Assembly (NCBI GenBank): GCA_963735595.1
Contig: CAVTLK010000001.1
Location: 128,001 to 192,000, forward strand
Direction of reading: 5' to 3'
Length of the DNA: 64,000 bases
Source: an uncultured delta proteobacterium
GTDB taxonomy: Bacteria; Desulfobacterota; Zymogenia; Zymogenales; Zymogenaceae
Each line of letters opens with the position of its first letter. The first letter of the stretch is position 1. The translations under genes and the position numbers were made by a program. Under the pieces are notes generated by a model that did no database searches, had not been told where the DNA came from, and saw nothing but the letters and a program-made list of their open reading frames with translations. This document shows positions 1-64,000 of this stretch, one piece after another.

Positions 1-1
1 C

Positions 2-778
2 GTCACGGCGCTCATCACCGTCTTTTCAGTCAAAGAGCCGAAAACGGTGCGGCCCGCCCATCTGGATTTCTTCAAAACCTACCTTGCGGTCTTCAAGAAC
101 AAGCCGTATCTCCTCATCCTCTGCGGCTATGTTATGCATATTATCGCGATCACTTCGGTAAGCGGGATTGCGATATACTACTTCAAGTATATCCATGGGG
201 CCGAGGCGAAGACGACAATCGCCATTATCATACTCCTGGTAACGTCAATGATATTCATCCCGGTCTCGGTGATGCTCTCAAAGAAGGTCGGCAAAAAGCT
301 CGTCTACGGCGGCGGGATGGCGTGGGTTGCGGCAGTATTGATTATCCTCTTCTTTTTCGGCCACAGGCAGCCGATTGCCTTCTCCTACATCATGATGTTC
401 GTCATGGGGATCGGCTTCGGGTTTACCTATGCGCTTCCCTATGCCATCGTCCCGGACGCCATCGAGTACGACTACCTGAAAACGGGCCAGCGGCGCGAGG
501 GAGCGTTCTACGGCATCTGGACGTGGGCCCTCAAGATCGGCCAGGCATTCGCGGCCCTGGCCATGGGGTGGGTGCTGGCCCTGATGGGGTATGTCGCAGA
601 CAAGATCCCGCAGGCGCCCTCGGCCGAGCTGGGCATCAGGCTCTTCCTGGGACCCATTCCGGCGGCGATCTTTATACTGGGGGCGATAGCCGTCTACTTC
701 TATCCGATCAACGAAAAGCGGTACAAAGAGATCCTGGCCGAGATAGCCGTGATGGAGAAGAAGACGGGCAAAAAGTAG
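2..778 (+). CDS. MFS transporter, glycoside-pentoside-hexuronide (MelB/UidB-like) family; 5'-truncated by window edge
   Basis: Frame open from position 2; multiple TM helices; GPH motif PDAIEYDYLKTGQRREGAFYG and C-terminal FYPI. Confidence 0.85.
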   Translation, partial: VTALITVFSVKEPKTVRPAHLDFFKTYLAVFKNKPYLLILCGYVMHIIAITSVSGIAIYYFKYIHGAEAKTTIAIIILLVTSMIFIPVSVMLSKKVGKKLVYGGGMAWVAAVLIILFFFGHRQPIAFSYIMMFVMGIGFGFTYALPYAIVPDAIEYDYLKTGQRREGAFYGIWTWALKIGQAFAALAMGWVLALMGYVADKIPQAPSAELGIRLFLGPIPAAIFILGAIAVYFYPINEKRYKEILAEIAVMEKKTGKK

Positions 779-906
779 ACGTCAGTGTAGCTATCAGACA
801 TCCTATGTCGAAGTGAGAAACGGGGAGAAGTACGCCTGCCGGTTCTGCCATTCAAAGATCCGCATACAACGGCAGTCGGCGGGCGATCCCGTATACACCC
901 TATTAG

Positions 907-3585
907 ATGACCACTATCAATCTCGATAAGATCTTTGCCCCTACGCGGATTGCCGTCGTCGGGGCGAGCAACGATCCGTCCGGGGTCGGCTACACGATCC
1001 TGCGCAACCTCATCGGGTCCGGTTTCTCCGGCGTTATCTATCCGGTCAACCCGGGCAAGGAGGCCGTCCAGGGCATCCAGGCCTATACCGACCTCAAGAG
1101 CCTGCCGAGGCCGGCGGACCTGGCGGTCATCTGTACCCCGGCAAAGACGGTGCCCACCATTATCGGCCAGTGCGGTGAGATGGGAATCATGGGCGTCATC
1201 GTCATCTCGGCGGGTTTCAGGGAGATCGGGCCGGAGGGGAAGGCGCTCGAGGAGGAAATGACGGCCCAGGCCGCGCGGTTTCCCGGCATGAGGATACTGG
1301 GTCCCAACTGCCTGGGGGTCATCGTCCCTTCCATCAATATGAACGCGAGCTTCGCCACGGCAATGCCGTCCCCGGGCAGCGTTGCCGTCATCTCCCAGTC
1401 GGGGGCGCTGTGCACGTCCCTCCTGGACTGGGCGCTTGAAGAGGGAATCGGGTTTTCATACTTCGTATCCATCGGCAACATGGCAGATATAGACTTCGGG
1501 GACCTCATCGACTATTTCGGCGGTGACCCCAAGACTACCTCGATCATTCTCTATATAGAATCATTACGCTCCGTTCGAGAGTTCATGTCGGCGGCACGGG
1601 CCTTTTCGAAGACCAGGCCGATCGTTGCGTTCAAGTCGGGGAGGTTCGCGGAATCTGCCAAAGCCGCCGGTTCCCATACCGGGGCGATGGCCGGGGCCGA
1701 CGATGTTTACGACGCGGCGTTTCAGCGGGCGGGGATCGAGCGGGTAAACGAGATAGACGACATGTTTGACTGCGCGGAGCTCCTGGGGCGCGTCAAGCCC
1801 CCGCCGGGCCCGCGCCTTGCCATCGTCACCAACGCCGGCGGTCCGGGGGTCATGGCGACCGACAGCCTGATCGCGCATCACGGTATTCTTGCCGGGCTAT
1901 CCAGTGAAACTACCGAAGCCCTCAACCGGGAACTTCCCCCGTTCTGGTCGCACGGTAACCCCGTTGATGTCCTCGGCGACGCCCCGCCTCAGCGGCTGGC
2001 CTCGGCCACCGAGGTTACGCTGTCTGACCCGGGGGTAGACGCGTCGCTGGTCATCCTCACGCCCCAGGCGATGACCGACCCCTCCGGTACGGCCATCGAG
2101 ATCGGGAGGCTGGTCAGGACATCCGAAAAGCCGATCCTCGCGGCGTGGATGGGGGGACTGAAGGTGCGTGAGGGCATCCGTATCCTCAACCAATCCGGCG
2201 TCCCGACGTATACGACGCCTGAACAGGCCGTGCGCGCCTTTATGCACCTGGTCTCGTATAAAAGAAATCTCGAGATACTCTACGAAACGCCGAGAAACGT
2301 TCCGGTTCGTTTTGCCCTCCATCGCACGGAGATACGCGAAGGGATGAAACACCTGTTCGACGGCCGTCAGCGCACCCTTTCGGAGATCGAGTCGAAGGAA
2401 CTGTTAGGCGCCTACGGGATCCCGGTCGCGCGAACGGTATTGGCCAAAACGGCCGATGAGGCCGGGGCGGCGGCCCGCGATATTGGCTATCCCGTAGTTC
2501 TCAAAATATACTCTCCCGACATCACGCACAAAACCGACGCGGGGGGAGTCGCGCTCAACCTGCATATGGAAGAGGATGTTAAGAAGAGCTTCGAGCGGAT
2601 TACGGCGTCGTCGATCTCCGCGTTTCCCCAGGCCGCAATCGAGGGTGTGACCGTGCAGCCGATGGTTTCACTGATGAACTCGACAGAGCTGATCCTCGGC
2701 GCCAAGCGAGACGTTACGTTCGGATCGGTCATTATGCTGGGCATGGGGGGGATTACTGCGGAGCTCCTGAAAGACCGTGTTCTCGGATTACCGCCGCTTA
2801 ATGAGCGGTTGGCGCGGAGGATGCTGGAATCGCTGGCCTCATACCCGCTGCTCGTGGGCTACCGGGGGAGACCCGTGGTCGATATCGACCGGCTCATCGA
2901 GATCATCATCAGGTTTTCGTACCTCATCGCCGACTATCCCGAGGTAAGGGAGCTCGATATAAATCCGCTGGTCGTATCCCCGGACGGGATGATAGCGCTT
3001 GACGCCCGGGTGATCATCGATGATGGTATGCCGGACAGGACTGAAGACCCATACTACCACCTGGCAATCCGTCCCTACCCGGAAGAATACGAGCGCCCGA
3101 TCGCCCTGAGCGATGGGACGAGCGCCCTCATGCGGCCGATAAAGCCGGAGGACGAGCCGCTCTGGATAGACCTGCTCAATTCTTTCTCGAAAGAGACGCT
3201 CCGCTTTCGCTTCTTCCACCCTATTCGAGAGATTACCCACGAGATGGCGACCCGCTACTGCTATATCGATTATGACCGAGAGATCGGGGTTGTCATAGAG
3301 GTGGAAGAGGAGGGCCGAAAGCGGCTTATCGGTGTCGGCAGACTCATCCTCTTCATTGACAGGAAGGTGGGCGAGTTCGCGGTTGCTGTTACCGACGCCT
3401 GGCAGAATAAAGGGGCGGGCTCCCAGATGATCGACTTCTGCGTCGAGATGTCCCGTAAACGAGGCGTCCAGCGGATCAGTACGGTGATGCTGCCGGATAA
3501 TACGATTATTATTAAGATGTTCGAGAGGCGGGGCTTTACTATCACGCGTGACGGTGATCTTGTCAGGGGTGAGCTCGTCTTTTAA
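907..3585 (+). CDS. pat: Bifunctional NDP-forming acyl-CoA synthetase-like/GNAT protein lysine acetyltransferase (Pat/YfiQ type)
   Basis: 892 aa; CoA-binding IAVVGAS, GPNCLG, SQSGA, SHTGAMAG, NPVDVLGDA, ATP-grasp HKTDAGGV/ELDINP, C-terminal GNAT (HLAIRPYP...DAWQNKGAG). Confidence 0.9.
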   Translation: MTTINLDKIFAPTRIAVVGASNDPSGVGYTILRNLIGSGFSGVIYPVNPGKEAVQGIQAYTDLKSLPRPADLAVICTPAKTVPTIIGQCGEMGIMGVIVISAGFREIGPEGKALEEEMTAQAARFPGMRILGPNCLGVIVPSINMNASFATAMPSPGSVAVISQSGALCTSLLDWALEEGIGFSYFVSIGNMADIDFGDLIDYFGGDPKTTSIILYIESLRSVREFMSAARAFSKTRPIVAFKSGRFAESAKAAGSHTGAMAGADDVYDAAFQRAGIERVNEIDDMFDCAELLGRVKPPPGPRLAIVTNAGGPGVMATDSLIAHHGILAGLSSETTEALNRELPPFWSHGNPVDVLGDAPPQRLASATEVTLSDPGVDASLVILTPQAMTDPSGTAIEIGRLVRTSEKPILAAWMGGLKVREGIRILNQSGVPTYTTPEQAVRAFMHLVSYKRNLEILYETPRNVPVRFALHRTEIREGMKHLFDGRQRTLSEIESKELLGAYGIPVARTVLAKTADEAGAAARDIGYPVVLKIYSPDITHKTDAGGVALNLHMEEDVKKSFERITASSISAFPQAAIEGVTVQPMVSLMNSTELILGAKRDVTFGSVIMLGMGGITAELLKDRVLGLPPLNERLARRMLESLASYPLLVGYRGRPVVDIDRLIEIIIRFSYLIADYPEVRELDINPLVVSPDGMIALDARVIIDDGMPDRTEDPYYHLAIRPYPEEYERPIALSDGTSALMRPIKPEDEPLWIDLLNSFSKETLRFRFFHPIREITHEMATRYCYIDYDREIGVVIEVEEEGRKRLIGVGRLILFIDRKVGEFAVAVTDAWQNKGAGSQMIDFCVEMSRKRGVQRISTVMLPDNTIIIKMFERRGFTITRDGDLVRGELVF

Positions 3586-3891
3586 CCCGGAATAGTATCC
3601 GCGAACCGTCGGAGCACACCAATAATCGTCCGCAGCGTGTCGGCTTGATCTGAGGGCTTTGTACACGTTCTAACCACCCGCTCAGTACCGTCTTCCGGAA
3701 TCCAATGAAGCCTTCGATTTCTCCAGCCGTTCAGTATCGGCGAAAACGGCTCCAGCAATACCACTTACATTATATATGATATTGTTAGGAAATATTGGCT
3801 GTTCCCCTTGATTTTCGGAAAAAGTGTTATATACTTGAATAGATTACTTATCGGAGAGAATAGACAAATCTTTATTGTGAAGGAGGACGAT

Positions 3892-4389
3892 ATGGGACTC
3901 TTTGAATTCGTAAAGGCCGCCGGGGAGATGGTTCTCAATCAGCAGAATCCGAACTCGGGGGAAGTAGAAAACCACATCAAGGACGGGCTTGGCGGCGCGG
4001 TCAAGGACATTGCCGTCGATTTGATCGGCAACATGATCAAGCTCAAAGGTAATGTTGATACGAAGGACCTGCTCGAAAAGGTGATTCTCCTGGCCGGTAA
4101 TATCAAAGGGATTGAAAAGGTCGATGCCGACGGCCTTATGGTCAAGGGGCAGCCGGCAGCGCCTGCCGCGGGAATACAGCAGATGGGCACCAAGGCCGGC
4201 GGCGGTGCCGCGGGGCCGGGAGGAAGCACCTTCTATACTATTGTGAAGGGAGACACCCTGTCGGGAATCGCCAAGAAGTTCTTAGGAGACGCGAATAAAT
4301 ACCACCAGATATTTGAGGCTAACCGCGGTATTATTAAGAACGCTGATCTCATCTACCCCGGACAGGTCATCCGCATTCCGACCGCGTAG
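3892..4389 (+). CDS. kbp: BON-LysM protein (Kbp/YgaU-like)
   Basis: RBS AGGAGG before ATG 3892; N-terminal MGLFEFVKAAGE, AGNIKGIEKV, C-terminal LysM YTIVKGDTLSGIA...IYPGQVIRIP. Confidence 0.8.
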   Translation: MGLFEFVKAAGEMVLNQQNPNSGEVENHIKDGLGGAVKDIAVDLIGNMIKLKGNVDTKDLLEKVILLAGNIKGIEKVDADGLMVKGQPAAPAAGIQQMGTKAGGGAAGPGGSTFYTIVKGDTLSGIAKKFLGDANKYHQIFEANRGIIKNADLIYPGQVIRIPTA

Positions 4390-4434
4390 CGACAAGACTG
4401 CCCTGTCGATGTGATCGTTCTAGTGACCGGTAAC

Positions 4435-4463
4435 CGAAGCCGGAGGACTCCCCTCCGGCTTCG
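4435..4463 (+). terminator. Hairpin after the LysM gene
   Basis: 12-bp perfect stem CGAAGCCGGAGG/CCTCCGGCTTCG; no clear U-tract. Confidence 0.55.
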
Positions 4464-4744
4464 AGCGTTACGGCATCAGATCGAATTTAATTTTACCGGC
4501 AGCCAACACAAGTCCATACATCGCGGGAAAATGCCGCGGCGACTCACTTTTATCCTTTACATCGGCGGTAATTCGCTTTACAGTAACGGTACGTTTGCAG
4601 CTCATATCGGAATAACGGCCAATATTACGGCTAAGGGCAAACGAAAACTGGAATAGCGCCGAAACGGATTATTGCAGAAAGTCAGCCCGGAATGCGATAT
4701 GAGCCCGCGGTCAGATGAGAGCCTGATAATTACCGGGGTTTAAA

Positions 4745-5485
4745 ATGAGAAAACTACTCTATATCCTTTACCAGCCGTACAAATGGCTCATCTTTTTCCC
4801 TTTTCTTATTCTCACGACGCTGACGTTCGGATTCCTTGCGGTATTCCTGTTGTCGATGTCCGCTTCGCCCAAGTTCGTCAGCAACCTGTGCGGCGCGCGA
4901 TGGTCGCGGATCAACAGCTTCATGACCCCCATGTGCGTCTCCGTATCAGGCAGTGACAATATCGACCCCGCCTGTTCGTACGTCATCGTCTCCAATCACC
5001 AGAGCCATTATGACGTATTCGTGCTATACGGTTGGCTTGGGGTCGATTTCAAGTGGGTTATGAAGAAAGAGTTGAGAAAGATACCGGCGCTCGGGGTGGC
5101 CTGCGAGAAGCTCGAACATATCTATATCGACCGATCCGATAAGGGGACGGCGCTCAAATCTATCAATGACGCAAAGAAGATAATCAGGAACGGTACTTCC
5201 GTTATATTCTTCCCCGAAGGCACCCGCAGTAAAACGGGCGAGATGGGCGATTTCAAGAAGGGGGCCTTTTTTATGGCTCTTGACATGGGGATACCGATAC
5301 TTCCGATTACGATAACGGGAACCGGTAAGATCCTGCCGCCGGGGACGGTAGACCTGATGCCCGGAAGGGTCAAGATGACGATACATAAACCGATCGCGGT
5401 GAGCGGATATACTCTGGAGACTATAGCTGACTTGATGGCCGAGGTGCGGTCGGTTATTCAGGGGGGGCTGGATAAGAGCGCCTAA
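4745..5485 (+). CDS. plsC: 1-acyl-sn-glycerol-3-phosphate acyltransferase
   Basis: NHQSHYD, FFPEGTRS and FKKGAF motifs. Confidence 0.88.
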   Translation: MRKLLYILYQPYKWLIFFPFLILTTLTFGFLAVFLLSMSASPKFVSNLCGARWSRINSFMTPMCVSVSGSDNIDPACSYVIVSNHQSHYDVFVLYGWLGVDFKWVMKKELRKIPALGVACEKLEHIYIDRSDKGTALKSINDAKKIIRNGTSVIFFPEGTRSKTGEMGDFKKGAFFMALDMGIPILPITITGTGKILPPGTVDLMPGRVKMTIHKPIAVSGYTLETIADLMAEVRSVIQGGLDKSA

Positions 5486-5565
5486 TAGCGACTCGTACCC
5501 GTCACAAGCCTCGGATAGAAATGTACCGGGCGAGATGAGAGAGACGGGGAAGGGGTTGATGGAAT

Positions 5566-5614
5566 TCTGGAGCCGGAGGGGAGGGTTGAACTCCCGACCT
5601 GATGATTACGAATC
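5566..5614 (-). repeat. att-site repeat: exact copy of the tRNA-Thr(CGT) 3' end
   Basis: 49-bp identity with 23699-23747, including the 47 nt from the anticodon stem to CCA. Confidence 0.95.
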
Positions 5615-5761
5615 GCTTTAAGGGGGTTAGGCTAACCTATTGAAATATATAGGAATATGTCGTAACCCCCCAGTATTATTAAGAAACTCGTTCTATTTTG
5701 GTTTTGTTTATTTAGGTCTATTATTGTCTGTTTTGATGTGCTGTGGTCACTGTTTGGACAC
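5615..5761. repeat. att arm region with tandem TGGTCAC/TGGACAC repeats, homologous to 23507-23654
   Basis: Shared blocks AGGC(T/C)AACCT, AACCCCCAGT, AAGAAA, TTTAGGT and TTTGGACAC at matching offsets from the cores. Confidence 0.7.
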
Positions 5762-6229
5762 CATCAATAGCTAATCTAGATGATAATAAAGATAAGCCAT
5801 GCTCGATTTCAACTCATTACGAAGACCCGGAATACCTTAAATGCCCCGGTTTTTGTAACATTTTTTGTAACACTTTCACGGAAGAATATATAATTTTCAC
5901 GAGTTAAAACATGATATTGACGTAACAATATTACGAGAAGTATAATATACACAACAAGGATATCTTCTAGCATTTTAACCGAATCATACTATCAGTGTTC
6001 GAGACGCAACTTTTGCGGCTGCTGAAAGAAATGGCGGATCGTCATCTCGGGCAAGAATGCTCTTAGGATCATTGATGGGATGCCTCTTAGCTACTACGGA
6101 TTACCACCGTACCATTGATCAGCAATTCCCGCGTATGCCGGCGGCAGTCAGGAAGAATCCCCGGAAAAAAAGAGTAAGGACTAGCTTCATACGAGACCGT
6201 ACTATCGTCGTAACGAGGGGGCTTCCATT

Positions 6230-7630
6230 ATGCGGCTAACTGACGAAAAAAAGTATGCCATTGAGAAAATCCATGCGGCAATAGACGACGCCTTTCCGTC
6301 ACATCTCGAACGCTGCCGCGATTTCCTACGGCAAAAGAGCGTCTCTGTAACCGGAGAAGGTATTATAGAGACCGCCCAAATTATCACCGGCTTTATCTTA
6401 GAAATCGGCGGAACAGTTGAACATTACGGTGATCCGGCCTACCCGATCGTGTTCGGTAGACTAGCGAAAGGGAAGCCAAAAACGCTGATCATCTACGGCA
6501 TGTACGACGTTATGCCCGCCGAGGAGTCGAATTGGCTGAGCCCACCCTTCGCGGCCGATATCCGTACGCTGCCGGGCCTTGGAGAGTGCGTTGTCGCCCG
6601 GGGTGCCGTCAACTCGAAGGGGGCCCTCTGCGGCGTTTTCAACGCGCTCAAGACGATCCACGAGACGGATGAAATCCCGCTTAATCTTATCTTTACCGTG
6701 GAGGGTGAGGAGGAAATCGGCAGCCCCCATTTTCCCGATTTCATTAGGGCGAACAGAGAAATGCTCCGGGCCGACGGTGTCATAGATTTCGACTTTTCGG
6801 AGGACTCCACTGGTGGAGTATCGATGCACCTTGGACTCAAGGGTATTGTTTATATTGACCTTATCGCCCGGGCAGGGAAACGGGGCGGCCCAACCGATAC
6901 GGCCCTTCATGGATCGGTCAGTGCGTGGATAACCTCTCCGGTATGGAGGCTTGTGAGGGCATTGAGTTCGCTGACCGATGAGCAGGAAAATATTAGGATA
7001 AGTGGCATTTACGAGAATGCCGCTCCCCCGAGCGACGAAGATATCGAGGTTCTCAAGAGACTGGAGAAAACCTTCAATCCCAAGTCATTTCTCAAGGAGA
7101 TAAAGAGCCGCGTTTTCAAGAGCGATCTGGTGGGCATCGATCTCCTCACAAAGGGATTATATACGCCAGTCATGAATATAAACGGACTCTCGGCCGGGTA
7201 CATCGGCTCGGGGACGAAGACGGTGCTGCCCCGCAAAGCAACGGCGAAGATAGACATCCGGTTCGGGCCGAACCTGGAGCCCGAGGAGGTAGTGGATAAG
7301 CTGAAACGGCATCTGACGGGTCTTGGGTTTGACGATATCGAGGTGAGGCTGCGGGAAGGATATACCTGGTCAAAGACATGTTTTTCGGATCCCATCGTTC
7401 AGAAGATGATCAGCGCTTACAATTTTCACGCCGTCGAGCCCGAGGTGTGGCCGATCGCAACTTGGGCCGCACCCTATTTCGTGTTCTCACGAATCCTGGG
7501 GTTGCCGGTAGTTTCGGGAGGGCTCGGCCACGGCAAGAGGCAGCACGTCGCCAACGAATATATGACCGTAAAGGGTCTCAAGGATTTCGAGAAATTCGTC
7601 GCGACCTTCCTCTATTCCCTGGCATCCTGA
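6230..7630 (+). CDS. M20/M25/M40 family metallopeptidase/deacylase
   Basis: YGMYDVMP, ARGAVNSKG, EGEEEIGS, LGLKG, C-terminal QHVANE. Confidence 0.85.
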   Translation: MRLTDEKKYAIEKIHAAIDDAFPSHLERCRDFLRQKSVSVTGEGIIETAQIITGFILEIGGTVEHYGDPAYPIVFGRLAKGKPKTLIIYGMYDVMPAEESNWLSPPFAADIRTLPGLGECVVARGAVNSKGALCGVFNALKTIHETDEIPLNLIFTVEGEEEIGSPHFPDFIRANREMLRADGVIDFDFSEDSTGGVSMHLGLKGIVYIDLIARAGKRGGPTDTALHGSVSAWITSPVWRLVRALSSLTDEQENIRISGIYENAAPPSDEDIEVLKRLEKTFNPKSFLKEIKSRVFKSDLVGIDLLTKGLYTPVMNINGLSAGYIGSGTKTVLPRKATAKIDIRFGPNLEPEEVVDKLKRHLTGLGFDDIEVRLREGYTWSKTCFSDPIVQKMISAYNFHAVEPEVWPIATWAAPYFVFSRILGLPVVSGGLGHGKRQHVANEYMTVKGLKDFEKFVATFLYSLAS

Positions 7631-8010
7631 CCACTCTCCTTCTTAGCCCGTCGATCCTCTCGGGCTCGACCGGCGCACGCCCGTTATCGCGTTGCACGTG
7701 CGGCCGCCGTTTTTCGTCCTTACCCGGTCCACCCACGCCGGATGTCTCCGGGCGATCGTTGTCCTGCACCCCGGTAGTAAAGCCGAAGAACTCCTTGAGC
7801 CTCACCTTGAAGTCCTTCTCCCTACTCATTGTCTTCTCCGTGATATAGTTAAATAATTTCCCGTAAGTCGCCCCCGCCTCTCCTTTCACGCCCGATTATA
7901 CGGAAGCCACCCGTCCGTCGGGAAAATAGCTATCCGAGTACGATTTCGATCCGGGGGTGAGGACCCACATCCGTGGGAGGCGTATTCGACCGGCTCGCGG
8001 GAGCTGATCC

Positions 8011-9770
8011 TTAGAGGAGCTCCCGCTTCATCATCTGGCCGTTGTAGGCGTCGATGACGTCCTTGCGCGTGACGATGCCGATCACCTTTCGGGAGCCCTT
8101 CGATGCTACCACCGGAAGCTCCTCGACGTCAAGGCGTGAGAATTTCACCGCCACGTCGCTGAGATTCTCCTGGGGATGGGTCGTGATGACGTCGGATCTG
8201 GTGATATCTTTTGCGACAATGAGGTGCCTGAGATAGTCCTCTTCCCTGACGAGCTTTCTGATTTCATTGAGGGAGATGATGCCCACCAGGGCGCCGTTCT
8301 TCTTGTCGACGACCGGGAAGTTGAAGTAGGTGCTGCTGTCGATGAGATTGAGGAGCTGGGTGAGTCGCGTCTGTTCGCCGACGGCGACGAAATCGGTCTT
8401 CATGATATCCCCCACGTTGAGGGACTTGAGAACGTTCTGTTCCTTCCCCTGCTCGATGTTGATCCCCTTCCGTGAAAGCTTCATCGAATAGATCGAGTCC
8501 TTCTGGATCGACCGGGCCGTGAGGGTGCTCATGATGCAGGCAATCATCAGGGGCGGGATGATAGCAAACGAGTGCGTCATCTCGAATATGATGATGATCG
8601 CGGTGAGGGGACCGTGGGTTGTCCCGGCCACGAGCGCACCCATTCCCACGGCGGCGTAGGCCCCGATAGGCGCAGTCATGTTCGGGAAAGAGATACTGGA
8701 AAAGATATCCAAGCGCTCCTCCGGTTGTTGCCCCGATCACCAGGGATGGCGAGAAGATCCCTCCCGAACCTCCCGATCCGAGCGATAGCGACGTTGCCGC
8801 AATTTTGACGAAGATAAGCGCAAAAAGCACAAAAACGGTGAACCGCGCTCCGGACAGCAGCGAGGATACCGTTTCGTAACCGACACCGGATACCTCGGGA
8901 TACACCAGGACTAACATCCCGATACAGAGTCCACCGAGTGCGGGTTTCAGGAACGGGGGAATCGAGAGATCGTTCAAAGAAATCCTCGGTCTTGTAGAGG
9001 AAGTTAGTATACGTAACGGCGATAACTGCGCAGACCACGCCCAGGAGGAAGTAGTTAACGAGCTCAAAAGCGCTTTTCAATTCGTAGGCGGGGACGATGA
9101 ATGAGGGCATATCCCCGACGAGCCAATGGGAGATCGATGTAGCGATGACCGAGGAAAAGACGATCGGGGTAAAATGCTCGACGGCAAACTCACCCATGAT
9201 GATCTCGACGGCAAAGATGACACCCGCGATCGGGGCGTTGAAGGTGGCGGCGATCCCCCCTGCAGCCCCGCAGGCCACAAACGTGCGCATCCTGTGCCGT
9301 GAGACTCGAAATGCCTGGCCTACGTTACTCCCGATGGACGAGCCTATCATCACGATCGGGCCTTCCTGTCCGACGGATCCGCCCGACCCGATACAGAGAG
9401 CCGATGCTACGGCCTTGAGCAAAAATGTCCATGGCGGCAAACGCCCCCCTTTTACGGCCACTGACTCCATGACTTCGGGAACGCCGTGTCCCTTGATGTT
9501 CGGGAAAAAGCGTATGATCGGCGCTATTAGTAGTCCTCCGAGGCAGGGAATAGCTACCTTATAGTACCAGGGAATCTCGGAGATCCTGATGAGATAGTCC
9601 GAGTAGTTACCATAAAACAGGTGTTGGAAGAAAAAGGTGAGATACCGGAAACCTGCGGCACCGAGGCCGCAGAGTATCCCGATGGCGATTGCCATGGCGA
9701 TGACAAACGTATGCGGTGTCTGTTCGAAGAGTCTGACGTAGTGAAGTATCTTTTCGACGAGGTTTCGCAT
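8011..9770 (-). CDS. ClC family chloride channel/transporter with C-terminal CBS pair; frameshifts near 8975 and 8690
   Basis: GHGVP, GQEGP, FNAPIAG and GGSGGIFSP motifs plus CBS domains, split over ORFs 8676-9770, 8264-9067 and 8011-8712. Confidence 0.85.
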
Positions 9771-9983
9771 TACCCGGGTGTAGTAGATAACAGCGATATT
9801 TTACTCCGTCAAACTCTGATTGAGAAGTAAAAACACGCAAACCTGTTTTTGTCTATGAGACTATTTCGTTGCCGGTTGTTTAGCATAATCCCCGGACGAG
9901 CGTAGCCTACCATTGTGCCGCCCGATAATAATCCCTGCCATCTTGGTTATTTGGATTGATCTCGTGAGATATGGAGCGCTTTT

Positions 9984-12221
9984 TCATATTGTTTTCTCTC
10001 TCATCATACGCCGTGTTTTATAGAAATCAGAATCTACCGGTTCGAACGCCGCTAAAAGGAGCAAAACATCTTCACTGCGTTCCATATTGTATTTCGCCAG
10101 AGAAGGTCTTAATCCTACCTTGATCGAAAACCCGTATTCCGGCAGGATCGAAAACATGTCTTCGTCCGTCACGTCGTCACCAATGGCAAGAATGAAATCC
10201 CACTTCTCTCGCGCGAGCCAGTGGCGAGACGCTCGTCCTTTATTTACGCCTTGATTCTTTATTTCGACAACCTTATTTCCTTCCAGAACCTGAAGATCGA
10301 GATTCGATGTCAACTGAGTTGTTTCATCGACAAGCTCGCGCGCCCTCCGCTGGCCGAGCTCCGGTTCAACCTTACGGTAGTGCCAGACGAGTGAGAAATC
10401 CTTTTCTTCGACGAATGACCCGGGGGTTCGATTCACGTAGTACTCCAAGATAGGTTTCAAGTCTTTCTTCCACGCGTTGGAAAGAGGTTCTATCATTTTC
10501 CACGAATCAGCCCCCTTTTCCTTAAGCCATACGCCGTGCTCGGCGACCATACCGACTCCGAGGTCCGAAAACCACGCATCGAGCGTTTCTCGGTCTCGGC
10601 CGCTGATGATGACTAACTCATTCCTCTTATCTGAGGAGAGCCCCGCAAGTACACGGAGGGCCGCAGGTGAGGGCACCGCACTCTCCGGCGTATCGGCGAA
10701 CGGGACGAGGGTTCCATCGTAATCCAATAAGAAGAGGCGTCCATCGCCCTGTGCGTACTCGGATAGAATTCTATTTTTCACCGAATCGGTAACTTCACGC
10801 ATCGCCATAGTGTGTTGCTGTTCCTTAGTTTTATCCAGCACGGATAGGAAATCTGCGGCCCACCTGCTGACATTATAAAAAGAAATTCTTTCTTGCATCG
10901 AGCCAACACGGCTGGCCTTTTCTTCCTCTCCCATCTCGAGGCCCGCCTTTATCTTATTTACAACTTCCGCCGTATCGTTAGGATTCACGATAATCGCCTC
11001 TCCCAGTTCGGCGGCTGCGCCGGCCATCTCGCTCAGGATTAGCACTCCCTGTTTATCCCGCTTTGTGGCGAGATATTCCTTCGCAACGAGATTCATTCCA
11101 TCACGGAGGGGAGTTATCAGAGCGATATCCGATACCTGGTATAACGCAACCAGTCTTGTAAAAGGGAGCGAGCGGTACAGATACCATACCGGGACCCACC
11201 CGATTGTCCCGTACCGGCCGTTGATCTTACCGACCAAGGTCTCGATCTGGCCCTTAAGAATCCTATATTGCTCCACCCGTTCCCGGGACGGGACGGTCAA
11301 CTGAATGAAGGTCACTTTTTCCCGATATTCCGGATACTCCTTCAAGAAAATCTCGATAGCCTCCAGCCGTTTAAGGAGGCCTTTGGAATAGTCAAGGCGG
11401 TCAACCGACAAGATAATCTTCCTGCTTCCTACCTTTTTTCTCAGATTAGCGATTTCTCTTTTGACCTCATCCTGTGCCGCAGTTTCGTGAAATTTCTCGT
11501 AATTAATGCCTATGGGGAAGATATCTGCCTTGACAACGCGGTCGTCGACGATAGTCTGTCCCAGGTTGAACTCGTGCCCGAGCAGTCGGTGGCAGCTTTT
11601 CATAAAGTGCTGCGCGTACTCGTAGGTATGAAAGCCGACCAGGTCGGAACCGAGTATCCCACTAAGGATTTGCTTCCTCCATGGCAACAATCGGAAAATC
11701 TCAAAAGATGGAAAGGGGATATGCAAGAAGAAACCGATAGACACACCCGGCAGCCGCTCCCGTATCATCTGCGGTAATAACAGCAGATGATAGTCGTGAA
11801 TCCATAGTACGTCGTCCGGTTGAGCCACATCGGTTACGGCGGCGCAGAAGCTGGCGTTGACCTTAACGTAGCTTCTCCAGAGCTCTTCGTCGTAGACAGT
11901 GTTGAGAGGGAAATAGTGAAACAGCGGCCAGAGGGTTTTGTTTGAGAAGCCATAGTAGAACCTCTCAAGCGCCTCCTGTGACAGGAATACCGGATGGCTC
12001 TTATACGTATCCTTAAGGTATCCGGTGATTTCATCGCGCTCGGTTTTGGTTATCCTGTCGGAAGTAATTCCCGGCCATCCGATCCATAGAGATGAATATT
12101 CCTGATAGAATGAGCTCACGGCCGTAGCCAGGCCGCCGACGCTCTGTTTGTAGTTCAGGCCTTCCTTCCCTTTCTCGATATTCACCGGGAGCCTGTTGGA
12201 TATAATCAGTAGTCTTTTCAT
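9984..12221 (-). CDS. Bifunctional trehalose-6-phosphate synthase/phosphatase (fused OtsA-OtsB, TPSP)
   Basis: SNRLP, WIHDYHL, FLHIPFPS, DRLDYSKG, DGMNLVAKE; HAD domain DYDGTL and GDDVTDEDMF. Confidence 0.93.
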   Translation of the reverse strand: MKRLLIISNRLPVNIEKGKEGLNYKQSVGGLATAVSSFYQEYSSLWIGWPGITSDRITKTERDEITGYLKDTYKSHPVFLSQEALERFYYGFSNKTLWPLFHYFPLNTVYDEELWRSYVKVNASFCAAVTDVAQPDDVLWIHDYHLLLLPQMIRERLPGVSIGFFLHIPFPSFEIFRLLPWRKQILSGILGSDLVGFHTYEYAQHFMKSCHRLLGHEFNLGQTIVDDRVVKADIFPIGINYEKFHETAAQDEVKREIANLRKKVGSRKIILSVDRLDYSKGLLKRLEAIEIFLKEYPEYREKVTFIQLTVPSRERVEQYRILKGQIETLVGKINGRYGTIGWVPVWYLYRSLPFTRLVALYQVSDIALITPLRDGMNLVAKEYLATKRDKQGVLILSEMAGAAAELGEAIIVNPNDTAEVVNKIKAGLEMGEEEKASRVGSMQERISFYNVSRWAADFLSVLDKTKEQQHTMAMREVTDSVKNRILSEYAQGDGRLFLLDYDGTLVPFADTPESAVPSPAALRVLAGLSSDKRNELVIISGRDRETLDAWFSDLGVGMVAEHGVWLKEKGADSWKMIEPLSNAWKKDLKPILEYYVNRTPGSFVEEKDFSLVWHYRKVEPELGQRRARELVDETTQLTSNLDLQVLEGNKVVEIKNQGVNKGRASRHWLAREKWDFILAIGDDVTDEDMFSILPEYGFSIKVGLRPSLAKYNMERSEDVLLLLAAFEPVDSDFYKTRRMMREKTI

Positions 12222-12262
12222 ATGTTAGCTCCCTTGCAGTTAGTCGGAGTGTGATAACGGAC

Positions 12263-13501
12263 TTATGACTCGACGGCGGTTATCTCTTCCGCCACGAGGT
12301 GTTCCTTGAATATATTCAACCAGTCAAGCATAAGTCGTGTGATCAGGAAATTCTTTCTGATATGCTCATGACCATTCTCACCTAATTTCTCCCTTAATTC
12401 CCTATCCTTTATGAGCCTGATCACGTCCTCGCTGAATCCCTTGATGTCGTAAGGGTCATGGAGAAAGCCCGTTTCCCCATCAATAATCTGAAAGGGAATC
12501 CCCCCCACTCGGGAGCCGACAACCGGTGTTTTCTTGTAGAGTGCCTCGGCGACGACCAGACCGAACCCTTCCCTATTGGACTTCTGAATGACGACGGTCG
12601 ATTCCCGCTGGAGGGCATTCACGAGTATGTTGTTTTCCACCAAGAGTAACACAATGTCGTTCTGATAGCGGTGCCTCGCCCACGCCTGTCTAACAGTATT
12701 ATATATTGCCTCTCCTTCTGGATCGTCCTTGGCCAGGGAGCCAATCAAGACGAGCTGGCAATCAACCCTACTTCTCACAAGCTCAAAGACCTTGAGAACA
12801 CCAAGCGGGTCCTTGAATTTATCGAATCGCGATACCTGGGTAATAATCGGTCTTGTCCGGTCAATCTTGAACTTATCGAGATACTTCGCAACCGTCGCCT
12901 CGGGGATATACCTGTTCTTGAGTGACAGCGGATCGATCGCCGGAAAGACAATGGTTTGGGGTATGGTAATGTCGTCTTTTCTGTAGTGGTCGTGGGAGAT
13001 AATGAGCCGATCGTACCTATTAATAAAGGTCTTCAGATAATCCCAAACAAGCTGATTTGGCTCCGTTACATCAACATGGAGCCTGAATACCCAGGGTTGT
13101 TTTTTCTCATAGAATGATATAAGGGGAAGCGGTTGCGGGTCGTGAATCATGACAAGGTCGTGATCAAGATGGGTAAACTTCGAGAATCGTCTATTGGTCT
13201 CAAGATAAATGTCCGTCTTCCTCGACGAAAAGTTAATCGTTTCACCCTGAAGCGCATTGTGAAGCTTTTTCGTTATCGCAAAAAAATCGGGAGTACCGTG
13301 GAGTATCCTCCATCCCAGTTTTAGTCCTACCTCGTCAAAAAGCGGGATCATGCTGTTGAGCATTTCCGCGACCCCGCCACCCTGATACGTAGAGCTGACA
13401 CACACGATGTGTTTGTCTCTCAACTCCCACCCGCTATGAAGAATGTTGTTGATGACCGATTTGCCCGCCAGCCTTAGATAGTCTTTGATAGTTCTTTTCA
13501 T
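12263..13501 (-). CDS. treT: GT4 glycosyltransferase, trehalose synthase TreT-like
   Basis: GGGVAEML, IHDPQP, QVSRFDKFKDPLG, REGFGLVVAEA. Confidence 0.8.
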   Translation of the reverse strand: MKRTIKDYLRLAGKSVINNILHSGWELRDKHIVCVSSTYQGGGVAEMLNSMIPLFDEVGLKLGWRILHGTPDFFAITKKLHNALQGETINFSSRKTDIYLETNRRFSKFTHLDHDLVMIHDPQPLPLISFYEKKQPWVFRLHVDVTEPNQLVWDYLKTFINRYDRLIISHDHYRKDDITIPQTIVFPAIDPLSLKNRYIPEATVAKYLDKFKIDRTRPIITQVSRFDKFKDPLGVLKVFELVRSRVDCQLVLIGSLAKDDPEGEAIYNTVRQAWARHRYQNDIVLLLVENNILVNALQRESTVVIQKSNREGFGLVVAEALYKKTPVVGSRVGGIPFQIIDGETGFLHDPYDIKGFSEDVIRLIKDRELREKLGENGHEHIRKNFLITRLMLDWLNIFKEHLVAEEITAVES

Positions 13502-13648
13502 AAAAAGTCCTTATTACTAATTGTGTCATTTCAGGTTACGAGGTGGAGCCGTCGACTAATGGTCTTCTCGTCGACCACGTTCCTGCGTTTATTAACTGCT
13601 CCATACGTGTATTCAAGCGCGCCAACTAGACGGCCATTAGGATACGTG

Positions 13649-13681
13649 GGGTGGGGCGATGATCTCGCCCCACCCGTTTTT
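13649..13681 (+). terminator. GC-rich hairpin with T-tract on the + strand, antisense to the flanking genes
   Basis: GGGTGGGGCGA/TCGCCCCACCC followed by GTTTTT. Confidence 0.55.
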
Positions 13682-13721
13682 GTACAGACCGATTCCCGAA
13701 TCCCTCTATTACGGCGTGTCG

Positions 13722-15248
13722 CTACTTCTTTTTCTTAGTCGTTGTCCTTTTATCTGATTCGATTGACTTCATCCATTCATCGATCTTTCGCGACGCCATT
13801 TCCCTGCCACCGATGCCGAACGCGATCGCAGCAGCCACGGCCACCGATCCAAGCAACAGCCCGAACGCAATGGTTATTATCTGAGTCGCCAATCCCATCT
13901 CGCTCAGTGCCATCGCACCGGCCAGGAGTATAATGGCAACCCTAGCAATCATGGCCAGGAACCCCGCCTGGGACCTGCCCGTAGCGGAGATCGCTCGAGC
14001 CGCAAGGCCGGCAAGGTAGTAACCGATTGCGAAGATAACCAAACCAAGCGCTACTCGACCGATCATGAGGATAAACATCGACAGGAGTTGTGAGAGAACA
14101 TTGAAACCGAGAAGGTTCAGGGCCTCGACCGAAGCAAGAAGCATAACCACCACCAGGATGATCGTTCCGACTATCGCCGAGGGAGACGTCTTTTCGCCTA
14201 CCAGCTTCTCGGAGACTCCGATCTTCACCAGCATTTGGTCGAATCCCGCCCCTGCAAGCAGGTTGGAGATAAGCTCGGTTAGCCATCGCCCAATGACGTA
14301 CGCCAGCGCCAGGAGCAGTATCGCCGCAAAGATCGATGGAACTGCCGCGAGGATAATACCAAGCATTTCACTGGCAGGCTGGGTGATCGCCGTCAGGTTA
14401 AGGGCATTGAGCGCCGCAATAAAGACCGGGATCAGGATCAGGACGTAAACCAGAAGTCCGAGGACCGACGAAAGCTTTTGTTTTCCAAGGACCGGAGCAA
14501 AACCGATTCTCTCGGAAAAGGAGTCGACGCCGACGGCGGCCAAGAGGCTGGCCACCACCCGCTGAATGATGCGGGCAAAAAACCAGCCGATAAGGACTAT
14601 TAGTATCGCCACAAAGATACTCGGAAGGAAACCCAGGATATTGTCAATCATGCCGCGCACCGGTTCCAGGAGACCGGACAGCTTTAATACCCCGAGCACT
14701 GCAGGCAAGAACAGGAGAATGATGAGCCAGTAGGCGGCGGCTGCAATGGACTGGGTAACCTTAACTTTGCCTCCCTTCTCAACCGCGAGGTCTCCCAAAC
14801 GCTCATCGAGTTTCGTGGCCGTGAGGGCCTTGAGCAGCAGGAACCTAACCACGAGTGCCACGACCCACGCCAGGAGCAGTATCAGAGCCGCGGCAATAAG
14901 GCTCGGTAGATATCCGAAAACGAGAACGAGAAAGTTGTTGAGGGGGTCGGTTACAATGGTAAGACCCAGTGCCTGGAAGAAGGCGACCAGCACAAAGATC
15001 ATGATAAACCAGAAGAAGAACCTGCCCGTCCATTTTTCAATACTAACCGCCTTAACCTCCGTTCCCCCAATCCCGGCCAGTTTGTCGGATAGTTTCGATT
15101 TAGCAAGTGACCGGCGAATTAGTGAAGAGACGATAAGGGCGAGGACCCATCCGAGCACCAGGATGACAACCGCTCCCGCGAGGCTGGGGAGATAGGACCC
15201 CATCAATTCGCCGATTTTTGCCAAGATATTCTCAACTAATAGTTTCAT
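13722..15248 (-). CDS. Mechanosensitive-channel-associated repeated TM-helix protein (CmpX-like)
   Basis: Four repeats of (Y/F)LPS(L/I)xAA-TM-GW; C-terminal AAAIAFGIGGRE. Confidence 0.75.
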   Translation of the reverse strand: MKLLVENILAKIGELMGSYLPSLAGAVVILVLGWVLALIVSSLIRRSLAKSKLSDKLAGIGGTEVKAVSIEKWTGRFFFWFIMIFVLVAFFQALGLTIVTDPLNNFLVLVFGYLPSLIAAALILLLAWVVALVVRFLLLKALTATKLDERLGDLAVEKGGKVKVTQSIAAAAYWLIILLFLPAVLGVLKLSGLLEPVRGMIDNILGFLPSIFVAILIVLIGWFFARIIQRVVASLLAAVGVDSFSERIGFAPVLGKQKLSSVLGLLVYVLILIPVFIAALNALNLTAITQPASEMLGIILAAVPSIFAAILLLALAYVIGRWLTELISNLLAGAGFDQMLVKIGVSEKLVGEKTSPSAIVGTIILVVVMLLASVEALNLLGFNVLSQLLSMFILMIGRVALGLVIFAIGYYLAGLAARAISATGRSQAGFLAMIARVAIILLAGAMALSEMGLATQIITIAFGLLLGSVAVAAAIAFGIGGREMASRKIDEWMKSIESDKRTTTKKKK

Positions 15249-15271
15249 GACATCCTCCTATTGTTAGTTCC

Positions 15272-16354
15272 CTATTTATAAAGCTTTTTCGTAAACTCCC
15301 CGGCGTTTCCGGTCTCCTGTTGACGAACGTAGAGCGTTCTGATGGGAAACGGGATCTCGATACCCTCTTCGTTGTACCGCTCGTGGAGCTTTTTGATGAA
15401 TTCGTGTTTTACGACGTATTGATTGACGTACTCCTTGACCCTCAGAATGACCGTGAAGTTTATGCTGAAGTCATCGAACGTATGGTAGCGAAGGAAGGGT
15501 TCAAAAGTAGGGATCGCGCCATCGACCTCTTCCATGACACTCCGCGCTACTTCCTTCGTGATCCGCTCTACCTCCTTAAGGTCGCTATCGTACGCGACAC
15601 CGACTTGAATCAATACCGACATCTCCTGCTCGGGTCTGCAGAAGTTCGTGACGATACTGGATGCGAGTTTCGAGTTGGGAACGATTATCATATTGTTGGC
15701 CAATGCACGGATCGTCGTATTCCTCCAGTTGATGTCGGTTATGTATCCCTCTTCTCCGGACGAGAGTTTGATGTAGTCGCCCGGCTTTACCTTTTTCGAG
15801 GCAATTAGCTGAATTCCAGAGAAAAGGTTCGAGAGCGTATCCTGAAGCGCCAGGGCCGCCGCCAGTCCGCCGACACCCAGGGCTGTGAGGATCGGCGCAA
15901 TGGAAATACCAAGAAATTGGAGGATCACGAGAACACCCAGCAAGTAGGTAATAACCAATGTGATGTTGGTGAACATTGTAGTTGATTTAAAGGAGCCTTT
16001 GATGTTTTTCAAGTAACCCTGCACAAAGCCGGAAATAATCCGAGCGGTTAGTATCGTGACCGAAAAGATTAGGATGACCGAAACTATTTCCCCGGCGATG
16101 GTAATAATGCTATTACTTACTGGCGAGCTTATAAGTCCTAAATACGTTCCCCCAGTAATAAACCATATCAGGATAATTCCTCGAAGAGAATTTACAATTA
16201 TATTGCCAAGGCTGTTATGAGTACGAGTAACCAGAACCCTAATTCTTACAATAAAAATCTTTTCTATGACTAATCCAGTAACAATTCCGATCAGAACAAG
16301 TAGTATAGGAATAGTCCAGGATGACATGACGATAAAATCAATTATTGTATTCAT
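15272..16354 (-). CDS. mscS: Small-conductance mechanosensitive channel MscS family
   Basis: LGVGGLAAALALQDTLSNLFSG, GDYI, IVPNSKL, GVAYDSD, GIEIPFP; start could lie upstream at 16420. Confidence 0.9.
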   Translation of the reverse strand: MNTIIDFIVMSSWTIPILLVLIGIVTGLVIEKIFIVRIRVLVTRTHNSLGNIIVNSLRGIILIWFITGGTYLGLISSPVSNSIITIAGEIVSVILIFSVTILTARIISGFVQGYLKNIKGSFKSTTMFTNITLVITYLLGVLVILQFLGISIAPILTALGVGGLAAALALQDTLSNLFSGIQLIASKKVKPGDYIKLSSGEEGYITDINWRNTTIRALANNMIIVPNSKLASSIVTNFCRPEQEMSVLIQVGVAYDSDLKEVERITKEVARSVMEEVDGAIPTFEPFLRYHTFDDFSINFTVILRVKEYVNQYVVKHEFIKKLHERYNEEGIEIPFPIRTLYVRQQETGNAGEFTKKLYK

Positions 16355-16440
16355 AATAATGACTCTCTTAGGTTTGTTTTGTAATAGATCATTCGTGTAA
16401 CCAGCAGTAGTATCTATCACTACAAGATCAGATTTCCGTA

Positions 16441-16701
16441 CTATTTCCCTGTCTCTGCTGACACATCATTCATACTAAGTATTTCAAATAAACCTTCAAT
16501 CACCTGCATATGATATCTATTCACTCTCAATTGGATATCTATAAGCTCTTTACCGATTCTATATAATAAACATTGTTCTGCCGGTTTGCTGGTAGATAAT
16601 GTTTCCTGTTGATTGACATCTGATTCCAAACCTGATGCAGTAGTTGAAAAACAAATCATTGCAGCAAATAATATTGCTATCCTATAAACGTTTCCTTTCA
16701 T
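16441..16701 (-). CDS. Small hypothetical secreted protein (86 aa)
   Basis: RBS AGGAGG; signal-peptide-like N-terminus MKGNVYRIAILFAAMICFSTTASG. Confidence 0.55.
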   Translation of the reverse strand: MKGNVYRIAILFAAMICFSTTASGLESDVNQQETLSTSKPAEQCLLYRIGKELIDIQLRVNRYHMQVIEGLFEILSMNDVSAETGK

Positions 16702-16768
16702 TTTATTCCTCCTAATATCACGCGAGAAATATCGTGAAATCAAGGTATTCTTTGTAGTGCCCGTAAGC

Positions 16769-17158
16769 TTAGATCCGGTGAGCGTTAGCTTCTTTCGGTA
16801 AAAGGGGATCTATGATGAAATGGTCCGAAACAGTCAATGATTCCGGTTGATGTCTATACAATCTATAATACCGTAGGATTTTTGGTGACAGAAAGAGGAC
16901 AAGTCCGTCTTGCTTTGGCATGATAAACGCCGCGTGTTTTGACAGTATCTTGAGGTGTTTGAGAAGCTGATTGATACTATTTTTCTTATAATCAACGAAT
17001 GGTACCAACTCCTCCGCTTTTTTTAGCAGCCGTCTGAGTCTCAAGAAGTTTTTCTCGATTCCAGATCTAACACCGATCGCGGGAACGAAGATCGATATGC
17101 ACGGGCCGTCCTTCTTGCCTATCAGCCTTTTTATGTCTTTTAGTGAGATCGAATACAT
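16769..17158 (-). CDS. Protein resembling the N-terminal part of bacterial archaeo-eukaryotic release factor (baeRF3/baeRF7) families
   Basis: GPCISIFVP...RLRRLLKKAE...DGLVLFLS...YYRL...VSDHFIIDPLL; only 129 aa; RBS AGGAG. Confidence 0.55.
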   Translation of the reverse strand: MYSISLKDIKRLIGKKDGPCISIFVPAIGVRSGIEKNFLRLRRLLKKAEELVPFVDYKKNSINQLLKHLKILSKHAAFIMPKQDGLVLFLSPKILRYYRLYRHQPESLTVSDHFIIDPLLPKEANAHRI

Positions 17159-17260
17159 TGTGTTTTAGTCCTCTCCTAAGTTAAAAGAGATTTTCTCCTT
17201 TATCCAACTCGTATTGGAGTGCCGCCGTTATTGCGGCCATTCTTCTTAAGAAAATCCCCG

Positions 17261-17626
17261 CTAAAGGGTTTCCATCACCGTCTTCAGCATCGTGATGCTT
17301 ATCGGTTTTTCAAAACAGAATTCGGCTTCCCTTCCGAGAAATTTCCGTACTCTTTCTTCTGAATCTTTCTTGGGGACAATAGTTATAATTGATGCCTTTG
17401 ATTGAAAGATTCTTAAATAGTTAAGTATTTGATCAGATCTAGTGTCGAATGAATCCAGGTCGGCAACGACCACGTCAAATGGTTTAAGAAAGGGTTTGTT
17501 GAATACATCGTTTACATCCCTTGCTATAAAAACATTGTGTTCGGCGATAGTTAGCTTTTTTATCAACACATCAAGCAATAAATCTTCTTTTCCAATAATA
17601 AGAAATCTTCTACCCTTCTTTATCAT
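17261..17626 (-). CDS. Single-domain response regulator receiver, atypical
   Basis: PFDVVVAD, ASIITI, EKPI; acidic pocket degenerate (IIGKED). Confidence 0.7.
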   Translation of the reverse strand: MIKKGRRFLIIGKEDLLLDVLIKKLTIAEHNVFIARDVNDVFNKPFLKPFDVVVADLDSFDTRSDQILNYLRIFQSKASIITIVPKKDSEERVRKFLGREAEFCFEKPISITMLKTVMETL

Positions 17627-17784
17627 AGTATATCCCTCGGGATTGGAAGAATTGCTATAAAAGCAATGATGAGGTTCCTCGACGTTCCTATCTAATGTGC
17701 AATATCAGTAATTTATCGTCAACATCATGAACAAAAAATATCAAACCATCCGCGTCAATGACGATCCTTCCGGTAAAACGTTTC

Positions 17785-18171
17785 TTATAACTCCCTCTTC
17801 TCCCAGTGCTGGATCATACTGGTAACAATTGAGAGCAGTATCCTTGTATCCCAATCCATGTAGCCAACAAAACGGGGTCGTAATAGGTGAGCGAGTGCGG
17901 TTGTCTTCGGGTCATGATCGTTCAGGATGAGAATTGAGGGTATGGATCTCAATAAATCCTGCAGGGATAGTATTTGCGATAGCTCTTGCTCCGAATCAAC
18001 GAAGAGGAGGGCCATTATTTTGTTATGCGATGGGCGTTTTAGTCTTTCCGTGAGTACCCCAAACGCATCTATAATCTCCACGTTTGCCCGTATCTGTTCT
18101 GCCATAACCATGTCGTGGAATTGTTTTTTTATTAACTGTCTTTGATGGGTATATAAGAGAAGGTCTACCAT
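17785..18171 (-). CDS. Hypothetical protein, possibly degenerate receiver-like fold
   Basis: RBS GGAG; 128 aa alpha/beta pattern ILILND...HLLRPRF; co-oriented in the cluster. Confidence 0.6.
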   Translation of the reverse strand: MVDLLLYTHQRQLIKKQFHDMVMAEQIRANVEIIDAFGVLTERLKRPSHNKIMALLFVDSEQELSQILSLQDLLRSIPSILILNDHDPKTTALAHLLRPRFVGYMDWDTRILLSIVTSMIQHWEKREL

Positions 18172-18246
18172 ATAGTATTCTCCGATTTTTGATTGTTCGT
18201 GTAATACTCGATATGAGGGTACGCTTCTTGCGTGTTGATAGCCATA

Positions 18247-18624
18247 TCAGTCGACGTATTCCATGGTATTGTGCAAATACGCTTTAATATGGTCTATCTT
18301 GATGGGCTTTTCCATGCTATAATCAGCTCCTTCCTGAAACACCCGGACTGAAACGTCCTCCTTGCCGGACGGGACTATTGCGAAGATGGATGCCTCGGGT
18401 TGGACATCTCGAAGATCCCCGATAAGTCCGATACCTTCTTTGCCGAGCGAATCCACATCCACGATGATAAGGTCAAAAGGCCCGGTCGAAGCTTTATGAT
18501 AGCCTCTTGACTCATTGGAGGCGCTCAGGACGATACGATGCTCCGAGCCTATCCAGTATTTGAGAAGATCCGAAAGAATGGGATCTTTCTCTACGACTAA
18601 TATGTTCTGTTTCTTTTTTCTCAT
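18247..18624 (-). CDS. Single-domain response regulator receiver, atypical
   Basis: ILVVEKD, PFDLIIVD, GADYSMEKPI; conserved T/S absent (IFAIV). Confidence 0.75.
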   Translation of the reverse strand: MRKKKQNILVVEKDPILSDLLKYWIGSEHRIVLSASNESRGYHKASTGPFDLIIVDVDSLGKEGIGLIGDLRDVQPEASIFAIVPSGKEDVSVRVFQEGADYSMEKPIKIDHIKAYLHNTMEYVD

Positions 18625-18690
18625 CGCTACATAGTATGCATCAACGAACAACGGATCAGGCTCATGGATAGTATCCGTTTTCGAGCACGT

Positions 18691-19824
18691 TTACCGGTTT
18701 ATGGCTACCCTGTTATACAAGGGTTCATTCTCAACGGCCGGATGGCGTTCGCGACCGTAGTCATCGAGCCAGTATGCCTCGGGATTGTTCCTGAACACGA
18801 GAATGCGCGAGGCGTCCTTTTGATTGACCGCCTCGTGATACTTGAAATACGTGTAGCCGTCGGACTTCCCGATGATCTCAATCTTTCCGCTCGCGTGCGA
18901 CATGATCAGTTTTGCCCGCTTGGCCAGGCCTGAAACGAACCGCTTGGCCTCCTTGAAGATCTCGAAGGTGAGTTCAACCGGAACCGCGTAGGGCAAGTTA
19001 CCGTAAACCGGTCTGCACTGAAAAACATAGTACGGAGGCACCCCAACAAATGAGAGCTTTCTAAAGAGGTCTGCCAGGGTATCAGGATCATCATTGACTC
19101 CACGAATGAGGGGAGTCTGGTTTGCCATGATAGCCCCCGCCGTGCGGAGGAGTTCCAACGCATCGACGGCCTGTTCTGTCAGCTCTCGCGGATGATTGAA
19201 ATGGGTCATGATATAGATACGCTTCTCCTGTGTGGAGTGAGTTTTGATTACATCGAGAAGGTTCTGATCCTCGGTAATCCTGAAGGGATTGAAAGCCGGT
19301 ATTTTTGTCCCAATCCGTATGATTTGTACATGCGGGATTTCTCGCAGTGTTCTTAAAATCACCCCAAGTTTTTCGCTGGAGAGCAACAACGGGTCACCAC
19401 CCGAAAGCAGCACGTTGGTGATACAAGAGTGCTTTCGGATGTAATCGTATGCCTCAGTAAGATCGGTCACGGCTTCCTCGTTTTCATCGAGGAAGAGACG
19501 CTTTCTGAAACAGAACCGGCAGAATCCACCGCATACGTTATTGACTAAAAGCACCGCCGTCGAAGAGTACTTATGCTGCAGTCCCGGTACCTTCGTATGC
19601 ACGTCCTCGTGAGACGCATCAAGGGTCCCCCATTCGCTTAACTCCTCATTATCGGGGATCACTATACGGGCGATCGGGTCTTTCGGGTCGGTAAAGTCGA
19701 TAAGCGAGAGATAGTAATCGTTTGCCCGAAAATGGAATAGCTTCGATACACTCCTAATCCTTTCCGTCCGTGTTCGGGGAAGACCGGGTATCTTTTCAAT
19801 CCTGGTGATATAGCTTGTCTTCAT
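18691..19824 (-). CDS. kamA: KamA family radical SAM (lysine 2,3-aminomutase-like) protein
   Basis: GLQHKY, CGGFCRFCFRKR (CxxxCxxC), LLSGGDPL, IIRIGT, HFNHPRE, NQTPLIRGVND, PYYVFQC. Confidence 0.85.
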   Translation of the reverse strand: MKTSYITRIEKIPGLPRTRTERIRSVSKLFHFRANDYYLSLIDFTDPKDPIARIVIPDNEELSEWGTLDASHEDVHTKVPGLQHKYSSTAVLLVNNVCGGFCRFCFRKRLFLDENEEAVTDLTEAYDYIRKHSCITNVLLSGGDPLLLSSEKLGVILRTLREIPHVQIIRIGTKIPAFNPFRITEDQNLLDVIKTHSTQEKRIYIMTHFNHPRELTEQAVDALELLRTAGAIMANQTPLIRGVNDDPDTLADLFRKLSFVGVPPYYVFQCRPVYGNLPYAVPVELTFEIFKEAKRFVSGLAKRAKLIMSHASGKIEIIGKSDGYTYFKYHEAVNQKDASRILVFRNNPEAYWLDDYGRERHPAVENEPLYNRVAINR

Positions 19825-19939
19825 ATCTGATTCTCCCATCTTTTGTACAATGAAAATTGATTCGTGTAATCCTTCCTATTCCCGTCCGAATCAACACCTG
19901 ATACGCGTTGGATATCGAATGTCTCTAATCAATAATAAA

Positions 19940-19956
19940 AGCAAGATTGATGCCAG
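19940..19956 (-). promoter_or_regulatory. Sigma54 (-24/-12) promoter upstream of the kamA cluster
   Basis: Minus strand CTGGCATCAATCTTGCT = TGGCA-N6-TTGCT with exact GG-N10-GC spacing, directly downstream of a sigma54 activator gene. Confidence 0.75.
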
Positions 19957-20051
19957 AATCTCCGAGAAACAAAAAGTGTAATCATTACAGATAAATGCCT
20001 TTCGCTCAAGAATCTTAGCTCTTTGTATAGGCGCGCAGGATAATCGCGAGG

Positions 20052-20093
20052 CAAGACATATTCCTATGAGACAAGAAATATTCTTATGGGACA
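20052..20093. promoter_or_regulatory. Tandem 20-bp repeat, candidate enhancer (UAS) for the adjacent activator
   Basis: CAAGACATATTCCTATGAGA/CAAGAAATATTCTTATGGGA (17/20), ~100-135 bp upstream of the -24 element. Confidence 0.55.
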
Positions 20094-20273
20094 GTATACA
20101 AGCAGACGATCGGGGGGGTATACTTATGTACGGTTCTATTGCCGTATTACGACGGTATACACGCACGAATGCAAACGGGCCATTTCGTTGGGCTTGTGAA
20201 GATCAGCGGATAGAGACGACGGTGTTTTAGAACAAGAGCCTTTCTGTTGGTGCGTTTATATGAGAAGGGTGGT

Positions 20274-21692
20274 CTACCAGGAAGGGGTTATTGAATGTCT
20301 CTTGAGAAGCGCATAGAGGCGAGACTGAGATAATCCTGAAATCCTGCATGCTTTACCGATATCGCCCTCGGCGATTGACATCAGTTCTCTCAGATAGCTC
20401 TCTTCAGTTTCCTCGATCGTTCTTTTTCGCATCTCTCCGATGGTTGGGAGATATCTCTGACTTAGGGTATCCTTTTTTTGTTTCGTATCGGGTTCCGTTC
20501 CTGTTACCGTTCTTGATTTCGCCAGTTGAACCCGTACGTTGATCGGTAGGTGTTTTGAAAAGAGGATTCGCTCTGAATGGGCAGCCGTTACCGCTCGATC
20601 TATCGCATTCAATAACTCGCGGACATTCCCCGGCCAGTTATACTGCATCAGCGCGTCAAAAAAATCTGAGGAATACTCTTTCCGTTCTATCTCCTGTTTC
20701 TGACAGAACTCAGCAATACCATACGGTAGAAGCTCCTTTATGTCTTCCTTACGTTCTCTCAATGCGGGAAGCTTGATGGTAAACGCGCGCAGTCGAAAGA
20801 GAAGATCTTCGCGGAACTTCTTTTTCTGAACTTGCTCGTCTAGATCTCTATTGGATGCGGAGATAATTCTAAAATCGCTTGCGATGTGTTTCTTGCCGCC
20901 CACTTTTCGAAAAGTCTTCTCCTGCAACACCCTCAGAAAAGACTTCTGTGCCGAGAGGGGGAGTTCTCCTACTTCATCAAGGAACAGGGTGCCTCCATCG
21001 GCCTGTTGCACCAACCCATCTTGGGGAGTATCGGCACCGGTAAAGGCGCCCTTTTCGTATCCGAAAAGGATGCTTTCCACGAGATTCTCGGGCAGTGCTG
21101 CGCAATCGACGACGACAAAACTCCTATCCGCGCGATTGCTGCTATTATGGATGGCACGTGCGGATAGCTCCTTGCCTGTTCCTGTCTCTCCTATAATAAG
21201 AACATGTGCATTACCTTTGGACGCTTGCGCCATGAGGTCGATACACGTACTAAGCTGAGGGCTGCTTCCAATGATATCCCTGAATGTTTCGTGTTTCAAG
21301 GCGTGGGGCGGTCCCTCGGCAACTTTTTGTATACGATACTTCAGCGCATGCGCAAGGTGATGCAAGAGAGCTTTATTGGATGGCTTCTTGATTACATACT
21401 CCCATGCCCCGGCCTCAATAGCCTTTCCCGCCTCTTCGGGATCGGGCGCGTCGGTGATGATAATCACTTCGGGTGACGGGGGGGTCTTGATAATCTCCGG
21501 GATCAGATCGATCCCCCTTCCACTATTCATGGAACTGTTGAGAAGGATAACGTCGGGCTCGTGGGTACTTATTGTCCGTATCAAATCTTCCGCCGAATAA
21601 AGAACGGTGACCTTATGGCCGATTTCGGTTATCCGAAAAGATAGAGATTTACAAAATAATCTGTCTGCGTCGACGATTGATACGTGTGCCAT
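20274..21692 (-). CDS. Sigma54-dependent enhancer-binding protein (NtrC-like: receiver, AAA+, HTH)
   Basis: GETGTGKE, GAFTGA, TLFLDEVG, FREDLLFRL, WPGNVREL; receiver reads DVILLN (phosphoacceptor D->N). Confidence 0.92.
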   Translation of the reverse strand: MAHVSIVDADRLFCKSLSFRITEIGHKVTVLYSAEDLIRTISTHEPDVILLNSSMNSGRGIDLIPEIIKTPPSPEVIIITDAPDPEEAGKAIEAGAWEYVIKKPSNKALLHHLAHALKYRIQKVAEGPPHALKHETFRDIIGSSPQLSTCIDLMAQASKGNAHVLIIGETGTGKELSARAIHNSSNRADRSFVVVDCAALPENLVESILFGYEKGAFTGADTPQDGLVQQADGGTLFLDEVGELPLSAQKSFLRVLQEKTFRKVGGKKHIASDFRIISASNRDLDEQVQKKKFREDLLFRLRAFTIKLPALRERKEDIKELLPYGIAEFCQKQEIERKEYSSDFFDALMQYNWPGNVRELLNAIDRAVTAAHSERILFSKHLPINVRVQLAKSRTVTGTEPDTKQKKDTLSQRYLPTIGEMRKRTIEETEESYLRELMSIAEGDIGKACRISGLSQSRLYALLKRHSITPSW

Positions 21693-21872
21693 TTTTCCTT
21701 ATATCATTTAGGATCGACAAGCTTTTTCAGCTCGATACTTTTATATGCTTGCTTCGCAAACAAAACATGATCAGAGGGATAAATGATAGCAATCAGTTTT
21801 AAAAAGAAGTATCGCCAGTGTTATTGCATGTCTCATCAGCTCCCGTGATAGTCGATCGGAAAACCAAGTGGA

Positions 21873-23123
21873 TTAGCGTTTGGTAGCCCTGTCTTTTCGT
21901 CTTGACGGTTCAGGGGCGTTACGCCCGCCCTTTTGATTGCCGAATGCTTCCTTCCATCGCTCTTCGACGCTCGGGATAGGCGCGCTCTCGTTTACGGTTC
22001 CCAGGAGTCGGGCCGTTTTCCGGGTAGAAGGCAGATCCTCCATGACGATCTTGATCATCGCCGTTAGCGGTATGGCCAGGAAAACGCCCACCACTCCCCA
22101 CAACCACCCCCAGAACGTCAACGAAAAAAGGATAACAAGTGGAGAGAGGTTAAGCCCTCTGCCTAAAATGCGCGGGCTCACATAGTTGCCCATGACGATC
22201 TGTATGATACCGAGAATCAGGAGCATCAGTAACGCCGCTCCCGCCGAGAACTGCATGAGCACCATGAGGACGGGCAACAAAACCGCAAGGTGTACTCCGA
22301 CATAAGGTATGAAAAATAACATAAATGCCGATACGCCCCAAAGGATATAAAATTCCACCCCACAGGCCCATAGCAGTAGTACAAAGATAATACCGTCGAT
22401 GGCGGCCAGCCCCGTCTTGATAACCAGGTACTTTCGCACGTCCCGATTGACGGCGTTGAAGATTCTAAGGATTTTATTGGATCGTGCTTTACCGTACGCG
22501 TAAACCACCCGCGGGCCGAACTGATCGACTTCTAGGATAATGAAAACCATTAAAAAAAAGATCAGGAGCAGGTTCCCCACCAGCCCGAACACGGACCCGA
22601 TGCTTCTTGCGGCAAAGCCCCGGGCAAGCTCGCTAAGTGAGGAAGAAGATAACAACGAATCGGCCGGAACCAAATCGATACCAATTTCCCCGAGGAACGT
22701 CGTCCCGCCGATCCAGGCAGCTAAACCGTTAAGCATTCGCTGGACCGACTCTACGTAAACCGGGAGCTTTTCCATAAATGAATTGAAGTTATGCGAGATG
22801 AGCTTACCCAGGAAAAAGCCGGCCACAAACAGCGCGACGAAGATGAGCAGGTAGGCAAAAAAACGCGGCACTTTAATCCGCATGAGGAACTGCTCGATGG
22901 GAGAGATCAGGATATAGAGAAATACGGCGATGAGAAGCGGTTTGAGGATTGGTCCGAGGATTTTGAGCACAAAAACGGCGATAACACCAAGGATAACCAT
23001 CATCCCGATTCTGATAATGTCCAAGTTCCTCGAATCACGGTCGGGCGTCAACTGTTCTTGCCGTACACCCGGAACCTTTCTTTTAAAATCCGTCACGGCG
23101 CAACTCCATAAAACGATAGACAA
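21873..23123 (-). CDS. AI-2E family transporter (start uncertain)
   Basis: Multi-TM; FIPYVG, PRILGRGLNLSP, FWGWLWGVVGVFLAIPL. Confidence 0.85.
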   Translation of the reverse strand: MSIVLWSCAVTDFKRKVPGVRQEQLTPDRDSRNLDIIRIGMMVILGVIAVFVLKILGPILKPLLIAVFLYILISPIEQFLMRIKVPRFFAYLLIFVALFVAGFFLGKLISHNFNSFMEKLPVYVESVQRMLNGLAAWIGGTTFLGEIGIDLVPADSLLSSSSLSELARGFAARSIGSVFGLVGNLLLIFFLMVFIILEVDQFGPRVVYAYGKARSNKILRIFNAVNRDVRKYLVIKTGLAAIDGIIFVLLLWACGVEFYILWGVSAFMLFFIPYVGVHLAVLLPVLMVLMQFSAGAALLMLLILGIIQIVMGNYVSPRILGRGLNLSPLVILFSLTFWGWLWGVVGVFLAIPLTAMIKIVMEDLPSTRKTARLLGTVNESAPIPSVEERWKEAFGNQKGGRNAPEPSRRKDRATKR

Positions 23124-23459
23124 GTGTACGTAATTCTATCCATCTCTCCGACATAAATCAACCGAAAACGATATTAACACCAACCCGTTTATTCTCAATA
23201 ATATGAAGAATTATCTGATCAATCGGTACATATAGTTAAGCATTACCACCGAAACGCTTCCGTATACTCTTCACGGTTATTCTTGACCATACACCTTAGG
23301 TAGTGCTCGGTGCTCTTAATGGTTGAGCGACCCAGAAGCTGTTTCAGCCACTAAGATTTTTAGTGCTGATAAAGGAGTGAATTGAAAAAGAGTTACAGGG
23401 GGTGAGAAAATGGATACTTTGTTATAATACTGAATAAATTAAGAGATTGTCTGTCAGTG

Positions 23460-23700
23460 TAACCGAGATGAAGGGGCTCGAACCGTCGACCTGATAACTA
23501 TAAGTCATCGTTGCGGAGGGAGGCCAACCTGTTAGAATAACGCAGAAAACGGCCTAAACCCCCAGTTTCTGTTCAAGAAATAACTCTGGCTTGTTTAGGT
23601 TAATTTTGATATACTTCAGTCTAAGTTGAATTGCCGTGGGCGTTCTTTGGACACAAAATGAAAAAGAGCTACAAGCCCGAACGTGTAACTACTTGAAATC
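23460..23700. mobile_element. ~240-bp att-only mini-element: degenerate tRNA 3' core plus arm sequences abutting the tRNA
   Basis: 23473-23506 matches the att core at 23/34 positions without gaps; the following ~150 bp are homologous to 5615-5761. Confidence 0.6.
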
Positions 23701-23775
23701 TGGAGCCGGAGGGGAGGGTTGAACTCCCGACCTGATGATTACGAATCAACTGCTCTACCACTGAGCTACTCCGGC
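23701..23775 (-). tRNA. tRNA-Thr (anticodon CGT)
   Basis: GCCGGAG-TA-GCTC-AGTGGTA-GAGC-A-GTTGA-TTCGTAA-TCATC-AGGTC-GGGAG-TTCAACC-CTCCC-CTCCGGC-T-CCA cloverleaf; one U-U pair in the anticodon stem; TTGACA upstream at 23816-23821 (-). Confidence 0.95.
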
Positions 23776-24062
23776 CACAAAAACAATGTGATAACGTATA
23801 CCTTTTAGGATATTTTGTCAAGAGTTAGGTGAATAAAAAGGTTCGAAATATTCTCTATCGTCTCGAAATATTTTAAGGATATCCTAAGATGAGAGGCCGT
23901 GAACCGAGGCGCAGAAAAGACCCGGAAGAAGCGCCTTATCGGACGGACGCGACGCCGCGTATTGATCGGGTAATGGATAACCTAGACCGCGAAGAGCCCC
24001 CTGTGGATTCCGTATCCTGTAGTATATCGAGCAATCCAATAGGTCCAGGTCAGGAGCGATAT

Positions 24063-24513
24063 ATGGAATCGATGGCGTCCCCGTATGTTTCGAGAGGCTA
24101 TCGCGCCTTTATCCTTTGCGCCGGGATCTACGATATGCTTGTAGGCCTCTCGTCTTTTTTCTTCTATCCAGTCCTCTACGTATTGATGAGCGCGTTTGAT
24201 CCGGGGCTCCCCATGACGGCTCACCGGGTCCGTGGAGATGATGCACCTGAAGATGAACGGCATCTTCATGTTCTTCGCCGGTTTCGGCTATATCTTCCCG
24301 TACCTGAACTACGAAAAGTTCAAGTTCTACATTCCGGTCTTCGGAATCGGTTTGAGGACATGGGGCGGCGGATTTCTTCTCTACACGAGCCTGTTCTGGA
24401 CGACCCCGCTCAGCTATGGAATCCTCGGGGCCGTCGATCTGGCTATTGCGCTCTGTTTCGTCCTTTTTCTCCTCAATTATCGAAGCAAACGAATCCACAT
24501 CCGCAACTACTGA
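24063..24513 (+). CDS. Small hypothetical membrane protein; frameshift near 24225
   Basis: RBS AGGAG; hydrophobic helices continue from the 23889-frame ORF into the 24232-24513 ORF. Confidence 0.55.
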
Positions 24514-24515
24514 GT

Positions 24516-25566
24516 TTACACCCTGGCAATCGGAGACGCGAGCCGCACGCCCGCCTCTTCCAGGGCCTTCTTAATGGCGGTGTTGGCGCTGTGGCGCAGG
24601 CGAAAATACTGAGGTATGTCCTCGATCCAGTAGACGATACGAAACGTTATCGAGTAGCTGACGAAGTCGTAAAGATCGCAGCTCGCTCCTTTCCTCACGC
24701 CGGGGGTCTTGTCCAACGCCTTTGTAATCAAGATCCGAACAGCGCTGGAGGGTCTCGGCGTTTGTTTCGGGCGCCACGGCCAGGTACAGCAGCGCGCGGC
24801 GGGCCCTCCGGGCGGACAGGTTCTCCATGAGGCTGTTGGAAATCTCACTATTGGGGATCAAGACACGGGTATCCTCAAAGGTGCGCATCGTCGTCATGCG
24901 CAGTCCCACCTCTTCCACCTTCCCCTCGATCCCCTTATAAACAATGGTATCGTCCATCTGGTAGGGTTTGTTCATAAAGATGTTGAAACCGCCGAACATC
25001 TGACCCAGGCTTTCCTTGGCGGCGATGGCAATAGCGGCGCCCCCGACGCCAAGGCCCGTGATCAGGGATAGGACATCGTAGCCCATCTCGGACAGCAGCA
25101 CGATAATGACCATGACCCAGATGCTGACCTTGACCATCGCGCTGATGATCGGGATGATCTGGTCGTCGAGCTTCGTCTCGGTCTTGGAGGCCAGCGGTCT
25201 GAGAAAGGCCTCCACGAGCACGTCAAACATCCTGGTGACGAGCCAGGTTACGGCCACCAGGAAGACAATAATAATGACCTGACCGACGAACTTGGTCACC
25301 GGCGGGGTCATGACAAGGATCTTGAGGGCGAAATAGACGCCGCCCACCAAAAACAGGAGGGTTATCGGTTCTTCGACGAAGTCGATGATCACGTCGTCCA
25401 GGCTCGTTTTGGTTTTTTTGGCCATCTTCCTGGCGCTGTTCTTAAAGAGGTAGTAGATCATCCGCGCGAGAACGGCGGCGCCGATGACGATCAAAAAGAA
25501 GTAGAGGTAGCGGTCCATCGTGTTTCCGAAATAGACCTGGGACATGAAATTACCAAGCGATGTCAT
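24516..25566 (-). CDS. MscS family mechanosensitive channel; frameshift near 24740
   Basis: LITGLGVGGAAIAIAAKE, GKVEEVGLR, IPNSEI; C-terminus in another frame. Confidence 0.85.
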
Positions 25567-25626
25567 GGGGCAATACTCCTTACAGGGTGCATAGCGGAAA
25601 ATACTATACGAACTTAGTGCTGCTGT

Positions 25627-26791
25627 CTATATCCGAATGGGATATCTTCCATATTCTTTGACCGCCTCCATCATGAAGCGGATATTGTCGACCTTAATAT
25701 CGGAATGAGAGTTACAGGGGCCGAGGATCAACCCGCCGCCTTCCCCGGCCTTTCCGATAACCTCCTTGACGTGAGCGTGCACCTCTTCCCGCGTTCCATG
25801 GGAAAGGACGTGAGCGATATCGAGGTGTCCGAGCAGCGAGAGCTTGTGACCGGCGATACTGCGCACTTCGGCGAGGTCCACGCCGGCCGTCGGCTCCAGC
25901 GAGTGGTGTCCGTCAAATCCCCATTTAATGAAGTAGGGCAACAGAGGAATCGTCCAGCCGTCGGTATGAATGACGATCTTCAGGCCCTTCCGATGGGCGC
26001 GATCGGTAATCTCGGTAAACGCCTTTCCGTACAGTTCGTCCATCAGCGTCGGGTTTAGCATAGGCCCGGACTTATAGGCCATGTCATCGGAGTAGATGAT
26101 GCCGGGAAGGCCCGCGTCGGCCGAGGCGTCGACGCATTTAAGATACCAGTTCTTGTTGTATTCGATGGCCTCTTCGATGAACGAGCGTTCCTTCTTGAGA
26201 AGCCGTGTAAACGTCGGGAACCCGAACGGCTGCCAGATGTTCTCCGAGATACCGTAGAGGTGAGATCCGAAGAGGTAGATGTCGTTGCCGAATTCCTTCT
26301 TGATCGTTCTCGTTGAATTGGAACATTTTTTCGGGAAAGCGCTCCCAGTTCTTCTTGGGCAATCGGCGCCAGTCCTCGGGCGTCCTGAGCATTCCGTCTA
26401 TGTACATCGGGGTGTCCATATTACCGTAGCCGTCGTCGACTATCTTATAGAGGCGGCCGAAGATATCGGTCATGTGTCGGGAATCCTTGATGAGGAATAT
26501 ATTGGCATACAGGGCCCAGGTTGCGTCATATCCCATGACCACGTCGGAGGTCAGCTTCTTGAACATGAATTCCCGCACGTCCCGTTCGAAAAGTCCCAGC
26601 CGGTTGAGAAGGGGGGCCGTGGCGGTGATGATCGGTGCGGTGATTGGGTTTATAAAATACTTGTAGGAATTATCGGGTGTCTCGCCGAGGATGTCGTAGA
26701 TGTGTTTCTGCACGTCGATACAGGAGATAGTGGGAACGACATCGGGTTCCCGATGGGCCAACGCCGTTTTGACGCGTTCGATCCTGTCCAT
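25627..26791 (-). CDS. Uroporphyrinogen decarboxylase (URO-D/MtaA-like) family protein; frameshift near 26310
   Basis: ERVKTALAHREPDVVP; SDDMAYKSGPM; HTDG; LEPTAGVD; GGGLILGPCNS. Confidence 0.8.
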
Positions 26792-27040
26792 GGAGCACCT
26801 CACTTATAAAATATAGTATATAAGTATCCCTTATACTCCTATTTGTGGATAGAGGCCTTTCATGAAGCGGCTTGCCTCTCATGTATCGTAGCAGGTCGGC
26901 AGCTGCTCCCGTGGCGATGATGTACACAAAAGCAAATAACCGGCAGCAGTATATCATTTCTCATTCAAACATACAATTATTTTACCGGGAATCTCACGCG
27001 CGGGCGAAAAAATATTACTCGGTGTACGGTGGAAAACTAT

Positions 27041-27068
27041 TTGACATATTCTTTATTTCGTATACTAT
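27041..27068 (+). promoter_or_regulatory. Sigma70-type promoter for the riboswitch leader
   Basis: TTGACA-N16-TACTAT, ~9 nt upstream of the RNA motif. Confidence 0.6.
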
Positions 27069-27076
27069 GATATCAG

Positions 27077-27194
27077 TTCTCCGAGCCACATCACCTGTGG
27101 ATCGTCGGCGTACGGTGCGCCGCGTAGCTCTATGGTGACTGGCCGATAGGGTTCGGTTGGAAACGGCCGGGCCTCCCGTGTTTGGAAAGGAGGA
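27077..27194 (+). ncRNA. Moco-family riboswitch candidate lacking P3 (tungsten-cofactor/Tuco-type variant)
   Basis: CTCCGAGCCA..CACCT...TATGGTG..TGGCC-GATAGGG..GAAA..GCCTCCCGTGTTTGGAAAGGAG matches the moaA-type motif; P1 TTCTCC/GGAGGA sequesters the SD of ATG 27200. Confidence 0.85.
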
Positions 27195-27546
27195 AAACCA
27201 TGATGTCGAGACTCGCCTCGCGTAGGAAGCATTCCAAGGGCCTTAACAAGCATTATTTCCCACCTCCGATATGATATCGGGCTCTCCAGAAAACCTGACA
27301 TAACAGGGCATTTCAGACGATGAAGGAGCGTCGGTAATCGACCGAACGTTATAGGGAAGTTGTGTGTCCGAAGCATCGGCTCACGCCAAATTCCGATGGC
27401 GCTTCTTGTTACTTCGAAGTCTGAAATGCAGACGGGTAGTTTCTGCCCTCGATGCGACCGTATGATTGATCTCGTGAAGAGATCAGTGAATCATCGGTGC
27501 GCATGCGGCGCAGACTTTTATAAACGATGACATGGAGGGTAAGACT

Positions 27547-29160
27547 ATGAGCCATATATCTGCCAAAAAGACAGCCGATGAAGATAAGAGCAAAGAATTT
27601 GTCGTCTCTAAGAGCCCGGCGACGGGCAAGGAACTGGGCGTGTCGAAGTTGAATACTCCCGACGACGTGCGATACGCCGTTGAGAGGGCCAGAAAGGTGC
27701 AGCCGCTATGGGCCGCAACGCCGATTAAAGAGCGGTCGCGAATAATGATACGGGTTCGCGACTATATTGTCGAACATGCCGATGAAATCGCGCGAACCGT
27801 CAGTCTCGATAACGGCAAGACCGTGACGGATGCCATGGTCGCCGAGGCGTTTGGGTCGGCAATGGCGGCAGATTATTATGCGAAGAATACCAAGCGCCTG
27901 ATCAAGGATAAGGGCATAAGGCCCGGCCCTCATGATGATGGCGTATAAGAAGAGCAAGATCATCCGAGTACCGTGCGGCGTCGTCGGGATTATTTCACCG
28001 TGGAATTACCCATTTACGATTCCGTTTGTCGAGATCGTCATGGCCCTCATGGCGGGAAATGCGGTTGTGCTAAAGGTCGCCACCGAGACGCAGCAGGTCG
28101 GCCGGGCACTCGAGAAGTGTTTCAACTCGGTCGGGCTGCCCGAAGGGCTTTTCACCCACGTCAACCTTCCGGGAAGGATCGCGGGAGACGCGTTCCTGTC
28201 GGCGGGTATTGATAAGCTCTTTTTCACCGGGAGCGTCGGCGTCGGCAAGGAGTTGATGGCCCTGGCGTCGCGGACACTGACGCCGCTTTCGCTGGAGCTG
28301 GGTGGAAATGATCCCATGTTGGTGTGTCCCGACGCAAACGTGTACCGCGCCGCAACGGGTGCGGTATGGGCCGGATTGTCAAACTCCGGGCAGACCTGCG
28401 CCGCGGTGGAGCGGATCTACGTTCATAAGGACGTCTATGATCCCTTCATGGATCTGCTCGTGAAACAGGTAAACGCGATTACGGGTTGGATCGGACGGTT
28501 TTGACATCGATATCGGGGCGATGACCACCGAATGCGCAGGTGGAGACGGTAAAAGAGCATATTGCCGACGCTCTGGACAAAGGAGCGGTTATCGCCGCCC
28601 AGTCACAGTGTCCGAAAAACTCCCCGGAAACTTCCTGCCGGCGACGCTCCTGGCCAACGTCGATCATTCGATGGCCGTCATGCGGGAAGAAAGTTTCGGG
28701 CCGGTGCTCGGCGTCATGAAAGTCGATTCCATGGAACAGGCGATCGGACTTGGCGAACGATTCGAATCTCGGGACTCACCGCTTCGGTATGGTCGAAGAA
28801 CCGGAAGAATGCCGAATCGCTGGCACGGAGGATACAGTCCGGCGTCGTCATGATAAACGATCACATGATGAGCAGCGGCCTGTGCCGAGACACCCTGGGG
28901 CGGATTCAAGGAATCCGGGCTCGGACGAACGCACGGAGAGCTTGGAATGATGGAGATGACCCAGCCGATATGCATCGTCCACGACTATCTGCCCGGCGTT
29001 CAGCGAAATATGTGGTGGTATCCGAGCGGTAAAGGGAATATACGACGGGATAAAGGGAATGATGGAGTTCCTGTTCTCCCGAAGCCTCGGCAAACGCCTG
29101 GCGGGAGGGATCAAGGTCACTATGCTATTTATGCGCTCATTTACAAAAGAGCGTGGCTGA
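27547..29160 (+). CDS. NAD(P)-dependent aldehyde dehydrogenase; several frameshifts
   Basis: SPATG, ISPWNYP, FFTGS, LELGG, GQTC, EESFGP and WGGFKESG-like motifs spread over adjacent ORFs; RBS GGAGG. Confidence 0.85.
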
Positions 29161-29171
29161 TAACAATGGCA

Positions 29172-29220
29172 GAGAGGGCGCCGGGGAAAACCGGCGCGCT
29201 CTCCCGTCTTTTGACGGGAG
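29172..29220 (+). terminator. Two overlapping hairpins after the ALDH gene
   Basis: GAGAGGGCGCCGG/CCGGCGCGCTCTC and CTCCCGTC-TTTT-GACGGGAG. Confidence 0.55.
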
Positions 29221-29526
29221 CTATGAACGGGTTGATACGCCGTAGAAACCTCGGACTGGACCAGTTTACTCTGGGAATACCGGAGACGTATATTCATATA
29301 TATTTGTACGATGCCATACTACTACAGGAGGTTATCTGATGTTTCTGGCGAATCACAACCCTCATGTCCGTCAGGAAGACCGATGTCCGGATATTGGCCT
29401 TCCAGACGCGAGACCGAACCGGGCGTATCCCCGGCACGTGTCAGGTATTTGGCTGGCGCACCATTTCAATCGTACGTGCGGATCGGCTGAAACTAATAAC
29501 GGTAATACGATGAGGCGAGGCACACG

Positions 29527-31314
29527 ATGACGACGATGGTAACTGTCACTATTAATGACCGGGAAATCAAAGTGAAGGCGGGGATAACGATCCTGGAGGC
29601 CGCCCGTGAGGCTGGAATTTATATCCCTACACTTTGTGATCACCCCGCGGTCCTTCCGACCGGGGCCTGTCGAATGTGCGTGGTAGAGGTGCTCGGGCAA
29701 CGTAACCTGCAGAGCTCGTGCACGTTTCCGGTAACCGACGGGATGAAGATCGATACGGAATCGAAGCGGGTGAACGGCGCCCGAAAACTGATCATTGAAA
29801 TGATCTTTTCGGAAAGAAATCATTACTGCCCCTATTGCGAGATGAGCGGCAGCTGCGAGCTTCAGGACATGGGCTACCGGTACCGCCTCGATCACTGGGC
29901 GTTTCCCACGTTCACGAAGGCCTATCCGCTGGATGCTACGCACAAGCATTACCTGATGGACCATAACCGGTGTATTCTGTGCGGAAGATGCATTCGTGCC
30001 TGCAACGACCTTGTCGCCAATCACACGCTGGGATTAGGACAGCGTGGAAGTAGGACCCTCGTCGCAGCCGACGGAAATGCCCCGCTCGGAGAATCATCCT
30101 GCATCTCCTGCGGAACATGTGCCCAGGTGTGCCCGACGGGAGCTCTTTTTTACAAACGGAGCGCCTATATGGGGCGGGACGCCCTGACCGAAAACGTCAA
30201 GAGCACCTGCAACCGTTGCAGCGTCGGCTGCGGCACCCGGGTCGTAACGCGCGGCGGGAACGTCCTGCGTGTGATGGGCGATTGGGACGCCCCGGTAAAT
30301 AAAGGTCTATTATGCACGATGGGCCGTTTCGATCTCCTCTACGATACGCGTCAGAGGGTAACCGCGCCCCTCTTGCGGTCTGAAGGAAGGCTCGAAGAGA
30401 TAAGCTGGGAAAAGGCAATCGAAATCGTGGCCGGCCGAATCGGCGCCGTAAAGGCCTCGGATATAGGGGTACTTGCGGGCAGCCACTCGTCCAATGAGGC
30501 GCTGTACCTCCTTAAGAAGCTTTTCAAACAGGAGCTGAAGGTTTCCAATATCGGTACGATAACTACTCCAACGCCCCGGATATTCAGCAAGCCGCACGGT
30601 AGTCTCGGCGATATACTCAAGAGTGATATCATTCTGGTCGCCGGCTCCGATCCGGGCAACAACCAGCCGGTAGCTTCATTTATCATCAAGCGCGTCGTGG
30701 ACAAGGGGGCACGGTTGATCGTGGTTGACGACAATGAAAACGGTTTGTCTCCGTTCGCCTTCATGACTGTCGGTATGGCCGACATAGGAAAGGCGATCGA
30801 AATCGCCGGGCGGGCCGACAATCCCGTTATCGTGTACGGGTCCGGTGTATCCGAGGCGGCCGCGGTCGAACTAAAGAAACTGGAAGATAGGGTAGAATTC
30901 ATCAGGATCGAGTCGGGGGTCAACACAACGGCCGTAGCGGCTCTGGGACTGGACAACGGCTATGACCCGGCAACGGCTAAGCTCCTGTTTGTCCTGTTGG
31001 GTGAAGAAGATTGCCGGGAAAACGATCTGCTTAGGGCTGTTCCAAAGGATACATTTGTCGTTGTGCAGGCAAGCTATGCGTCTCCGATCACCCAGCGGGC
31101 TGCGCTCGTGTTGCCCGGCACGATATGGTCGGAACAGAGTTGTACCCTCACGAATTTCGAAGGAAGGGTTCAGAAGGTCGCTCAGGCGGTGGAGCCCGTC
31201 GGGCAGAGCAAGCCCGACTGGGAGGCGCTGCAGCTATTATCGACAGCACTCGGCAGGAAGATCGCGGTATCCGTAGATACAGTCACGACAGAAGTGGTTG
31301 AGTCACTGAAATAA
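29527..31314 (+). CDS. hoxU: HoxU/NuoG-like Fe-S subunit fused to a degenerate molybdopterin-oxidoreductase domain
   Basis: IPTLC...GACRMC...C; HYCPYC...C; CILCGRCIRAC; CISCGTCAQVCP; CNRCSVGC; TNFEGRVQ...PDWE. Confidence 0.75.
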   Translation: MTTMVTVTINDREIKVKAGITILEAAREAGIYIPTLCDHPAVLPTGACRMCVVEVLGQRNLQSSCTFPVTDGMKIDTESKRVNGARKLIIEMIFSERNHYCPYCEMSGSCELQDMGYRYRLDHWAFPTFTKAYPLDATHKHYLMDHNRCILCGRCIRACNDLVANHTLGLGQRGSRTLVAADGNAPLGESSCISCGTCAQVCPTGALFYKRSAYMGRDALTENVKSTCNRCSVGCGTRVVTRGGNVLRVMGDWDAPVNKGLLCTMGRFDLLYDTRQRVTAPLLRSEGRLEEISWEKAIEIVAGRIGAVKASDIGVLAGSHSSNEALYLLKKLFKQELKVSNIGTITTPTPRIFSKPHGSLGDILKSDIILVAGSDPGNNQPVASFIIKRVVDKGARLIVVDDNENGLSPFAFMTVGMADIGKAIEIAGRADNPVIVYGSGVSEAAAVELKKLEDRVEFIRIESGVNTTAVAALGLDNGYDPATAKLLFVLLGEEDCRENDLLRAVPKDTFVVVQASYASPITQRAALVLPGTIWSEQSCTLTNFEGRVQKVAQAVEPVGQSKPDWEALQLLSTALGRKIAVSVDTVTTEVVESLK

Positions 31315-31326
31315 GGAGAAGCCAAG

Positions 31327-31872
31327 ATGGCAAAAGTTAGAGTAGCGACGGACTGGCTGGCGGGTTGCGCTGGATGTCACATGTCGTTTCTGGATATTGA
31401 TGAGCGTATAGTGGGATTATCGGAACTGGTTGAATTTACCTCGAGCCCGATAACGGATCTCAAGCATCCGCCGAAAGAAGGCGTAACGGTGGGCATCCTG
31501 GAAGGCGCGATCTGCAACACGCATAATATCGAAGTTGCAAAACAAATGCGCGAGCGGTGCGATATCCTGATCGCCGTCGGCGACTGCGCCACGTTCGGCG
31601 GAGTCCCCGCAATGCGAAATCTCGTAGGTACTGATGAAGCCCTGCGAAGGGCTTATATCGAAACGGAAAGCACAGTTGACGGGATCATACCGGATTCCGA
31701 AGAGCTCGGTAAACCCCTGGACATGGTCACCGGGATCGATGCGGTGGTCAAGGTCGATCTATTCATCCCGGGTTGTCCGCCGAGAGCGGACGCATTCTAT
31801 TACGCGCTGTCGGAGCTGCTTGCGGGACGCACACCAATAGTTTTACCGGCCGAGCTATTTACCTACGATTAG
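31327..31872 (+). CDS. hoxY: Group 3 [NiFe]-hydrogenase small subunit
   Basis: WLAGCAGCHMSFLDIDE, GDCATFGGVPAMRN, IPGCPP. Confidence 0.85.
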   Translation: MAKVRVATDWLAGCAGCHMSFLDIDERIVGLSELVEFTSSPITDLKHPPKEGVTVGILEGAICNTHNIEVAKQMRERCDILIAVGDCATFGGVPAMRNLVGTDEALRRAYIETESTVDGIIPDSEELGKPLDMVTGIDAVVKVDLFIPGCPPRADAFYYALSELLAGRTPIVLPAELFTYD

Positions 31873-31884
31873 AGGAGAACACGT

Positions 31885-33312
31885 ATGGGTCGTAAGATAA
31901 CCATAGAACCGGTAACACGCATCGAAGGTCACGGACGTGTAACAATACATTTGGATGATCAAGGCGCGGTAGAAAAAACTTTTTTCCATGTTGATGAATT
32001 CCGCGGTCTGGAAAAATTCTGTGAAGGTCGTCCGCATTATGAAATGCCGCAAATTACGCAGCGCATATGCGGAATATGTCCGATCAGCCACCACCTGGCG
32101 GCCTCCAAGGCATGTGACGCCGTTTCCCGTGTGGAGCCTCCGCGACCCGGCAGATTGCTGCGCGAGCTAATACACATGGGCCAGTTTGTCCAATCTCACG
32201 GCATGCATTTTTTCCACTTGGCGGCTCCCGACCTGCTGTTTGGCTTCGACTCAGATCCCGCAACGCGCAACGTTTTCAGGATAATTAAGGAAAATCCCCA
32301 GTTAGCGCTGAAGGCTGTTACCATGCGGCGTTATGGTCAGCAAATAATCGAGAGGCTGGGCGGAAAACGTGTTCATGCTAATTTTTCGGTTGCCGGCGGA
32401 GTTAACGCACCACTGACAGATGAGAATCGTAAGGCAATTGCATCAGAGCTAAAGGCCATAATCATAATTGCCCAAGAGGCAATCGGCATAGCGAAAGGAT
32501 GGCTTGAAGCCAATGAGAAGCTGGCGGCCGAGTTTGCTTCGTTTCCGTCAAACTATATGGGACTGGTGGACGAAGAAGGAGGCCTCCAGCTGTACGACGG
32601 CGAAATCCGCGCCAGAGATGCGCACGGTAACTTCCAGGCGCAGTTTAAGCCGGAACACTACCTGTCGTTCATCGGCGAGCACGTGGAGCCGTGGTCGTTC
32701 CTGAAGCATCCATACCTCCGTAAGATGGGCTTTCCCCAGGGTTTTTACCGGGTCGGCCCGTTGGGCAGGCTCAATGTCATCGATAAAATAGGCACACCGC
32801 TTGCCCAGGAGGAATTCAAGCTTTTCAGACGAATCAACGGCGGGATGCCCGTTGAGGGCTCTTTGTATTACCACTACGCGCGAATGATAGAGGCTCTGTA
32901 TTGTCTGGAGCGTATCGGCAGCCTGCTGGACGATCCGGACATTATGTCCAATAACGTCCGCACGTATCCCCCGCTGGAAATTGTTCCCGGCCAGGGTGTG
33001 GGCGTCATTGAAGCGCCGCGGGGAACGCTTTTCCACGACTACGGCACGGATGAGGACGGCATCTTGACCAGGGTCAATCTTATCGTCGCCACCGGAAACA
33101 ACAACTGGGCGATGCATACCGCCGCGGGGGCAGTTGCCAAGGCATACGTTGACGGCACAAAGCTCACGGAGGGAATGCTCAACATGGTGGAAGCGGCCAT
33201 TCGGTGTTACGATCCATGCCTGTCCTGCTCAACGCACGCGATCGGCAAGATGCCGCTGGTCGTAACGCTGGTTGCCGCCGACGGGACGGTTCTCGATCGT
33301 ATCAGCCGTTAG
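31885..33312 (+). CDS. hoxH: Group 3 (3d-like) [NiFe]-hydrogenase large subunit
   Basis: TRIEGHG, L1 RICGICPISH, EAPRGTL, L2 RCYDPCLSCSTH plus C-terminal extension. Confidence 0.92.
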   Translation: MGRKITIEPVTRIEGHGRVTIHLDDQGAVEKTFFHVDEFRGLEKFCEGRPHYEMPQITQRICGICPISHHLAASKACDAVSRVEPPRPGRLLRELIHMGQFVQSHGMHFFHLAAPDLLFGFDSDPATRNVFRIIKENPQLALKAVTMRRYGQQIIERLGGKRVHANFSVAGGVNAPLTDENRKAIASELKAIIIIAQEAIGIAKGWLEANEKLAAEFASFPSNYMGLVDEEGGLQLYDGEIRARDAHGNFQAQFKPEHYLSFIGEHVEPWSFLKHPYLRKMGFPQGFYRVGPLGRLNVIDKIGTPLAQEEFKLFRRINGGMPVEGSLYYHYARMIEALYCLERIGSLLDDPDIMSNNVRTYPPLEIVPGQGVGVIEAPRGTLFHDYGTDEDGILTRVNLIVATGNNNWAMHTAAGAVAKAYVDGTKLTEGMLNMVEAAIRCYDPCLSCSTHAIGKMPLVVTLVAADGTVLDRISR

Positions 33313-33380
33313 AGGTATCAAATACAATCCCGGGCGGATAGGCCTTTGTGCGTATCCGCCCGCTTCTTCTCAGTAAGTAC

Positions 33381-33866
33381 ATGGGCAACAGGACGATTAT
33401 CATTGGATACGGCAATATAGATCGCGCGGATGACGGCGTTGCACTTTCCATTATCAACGAACTGAGGCGACGGCGAGGGAGAGGGGGACTGGAAGAGGGC
33501 GATACCGGGCTTGGCGATCTCAACGATCGTGCCGATTCGATCTTCATGCCCCAGCTGATGCCGGAGATAATGGAAAGGCTTACGGGTTATGACAGAATAA
33601 TCTTCGTCGATGCTCATGTCAGTCCTGATACGGAAGACATCAACTGCACGGCGGTTTTGCCGGAGTATTCGGCGCCCTCATTCACCCATCACATGACGCC
33701 GTCAGCGTTCTTGGCGTTTCTCGAGACCTTGTATCATTGCGAGCCGGAAGCATACGTGGTCTCGGTACTCGGACACGAGTTTGACTTTCGGCGAACCCTT
33801 TCGCCTCGGGTGCAGGCGCTCGTTCAAACGGCCGCAGATACTATCCTGGAATTGATGGATCGGTAA
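33381..33866 (+). CDS. Hydrogenase maturation protease
   Basis: IIGYGNIDRADDG, FVDAH, THH. Confidence 0.85.
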   Translation: MGNRTIIIGYGNIDRADDGVALSIINELRRRRGRGGLEEGDTGLGDLNDRADSIFMPQLMPEIMERLTGYDRIIFVDAHVSPDTEDINCTAVLPEYSAPSFTHHMTPSAFLAFLETLYHCEPEAYVVSVLGHEFDFRRTLSPRVQALVQTAADTILELMDR

Positions 33867-33982
33867 AAGGGTATTGCGCGACTCGTCGGGTGGGAATACC
33901 AGAAACACTTGAGCCAGCGATAGGCGCTTTTGACGCACGCACCCCCGGATCGACTCTGAAATCGCTTACGGTGCGCTCCCGG

Positions 33983-34885
33983 CTACTCGGGGACGACGAA
34001 GGCCTCCTTGGGCGCGATATTGACGATAAGGATGCCTATTGCCACCATCACGAGGCTCACCAACAGCTTCATTGAGAAGGGATCGCCCATGAATATGATA
34101 CCGAGGGCGACCGCGACAATCGGCATGATAAATACGAAAACGGAAAGGTGAGTGGCCTTGTACTTAAGCAGCAGTTTCGTCCAGCCGATATAGCCGTACC
34201 CGGCGACGATGACCGACTGATAGAAAAGAGAAATAAGCACGGTCGTATTGAGCACTTGAACGGTGCGGATCTCAAAGACCAGATAGAAGACCAGGAATAT
34301 AAAGATGCTGAGAACCATCGGGTGAAGCACTAACGGCAAAGAATGCCAGTGGTCGGTAAACCGCTTGATATAGATTGTCTGGGCGGCCCAGAGAAAGGAT
34401 GATCCCATAATGAGCGCGTCACCCAGGAGGTTTGCGGAATCCATCGCACCGTGCCCCGAGAAAAGTATCGAAACGCCAACGAAGGCAAGGACGATTCCCG
34501 AGACCTTACGCCACGTAAGGCGGTCGTCGGGAAGAGCGAAGTGCGCCATGATCGCGACGAAAAACGGCTGAGTATTCATGAGGACGCCGGCGTGAGATAC
34601 AGTCGTGTAGGTAATACCAACGTAGAAGACTGCCATCTGGAGACCGAAAATGACGCCCATAGCGACCGCGTGTCCCCATTCCGGAACGGAAAGCGCAACG
34701 GGTATCTTTTTGAATCGGGCATACGCCAATATAATGAGGGACGCGACCAGGAAGCGAAGCATCACGCATACGTAGGGAGACAATCCGAAAAGTGACAGCT
34801 TAATCGCCAGGGCATTGGAGCCGAACAGCAGGCACAAAAAAACCGCCAGAGCGGCGCCCGTGGAGTCCATGGGTTTTTCGGTCAT
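33983..34885 (-). CDS. DMT/EamA family transporter
   Basis: ~10 TM helices in two EamA repeats. Confidence 0.85.
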   Translation of the reverse strand: MTEKPMDSTGAALAVFLCLLFGSNALAIKLSLFGLSPYVCVMLRFLVASLIILAYARFKKIPVALSVPEWGHAVAMGVIFGLQMAVFYVGITYTTVSHAGVLMNTQPFFVAIMAHFALPDDRLTWRKVSGIVLAFVGVSILFSGHGAMDSANLLGDALIMGSSFLWAAQTIYIKRFTDHWHSLPLVLHPMVLSIFIFLVFYLVFEIRTVQVLNTTVLISLFYQSVIVAGYGYIGWTKLLLKYKATHLSVFVFIMPIVAVALGIIFMGDPFSMKLLVSLVMVAIGILIVNIAPKEAFVVPE

Positions 34886-34995
34886 TGGATTCTCGTATCA
34901 GGTGCGCAATTATCGGGTTATAAGATATAGCGCTAAAATGTCACAGAGGGGAACCCGGATAGGGCATCCCCTTTTTCATTATCCCGTATTACCGT

Positions 34996-37440
34996 CTACA
35001 GGCCCAGGTCTTCCTTCCAGAAACGGCTCCCTTCTGATGGCCTACCGTATCCTCCTCCAACAGTCGGCAGAGTATCGGCTTTGAAGCACTCTATCGTGGC
35101 GCCCATCGATTCGTCATAGGAAAGATCCCCCGTCTCGGGGTCGACCGATTCAAAGACGACGCCCTCCGGGATCGGAAACGTTTCAATCGGCATGCCCTTG
35201 ACGGAGTCGTCCATGAAATCCAGCCAGATGGGAGCGGCGGCCTTGGCGCCCGTCTCGTAACGGCCGATTGTCTTTTCGTCGTCAAATCCGACCCAAACGC
35301 CGGAGGTCAGCTGCGGAATAAAGCCCATGAACCAGGCGTCTATATAATCATCGGTCGTGCCGGTCTTTCCGGCGCATGGGCGGCCAATGGCTCTAACGCG
35401 CGTGCCGGTTCCGGATTGCACGACGCTCTCCATGAGGCTTGTCATGATATAGGCGGTGGCGGGCGAGATAATCGGTTGAGACTTGGGGAAAGTCTCCTCG
35501 AGCACCTTCCCGTCGCGGTCGACGATCTTGGTAATGAATATCGGCTCGACACGTTTGCCGGCGTTATTAAAGACGCAGTATACACCGGTGAGTTCCTGGA
35601 GGGAAACGCCGATGGAGCCCAGGGCGATAGACGGGACCGGGTCCAGGGGAGACGTGATCCCGAGACGTTTGGCGTAGTCCACCACGTAGTCGGGCCCGAT
35701 ATCCAGGACAATCTTGACCGTTACGATATTGCGTGAAAGCGTCAGGGCCTTGCGGAACGAGGTGGGACCGTAAAACTCCCCGTCGTAATTTTTCGGTTTC
35801 CATACGCCGCCCCGGGAATACTTATCTTTATAGACAACCGGCGAATCGTAGATTATCGTCGCCGGCGTGTATCCCTTGTCGAGTGCGGCGGAATATATGA
35901 TCGGTTTAAACGACGATCCGGGCTGACGCCGAGCCATGATAGCGCGGTTAAATTCGCTCCGGCCGAAATCGTAGCCGCCCACCATTACCCTGACATAGCC
36001 GGTATCGGGCTCCATCGCAAAGATGGCGCCCTCCACGAGGGGCTCCTGGTCAAGGGCCAGACGATAGAGGCCGCTGCCTTCATCACGGCTCTTGACGGAC
36101 ACGAGAATAACGTCGCCTTTTTTAAGAGCAGAGGACGGTTTGCTGATGTAGTATTCCGGGGCCGCCGGGTTGAAGTCCCTGGCCCAGCTCATATCAGAAA
36201 GCGAAATCGTCCCTTCGCCGTTGCCGAGGTTCACGGTAACGAGGTTCTGGGCGTCATCCACTTTGGTTACGAGACCCGTATAGGTGTCGCCGATCGTGAA
36301 AGATTCGACGCCGTATTTTTCCTGGAGACCGGCGATGAAATTCTGGGCGTCCTCACCGGATAGATTATCGGCCGCACCGCGCCATCCCTGCCGTTTATCA
36401 AGCTCCTTAAGGCCACGCTTAAGGGCCTCGTCGGCATAACGGTGCATGTCCACATTCGCCGTTGTATAGACGGTGAGCCCCTCGCGATAGAGAGCGGTCG
36501 AGCCGTACTTATCCTCGACGTACCTGCGGACATATTCCGAAAAATAGGGGCACTTTTCCTTGGTCGGGTTTTCGATCGGTTTCAGGGTAATGTCGGTGGC
36601 GAGGGCCTCGTTCATCTCCTCTTCGGTAATGAAATGTTCCTTTACCATCATGTTAAGGACGTATTCCTGGCGTTCCTTGGCCTTTTCCCAGTGCTTGTAG
36701 GGAGAAAAGGCGTCGGGGGCCTTGGGTAATCCGGCAAGAAGAGTACATTCGGCAAGGTTGAGGTCTTCTACGGGTTTTCCGAAGTATACGGCCGAAGCGG
36801 CCTCAACGCCATAAGCGCCGTAACCGAGATATATTTGATTGAGATATAAGTAGAGGATCTCTTCCTTGGTCAGGTAGTTCTCAATCCTGTATGCAAGGAT
36901 TGCTTCCTTGATCTTCCGCGTGAAATCGACGTGGGGAGTCAGGAGAAGCGTCTTAATGAGCTGCTGCGTTATGGTACTCCCGCCCTCAACGATGCGGCCG
37001 GCCTCAAGGTTGTGAATAAAAGCGCGGATGATACCCCGGACATCGATGCCGGGATGTCTAAAAAAGCCCCCGTCTTCAGCAGCAACGAACGCCAGAACGA
37101 GCACCTTAGGGATATTTTCGTACGGAACGACGATGCGCCGCTCAACGAAGTACTCCCCGATAAGGTCCCCGCTATCTCCATACACCTTCGTAATAATGCT
37201 GGGGCGGTAGTCTTTCAGAGCGGACTCGCTCGGCAAGTCGCTGGAAAAGAAGAAGTATACGCCGAGGGAGACCGACGCCGTGAGTACCATAAATACGACG
37301 GTGATGAACAGGAAGATGGACAAAGCCATCTTCCTCTTGACGGACTTGGTTTCAGAGAGCATCATCAGGCTCTCTTCCGAGGAGAGATACCCTTTGGGTT
37401 TAAACATGTTGTGTTGTGGTAATCTGAGCTTAAGTTTCAA
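34996..37440 (-). CDS. mrcA: Penicillin-binding protein 1A
   Basis: AAEDGGF, GGSTITQQL, RKIKE, YLNQIY; SSFK, SRN and KTGT motifs. Confidence 0.93.
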   Translation of the reverse strand: MKLKLRLPQHNMFKPKGYLSSEESLMMLSETKSVKRKMALSIFLFITVVFMVLTASVSLGVYFFFSSDLPSESALKDYRPSIITKVYGDSGDLIGEYFVERRIVVPYENIPKVLVLAFVAAEDGGFFRHPGIDVRGIIRAFIHNLEAGRIVEGGSTITQQLIKTLLLTPHVDFTRKIKEAILAYRIENYLTKEEILYLYLNQIYLGYGAYGVEAASAVYFGKPVEDLNLAECTLLAGLPKAPDAFSPYKHWEKAKERQEYVLNMMVKEHFITEEEMNEALATDITLKPIENPTKEKCPYFSEYVRRYVEDKYGSTALYREGLTVYTTANVDMHRYADEALKRGLKELDKRQGWRGAADNLSGEDAQNFIAGLQEKYGVESFTIGDTYTGLVTKVDDAQNLVTVNLGNGEGTISLSDMSWARDFNPAAPEYYISKPSSALKKGDVILVSVKSRDEGSGLYRLALDQEPLVEGAIFAMEPDTGYVRVMVGGYDFGRSEFNRAIMARRQPGSSFKPIIYSAALDKGYTPATIIYDSPVVYKDKYSRGGVWKPKNYDGEFYGPTSFRKALTLSRNIVTVKIVLDIGPDYVVDYAKRLGITSPLDPVPSIALGSIGVSLQELTGVYCVFNNAGKRVEPIFITKIVDRDGKVLEETFPKSQPIISPATAYIMTSLMESVVQSGTGTRVRAIGRPCAGKTGTTDDYIDAWFMGFIPQLTSGVWVGFDDEKTIGRYETGAKAAAPIWLDFMDDSVKGMPIETFPIPEGVVFESVDPETGDLSYDESMGATIECFKADTLPTVGGGYGRPSEGSRFWKEDLGL

Positions 37441-37520
37441 TTATATCTCTCTTCTATTCGATAGTTCTTCCATTAAAGTTAGACACCGGGCAGGCGCTCT
37501 GTGTTCCCGTGGAAAAGACG

Positions 37521-38501
37521 CTAGAGCATCTTTTCGACAAAGGCCGAAGCCCTGAGATCCTTCATCCAGCGGTCAAAATAGGTGAGGGTTTTCTGATACC
37601 GTATGGTCGCGACAATCTCCGATTTCACATCGTCCACGCTAATAGCAGCTATAGGGCGCGAATCGGTGACTTTGAAAATTATAAAGCCGTTTGGCATAGC
37701 GAGTACGTCGCTGATCTGTCCGACCTTCATGCTGTTGAGCAGGGAAAGGAATCCAGGGTCCAGGGTATTGGATTGAAGGAAGCCCATATCTCCACCGGTT
37801 TCTGCGTCGGGCGTCATCGAGTATTCCTTTGCCATCGCCTCAAAGGAAGCACCAGATTTCAGCTTCTTGTGTACCATATCGGCCTTGGCGCGTATGGCGA
37901 CGGCAACCGACTCGGTAGTATCGGACGCAAGTGGGAAGACGATCTCACTGACGCGGTATTCCTTTCGGTCTTTGAAATCTGCGTTGTGCTCCTTAAAATA
38001 GGCGGCTATTTCCTCATCGGTTACGATGATGTGAGACGAGAGCTTTCGGGAAACTATCTGTTCTTTCTTGATTGAATACTCGATTTGGCTCTTGTATTCA
38101 TCGTACGTCATCCCGTCCTTGGCCAGAACCAGCATAAGGTCCTGCTTGCTCATGCCGTCAACTTTTAGTCGTTCCGCTATGAGCCGGTCAATCTCGATCG
38201 GAGTGATGTCAAAACCTTCTTTTTTAACGGCCTGATCGAGCAGTCTCTTAAGGATAATCTGTTCCAGAACTACTTCCCGGGCTTCCTTAACGGTCATACC
38301 GTTCGAAAGGATTGCGGCGGGATCGCCTTTCATGTCGTTGCCCCCTTCAGCGATAAGCTCGCTCATGGTAATTACATCGTCGTTAACGATGGCGATTACC
38401 TTATCGCTGACTTCGGCGGCGTTAACTACGGGGAGGGAAAGGGCGCCGATGATGGTACATATACAGAGAGCGACGTACAGTAAGGCCTTGCTGCTATTCA
38501 T
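37521..38501 (-). CDS. surA: SurA-like chaperone/parvulin PPIase
   Basis: DKVIAIVNDDVIT; FEAMAKEYS...GGDMG. Confidence 0.8.
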   Translation of the reverse strand: MNSSKALLYVALCICTIIGALSLPVVNAAEVSDKVIAIVNDDVITMSELIAEGGNDMKGDPAAILSNGMTVKEAREVVLEQIILKRLLDQAVKKEGFDITPIEIDRLIAERLKVDGMSKQDLMLVLAKDGMTYDEYKSQIEYSIKKEQIVSRKLSSHIIVTDEEIAAYFKEHNADFKDRKEYRVSEIVFPLASDTTESVAVAIRAKADMVHKKLKSGASFEAMAKEYSMTPDAETGGDMGFLQSNTLDPGFLSLLNSMKVGQISDVLAMPNGFIIFKVTDSRPIAAISVDDVKSEIVATIRYQKTLTYFDRWMKDLRASAFVEKML

Positions 38502-38547
38502 AGATACCTCCATTGTCTCACCGTTGCGTTTTATTAGCGTCGCGGTT

Positions 38548-39507
38548 CTATAGTTTAATCTTTTCCAGAACCGAAGGATTTACTTCTATTTTCGTGTTTT
38601 TCCTAATCTGCTCAAACCATTCCCCGTACTTTTCCTCGGATTTCAGCCGTTTGAGTTTCTCTTCTATCTCGGGCCGCGCCTCTTCCAGCGAGAGCATCTT
38701 GGCCTCTCGCCGATCGACTATCTTGAAGAGATGGAACCCGTATTCGCTCTCCACCACCTCGGAGAGATCGCCGGGCTTCATTGTAAAGACGACGGAAAAT
38801 GAGGGGGGCATCTCAGCCTCGCTGAAGAAGCCGAGGTCACCGCCTTTTTCCGAGTCCGGTGAAATGGAATAGGTCTTGGCGAGTTCCGAAAAATCGCCCC
38901 CTCCTTTGATTTCATCAAGGATCGTTTGCGCCTGTTCTCTGGTTTCGAGCATTATCTGAAGCGCCCTGACACGGGTGGGGGAATTGTATAGATCAAGATG
39001 ATCATCGTAGTATTTCTTGACTTCCTCGGGAGTTACCGTGATGTTCGAGCCGGCAACGGCCTTAACCAGCTTATCGAGCAGTATCTGATACTCGATCTCC
39101 TTTTTCCACGACGGGATATCGATGTTTTCTTCCTTCATGCGCGAATTGAACGTATCGGAATCGGGATACTCACCGACGATCCTGTTGATCTGCTCGTTCA
39201 TCTCGGCCTCGGAAACGGTTATTCCGAGCTTACCGGCTTCGGTGATCAGCAGTTTCTTTTCGATAAGTTGATTGAGAAGGCTCATCTTTAAGGTCTTGAT
39301 GCCTTCCGGGTCCAGGGAATCTCCCTTGGGAAGCTGTGACTTGAGTTTTTCAAGTGAATTCCTGTACTCCGAAAGGGTGATGGGGGTCCCATTGACCGTA
39401 GCGAGCACCTCATCTTCATCGGTTGCCCTGTCTTTGAGCCCGCACCCCGCCGCGAGAAATAGGAGGATACCCGAAAAGGCGATGAGAAGTAGTGTGTTGC
39501 GTTTCAT
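38548..39507 (-). CDS. Parvulin-type peptidyl-prolyl isomerase lipoprotein (PrsA/PpiC-like)
   Basis: Lipobox AAGC; LATVNG; FSELAKTYS...GGDLG; YGFH. Confidence 0.85.
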   Translation of the reverse strand: MKRNTLLLIAFSGILLFLAAGCGLKDRATDEDEVLATVNGTPITLSEYRNSLEKLKSQLPKGDSLDPEGIKTLKMSLLNQLIEKKLLITEAGKLGITVSEAEMNEQINRIVGEYPDSDTFNSRMKEENIDIPSWKKEIEYQILLDKLVKAVAGSNITVTPEEVKKYYDDHLDLYNSPTRVRALQIMLETREQAQTILDEIKGGGDFSELAKTYSISPDSEKGGDLGFFSEAEMPPSFSVVFTMKPGDLSEVVESEYGFHLFKIVDRREAKMLSLEEARPEIEEKLKRLKSEEKYGEWFEQIRKNTKIEVNPSVLEKIKL

Positions 39508-39514
39508 GTCTCTC

Positions 39515-40354
39515 TCACAATTCTTTCAACAGATCGTCATTTATCTCGATGGTAATCCCTTTTTCGAGTTTCTTAACGAAGTTCTCGAAAAACTCCTTTT
39601 CCTTCTGGTCGGTTAGCAGCTCCCGAATCTTTTTTGATGCCTCGTCATAGGGAATCGTCCTTGTCGCTCTTGGCCTGTCAAGCCTGATGATGTGGTAGCC
39701 GAAGTCCGTCTCAATTATAGGGCTGATCTCGTTCGGTTTTTCGAGAGCAAATACCGCATCTTCGAACTCCGGTATCATCTGTCCTCGGGTAATCTCCCCG
39801 ATGCTCCCTCCCGACTCGGCACCCGGCCCGATCGAAAATTTCTTGGCTAAATCAGAGAAACTCTCGCCCCGCTTCAGGAGGGCCATAATCATCTCTGCGT
39901 CTTCCCGGGTACGTACTACGATATAGCTCGCTTCCAGGGTTTCGGTTGTGAACTGGCTTCGATGGTTCTCGTAATAGTCCTTAATTTCCTTGTCGGTAAC
40001 AACGGTCTCTCCCTCAATCTGCCTGTTGAGAAGCTCATTGATTAAAAGGTTGCGCCGATAGTTTTCTATCTTATACCGGATTGCCTCGTTGTTCTGAAGC
40101 CCGAGTCGGAGCGCTTCCTGGAGCAACATCTCTCGAACGATAATCTTGTTGAGAAATTCTTTCCTGTCCTCGATGGTTCTGAGACTGTTCCTCTGGGCCT
40201 CCGGGAGGTTATCCTTTTCCCAGAGATACTCTTCTACGGTAATCTCATGGCCGTTAAAACGAGCCAAGACCTTATCGTCGCTGCAACTTGAAAGATACAG
40301 CACGAGAAAGACGATAAATGCGAGTGTAGCCAGTGTTGCCGTATTACGGTTCAT
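39515..40354 (-). CDS. Parvulin-type peptidyl-prolyl isomerase lipoprotein
   Basis: Lipobox LSSC; FSDLAKKFS, MIPEFE, FGYHII. Confidence 0.85.
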   Translation of the reverse strand: MNRNTATLATLAFIVFLVLYLSSCSDDKVLARFNGHEITVEEYLWEKDNLPEAQRNSLRTIEDRKEFLNKIIVREMLLQEALRLGLQNNEAIRYKIENYRRNLLINELLNRQIEGETVVTDKEIKDYYENHRSQFTTETLEASYIVVRTREDAEMIMALLKRGESFSDLAKKFSIGPGAESGGSIGEITRGQMIPEFEDAVFALEKPNEISPIIETDFGYHIIRLDRPRATRTIPYDEASKKIRELLTDQKEKEFFENFVKKLEKGITIEINDDLLKEL

Positions 40355-40376
40355 TCGGGATAACAAACGATATTCT

Positions 40377-43300
40377 TTAAAGCGTAACATACGGGGACAA
40401 CCTTTGCAATACATTTTTCAGGTCGTCCAGGAGCCGCTCGCCGGACGTATGTTCGGGGCGAAATCGAAACGTCCCATCAGGAGAAAGCGCAAAGGCATCG
40501 GGCCTTTCCTTTACCAGCGCGACAATACCTTCCGTATCAAAACGGGCCTTATCGAAGAACGTCATGGTGATAGTTGCCTTTCTATATTTGATACCCGTAA
40601 CCCAGCAATCGCGGGCGGCGAGCCTGAGCTCGACGAGGCTGATAAGGCTTCTTATTTCTTCAGGCGGCGGACCGAATCTGTCGGTGATCTCTGCTGCAAT
40701 TTCCATTAGATGCGTCGTATTCCGAATGCCGATAAGCCGCCGATAGAGGCCCAGGCGGATATCCGAATCGTCTATGTAGCCGGAGGGGATATAACCCGCC
40801 ACCGGGATCTGGATCTCCGTTTCGATTTCTACGGGCGTATCCCCGCCCTTTATTTGAACGAGCGCCTGCTCTACCATTTCCTTATACAGCTCATAGCCTA
40901 CGGCATTGATGTGTCCCGATTGATCGGCGCCCAGCAGATTTCCTGCGCCACGAATCTCGAGGTCGTACTCGGCAACTCGGATACCGGAACCGAGGTGAGA
41001 AAACTCGTTGATAACCGAGAGGCGCTTGCGGGCGTCGGGGGTCAGTGCCAACGAGCTTGGGATGAGGAAGTAAGCGTACGCCCTTACCGATGAGCGGCCG
41101 ACGCGGCCCCGGATCTGGTAAAGCTGAGCGAGGCCGAAGGTATCTGCCCGATTGACGACGATGGTGTTGGCCGACGGGATATCCAGCCCCGATTCAATGA
41201 TTGCAGTTGAAAGGAGGACATCGATGCGTTTGTCCACAAAGCCGAGCATAACCCGCTCAAGCTCGTGCTCTTCCATCTGGCCGTGGGCCGTGCCGATCCT
41301 GACCTCGGGCACGAGTCGTTCGAGGTATTTCTGCATGGCGGCCATGCTCCTAATCCGGTTATGCACAAAGAACACCTGCCCACCCCGAGAGATCTCCCGC
41401 GTGATTGCCTCCTTGATCACCTCGGGATCAAACTCCGAGATATAGGTCTTGACCGAGAGGCGGTTGGGCGGCGGGGTGTTGATAATCGAGATATCACGTA
41501 TTCCCATGATCGACATTGAGAGAGTCCTTGGGATCGGCGTTGCCGTCATGGTCAGGACGTCGACCTGTGTCTTAAGTCTCTTGATCTTTTCCTTGTGGGA
41601 TACCCCGAAGCGGTGTTCTTCGTCCACAATAAGGAGCCCAAGATTGGGAAGAGATATATCTTTGCTGATCAGCCGATGGGTGCCGATTACGATGTCCACC
41701 GTGCCCCGGGCGAGTTCGTCGATAACTTCCTTTTGCTCTTTTTTGGAGAGAAATCGGGAGAGCATCCGTACCTGTACCGGGAAGTCGGCGAACCGCTCCC
41801 TGAAGGTGTTAAAGTGCTGTTCCGCAAGGATTGTCGTGGGTACGATGAGGGCAACTTGTTTGTGGTCCATGACGGCAAGATACGAAGCCCGCATTGCCAC
41901 CTCGGTCTTTCCGTAACCGACGTCTCCGGCGATAAGCCGATCCATCGGGGTTGGGCGTGTCATGTCGGCAATGATATCCCGGACGGCCGAAAGCTGGTCG
42001 GGCGTCTCCTCAAACGCAAAGAGGGCTTCAAATTCGGAGAAGTCGGGCCCCGGCTTCGGGAACGCATATCCCGGCAGGGCCTTACGGGAAGCATACAGGG
42101 CGGCAAGCTCATGGGCCATCGCCAAGATGTGGGCCTTCACCTTTTTCTTCGACCGCTCCCAGGCCGCACTGCCGAGCTTATCCAGGGCCGGCGCCTGTCC
42201 GTCCGAACCCCGATACCGATGGATCAGCGATATCTTATCAACGGGAACGTACAGCCTGTCGTTTCCGTCATATTCGAGATGCACGAAATCTCCGGAGACA
42301 CCCATCACTTTCAGGTTGACCAAACCGATAAATTTTCCGATCCCGAAACGAGAGTGAGCCACGAAATCACCGGGGGCAAGCATACCTACGGCGTTGATCG
42401 CCTCTCCGGCATCCTGCCTTTTGAAGCGTTTGACCTTGGCCTTGGTTCCGAAAATCTCCTCTTCGGTGATTACCGAGAGTCCCCCCGCGGGGTCCTCAAA
42501 TCCCTCGCGCAGAGTGCCAATGAGGATGCCGGCCCGGTGACCCTCCGAGAGCCATGGCCAAAAGGAGAGGTCGGTCGGCTCGAGGTCAACGCCGTGCGAA
42601 GACAGCAGGACCTTCATACGGTCCGCCTGCGACGGAGTAAGGCATACGAGGGCGACGGCGCCCCCTTGTTCCCGGACTTCGGTGATCTTTTTTACCAGGG
42701 GGGTGAGGATGGTTTCTCCTCGCCGATCTCTGCTGATGGTCGCCCGAAGCTCCTTATGGCTGGAGGTCAGGGCGGTAAGGATCGTGTCCGAAGGGGCCGT
42801 TTGAAGAGGATTGATCCCGATTGCCCTGTTTGCCGATAATAACGAGCGGGTCTCGCTCACGTCCAGAAACGCCGATTCGACCGGTGCAACCGGCTCCTTT
42901 CTCTCTACCGCCCTCCGGTATAGATCCATGGCCGATGCCATAAAGTGGTCGGCTTCCTCCCAGACCGATTCCGGCTCATCGATATACATGGGGACGCCGG
43001 CCGGCAGGTAATCGAAGATCGTCTCAAGCTCACCGTATAACGAAACCGCCGACCAGCCAATCCCCGGCGGCGTACGATAACCTTCGAGATCACCGATTGC
43101 TTCCCGGATCCGATTGACGGGCGTCCGCAGCTGAGCGCCCCGTCGGCGTATCCAGCGCAGACCGTATTTGAGAGTGGCCTCGGTGAGAATCACCTCGGAA
43201 ACAGGAATGATCTCGGCCTTTTGAATCTGCTCAATAGATCGTTGTGTCAGCGGATCGAATGTCCTCATGGACAGTATCGTATCCCCAAAAAACTCAACCC

Positions 43301-43874
43301 TGATGGGGTTTGTCACGTTCGGAGTGAAGAGATCAAGGATGCCCCCCCGGGTCGAGAAATAGCCCGGGTTTACCACAAGCCCCGTTTGGGCATAGCCCGA
43401 TTGGAGCAGGAATGTGATAACAGACTCCGGGGTCTGTTCTCTTGGCGTCTCAAGGCTGAGCCGGGTCGGAACAAGGGTTGCCCTGGGTATAACGCGCGCC
43501 ATGAGGGCCGTAATCGGCACGACCAGGACGAATGGTCCGGAGTTCTCGGCTAATGAAAGAAGGGCCCTTATCCGGCTGATGGAGACATCCGTTTGAGGAA
43601 TGAGCCGTTCGTAGGGCGCGAAACCCCACGCGGGTAAGGGGAGTACCGTATGGCCTGCGGGCGAGTCCTGAATATAAAACTCGATATCCTGCGCGGCCTG
43701 CTCGAGTTTATTTTCGGTGGTTACCAGAACGATCGATGCCGACGACCTGACGGCCGAGGCGGCCATAAGATACGACGCCGATGAGCCGGAAAGCCCCGTG
43801 ATCTTCAGACCGTTTCCGGATGAGACGATGGAGCGGATAATCTCGTTGAGGCTTATTCTTCTATCTTCTTCCAT
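40377..43874 (-). CDS. mfd: Transcription-repair coupling factor
   Basis: RGGILD, ETPDQ, GDVGYGKTEVA, DEEHRFG, TATPIPRTL, QIRGRVGRS, DLEIRGAGN. Confidence 0.96.
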   Translation of the reverse strand: MEEDRRISLNEIIRSIVSSGNGLKITGLSGSSASYLMAASAVRSSASIVLVTTENKLEQAAQDIEFYIQDSPAGHTVLPLPAWGFAPYERLIPQTDVSISRIRALLSLAENSGPFVLVVPITALMARVIPRATLVPTRLSLETPREQTPESVITFLLQSGYAQTGLVVNPGYFSTRGGILDLFTPNVTNPIRVEFFGDTILSMRTFDPLTQRSIEQIQKAEIIPVSEVILTEATLKYGLRWIRRRGAQLRTPVNRIREAIGDLEGYRTPPGIGWSAVSLYGELETIFDYLPAGVPMYIDEPESVWEEADHFMASAMDLYRRAVERKEPVAPVESAFLDVSETRSLLSANRAIGINPLQTAPSDTILTALTSSHKELRATISRDRRGETILTPLVKKITEVREQGGAVALVCLTPSQADRMKVLLSSHGVDLEPTDLSFWPWLSEGHRAGILIGTLREGFEDPAGGLSVITEEEIFGTKAKVKRFKRQDAGEAINAVGMLAPGDFVAHSRFGIGKFIGLVNLKVMGVSGDFVHLEYDGNDRLYVPVDKISLIHRYRGSDGQAPALDKLGSAAWERSKKKVKAHILAMAHELAALYASRKALPGYAFPKPGPDFSEFEALFAFEETPDQLSAVRDIIADMTRPTPMDRLIAGDVGYGKTEVAMRASYLAVMDHKQVALIVPTTILAEQHFNTFRERFADFPVQVRMLSRFLSKKEQKEVIDELARGTVDIVIGTHRLISKDISLPNLGLLIVDEEHRFGVSHKEKIKRLKTQVDVLTMTATPIPRTLSMSIMGIRDISIINTPPPNRLSVKTYISEFDPEVIKEAITREISRGGQVFFVHNRIRSMAAMQKYLERLVPEVRIGTAHGQMEEHELERVMLGFVDKRIDVLLSTAIIESGLDIPSANTIVVNRADTFGLAQLYQIRGRVGRSSVRAYAYFLIPSSLALTPDARKRLSVINEFSHLGSGIRVAEYDLEIRGAGNLLGADQSGHINAVGYELYKEMVEQALVQIKGGDTPVEIETEIQIPVAGYIPSGYIDDSDIRLGLYRRLIGIRNTTHLMEIAAEITDRFGPPPEEIRSLISLVELRLAARDCWVTGIKYRKATITMTFFDKARFDTEGIVALVKERPDAFALSPDGTFRFRPEHTSGERLLDDLKNVLQRLSPYVTL

Positions 43875-43912
43875 AGGAGTGGTCTACGAAGGGAAGGGGC
43901 TTTCTATCGTGG

Positions 43913-44950
43913 TTAAGGGAAGACGGGTAGTGACATAATGCCGGAGGTCTCCTCCATGTTCAACAGGAGGTTCATGTTTTGAACTGCCTGACCGGCCGCC
44001 CCCTTGACGAGATTGTCTATGGCGGTAATGACGATTATTCTTCCCGTGTCTGGTTTCATGTAAATCCCGATATCGACGAAATTGGAGCCCCGCACCCACG
44101 CGGTGTCGGGAAATACGCCGTCAGGCAATAAACGAATAAACGGCTCGGTGCGGTAATAGTCGGAAAACATCGCGCGGATTTCGTGGGCGTCGGTAGTGCG
44201 GGAGGCCGTCGTATAGATGCTGGAGAGAATTCCCCGATTCATCGGGATCAGGTGAGGGGTAAACGTGATGTCTACCCGTGTTTGGGCAATGTCCGATAAT
44301 TTCTCCTGGATCTCCGGGGCGTGGCGATGATTACCTACCTTGTAGGCATGCAGTCCCTCGCTGATCTCGGTGTAGAGGGTGGAAAGCGAGAGGCCCCGGC
44401 CGGCCCCCGAGACTCCCGACTTAGCGTCGATGATAACGGCGGCCGGGTCAATGACCGATTCCTTGAGAAGAGGATAGAGACCGAGGATCGCCCCGGTGGG
44501 ATAACATCCTGGATTGCCCACGATAGTGCTTGTGCGGATTGCCTCTCGGTATACCTCGGGCAGGCCATAGGCCGATTCCGACAGTAGCTGCGGGTGCGTG
44601 TGCGGGGAGTAGTGCGCTGCATAGAGGCCGGGATCGGCAAAACGAAAATCCGCCGATAGATCGACAATGGGAATACCGAAGGCCGCGAGTTCCCCTACGG
44701 CCGCCATTGACGCCTGGTGGGGTAGGGCCGTGAACACGGCGTCTACCCTTTTCCCGATAGCCTGATAGTCGGGATGCTCAAAGACAAGATCGGCGTATCC
44801 CCTGAGGTGGGGAAAAACCTCGGCCAGGTGTTTACCCTGATGCTCTCGTGAGGTAATAACGGAAACGGTTATGCCGGGATGGACGGCAAGGATCCGGAGT
44901 AACTCGCCGCCCGTATAACCGCTGGCCCCTATGATCGCTATCTTTTTCAT
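43913..44950 (-). CDS. argC: N-acetyl-gamma-glutamyl-phosphate reductase
   Basis: GASGYTG, DLSADFR, NPGCY, KSGVSGAG, DNLVKGAAGQAVQNMN. Confidence 0.96.
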   Translation of the reverse strand: MKKIAIIGASGYTGGELLRILAVHPGITVSVITSREHQGKHLAEVFPHLRGYADLVFEHPDYQAIGKRVDAVFTALPHQASMAAVGELAAFGIPIVDLSADFRFADPGLYAAHYSPHTHPQLLSESAYGLPEVYREAIRTSTIVGNPGCYPTGAILGLYPLLKESVIDPAAVIIDAKSGVSGAGRGLSLSTLYTEISEGLHAYKVGNHRHAPEIQEKLSDIAQTRVDITFTPHLIPMNRGILSSIYTTASRTTDAHEIRAMFSDYYRTEPFIRLLPDGVFPDTAWVRGSNFVDIGIYMKPDTGRIIVITAIDNLVKGAAGQAVQNMNLLLNMEETSGIMSLPVFP

Positions 44951-45084
44951 AGAATGTGCGCTGACGGGACCGGTTGGCGTTTATCCGGTCATCGGTATCG
45001 TGATTCAGACGAGATCACCGGAGTTGTCGGGGATCCGTGGAATTGAGCATGGACATGTAAGGATTTTGGTTTCAGACGTATAGA

Positions 45085-45124
45085 AATAAACAGGCCGTCT
45101 TTCCCGCGCCGGTGAAAGACGGCC
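45085..45124 (-). terminator. Intrinsic terminator after rpsI
   Basis: GGCCGTCTTTC/GAAAGACGGCC stem followed by U-rich tail on the minus strand. Confidence 0.6.
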
Positions 45125-45194
45125 GTTAATCAGTCCGTAACTGTGAGCCGCCATTATAGCCGGATAAACCCGGCCGCGGGCCATTAATTGCCGA

Positions 45195-45593
45195 TTACCG
45201 CTTGGAGAACTGGAATCGAGCCCGGGCCCCGCGCTGTCCGTACTTCTTGCGCTCCTTAATACGCGAGTCCCTCGTAATAAATCCCGCCCGTTTGAGGACC
45301 TGACGGCATTCCGGATCGTATATGAGGAGCGCCTTGCTGATGCCGTGCTTAACGGCTCCGGCCTGTCCGGTGATACCGCCCCCGGCGACATTGACGAAGA
45401 TGTCGAACTTATCAAGCGTCTTGGTCAACTCGAGGGGTTGAAGAATGACCATCTTAGCGGTCTCTCGCGAGAAATAGTCACCGGCGTCTTTATCATTTAC
45501 GGTGATCTTGCCGGCGCCCGGTCTCATAAAGACGCGGGCAACGGATGTTTTTCTCTTTCCTGTCGCGTAATAAGTTGTTTGTTCGTCTGCCAT
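45195..45593 (-). CDS. rpsI: 30S ribosomal protein S9
   Basis: [29 protein letters not shown]...QFSKR. Confidence 0.97.
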
Positions 45594-45614
45594 ATATAGG
45601 ATTCCCTCTGTTGT

Positions 45615-46046
45615 TTATTGGACGTTGAGGACTTTGGGGTTTTGAGCGATATGAGGATGCTCGGGCCCGGCATATATCTTGAGTTTCTTGATGAGCTGAC
45701 GGCCGAGACTGTTTTTTGGGAGCATACCGCGCACCGCGCTGATGAGAACCCGCTCGGGTTTTTCATTGAGAAGCTTGCCCGCGGTGGTTTCCTTAAGGCC
45801 TCCCGGATAGCCGGTATGGGAGTAATACTTCTTGTCTTTGAGCTTATTGCCGGTGAGCTTTACTTTTTCGGCGTTAACGACGATAACGAAATCTCCCGTA
45901 TCCATGTGGGGGGTGAAGATCGGTTTGTGCTTACCCCTGAGAACCATGGATATTTCCGATGCAAGCCTGCCCAGCACCTTGCCGTTGGCGTCCACGATGT
46001 ACCATTTGCGATCGATATCTGATAGCTTTGCGCTGAATGTCTTCAT
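45615..46046 (-). CDS. rplM: 50S ribosomal protein L13
   Basis: [33 protein letters not shown]. Confidence 0.97.
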
Positions 46047-46082
46047 TGCCGTTCCCAATTGTGCGTTTTGTCAAATTTGTTA

Positions 46083-46111
46083 TTTATAAAATATTTTCAG
46101 GAGTTTGTCAA
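46083..46111 (-). promoter_or_regulatory. Sigma70 promoter of rplM-rpsI
   Basis: TTGACA-N17-TATAAA on the minus strand. Confidence 0.7.
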
Positions 46112-46145
46112 GCTTTTTATCGGCTCGCAAACTAAAAACTTATTA

Positions 46146-46194
46146 TCCCGCGATCGGCCGATTATATATGCAGGATTAAAGGCCGATCGCGGGA
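46146..46194. terminator. 14-bp inverted repeat between the nucleotidyltransferase gene and the rplM promoter
   Basis: TCCCGCGATCGGCC-N21-GGCCGATCGCGGGA. Confidence 0.5.
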
Positions 46195-46282
46195 ATTGGC
46201 CTCGTACACGTCCTCTCATCGGTAATTGATCTCGAAGGTTCTACCGGCGGGGGAGGGTATCAACGAGAAGGCTTGGTTTCGT

Positions 46283-47302
46283 CTAATTACGGTCTTGTCG
46301 TTCGGAAAGATCCTTTTGATGAGCCATCCACTCGGCAAAGTTAGCTTTGATTGTCTCGAATTCATAGTCGCTGTCGATATCCAGCGCGGCGCCGCCGTAG
46401 GTAGTCTCGACGCTCCTCATGCGCGTTCCGAGTACCAATCCAACGGTTGGTTCCACCTGTTTACGCAGGCTTACCAGGTGGCGGAGTCTGTCGGACAGGG
46501 GAGTGAGTCCAATACCGGACAACAGCATGCATAACTGAAGTACCGCGAAATAGTAGAGCGATTTCCAGCTCCCCTTTTCGGTCCTGAGCATCTCAAAGGC
46601 AAGCTTCACGATGTCTTTCCATTCGCGCTGATGACGAAACTCGTACATCTTCTCAATGTAGCCTTTGTTAGCAAGGGCAAAGAGTCTGCCGAGATGCAGG
46701 TTGTTCTGGCGAAAGAGCCCCTCACTGAAATGAAAATAGGCGTGCTTGATCCCCCGTTTCTTCTTTCTCCCTTTTTTCCGTCTCTGGGGATAATAGTAGC
46801 TGAGGGAGTCTTTCGAGGTGGTGCCGGGAAGATAATCATAATGGACGAGATCGGCCTTCCCTATCATCTCGTCAATTTCGTAAGGGGTCAACAGCGGTAT
46901 ATCGCCCGAGAGGGCCAGCGCTACCTTGTCCCAGTGGGGGGTGCCGCGGTACGAATCCGGGTTCGTAGAGGGTTTATAGCCCGGTATCGTAGAAAGGAAA
47001 CCGTACCATATATTCTCGATGAGGTTATCCCATTGTTCCAGGACAATGATCCTTTCGGATGGAATCGCGACGCCGCCGGCCGCCAGGGCCGCCTCGATCC
47101 TGTCTTTTGGGCCGACGACATAGATATCATTGACATGGCGCGAAGCGGCCAACGCCTCAACAACGTAACAGATGACGGCGCGGTTGTTTATAACAAGTAG
47201 GGATTTATTTTTCCCCTTGACCTTTCTGCTGGCTTTTCTGTCTCCTGCCAGAACTACCGCATCAAAACGGCCGTGAGCACCCTGCGTGTCTTTACGTTTC
47301 AT
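46283..47302 (-). CDS. MobA-like NTP transferase domain protein
   Basis: DAVVLAG...KNKSLL, SGDIPLL, ALDIDS. Confidence 0.7.
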   Translation of the reverse strand: MKRKDTQGAHGRFDAVVLAGDRKASRKVKGKNKSLLVINNRAVICYVVEALAASRHVNDIYVVGPKDRIEAALAAGGVAIPSERIIVLEQWDNLIENIWYGFLSTIPGYKPSTNPDSYRGTPHWDKVALALSGDIPLLTPYEIDEMIGKADLVHYDYLPGTTSKDSLSYYYPQRRKKGRKKKRGIKHAYFHFSEGLFRQNNLHLGRLFALANKGYIEKMYEFRHQREWKDIVKLAFEMLRTEKGSWKSLYYFAVLQLCMLLSGIGLTPLSDRLRHLVSLRKQVEPTVGLVLGTRMRSVETTYGGAALDIDSDYEFETIKANFAEWMAHQKDLSERQDRN

Positions 47303-47487
47303 AATTGGTCAAAACTATAACAATGTCGCTATACTAAGTCAAGGAGTATATGAGCTTTTTGTTGACATCCGTCGGTTTTGTGATAGGTTAGCTGGGTACC
47401 GGACGCATCCCGAACGGGAGGCTGGACGGGCCAAAGGCAGATACCGGACGACGGCGGTTTAATAATTGTTTTCCCTTGGGTGCAGCA

Positions 47488-48552
47488 ATGGTCCAAACGA
47501 AAATTGGGTTGATCGGCGCAGGGCTCCTGGGCCTGACGCACGGGGTATCGTTGGCGATCCTCAAAAACGCCGGGCTCTGCGATCTTGAGCTTGCCTCGGT
47601 GTTTGACCCGAACATGGCGGCGGCCGATTCATTGGTGAAAAATATCGGGTTCAAGGTGGCGGTAGCATCGGCCGATGAGATCATTGATGATGACGACATC
47701 GATACCGTCTTTATAGCGTCGCCAACACGCTCTCACCGGGAGTACGTAATCGCCGCGGCCGGGCGGGGTAAGAACATCTTTTGCGAGAAGCCGCTTGCCG
47801 TCGACGTCGGTGGTGCACGGGCGATGGGTGACGCCGTGCTCAAGGCGGGTGTGACGGCGGGGGTCGGGCTCGTGCTCCACTATTCTCCGACCTATCGGTT
47901 TATCAGGAATATGATCGCAGAAAAAGACGCGGGGCTTCCGATCATGGTGACGCTCCGCGATGACCAGTGTTTTCCCATTCGCGGCCTCCATCATTCATCG
48001 TGGCGGGCCGATCGCTCGATATCGGGTGGCGGTGCTCTCATCGAGCACAGCATCCACGACCTGGACCTCCTTTCGTGGTTTTTCGGAAAGCCGCGGATCA
48101 CTGATGCCGCCGTCGAATACCGCACGAATCATGATGGAATCGAAGACTACGCGCGGGCTACCATGAAGTTCGATAACGGGATGGAGGGCTTCCTGACCTC
48201 GGTCTGGCACGATATGGTAACCCGCGTGTCCAACCGGCGGCTCGAGATTATGTACGAGCGCCTCTTCATTGCCGCCGATCACGATATCATCGGCCCCGTC
48301 GAGTATACCGAGGGGGACGCCGGACAGCTTGTGGTTGAGCGAGAGCGTGTACTGTCGTCCTTTTTTGAGGATCTCGGCCTTTCCGACCCGTTCTTTCGAA
48401 CCCTCGATTATCAGACCTTTGGGCCGTACACCGTAGAAGATTATTTCTTTATTAAGGCCGTTCAGGAACGGACGGATTATTCCCCCGGGTTCGCGGCCGC
48501 TGTGACGGCCCATGATCTGGTAGACGAGATTTATCGGCGGGCGGGCAGGTAG
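47488..48552 (+). CDS. Gfo/Idh/MocA family oxidoreductase
   Basis: IGLIGAG, IFCEKPLA, GGGALIEHSIHDLD. Confidence 0.9.
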   Translation: MVQTKIGLIGAGLLGLTHGVSLAILKNAGLCDLELASVFDPNMAAADSLVKNIGFKVAVASADEIIDDDDIDTVFIASPTRSHREYVIAAAGRGKNIFCEKPLAVDVGGARAMGDAVLKAGVTAGVGLVLHYSPTYRFIRNMIAEKDAGLPIMVTLRDDQCFPIRGLHHSSWRADRSISGGGALIEHSIHDLDLLSWFFGKPRITDAAVEYRTNHDGIEDYARATMKFDNGMEGFLTSVWHDMVTRVSNRRLEIMYERLFIAADHDIIGPVEYTEGDAGQLVVERERVLSSFFEDLGLSDPFFRTLDYQTFGPYTVEDYFFIKAVQERTDYSPGFAAAVTAHDLVDEIYRRAGR

Positions 48553-48606
48553 ACAAGGACAGTGACCGGGCCGCCTGCCGGTACCGCCTTTACGAAGACA
48601 GGGGAC

Positions 48607-49503
48607 ATGAGCAACCATCAGATAGAAAGACCTGATATCCTCTTCAAAAGGGACGAGTTCCCCCTGCTTGTCGAGCGGCGGCTTTCCGAATACCCCCACG
48701 GCTTTGCCGAGCGAGTACGGGAGGTCCGGAATCAGGAGGCGATGGGAGTACGTATATCGACCTCGGGCGTTATCCTGCTGCTCCGGTTCTCGGAGTCTAA
48801 CGGCTACGAGATGATCCTGACGAAGCGATCCGCCCACGTGGTACAGCCGGGGGACTTGAGCTTTCCCGGGGGACACACGCACCGCCTCGATGCGTATCGG
48901 GGTTTCCTGATCGCCGCGGGCCTCTCTCCCGGTGTGAGGGGACTGGGCCTTACGAGGGGAAGAGGGTCGGGCGATAGGGACGGGTTCCGCATCGCCGCCG
49001 ACTACCTTGCGACGGCCTTAAGGGAGACGCGGGAGGAAACGGGTATCCCGCGCCGCATCATCCGGTATCTCGGTTCGCTGCCGTCCTACGGGATGGTATC
49101 GTTCAGGCGGGTTATCTATCCCGCGGTGGGGTTAGTAGTGGGACCGTTTACCGAGTGCCTGAGCTGGGAGGTGGAGCGTCTGGTCACTATCGGTCTGCCG
49201 GAGCTGTATGATCCGTCCCGCTTCGCCTGGATCAGGTTTGACGTACCGGACGACATTAAGAGCGCCTCCGGGAGATCGGACTGGAATTTCCCCTGTTTCG
49301 TGAGCGGACAGGGCGCAGAGCGTGAGATACTCTGGGGGGCGACCTTCAATATCATACTTACCTTTCTCTGGATCGTCCTGGGCTTCCCCGTTCCCACTAT
49401 CCCGAAAGGCCGGCAGGTGACTAAAGAGATACCCGGTAATTACTTCACCGGGAGTTTTCGAAAGACCCTGAAGGAGGGATTGATTCGGGAGCAAAACAAG
49501 TGA
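48607..49503 (+). CDS. Nudix hydrolase, CoA-pyrophosphatase-like
   Basis: LTKRS...QPGDLSFPGG, ALRETREETGI, LWGAT. Confidence 0.8.
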   Translation: MSNHQIERPDILFKRDEFPLLVERRLSEYPHGFAERVREVRNQEAMGVRISTSGVILLLRFSESNGYEMILTKRSAHVVQPGDLSFPGGHTHRLDAYRGFLIAAGLSPGVRGLGLTRGRGSGDRDGFRIAADYLATALRETREETGIPRRIIRYLGSLPSYGMVSFRRVIYPAVGLVVGPFTECLSWEVERLVTIGLPELYDPSRFAWIRFDVPDDIKSASGRSDWNFPCFVSGQGAEREILWGATFNIILTFLWIVLGFPVPTIPKGRQVTKEIPGNYFTGSFRKTLKEGLIREQNK

Positions 49504-49619
49504 CGCGTCAACCCCGATGGGTTGAGCCGATACGCACATGACGGACACCCCGGCGAGTTTAGGACATCAGGTTGCCGGCGAAAAAGACACGATGCTTCGC
49601 TGATAGATTGACAGTGAAT

Positions 49620-49639
49620 TATGTGATACCAGTCACATA
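49620..49639. promoter_or_regulatory. CRP/FNR-family (CRP/HcpR-like) binding site
   Basis: TATGTGA-TACCAG-TCACATA, perfect TGTGA-N6-TCACA in an AT-rich intergenic region. Confidence 0.55.
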
Positions 49640-49761
49640 TCGGGTAATCTTTACTAATATATAGTAAATTTTATTGAAATCCTGTACCGAGGTACGGCAA
49701 CTTCCTTACTGTGAACTGTGTCCTACGGGGTTTCGACCGCCACTTAGAAGCAGGGGTCACG

Positions 49762-50250
49762 ATGAGCGGATACGTAGTGCGTGCAGTCTCTCTTTTTCTT
49801 CTATCGATAGGCTTAATGATCCTGCTTGCCGCATGTAAGGGCGAGACAAAGGATACCGAGGAATTCCTGGAGTTTAGCAGCGGCGGACAGTATCACCCGT
49901 CGGGATACGGGGAGTGGCGGGTACGGCTCTGCGGGGACGGCTCGGTAATCGCTACCCATACCATCGGCGACCGGACGGAATCCACGGACGTCTTTATCCC
50001 CACGAATACCGAGACAAGAACGCTCTTCAGCCTCTTCTGCGCCATAGACATCAAGCATATGAAATCGTCCGACCGCCCGGGGGTCCCGGACGAGGTTTCA
50101 TATACGTTTACCCTCAAGGACGGATCGGGCGGCTATTCGAAATCTGTATGGATTAACGACGCCCGGGAGAACCCCGCCGTAACGGATCTCGTTGGCTACC
50201 TTGAACTGCTCGTGGAGAAATATACCGGAAAGAAACCGGTTATGAGATGA
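49762..50250 (+). CDS. Hypothetical lipoprotein
   Basis: Signal peptide with lipobox LAAC. Confidence 0.7.
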   Translation: MSGYVVRAVSLFLLSIGLMILLAACKGETKDTEEFLEFSSGGQYHPSGYGEWRVRLCGDGSVIATHTIGDRTESTDVFIPTNTETRTLFSLFCAIDIKHMKSSDRPGVPDEVSYTFTLKDGSGGYSKSVWINDARENPAVTDLVGYLELLVEKYTGKKPVMR

Positions 50251-50418
50251 GAAAAGCGGGTATTTAAAGCCTCAGGGGTAACCTGCCGATACGCATATCG
50301 TGCGACCCACTCGACGCTTGGCTTAATTCAATGGCGGCGTATTAGTTACATTCTTGGATGATCCGATCTAAACTTAAGCGCTACGGGAATGCGAGCTTTC
50401 GGCGGCAACAGTAGAGGT

Positions 50419-50961
50419 TCAGATTAGGATCGTGCTGACGTCCTCCCACCCGAAGGCCAAATCACTGACCTCGTTACCGCCAATCATTGCCTTGCGGCGA
50501 CCGACGATTTTTCCTCCCAGCCGCGGGTAGAACGTATTTGACGCGTAGCCTTCAAGCGTCCACAACATCATGGACGCGATGCCCCGTGAGAAGAGTCCGC
50601 GGGCGGCGGCCCGGACAAGCCCGCGTCCCATCCCGGACTTCCGGGCATCGGTAACGACGTACAGGTTATAGAGCTCGGCCGAAAACGCCGCGCTCAGCAC
50701 GTAACCTTCGTCCCGATACGGCCCGCAGGCCGAAAGGCCCATAATCCGGCCTGCGCCGTCCTCGCCGACGAAGGCCATTGAATGAGAGCTTCCGATAATC
50801 TCCTCGTAGCCCCGCCGCACCTCGTCTTCCGAGAGGGCGGCAAGGTAGTCGTCCGGGGCAAACCCGCGGTAGTCGCTGCGCCAGGTTGCGACGTGGATGT
50901 GGGCCATGGCCGGCGCGTCGGCAGGCCGGGCCTGCCTGATATGCGGGCCGTCGCTATTCAC
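50419..50961 (-). CDS. GNAT family N-acetyltransferase
   Basis: IRQARPADA..IHVATWR, ELYNLYV...RKSGMGRGL, FYPRLGG; GTG start just after the upstream stop. Confidence 0.85.
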   Translation of the reverse strand: MNSDGPHIRQARPADAPAMAHIHVATWRSDYRGFAPDDYLAALSEDEVRRGYEEIIGSSHSMAFVGEDGAGRIMGLSACGPYRDEGYVLSAAFSAELYNLYVVTDARKSGMGRGLVRAAARGLFSRGIASMMLWTLEGYASNTFYPRLGGKIVGRRKAMIGGNEVSDLAFGWEDVSTILI

Positions 50962-50962
50962 G

Positions 50963-51761
50963 TCAGTCCTCGATGATTGTCGAAATACGTTGAATGGAGC
51001 GCGCCCAGCCGGTGCCGGGATCGATATCGCAGATAAGGGCGTCGACGCGCGCACGCCCTTCGGCGGTGCGGGCAAAGCTCTTGACGGACGTGGTAAACCG
51101 CTTGATCTCCCCGTCCTTTTCGAAACCGACGACGGAGTCATAGGCCCCGATCATTCCTATATCGGTTATAGACGCGCTGCCGGTTTTGCTGATTTGTTCG
51201 TCGGCGGTTTGCACCAGGGTCCCGGTTCCGACCAGAAGGCTAATCATGCCGTCCAGGTGATACCGCATTGCCACCTTTTCCGCGCTGGGGATCGCGCAGA
51301 AATCGATAACGGTAACGCGGGCCCTGGACGACACGTCCCTGAGCAGGTCATGGATGATCGGGAAGGGATTATCGGGGAGTATCCTTCCGATAAAGGTGTA
51401 TCCCGAGAGATTAATCAGGCCGACGGGAACCTTATCAGTACCGACATCGGTGATCAGGACGCCCCGTCCGGGGTTCATTCGGGGCAGGTTGATGGGGCGA
51501 AGGATATCATGACGTTTTTCTATGGCCGATTCGAGGTCGCTCTGCGCCCATACGTTCTGGCCCAGCGTGATTGCATCTACGCCCGCGTCCACTAGTTCGG
51601 CCGCGATATCTCCGGTAAGTCCCGAGCCCTCGGCCGCGTGGTCGGCGTTGGCTATCGTCAGGTCAGGCTTCCCGTTTTGGGCTATGAAATCTGAAAGGAA
51701 GCGGACGGCTGCCGATCTGCCCGGTCTTTCCTACGATGACGCCGAGAAAGAGGATCTTCAT
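50963..51761 (-). CDS. YmdB/TIGR00282-like metallophosphoesterase homologue with substituted metal ligands; frameshift near 51720
   Basis: MKILFLG, RPINLP, DNPF, SAEK, VQTADEQ, ITDIGMIG scaffold. Confidence 0.8.
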
Positions 51762-52570
51762 GACCGTCCTTCTATGAGCTGCCCGGTGGATAGATCGAGC
51801 GCGCGTCACGGTACCGTTCTTTTTGAAGAAACCAAGGTTGACGGCGTGCGTCCGGCCGATCCTCATGCTCTGTCGACTCGGGTTATGGACGTGGCCGAAG
51901 AAGGCGTAGGCGGGGTGATAAGGTGTTAATGTAGTCCAGACAGGGCGTCGCTGGCCGGCTCCTGTCGTTTTGCGAACAACGTCGTAGGTCAGCTCCGGTA
52001 TCATCGGCGGTATGTGGGTGACAATGATATCGACGGGTCCCAGCGAAAATATCCGCTGTCGGAAGGTGTCGGCGGGGATCTCTCCGGCAAGTCCCATGGT
52101 GCGGTGGCCCTCGGGCATCCCGGATACAAGGCCGATCGAAAGGCCTCCGTTTTGACGATTCCCGATTCGACAATCCGGGCCTTTCCGTCGAGCTTCGTTT
52201 TCAGAAATCGAGGGTAGTCATCGTTACCGAAGATGATGATAGGTCTTACGCGAGAGGGTACGCGAGAGACGTTCGTAGGTATCCTCGATGAGGGGGCGGA
52301 CCCGCTCGTAGCGCTGATGTCCCGGTGTCGATATCTCGCGGATACCCTCGCGAACCCGGTCAAGATTTCCCCGGGCGTACTCCTTGAGGCCCTCGGCGAG
52401 CTTCTCCGGGGTAAATGCGTGGTAGAGGATGCCCTTGGTGATGTCGGTAAAATCCATGAAGTTGAGGAGATCCCCGGCAATGAAGAGGATATCGTCGGCG
52501 GAAACGAGACCGGAAGGGCTCGAACTCGCCGTGTATGTCGCCCGCAAAGACGAGGGTTTTGATCGTCCAT
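51758..52570 (-). CDS. Icc-like metallophosphoesterase; several frameshifts
   Basis: DIHG, AGDLLN, FGNDD, VTHIPP and FGHVH motifs across frames. Confidence 0.75.
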
Positions 52571-52650
52571 CGCCGATCGCTCCGTGAGGTAATGCGGCAT
52601 TGTAACCTATTTTCGTGCGCGGGGTATACGAAAAAAAGGGTCGATCGGCT

Positions 52651-54796
52651 TTATCCGAGACCGACACGCGATGCCGATACGATAGGCGACGAATGCAACG
52701 ATCCACGCCAGGACAAGCGAATAGCCGACCGAAAACGACGCAATGGTGGGAGAGGTCTCTTTCTGTATGGCCGCGATAGTGGCCAGACAGGGGGTGTAGA
52801 GGAGGACGAAGACCATGAAGGCGTAAGCGGCCGCCGGCGTCCATCCGCCGCGGATCATCGCGTCCCGATGGAATCGTCTCGCCCGTGCCGTACAGCACGC
52901 CGAAGGTGGAAACGACGATCTCTTTGGCGACGAATCCCGAAAGAAGCGCCACCGACGCCTGCCATGGAAAACCGAGGGGAACGAAGATCGGTTCTATCCA
53001 GAAGACCGATTCTCTCAAGGTAGGTCATGGAATCCGGCCGGACGTCCCGTTGGAGACCGGCCCAAATCCGTACGGGAGGCAGCGGGCATCGTTCTGGAGT
53101 CCCGGGTGGACGATTGTCTCTTCGGCCGTGGTCTTTGCCGGGTGCGGGTGGATTGCCCCGATCCGGGGCCGCGGGATAGGTAGAGAGAAACCAGATTACC
53201 ACCGCTCCAAGGAGAATAACGGTCGTCATCTTTTTCAGGAACAGGGAACCTTGTTCCCACATATGGATCAGCGTCCCCCGAAGCGTTGGGAGGCGGTACG
53301 GCGGAAGCTCCATGACGAAGGGAGGATTGTCGCTCCGGAAGATCGTCTTTTTGAAGAGCCTGCCGATGACAAAGGCCAGGACGATCCCCAGGAGGTATAT
53401 GGAAAATATGACGTTTCCCGCATGGCGGGGGAAAAATGTTCCGGCAAGCAGGATATAGACCGGCAGCCGGGCGCTGCAGCTGACCAGCGGATTAATGAGT
53501 ATGGTGATAATACGGTCCTGTTTCGATTCAAGGGTGCGGGTGGCCGCGATGGCCGGGACGTTGCACCCGAATCCCATGATCATCGGAATGAAGGACTTGC
53601 CGTGGAGGCCGAGCTTGTGCATGACCCTGTCCATGATAAAGGCGGCGCGGGCCATGTAGCCGGAGTCCTCGAAAGATAGAGATGATAAAATAGAGGATGA
53701 AGATGTTTGGAACGAAGACGGCCACGCCGCCGACACCGGGAACGATACCGTCGGCCAGAAGGCTCGAGATAACGCCCGCGGGAAGGGCGGTGCGGAGGGA
53801 AATCACCGAGCCCGTCGACACCGGCGCGATCAGGCGGGTGGGATACTGACCAATGGTGAACGTGAGCTGAAACATCACCCAGATAGAGAAAAATAGTATC
53901 GGAAAACCGAGCAGGCGATGGACGAGTACGGCAGTCGATTCGCCTGGTAATGTCGATCCGGGGCCTCTTTTGTCGTTTCACCGATTCCCTGACGGCCCCG
54001 GCCACGAACCCGTAACGCCGATCAACGATGAGGCCCGATGGGTCGTCGCCGAAGCGGGACTCGATCGTCTGCTTGGCATGGGATGCCGCCGAAAGGGCCT
54101 CCGTGGCGGTTGTGGTTTCTTTTCCGACGAGCGCCTGGATCGCGGCGTCTTCTTCCAGGAGCTTGAGGGCGGTCCAGCGCGAGGAATGCGAGGTTGAGAA
54201 GGACGTCGTCCTTCTCGAGCACGGATTCGAATCGTTTCGATTTGCCGTTCAATCTCCTTGACGTGGCGGACCTCAACGCGCCTCTGGGCCGGTTTGGGCT
54301 GCCGGGCGATCGCCACGACGGCCTGAACAGATTCTCCAGTCCTTGCGCCGTCGTCCCGACCAGCGGGGACGATCGGGGCGTCGAACAGCTCCGAAAGACG
54401 ACGGTATCGATGATCAATCCGTTGTCGTGGGCGAGGTCCGTCATGGTGAAGGCAAGAACGAGCCGTGTGTCCAAGCTCGATCAGCTGGGTGGTAAGATAG
54501 AGGTTACGCTGCAAGGTTGGACGCGTCCACGACGTTGATGATGACGTCCGGCTTCTGCTTCAGGATAAATTTCGGGCGATAATCTCTTCGATCGAATAGG
54601 CCGTGAGGCTGTAGGTTCCCGGCAGGTCTATGATGTGTATCGTATAGTCCTTGTAGGTGACATGACCTTCCTTCTTATCGACGGTCACTCCGCCCCAATT
54701 GCCGACCTTCTGCCGGGAACCGGTCAGGCGATTGAAGATCGTTGTCTTCCCCGCGTTGGGATTGCCGGCAAGGGCAACGGTTATCCCCTGCGCCAT
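52651..54796 (-). CDS. feoB: Ferrous iron transporter B; many frameshifts
   Basis: [71 protein letters not shown]. Confidence 0.9.
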
Positions 54797-55080
54797 CGGT
54801 TCCTCCGTCCCCGCCCGCGGGGCGGTTCGGCCAATACTGACGGTTCGTGATCGGAAAGCGGGGATACTACCTCAACCATCGCGGCGTCGGCCCGCCGAAG
54901 GCTTACATGGTATTCCATAATGATGAATTCGACCGGGTCTCTGAGGGGTGCGTATCGCTGGACAAAGACCGTTTCACCGGGAACGAAGCCCATTTCCATG
55001 AGCCTGCGCCTGAACGGCCCGGATCCCCGTATATGGATGATATGCGCAAAATCACCTTCTTTGATATCTCTCAGCGTCAT
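54781..55080 (-). CDS. feoA: Ferrous iron transport protein A
   Basis: RRRLMEMGF.PG...APLRDP...SLRR. Confidence 0.88.
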   Translation of the reverse strand: MTLRDIKEGDFAHIIHIRGSGPFRRRLMEMGFVPGETVFVQRYAPLRDPVEFIIMEYHVSLRRADAAMVEVVSPLSDHEPSVLAEPPRGRGRRNRWRRG

Positions 55081-55122
55081 TTTTGGGTCTCCGCGGAGAC
55101 GTCAAATGATAAGGCAAAACTA

Positions 55123-55175
55123 ATATAGTTAGACACGACTAACTGTATCTTATACCGCCACGAAATCGTTGTCAA
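55123..55175 (-). promoter_or_regulatory. feoAB promoter with overlapping palindromic operator
   Basis: TTGACA-N17-TAAGAT (-); AGTTAG-N6-CTAACT palindrome at 55127-55144. Confidence 0.6.
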
Positions 55176-55279
55176 GACTATTAATCGAATGGATGCCCGA
55201 AATAGAATGAAATCCGTGGACCCCGTTCGTATACGGAGGCTGCTTGACAATGGACGGGTCGTCGGCTACAATTGCGGCC

Positions 55280-55997
55280 ATGAAACGGTTCATCTTCATC
55301 GTAGACGACTTCGGTATTTCGCCGGAGGTAAACCGGGCCGTCGATCTGGCATATCGCGCCGGCGCGGTTAAGTTCGTCTCGCTCATGGTATCGGGGAACG
55401 CGGCCCGCGAGGCGGTGGCGATGGCCCGTGAATGCCCGGGAATGACCGCGGGGCTGCACCTTAAGGTCGACGACCTGATCGGCGTCGATCACGGAGTTTG
55501 GGCCGGAGAGAGGTGTCCCGCCCTATCGGACCTCGTCAACAAGCCATCGCTGCGCGATGCGGTACGTCATGAGTGCGAGCGACAGATCGAGGCCTATTTC
55601 TCTCACGGGTTTTCCCCGACATTTCTGAACAGCCACTTTCATATTCATGCAATCCCATCGCTTTCGGATATCTTTATCGACCTAGCCGCGGAGCACGGAT
55701 TCGGCTTTATGCGTTTCTCTCCGCACGATCCGCTCCTGGTACATCCCGATCTGGCGATTTCGGAAGAAGACCTCGAAACGATGGCGGCGAAGACTCGCGG
55801 ATAGGGGTATTGGCCACGCCGATTGGTATAAGCCGACGTTCTGCTATTTCTACCCGCCCGAGCTTTCGGCCGGGTTGACGGAGATCGCGTTTCACCCGGC
55901 GTGGGGAGATTCGGATATCGGGCACTTCGACCTGGCGCGGCTCCTTTCGTGGGGAAGCATACTTAAATCCGGGGGCGGCAGGGACGTCGAAATATGA
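55280..55997 (+). CDS. ChbG/HpnK (YdjC) family deacetylase; frameshifts near 55800-55860
   Basis: DDFG...NRAV, SLMV, GLHL, NSHFHIH, later FHPA. Confidence 0.8.
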
Positions 55998-56003
55998 GAA
56001 GAA

Positions 56004-56375
56004 ATGAACCGGTCAAAACAGGTATTTGAAGAATATGTCAGGCGAGCTCTCGAAATGCTTCCGGAGGAGTTCCGGGAGCGCATGGACAATATCGCCATTT
56101 CCGTGGAGCCGTACCCAACCCGGGAAGACCTGCGGTCGGTGGGTTTAACAAACAAGCGGCACCTCCTGGGTATCTTCCACGGCATTCCCTTCAACAGCGT
56201 CAGCCCCTTCTATTCCGGGCCGGTAATGCCGTCTGAGATCGTGCTGTTTCAGAAGAACATCGAGGCGATAGCGGAAACGGAAGAAGACCTGGTCGACGAA
56301 ATCCGTATCACGCTGTTGCACGAGATAGGCCACTATTTCGGCATGGACGATGATGAGCTCGAACGGTATCAGTAA
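56004..56375 (+). CDS. Zincin-like metallopeptidase family protein
   Basis: LLGIFHG, IVLFQKNI, LLHEIGHYFG. Confidence 0.85.
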   Translation: MNRSKQVFEEYVRRALEMLPEEFRERMDNIAISVEPYPTREDLRSVGLTNKRHLLGIFHGIPFNSVSPFYSGPVMPSEIVLFQKNIEAIAETEEDLVDEIRITLLHEIGHYFGMDDDELERYQ

Positions 56376-56579
56376 CCGCGTCGGTAACCGCAATATTCTA
56401 CGGTTAGCCGGGCGAAATCGGTTCAAGACGGCAGCGAATATACTATCGCGTAGGAATCCGTAACAATCTCTTGACGTGCTGAAGTCGGTATATTAGGATA
56501 TCATAACAAAAGTTTCTGATTATATCTGCCAGCTCCGGTATAGATCGGTTTGCTCGTTTGTCGTTTTTGGAGGCATACC

Positions 56580-57470
56580 GTGAACACGACACTGCTATCG
56601 GAAGAGAAGGTCATTATAACCGCAGCCATCACGGGGGGCATCCATGGCAAATGGGCCAATGCCGCCCTTCCGGTTACCCCGGAAGAGCAGGCCCAGGACG
56701 CCCTTGACTGCTACAACGCGGGGGCGGCGGTGCTCCACCTCCACGTCCGTGGCGCCGATGGTCAGAATACACCCGATCTGGATATTTATAATAAGGCAAT
56801 GGGGCTCATCGGGCAGAAGTGCCCCATCATCCGCCAGATTGGAAACGGGATCGGCGCTCAGTTGGACGAGAAGGGCGCTATTATCAACGCGACGCTCGAG
56901 CAGCGGCTCAACCTCCTTAATATAAATCCGGCTCCGGAGATGCATACGATAAACGCCGGTACTTTCGAATTCAGGACAAAATATGGCGGCGCGGTCTTCA
57001 ATAACCCCCTGGCATTCAACGAACAGTACGTCAGGAAATGCCGGGAAAAAGGGTTCGGGATAGAGATCGAGGTTTACGACGCAAGTCACGTCTCCAACAT
57101 GGTAGAGCTCTATGATATGGGAGTTCTCGCCAGGCCGCTCCATTTCAGTATCGTTCTGGGAATCATGGGCGGGGCCCCCGCCACCCCGGCAAATCTCTTC
57201 CACATGCTGGGCCAGCTGCCGGAAGGTTCGACCTGGCAGGTAGTGACCATCGGGAAATACCACCTCAGGAGCACGATTATCGCCATGTCGATGGGAGGAA
57301 ACATCAGGACCGGCCTCGAAGATACCCTTCACTACCGAAAGGGAGAGCCCGCCAAGGGCAACGCGCAACTGGTCGAACGGATGGCGCGGATAGCAAGAGA
57401 TATCGGCAGGGAGCCGGCTACGGTCGAGGAGGCGCGCGTGATCCTCGGACTTTCGGGAGCTTCCGCTTAA
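56580..57470 (+). CDS. Beta-keto acid cleavage enzyme (BKACE/Kce, DUF849)
   Basis: IITAAITG, LPVTPEE, AGAAVLHLHVR, IRTGLEDT. Confidence 0.9.
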   Translation: MNTTLLSEEKVIITAAITGGIHGKWANAALPVTPEEQAQDALDCYNAGAAVLHLHVRGADGQNTPDLDIYNKAMGLIGQKCPIIRQIGNGIGAQLDEKGAIINATLEQRLNLLNINPAPEMHTINAGTFEFRTKYGGAVFNNPLAFNEQYVRKCREKGFGIEIEVYDASHVSNMVELYDMGVLARPLHFSIVLGIMGGAPATPANLFHMLGQLPEGSTWQVVTIGKYHLRSTIIAMSMGGNIRTGLEDTLHYRKGEPAKGNAQLVERMARIARDIGREPATVEEARVILGLSGASA

Positions 57471-57491
57471 CGATCCGACAGGACGAATGGT

Positions 57492-58304
57492 ATGATGCAG
57501 AAGAAGGCCCGATTCAAGGGCAGGGTCGTATGGATTACCGGGGCGTCTTCCGGGATTGGGGAGGCGCTTGCCCGCCGGTTTAACGAGGAGGGCGCTCGCC
57601 TTATCCTCTCCTCAAACGAGCCGGGCGAGCTCAAGCGGGTGAAGGCGCGTCTTACCAACGGCAAGGCGGAAACCATGCTCTTGACCCTTGACCTCAATAA
57701 ACCCATGACCATCAAGCCCAAGGCACAAAAGGCGCTGGACCGGTTCGGCCATATCGACCTCCTCATCAACAACGGAGGGATCAGCCAGCGCTCACTCGTA
57801 AAGGATACGTCGCTTTCGGTTGACATAAAAATCATCAACACCGATTTCCTGGGCCACGTTGCCCTGACCAAGGCGGTGTTGCCTTCGATGCTTAGACGGC
57901 GCCAGGGCCATATAGTGGTGACGAGCAGCATCATGGGAAAGATCTATACCCCGCTGAGGTCGACGTATGCTGCGGCAAAACAGGCGCTGCACGGTTTTTT
58001 CGATTCGCTGAGGGCGGAGGTAAGCCGGGATAATATCCGTGTTACGATTGTCTGTCCCACGGGGGTTAAGACGGGCATATCGCTTAACGCGGTTACCGGT
58101 GACGGCACCAAGTACGGCAAGATGGATGAGCTGATGGTCAAAGGGCTTACCGCCGAAGAGTGCGCCGATCGCATCGTCAGGGCCATTGTCGCCGAAAAAG
58201 AAGAGGTCATCATCGGCAGGGGCCTCATCAAGTACTCCGCCCATGTCCGCCGTTTTTTTCCGCGCATCTATTCACTGCTTATCAGACGAATGAAGGTAAC
58301 CTGA
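57492..58304 (+). CDS. Short-chain dehydrogenase/reductase (DHRS7-like)
   Basis: WITGASSGIG, NNGGISQRS, YAAAK. Confidence 0.9.
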   Translation: MMQKKARFKGRVVWITGASSGIGEALARRFNEEGARLILSSNEPGELKRVKARLTNGKAETMLLTLDLNKPMTIKPKAQKALDRFGHIDLLINNGGISQRSLVKDTSLSVDIKIINTDFLGHVALTKAVLPSMLRRRQGHIVVTSSIMGKIYTPLRSTYAAAKQALHGFFDSLRAEVSRDNIRVTIVCPTGVKTGISLNAVTGDGTKYGKMDELMVKGLTAEECADRIVRAIVAEKEEVIIGRGLIKYSAHVRRFFPRIYSLLIRRMKVT

Positions 58305-58389
58305 TGCCGGGCAAAAGCGGCCCGGTTTCCGGTATCTCGGGCGGGGATGAGTATCGTGCGTCCCACACTAACCGATACACTGTAATCGT

Positions 58390-59148
58390 ATGGACGAAAA
58401 GCTGATTGTCTTGATGGGGATTGTGCTGCTCTCGTTCACGTCGCAGGCCCTATCGGGATTCGGAAGCATTATCATCGCGGTAACGCTCGGGTCACATCTC
58501 TACCCCATCAAGGAGCTCCTGCCGGTTCTTGTTCCGCTGGACGTTTTGGTTAACGGCTACCTCGTGGCGCGGCACCGCTCCACGGTAGACACCGGGTTTC
58601 TTGCGAGGAAGATACTTCTTCCGGTGGGCGCAGGTTTTGCCGTGGGGGTTATCATGTTCAGCCTGCTTGACAGCTCTATCCTGAAGGGAGTATTCGGCGC
58701 CTTCGTTGTCGCCATATCCGTGCGCGAGCTGCTGCTGGCAGTGCGGACGGCGGAGCCACGAACGATATCTCCGGTGGGGCGGGCCGGATATCTGGCTCTG
58801 GGAGGGCTCATCCAGGGTGTTTTTGCCTCGGGTGGGCCTCCGGTGGTATACGCCGTCGGCCGGTCTCTCCATGATAAGACAGTATTCCGGAGCACGCTGG
58901 CGGCGCTCTGGTTTTCCGTGAATTCGATCCTGCTGGCGACCTACGCGATGACGCACCGGCTGACGCCGGAGACCCTGAAAGATTCCGCGATTCTGCTGCC
59001 GATAGTGGTGCTGGGTATCGTGATCGGGGAGGTGCTGCACCGGTATATAAACGAGAAGCATTTCAGGATCGTGATATTCTGTATCCTGATCGTCGCGGGG
59101 CTGTCGATACTGGTGCCAATACTACTGCAGGTAGTCGGCGGACTGTAG
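58390..59148 (+). CDS. Sulfite exporter TauE/SafE (TSUP) family protein
   Basis: SGFG, GGPP and FRSTL motifs; ~8 TM helices. Confidence 0.8.
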   Translation: MDEKLIVLMGIVLLSFTSQALSGFGSIIIAVTLGSHLYPIKELLPVLVPLDVLVNGYLVARHRSTVDTGFLARKILLPVGAGFAVGVIMFSLLDSSILKGVFGAFVVAISVRELLLAVRTAEPRTISPVGRAGYLALGGLIQGVFASGGPPVVYAVGRSLHDKTVFRSTLAALWFSVNSILLATYAMTHRLTPETLKDSAILLPIVVLGIVIGEVLHRYINEKHFRIVIFCILIVAGLSILVPILLQVVGGL

Positions 59149-59231
59149 AGGAAGTCGGCGAAGCCTCGCGAGGCGTCCGGCCGGCCTCTATATGTGCCGA
59201 GTATGCTAAGACCTTACGCGCGTCGTCGTCT

Positions 59232-59795
59232 CTACTTTCTCTCTTCAATCATGGCTCCCTCCGGGGCAAACCTCCGTATAGCCTCGATGCTCTTCTTAAT
59301 AGAGGTTCCCATGTAACGGCGGTCAAGCCATAGGGCGTAGTTCGCGTAGTAAATACCCGCGGAGGTGGCCAGGCCCGCCGGGATTTCGGGCGACTGTTTA
59401 AACCGCACCTCCAACCCCACGGCTGCGTCCGGACTGGCCGAGAGCATCCGGTAGCCGATGCCGTATACGGCCTTCTCGAAATATTTCCATTCAAAGAGCC
59501 GCTGCTCGTAACCCATGCCCGTTCCGAAGGAAATACCCTCTGCGGAGACCCGCATCATCACGGGAGGACACAGGAGATAGAGTCCCTCCTTCCAGACGAC
59601 GAGTCCGCCGACCACCACGAAGAAGAGCTTGAAGAAAAAGTAGAGGATCTCCCGGCCCGGGTGGGGCGGATAATTGAGAATCGCCTTGAAAACCAGCGCG
59701 TCCAGCCCGACGATTAGAAAGGCAAGGCCGATAATGAAAAAGAAGAAGAGGCTCAACCGGAATACCTTGACCTCGAAGACACCTTGACTGCTCAT
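59232..59795 (-). CDS. Hypothetical membrane protein
   Basis: Two N-terminal TM helices, then a soluble domain. Confidence 0.6.
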   Translation of the reverse strand: MSSQGVFEVKVFRLSLFFFFIIGLAFLIVGLDALVFKAILNYPPHPGREILYFFFKLFFVVVGGLVVWKEGLYLLCPPVMMRVSAEGISFGTGMGYEQRLFEWKYFEKAVYGIGYRMLSASPDAAVGLEVRFKQSPEIPAGLATSAGIYYANYALWLDRRYMGTSIKKSIEAIRRFAPEGAMIEERK

Positions 59796-60013
59796 AATCG
59801 GAAACCTACCATACTGTAAAAGGAACGGCGGTACTATAGCACACGCCGGTACAACAGAAAAGGAAATCCGTTACGGGGGAAGGGGGCGCGAAATCCAATA
59901 ACGCCCGATTTGGGCGGTTGAAATCCAAAAGGATATCTGGTATAGTGCAAAACAAATCGGAGGGATCAACACTTACTGCAATCACACGTAACTATACCAG
60001 AGGAGGGTTTACT

Positions 60014-60226
60014 ATGTCGGATGAGAGAGTGGCACGGGTTACCGAGGTTATCTGCGGCTCGTCTGTCAGCTTCGATGACGCAATTAAAAAGGGAATAAAG
60101 CGGGCGTCCCAGACGTTGAGACACATCGTTGGGGTGAAGGTAAAGGAATTCCGTGTTCACGTCGAAAACAACGAGATTGAGGAATACCGGGTCAATATGG
60201 ATATCGTCTTTTTACTCGACGAGTAG
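60014..60226 (+). CDS. Dodecin family protein
   Basis: RBS AGGAGG; VARVTEVICGSSVSFDDAI...RASQTLR...EYRV. Confidence 0.88.
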   Translation: MSDERVARVTEVICGSSVSFDDAIKKGIKRASQTLRHIVGVKVKEFRVHVENNEIEEYRVNMDIVFLLDE

Positions 60227-60305
60227 ATTCGCACCGGGTCGGGGTCACGTGGTCTCACAACCGTTGATCCGGTCGGCGCATGACCCGAGAGACACTTAAC
60301 CTGCC

Positions 60306-60325
60306 GGGGGCCGTCTCAGGCCCCC
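60306..60325. terminator. Hairpin between convergent genes
   Basis: GGGGGCC-GTCTCA-GGCCCCC. Confidence 0.5.
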
Positions 60326-61083
60326 TAAATGCCGGGATCTCCTTTCAATACGCCTACGAGCCGCTCGGGATAGTTGGATAATATCCCGGTAACACCAAGG
60401 GCGGCCATCCGCTTCATCTGTTCTTCGCTGTCAACGGTCCAGACGTTTACGAAGAGCCCGGCCGAGAGGGCAGCCGATACAAGGGGCTCATGGACTGAGC
60501 TGTATTCAGGGTGAAGGCCGTCCGCGCCGGCCAGGCGGGCGGGCGTAATCGGATCTATGAACGCGCCGGAAAAGAGTATTCCGCAGAGTATGTCCGGCGC
60601 GATATCCTTTACGTGACGGATCGTCGCATGGTCGAAGGAAGAGACGATTACCCGGTCGGCGGCGGAAAGATCGTTGAGAATGGCGACGACCTTTTCTTCA
60701 ATCCCCTCGTATATACGGGGGCCGTTCTTGATCTCGATATTCAGGGCGACGTCGCGCCCTTTGACAAGGTCGAGAAGCTCCTCCAGTGTCATGATCGTCT
60801 CGCCGGAAAACCCCGGCCCCATCCACGATCCGAAATCGAGCCGCCTCAAGTCGGCAAGCGTGTAAGAGCTGACTTCGCCTTTTCCGTTGCTGGTGAAGTC
60901 AAGGACCTGGTCATGGATGACGACTATGCGGCCGTCCCCGGTCATGTTCAGGTCGGTCTCTATCATATCGATGTCATAGTCAAGTGCCGACAGAAACGAC
61001 GACCGGGTATTCTGCGGCCGCTTCATCGGGTCTCCCCGATGGGCGACGGCGAGGGGCCGACGCTTCAAGAGTTCTCGTATCAT
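60325..61083 (-). CDS. Glycerophosphodiester phosphodiesterase
   Basis: AHRG, IETD, VIHD, NIEIK, SSFD, VWTVD. Confidence 0.9.
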   Translation of the reverse strand: MIRELLKRRPLAVAHRGDPMKRPQNTRSSFLSALDYDIDMIETDLNMTGDGRIVVIHDQVLDFTSNGKGEVSSYTLADLRRLDFGSWMGPGFSGETIMTLEELLDLVKGRDVALNIEIKNGPRIYEGIEEKVVAILNDLSAADRVIVSSFDHATIRHVKDIAPDILCGILFSGAFIDPITPARLAGADGLHPEYSSVHEPLVSAALSAGLFVNVWTVDSEEQMKRMAALGVTGILSNYPERLVGVLKGDPGI

Positions 61084-61096
61084 GGTTATAGCCCCG

Positions 61097-61915
61097 CTAC
61101 AGGTACGAGTGGAGTCCCGATAGGATAAAGTTCACCCCCAGGAAGGTAAAGACGACACAGAGAAAGCCGATGATAGACAAGACCGCGCTCCTGGTTCCCC
61201 TCCATCCACGGATAAAACGGGCATGAATGAACAGGGCGTAAATGATCCAGGTGATCAGCGACCACGTCTCTTTCGGGTCCCATGACCAGTAAGACCCCCA
61301 GGCGAAGTGTGCCCAGAAGGCGCCGGTTATAATCCCGATGGTCAGAAGCGGCATGCCGGCCAGTATACCCCGGTAGGTCAACTCGTCAAGGGTGTCCCGG
61401 TCGGGGAGTATCCCCCCGGCTCGTTTACGTTTGAAAAGATAGAGGATTGCCGCGACAAACGAGAAGGCAAAAGCGGAATAGGACAGGAAGCAGGTCATTA
61501 CGTGGACCGTGAGCCAGTTGCTCTGCAGGGCAGGAACCAGCGGCCTGATTGAGCGGTCTACGTCGGGAGACAGCGAGGCATAGGCCAAGGCGAGCAGTGA
61601 AAAGGGGGTCATGAAAGCGCCCAGGAACCTATACCCGAAGGCAAATCTGAGCACAAGATAGATAAAGGCGATGACCAGAGAAAAAAAGATAAGGGACTCG
61701 TAGAAATTTGTCAGCGGGATGTGTCCGAAGCCGACCTGATAGCTTTCAATCCATCGTATTACGACGGCAGTAAGGTGCGCGGCAAACGAGATAACGACGA
61801 TGATATCGCCGAGCGTTGCGGCGGTGTCACGTTTTAGCATCCACGAGAGAATAAAACAGATAAAGGCCGCCCCATAGGCGAACGTGACCCAGCTCAGAAT
61901 GACCGGACTCAACAT
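61097..61915 (-). CDS. ccsB: System II cytochrome c biogenesis protein CcsB/CcsA (ResC)
   Basis: PALQSNWL..HV, WGSYWSWDPKETW, GLHSY. Confidence 0.93.
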   Translation of the reverse strand: MLSPVILSWVTFAYGAAFICFILSWMLKRDTAATLGDIIVVISFAAHLTAVVIRWIESYQVGFGHIPLTNFYESLIFFSLVIAFIYLVLRFAFGYRFLGAFMTPFSLLALAYASLSPDVDRSIRPLVPALQSNWLTVHVMTCFLSYSAFAFSFVAAILYLFKRKRAGGILPDRDTLDELTYRGILAGMPLLTIGIITGAFWAHFAWGSYWSWDPKETWSLITWIIYALFIHARFIRGWRGTRSAVLSIIGFLCVVFTFLGVNFILSGLHSYL

Positions 61916-63225
61916 AGACCCTTCCTTATTTTGTCAATAAATCGCTTGAATGCCGCGTCGAAACCGACCTTGAGCCGCCCTGGTGCTCCCTCGATTATGA
62001 CCGTGGCTGTCTTCTTGCCCGAAGAAATTCTCGCGCGGTAGCTTCCCATCGAGGTGACAACGGGAAAAAGAAACCCGATACAGATGAGTACGAAGCCGGA
62101 AAAGACCAACGGGAGTCCCGGCTCCTTGACGGCGGTAATGCCGGAGTAGGGAACTTCGTGGTAGTTCCTGAGGACAAAGACGAAATCACCGCCCCGCTCG
62201 CGATCGAATTCGGGGTAATTGACAAACGCCCAGAGGTCGCATTGCTGTTTCAAGTCGGTAACCAGAAGCTGAACCGCGGGGCCGAGATCCATGAACTCGG
62301 GGGAGTTCTGGACGATGGTGAACGTCAAATCGCGTCCGGGCACCGTGACGGGGACGGACCAGTAGGCATTTGTCGTGTAGATCGACCGACCCTGCCGATC
62401 CAGTATCTCGATTACGGCATAGTCCATCTCGTTACCGAAGCTGGTCTGGTAAAACCGGACGCCCTTGTATCGCGCGGGATGGTTAACGGTCAGCGAGGTG
62501 CTGGCCCGATCTTTTCCGTCGGTAATGGTGATATCGCTCCGGTATTCGCGGGGAGTACCGTCGTCGTAGCGCTCGAACGTAAAGCGGTCAAGCCCTAAGG
62601 AAAAATCGAGCATTATCAGGTGCTTGCGGTCTATGACCACCTCGCGGGACGTACCGCCCTCAATAACGATCATATCTCCCGAGAAACCGAAAAGCGATGA
62701 AAGCAGGCCGCCGAGGATGATCATCAGGATGCTGATATGAACGATGACGGCCCCCAGTGAAAAGACCGGGTGCGGCGACGAAACGACCGTCGTTTCGGCT
62801 GGACGGCTTATCACCACAGTCCGGCACAGGGGGCGTCTCAGGTGCTTCACGACGCCGTCGACCGTTTCCTTGGTCGATCGGCCCGAGACCAGCCGGTCTG
62901 AAAATGGATAGGACGGCTCTCTCCTCTCCCCTTTAAAAAGGGCCGCAATCCTGTTGGGGGCAAACGAAAGAGTGCACAGGGTGATATTGACGACCAACAG
63001 CATCAGCAGGGCGTTGAAGTAGCTGCTGTGATAGATATCGGTCACCGAAAAGAGCGCCATAATCCTATAGGCCGTATGTCCGAACCGCATAACATATTCT
63101 TCGGGAAGATCGTTCTGCCCCACGAGAGTGCCGAGCGCGGCAAGCACGGCGATCGCTATCAGGATAACGACGGTCAGCCGAACAGAGGAAAGGTAGTCTT
63201 TTATATCTTTGCCTATCTTTTTCAT
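61909..63225 (-). CDS. resB: System II cytochrome c biogenesis protein ResB/Ccs1
   Basis: LSSVRL, GTLVGQ, DIYHS, VHISIL, VNHP...FYQTSF, EPG. Confidence 0.88.
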   Translation of the reverse strand: MKKIGKDIKDYLSSVRLTVVILIAIAVLAALGTLVGQNDLPEEYVMRFGHTAYRIMALFSVTDIYHSSYFNALLMLLVVNITLCTLSFAPNRIAALFKGERREPSYPFSDRLVSGRSTKETVDGVVKHLRRPLCRTVVISRPAETTVVSSPHPVFSLGAVIVHISILMIILGGLLSSLFGFSGDMIVIEGGTSREVVIDRKHLIMLDFSLGLDRFTFERYDDGTPREYRSDITITDGKDRASTSLTVNHPARYKGVRFYQTSFGNEMDYAVIEILDRQGRSIYTTNAYWSVPVTVPGRDLTFTIVQNSPEFMDLGPAVQLLVTDLKQQCDLWAFVNYPEFDRERGGDFVFVLRNYHEVPYSGITAVKEPGLPLVFSGFVLICIGFLFPVVTSMGSYRARISSGKKTATVIIEGAPGRLKVGFDAAFKRFIDKIRKGLC

Positions 63226-63665
63226 TGAACACCGCTTGTGGTATGGCAGGAGTCACAGGCCAGGGAGAGGCGTTTGTTTCCGTGTTCTATCTCGGCCTTG
63301 TGGCAGCCGATGCAGAGCTTATGAAAGGCCACGGCGTCGGTGGGGGCGGCGGAGTCATCCAGGGGTAGATGGCATATAGAGCACTTCTCGGGGATCTGAT
63401 CCCGGGCCGTCGTATGGTGGCAGTCCGAACAGGACGCCTTGAAGTCCCCGGTGCTCCCGTGATCCTTGTGAACAAAGGTTACGGGGCCCGCCGTGCGATT
63501 ATACGCGGACAGCTCGACCGAATCAGGTCCGCGGGAAGTCTCAGCAGCGACGGAAAAGAGCGTACCTGCGGCCGCCATCAGAAAGAGGGCAGAAACGATA
63601 ATCGCGGTAATGCCGCCGATCGGGTGTCGCGTCTTTCGGTGATCCATGTCTGAGTTGATACTCAC
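63222..63665 (-). CDS. Tetraheme cytochrome c3 (class III) family protein
   Basis: Signal peptide; VTFVHKDH; four CxxCH motifs (CSDCHH, CSICH, CIGCH, CDSCH). Confidence 0.88.
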   Translation of the reverse strand: MSINSDMDHRKTRHPIGGITAIIVSALFLMAAAGTLFSVAAETSRGPDSVELSAYNRTAGPVTFVHKDHGSTGDFKASCSDCHHTTARDQIPEKCSICHLPLDDSAAPTDAVAFHKLCIGCHKAEIEHGNKRLSLACDSCHTTSGVQ

Positions 63666-64000
63666 TATTTCGCGATTTCCTGATCGGCGCGTTTCACGTC
63701 ATCGGCCATTTCAATCCTCAGGGCCTCCAGACGCCCACAGAGCGTTTCGTCGGAGAGTGCGAGGATCTGGGCAGCCAAGAGCGCCGCGTTTGTTGCCCCG
63801 GCCTGGCCGATGCCGACAGTAGCCACCGGTATTCCGGGAGGCATCTGGACGGTGGAAAGCAGGGCGTCGATTCCCAGGAGGCTGGACGAAGCAATGGGTA
63901 CGCCAATGACCGGAAGCGTTGTATGGGCGGCGATAACGCCGGCCAGGTGCGCCGCGTAGCCGGCGCCGGCTATTATTACGCCTATTCCCTGATCACGTGC
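63665..64000 (-). CDS. purE: N5-CAIR mutase, 3' part (possibly a fusion C-terminus); truncated by window edge
   Basis: Manual translation [27 protein letters not shown]...[18 protein letters not shown]. Confidence 0.92.

Follow-up and report, generated by a model that had tools for sequence, protein, structure and literature searches.

A P3-less Moco/Tuco-family RNA ahead of an aldehyde dehydrogenase gene suggests a tungsten-cofactor-sparing regulon in Zymogenaceae

Results

A P3-less aptamer behind a conserved promoter

The stretch of DNA analysed here (the window; 64,000 nucleotides of an uncultured delta proteobacterium of the family Zymogenaceae, assembly GCA_963735595.1, contig CAVTLK010000001.1, positions 128,001 to 192,000; genome G000) carries on its forward strand a sigma-70-type promoter, a Moco/Tuco-motif RNA (RF01055), a short leader ORF, a long leader, a gene for an NAD(P)-dependent aldehyde dehydrogenase (ALDH) and a group of hydrogenase genes. 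The earlier note had claimed a promoter followed by a Moco motif in which GGCC leads straight into GATAGGG, without P3, and had suggested a check against the Rfam model; our analysis with cmscan bears out these points. The RNA (27067–27208, plus strand) scores 68.8 bits (E 1.8e-14) against a cut-off of 36 bits, the gathering threshold; the P3 columns are deleted in the alignment, and GGCC (27141–27144) abuts GATAGGG (27145–27151) at a P2–P4 junction (27141–27151) with no P3 stem. In the core of P1, 27077–27082 pairs with 27189–27194, P4 is capped by a GAAA loop (27160–27163), and P1, P2, P4 and P5 all form in a fold run from the expected start site. Among 15 motif copies (14 ALDH leaders and one Hox leader), two-sided changes occur at 10 of the 27 predicted pairs; this covariation stems from P2 and P4, P1 and P5 being almost invariant. 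The tetraloop-receptor region of P2 reads CCUGUG...UAUGG, compared to CCUAAG...UAUGG in the RF01055 model, a variant common to most ALDH copies of the family.

The promoter (27041–27068, plus strand; TTGACA-16-TACTAT) would start transcription near 27074–27075. Taken alone, the pattern is at chance level (1 found vs. 1.2 expected in shuffles), and it gains weight because TTGACA with a −10-like hexamer is conserved upstream of 8/9 leader copies scanned; the only one without it is the second motif of a tandem. The window RNA is a genuine member of the RF01055 family, of the P3-less subclass, in a 5' leader position with an expression platform.

The aldehyde dehydrogenase gene and its neighbours

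The ALDH gene (27547–29160, plus strand; PF00171 by profile match) follows a Shine-Dalgarno (SD) sequence GGAGGG at 27534–27539. Intact orthologs in relatives have 535 aa, and that of G001 aligns to a solved succinate-semialdehyde dehydrogenase (SSADH) over 450 residues, with PWNYP, LELGG and GQTC, which we take to be the catalytic Asn, Glu and Cys motifs of the ALDH superfamily. No curated NCBIfam cut-off for a named ALDH subfamily (SSADH, BADH, others) is reached: the best subfamily scores are 423–450 bits vs. 521 needed for PRK09407, and the best matches are SSADH-like.

The reading frame of the window copy is split, and PF00171 matches it in four fragments. Compared with the intact G001 ortholog (85% DNA identity), the 1.6-kb gene has about nine indel sites, mostly single-base insertions, several of which duplicate a neighbouring base; the extra bases are absent from contigs of related organisms, and substitutions against G001 distribute 41:32:157 over codon positions 1:2:3. 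Frame changes were found in 5/32 query ORFs tested, including the window ALDH, whose indel count exceeds most. The G000 assembly consists of five long contigs, in which genes neighbouring the ALDH are also split: a URO-D-like gene (window 25627–26803) falls into two ORFs and is intact, at 391 aa, in G003, and an MscS gene (24571–25566) encodes 331 aa vs. 359 and looks frameshifted, as would be consistent with assembly errors around the locus. A tRNA gene lies farther upstream on the minus strand (23704–23775). As judged from these alignments, the indels of the window ALDH are likely assembly errors rather than decay.

Downstream on the plus strand (29527–33866), follow genes for a HoxU/NuoG-like subunit, the small and large subunits of a [NiFe]-hydrogenase, and a likely maturation protease. 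The HoxU/NuoG-like protein (29527–31314; 595 aa) contains a molybdopterin-oxidoreductase-like domain; in G001 and G005, a [FeFe]-hydrogenase subunit takes the place of its gene. Weak promoter-like sites lie at 29140–29167 and 29265–29294 of the window, and in the interval between ALDH and hydrogenase, TTGACA followed by a −10-like hexamer is present in G005 and a comparable site in G001 (by eye). Since the hydrogenase after the ALDH in G001 and G005 thus seems, from sequence, to have its own promoter, co-transcription is not general. We rejected a single riboswitch-led ALDH–hydrogenase operon as the invariable arrangement, given these intergenic sites and the other neighbours found in G002, G006 and G007; co-regulation of the ALDH with the window hydrogenase genes is uncertain. 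We also dropped the notion of a single NuoEF module common to the Hox-like subunit and formate dehydrogenase (FDH), as the genome has five NuoF-like genes and nothing singles this arrangement out.

A leader ORF and a long leader

The earlier note had taken the ALDH as the first substantial gene after the motif; the plus-strand PF00171 match at 27547–29160 agrees with this, but a 24-codon ORF (MMSRLASRRKHSKGLNKHYFPPPI, ending FPPPI; 27200–27274, plus strand), conserved in the genus, precedes it. The SD of this leader ORF, GGAGG (27189–27193), is the P1 3' strand itself; it sits 6 nt before the ATG and has a predicted unpaired probability of 0.06 in the folded aptamer. The length of the ORF is identical in 5/5 same-genus copies (35 codons in G005), FPPP is invariant with synonymous changes at the F codon and all three P codons, and the stop swaps between TGA and TAA at one fixed position across the same-genus copies. 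Over the whole frame, pN/pS is 0.70 vs. 0.60 in a control frame; one sediment contig shows four synonymous changes and one R-to-K change, another several replacements. A small hairpin over the last codons and the stop (27266–27280) is predicted in 5/5 same-genus copies (−5.8 to −8.6 kcal/mol), and G002 has a second copy of motif and leader ORF in front of a Hox-like operon.

The leader ORF is absent in G006, G007, G008 and the metagenome locus L194, where the motif–ALDH linkage persists. These four instead carry a pyrimidine strand 60–75 nt past P1 that pairs with the P5/P1 strand; such anti-aptamer pairing is significant in all four and also at the Poribacteria locus (p ≤ 0.013 against shuffles), and is not significant in the window's genus (p 0.16–0.80).

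The 272 nt between leader ORF and ALDH (27275–27546, plus strand) are likely untranslated and, by promoter and terminator scans, hold no conserved promoter or intrinsic terminator; they may be a Rho target, and a rho gene is present in G000. The earlier note regarded an ALDH promoter between motif and gene as contrary to its reading; no sigma-70- or sigma-54-like site was found in 27200–27546 or in three same-genus leaders. The sigma-70 scan was likewise negative in G005 and G006 and gave single matches, at non-aligned positions, in the G007, G008 and L194 leaders; the sigma-54-like scan was empty in 8/8 leaders. Two terminator-like sites in the window leader (27384–27401 and 27498–27512) were dismissed as weak and non-conserved, and G007 and G008 have hairpins with short U runs downstream in their leaders. 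The C-over-G bias after the aptamers of the window's genus is mild (background fraction 0.04–0.15) and also present after aor copies, and we rejected it as a Rho marker because it does not discriminate. Predicted accessibility of the ALDH SD shows no consistent difference between bound-like and free-like folds. A 56-codon ORF with Cys motif CPRC...CACG (window 27360–27530) stops shortly ahead of the ALDH SD. G001 retains the Cys motif, though not the start, and G002 and G003 lack the motif; the ORF is probably due to chance.

Linkage of the motif to ALDH genes

The motif precedes the ALDH in 8/8 family genomes that have the ortholog, i.e. G000 and all seven of the nine family relatives that carry it. 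From motif to ALDH, the family leaders span 303–379 nt (304–379 nt in the seven relatives) with no gene between; G005 has motifs in tandem, and the motif contig of G008 carries the ALDH N-terminus only. No Mo/W gene, of the kind whose presence in relatives the earlier note regarded as contrary to its reading, separates motif and ALDH in any family locus. L194 adds a further case from a metagenome; a metagenome pattern scan returned three loci, two of which have a leader identical to that of G008 and were excluded as non-independent. Other ALDH paralogs of the family have a motif nearby in 0/5 loci. A search of 301 genomes of the phylum gave five close ALDH orthologs outside the family, none with a motif beside it; their genomes have AOR (aldehyde oxidoreductase) genes in 5/5 cases and no RF01055 match. 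Because these five non-family orthologs are motif-free, the link is lineage-bound within the phylum.

The earlier note had proposed a survey of genes downstream of P3-less motifs for ALDHs. We searched with one exact pattern and obtained 120 loci from 23/64 parts of the collection; 80 had 1.5-kb flanks, and removal of one duplicate and three without an ORF left 76. The first gene encodes an ALDH in three of the 76 (L084, L097, L110), compared with a chance expectation of about 0.1 (a rough estimate, with about three ALDH genes per genome); two are from other phyla, and L097 belongs to the window's family and is non-independent. The first gene of the remaining loci is mostly for W/Mo uptake or synthesis. 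The 40 short-flank loci yielded 24 ORFs and no ALDH, a set from which genes after long leaders would escape. In L110/G041 (Actinomycetes) and G069 (tandem motifs), the ALDH ATG lies 9–10 nt past the P1 GGAG. Among 31 genomes of Actinomycetota relatives, the motif is beside 2/25 ALDH matches, 23/25 being without it; among 31 genomes related to the Poribacteria one, two had any motif at all and no further motif–ALDH case turned up. Since the ALDHs of the family, Actinomycetota and Poribacteria sit on separate branches (quick tree; the Poribacteria row is partial), the data suggest that ALDHs have been captured repeatedly by the motif.

Other target classes were seen in passing. P3-less motifs precede CBM96/FlgD-Ig secreted proteins in 4/76 loci (L092, L108, L119, L133) and ECF S-component-like fusions in 6/76 (L091, L115, L117, L124, L134, L148), both likely to be uncharacterised W/Mo uptake parts. 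In Actinomycetota relatives, back-to-back divergent motif pairs (L199, L200, L212, L250, L252, L256–L259, L261) stand ahead of genes for two large secreted proteins, each of roughly 500 aa or longer; in many Actinomycetota copies (L074, L079, L202–L204, L206, L208 and others) the motif lies directly on the SD of a P-loop protein of about 270 aa that has no Pfam match at 1e-5 and is often near a tupA copy.

Sister copies and predicted polarity

G000 has five called RF01055 copies, before the ALDH, a group-1 [NiFe]-hydrogenase, tupA, tupB-moe-moa and aor. A sixth, motif-like copy before fdnG is uncalled by the Rfam model and counted by orthology only, being identical to the G003 copy at 106/110 positions. 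We compared 34 copies, a subset of the family matches plus two Poribacteria copies. A terminator overlapping P1 is found in 8/8 aor/fdnG copies, with all five P1-strand bases, a U7–9 tail and predicted energies of −21.9 to −30 kcal/mol, and in 0/11 ALDH/Hox copies. Of the tup copies, 5/9 have a distinct terminator farther downstream, as is usual for OFF switches, and several tup copies have their start codon 6–7 nt after P1, resembling the ALDH copies; HYD_G009 and TUP_G000 show partial terminator-like P1 overlap, which blurs the ON/OFF split. Because the 5' arm of the aor/fdnG terminators uses the P1 strand, ligand would prevent termination, and the aor and fdnG copies are predicted to be ON, and the ALDH/Hox copies OFF, with cofactor. 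The earlier note described Moco RNAs as OFF switches, which is too broad in the face of these 8/8 terminators; for the ALDH switch itself we consider the OFF sign probable.

In 8/10 family genomes the motif stands before an observed ORF for the small subunit of a group-1 [NiFe]-hydrogenase, and in G000, G001 and G003 this locus comes immediately behind the fdn operon. Motif-led hydrogenases also occur in two Actinomycetota genomes, one of which may have an internal promoter; G063 is not a clean case, with a promoter-like site between motif and hydrogenase (by eye). At G000:C1:685100–685600 (L267) and in L002, a Sec-containing fdnG operon is led by a motif-like copy whose terminator overlaps P1, and the operon that follows is a group-1 [NiFe]-hydrogenase with its own, terminator-free motif: neighbours predicted to be FDH-on and hydrogenase-off. 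At L003 (G000:C5, near 171.5 kb), the tupA motif is followed by an ORF with a GTG start whose end seems to overlap the tupA start (by eye), which would allow translational coupling to tupA; its frame is lost in some relatives.

Tungsten and molybdenum genes of the host

The earlier note had also asked for aor and tup genes, and both are present. AFOR_N matches give five AOR-family genes in G000 (four in G041 and six in G042). TupA-like and TupB-like proteins of G000 score 251 and 188 bits, both below the NCBIfam equivalog cut-offs, and each gene stands behind its own motif copy; TupA-like carries the TTTS motif and is 79% identical to a motif-led TupA of Candidatus Zymogenaceae. A search for ModA gave no clear match in G000, which has two Sec-type FDH-family genes and one Mo enzyme of the xanthine-dehydrogenase family. 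Members of the Zymogenaceae are described as fermentative anaerobes with the Wood-Ljungdahl pathway (10.1101/2021.03.22.436540).

Discussion

The reading that we favour, with a probability of about 0.6, is a tungsten-cofactor-sparing regulon in which the P3-less switch turns a metal-free ALDH off when the cofactor is plentiful. The RNA would sense the tungsten-pterin cofactor, and the ALDH would act on AOR substrates and stand in for tungsten aldehyde oxidoreductases under cofactor scarcity; we infer both the ligand and the substrates. This reading, which the earlier note had put forward, gains support from the independent motif–ALDH links beyond the phylum and from the reverse design of the aor/fdn copies.

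In the window's genus, bound cofactor would close P1 over the SD and leave the 24-codon leader untranslated, ribosome-free C-rich RNA would then allow Rho to stop transcription in the 272-nt leader ahead of the ALDH, and without cofactor the leader ORF would be translated, possibly with pausing at Pro-Pro-Pro, to permit read-through into the ALDH. We hold this leader-ORF-gated Rho step to be slightly less than an even bet. In the other family genera, the pyrimidine strand would pair with the P5/P1 strand in the absence of ligand, with the same sign of control. A reciprocal regulon may result, with the W-enzymes AOR and FDH-N ON with cofactor, and tup, moe, moa and the cofactor-free counterparts ALDH and [NiFe]-hydrogenase OFF. 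That the whole tungsten economy runs on one oppositely wired aptamer class, with an OFF arm acting through polyproline leader ORF, ribosome pausing and Rho, is a speculative extension that we think unlikely in its entirety.

The ligand could also, or instead, be the Mo-cofactor or metal-free molybdopterin, or the ALDH could serve some other need when pterin enzymes fail, the OFF sign being unchanged. The correlative relation of P3 absence to W metabolism, the one Mo-family enzyme of G000 and the SSADH-like, below-cut-off best matches of the ALDH are compatible with this; nevertheless we consider it improbable, given the TTTS-bearing TupA without a clear ModA, the five AOR genes, and the recruitment of several ALDH branches, which fits a general need for aldehyde oxidation. 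Quite improbable, in our estimate, is an inversion of the signal by the long leader, whereby the cofactor would turn the ALDH on, e.g. for clearing aldehydes from acid reduction by AOR. The leader ORF or the freed pyrimidine strand could act as an antiterminator, G007 and G008 have their downstream hairpins with short U runs, and folding does not separate states of the ALDH SD; against this, the ON design of the family is a different one and is absent at ALDH/Hox copies (8/8 vs. 0/11), P1 covers the ALDH SD where the ALDH follows directly, and ALDH copies look like tup copies in their start-codon spacing.

We regard it as very improbable that the ALDH of the window strain is a recent pseudogene, the switch being vestigial or serving only the downstream hydrogenase genes: the roughly nine indel sites in 1.6 kb exceed those of most genes tested, but the substitutions fall mostly at third codon positions, the indels are mostly single-base insertions that in several cases double a neighbour, adjacent genes of the five-contig assembly are split too, and the inserted bases do not occur in contigs from related organisms. 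Hardly credible is control of the 24-residue peptide alone, as a small regulator with the ALDH transcribed separately, a reading that accounts for the strong SD of the ORF and for the constancy of its length, FPPP and stop within the genus but not for the lack of the ORF in G006, G007, G008 and L194 where motif and ALDH are linked, the lack of a conserved internal promoter, or the duplication of the leader before the G002 hydrogenase operon, as expected of a portable cis element.

Should one aptamer class indeed run the whole tungsten economy, tungsten supply would decide between formate and H2 export, and between ferredoxin and NAD(P) as acceptor of the electrons from aldehydes. Evidence for tungsten-cofactor riboswitches rests largely on gene context, and the targets known so far serve uptake and synthesis or are W enzymes; the family offers matched natural pairs, in which one genome holds both an ON copy with a terminator and an OFF copy built on the SD, so that ligand and polarity are testable by reporters. 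The motif also flags uncharacterised ALDHs whose function likely overlaps that of AOR. The sparing arm would extend the logic of B12 and metE to tungsten, and under it traces of tungstate should redirect the carbon and electron flow of sediment anaerobes, between AOR and ALDH and between formate and H2.

Relation to known systems

The riboswitch family is known, and a motif–ALDH link was not found in print in the open literature covered. The usual contexts of P3-less RNAs are molybdopterin (MPT) synthesis, uptake and tungsten-cofactor (Tuco) enzymes: according to Regulski et al. 2008 (PMC2408646), P3-less RNAs are nearly always found beside genes for MPT synthesis or for Tuco enzymes, and the relation of P3 absence to tungsten is given there as a correlation. 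No ALDH domain was found among the targets in the portion of its supplement covered, and PMC10043782, over the portion covered, adds no motif target. The window RNA shares with this P3-less subclass its sequence and structure, the missing P3, tup and AOR genes in the host, and further copies ahead of tup, moe/moa, aor and fdh; its target, in contrast, is a pterin-free enzyme (PF00171) rather than MPT synthesis, W/Mo uptake or a Tuco enzyme, and its P1 would control a leader ORF that lies 350 nt ahead of the gene. With the E. coli moaA OFF switch, as presented in PMC2408646, it shares an SD inside P1, and the ALDH ATG layout of G041/G069 is alike.

The supplementary table of the same paper places tandem Moco RNAs of Syntrophomonas wolfei (Swo-1-8/-10) before a [FeFe]-hydrogenase, i.e. 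likewise before a pterin-free alternative, there to formate dehydrogenase; the target is a hydrogenase there and an ALDH here, and the table assigns no polarity. In Eubacterium limosum, P3-less copies are reported before WOR1, tupABC, iron transporters and focA, with fetABC1 and focA up under W limitation (PMC11725836). That Tuco regulon thus also joins a W aldehyde oxidoreductase and tupABC with genes unrelated to W, but the non-W targets described are transporters, with no ALDH among them, and not cofactor-free isoenzymes. P. carbinolicus has copies before three aor genes (PMC3543383), and the MOCO regulons of Sun 2013 comprise synthesis and transport, cofactor-free isozymes appearing in the sections covered for B12 only (PMC3766115).

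Cobalamin riboswitches are described as repressing B12-independent isozymes such as metE (PMC2211319), and the logic proposed here is the same: the cofactor represses an enzyme that dispenses with it. RNA class and ligand differ, and AOR and ALDH are analogous enzymes with different electron acceptors, so that a swap between them changes energetics too; W-AOR and NAD ALDH are reported to be interchangeable in Aromatoleum (PMC6365974). Finally, Rho termination gated by riboswitches (thiM, ribB) and by uORFs (tnaC, speFL, mgtL) is presented as established in PMC12360218. The window leader would share their principle, that occlusion of a ribosome-binding site or translation of a leader decides Rho access, and would differ in that a metabolite aptamer gates a dedicated polyproline leader ORF.
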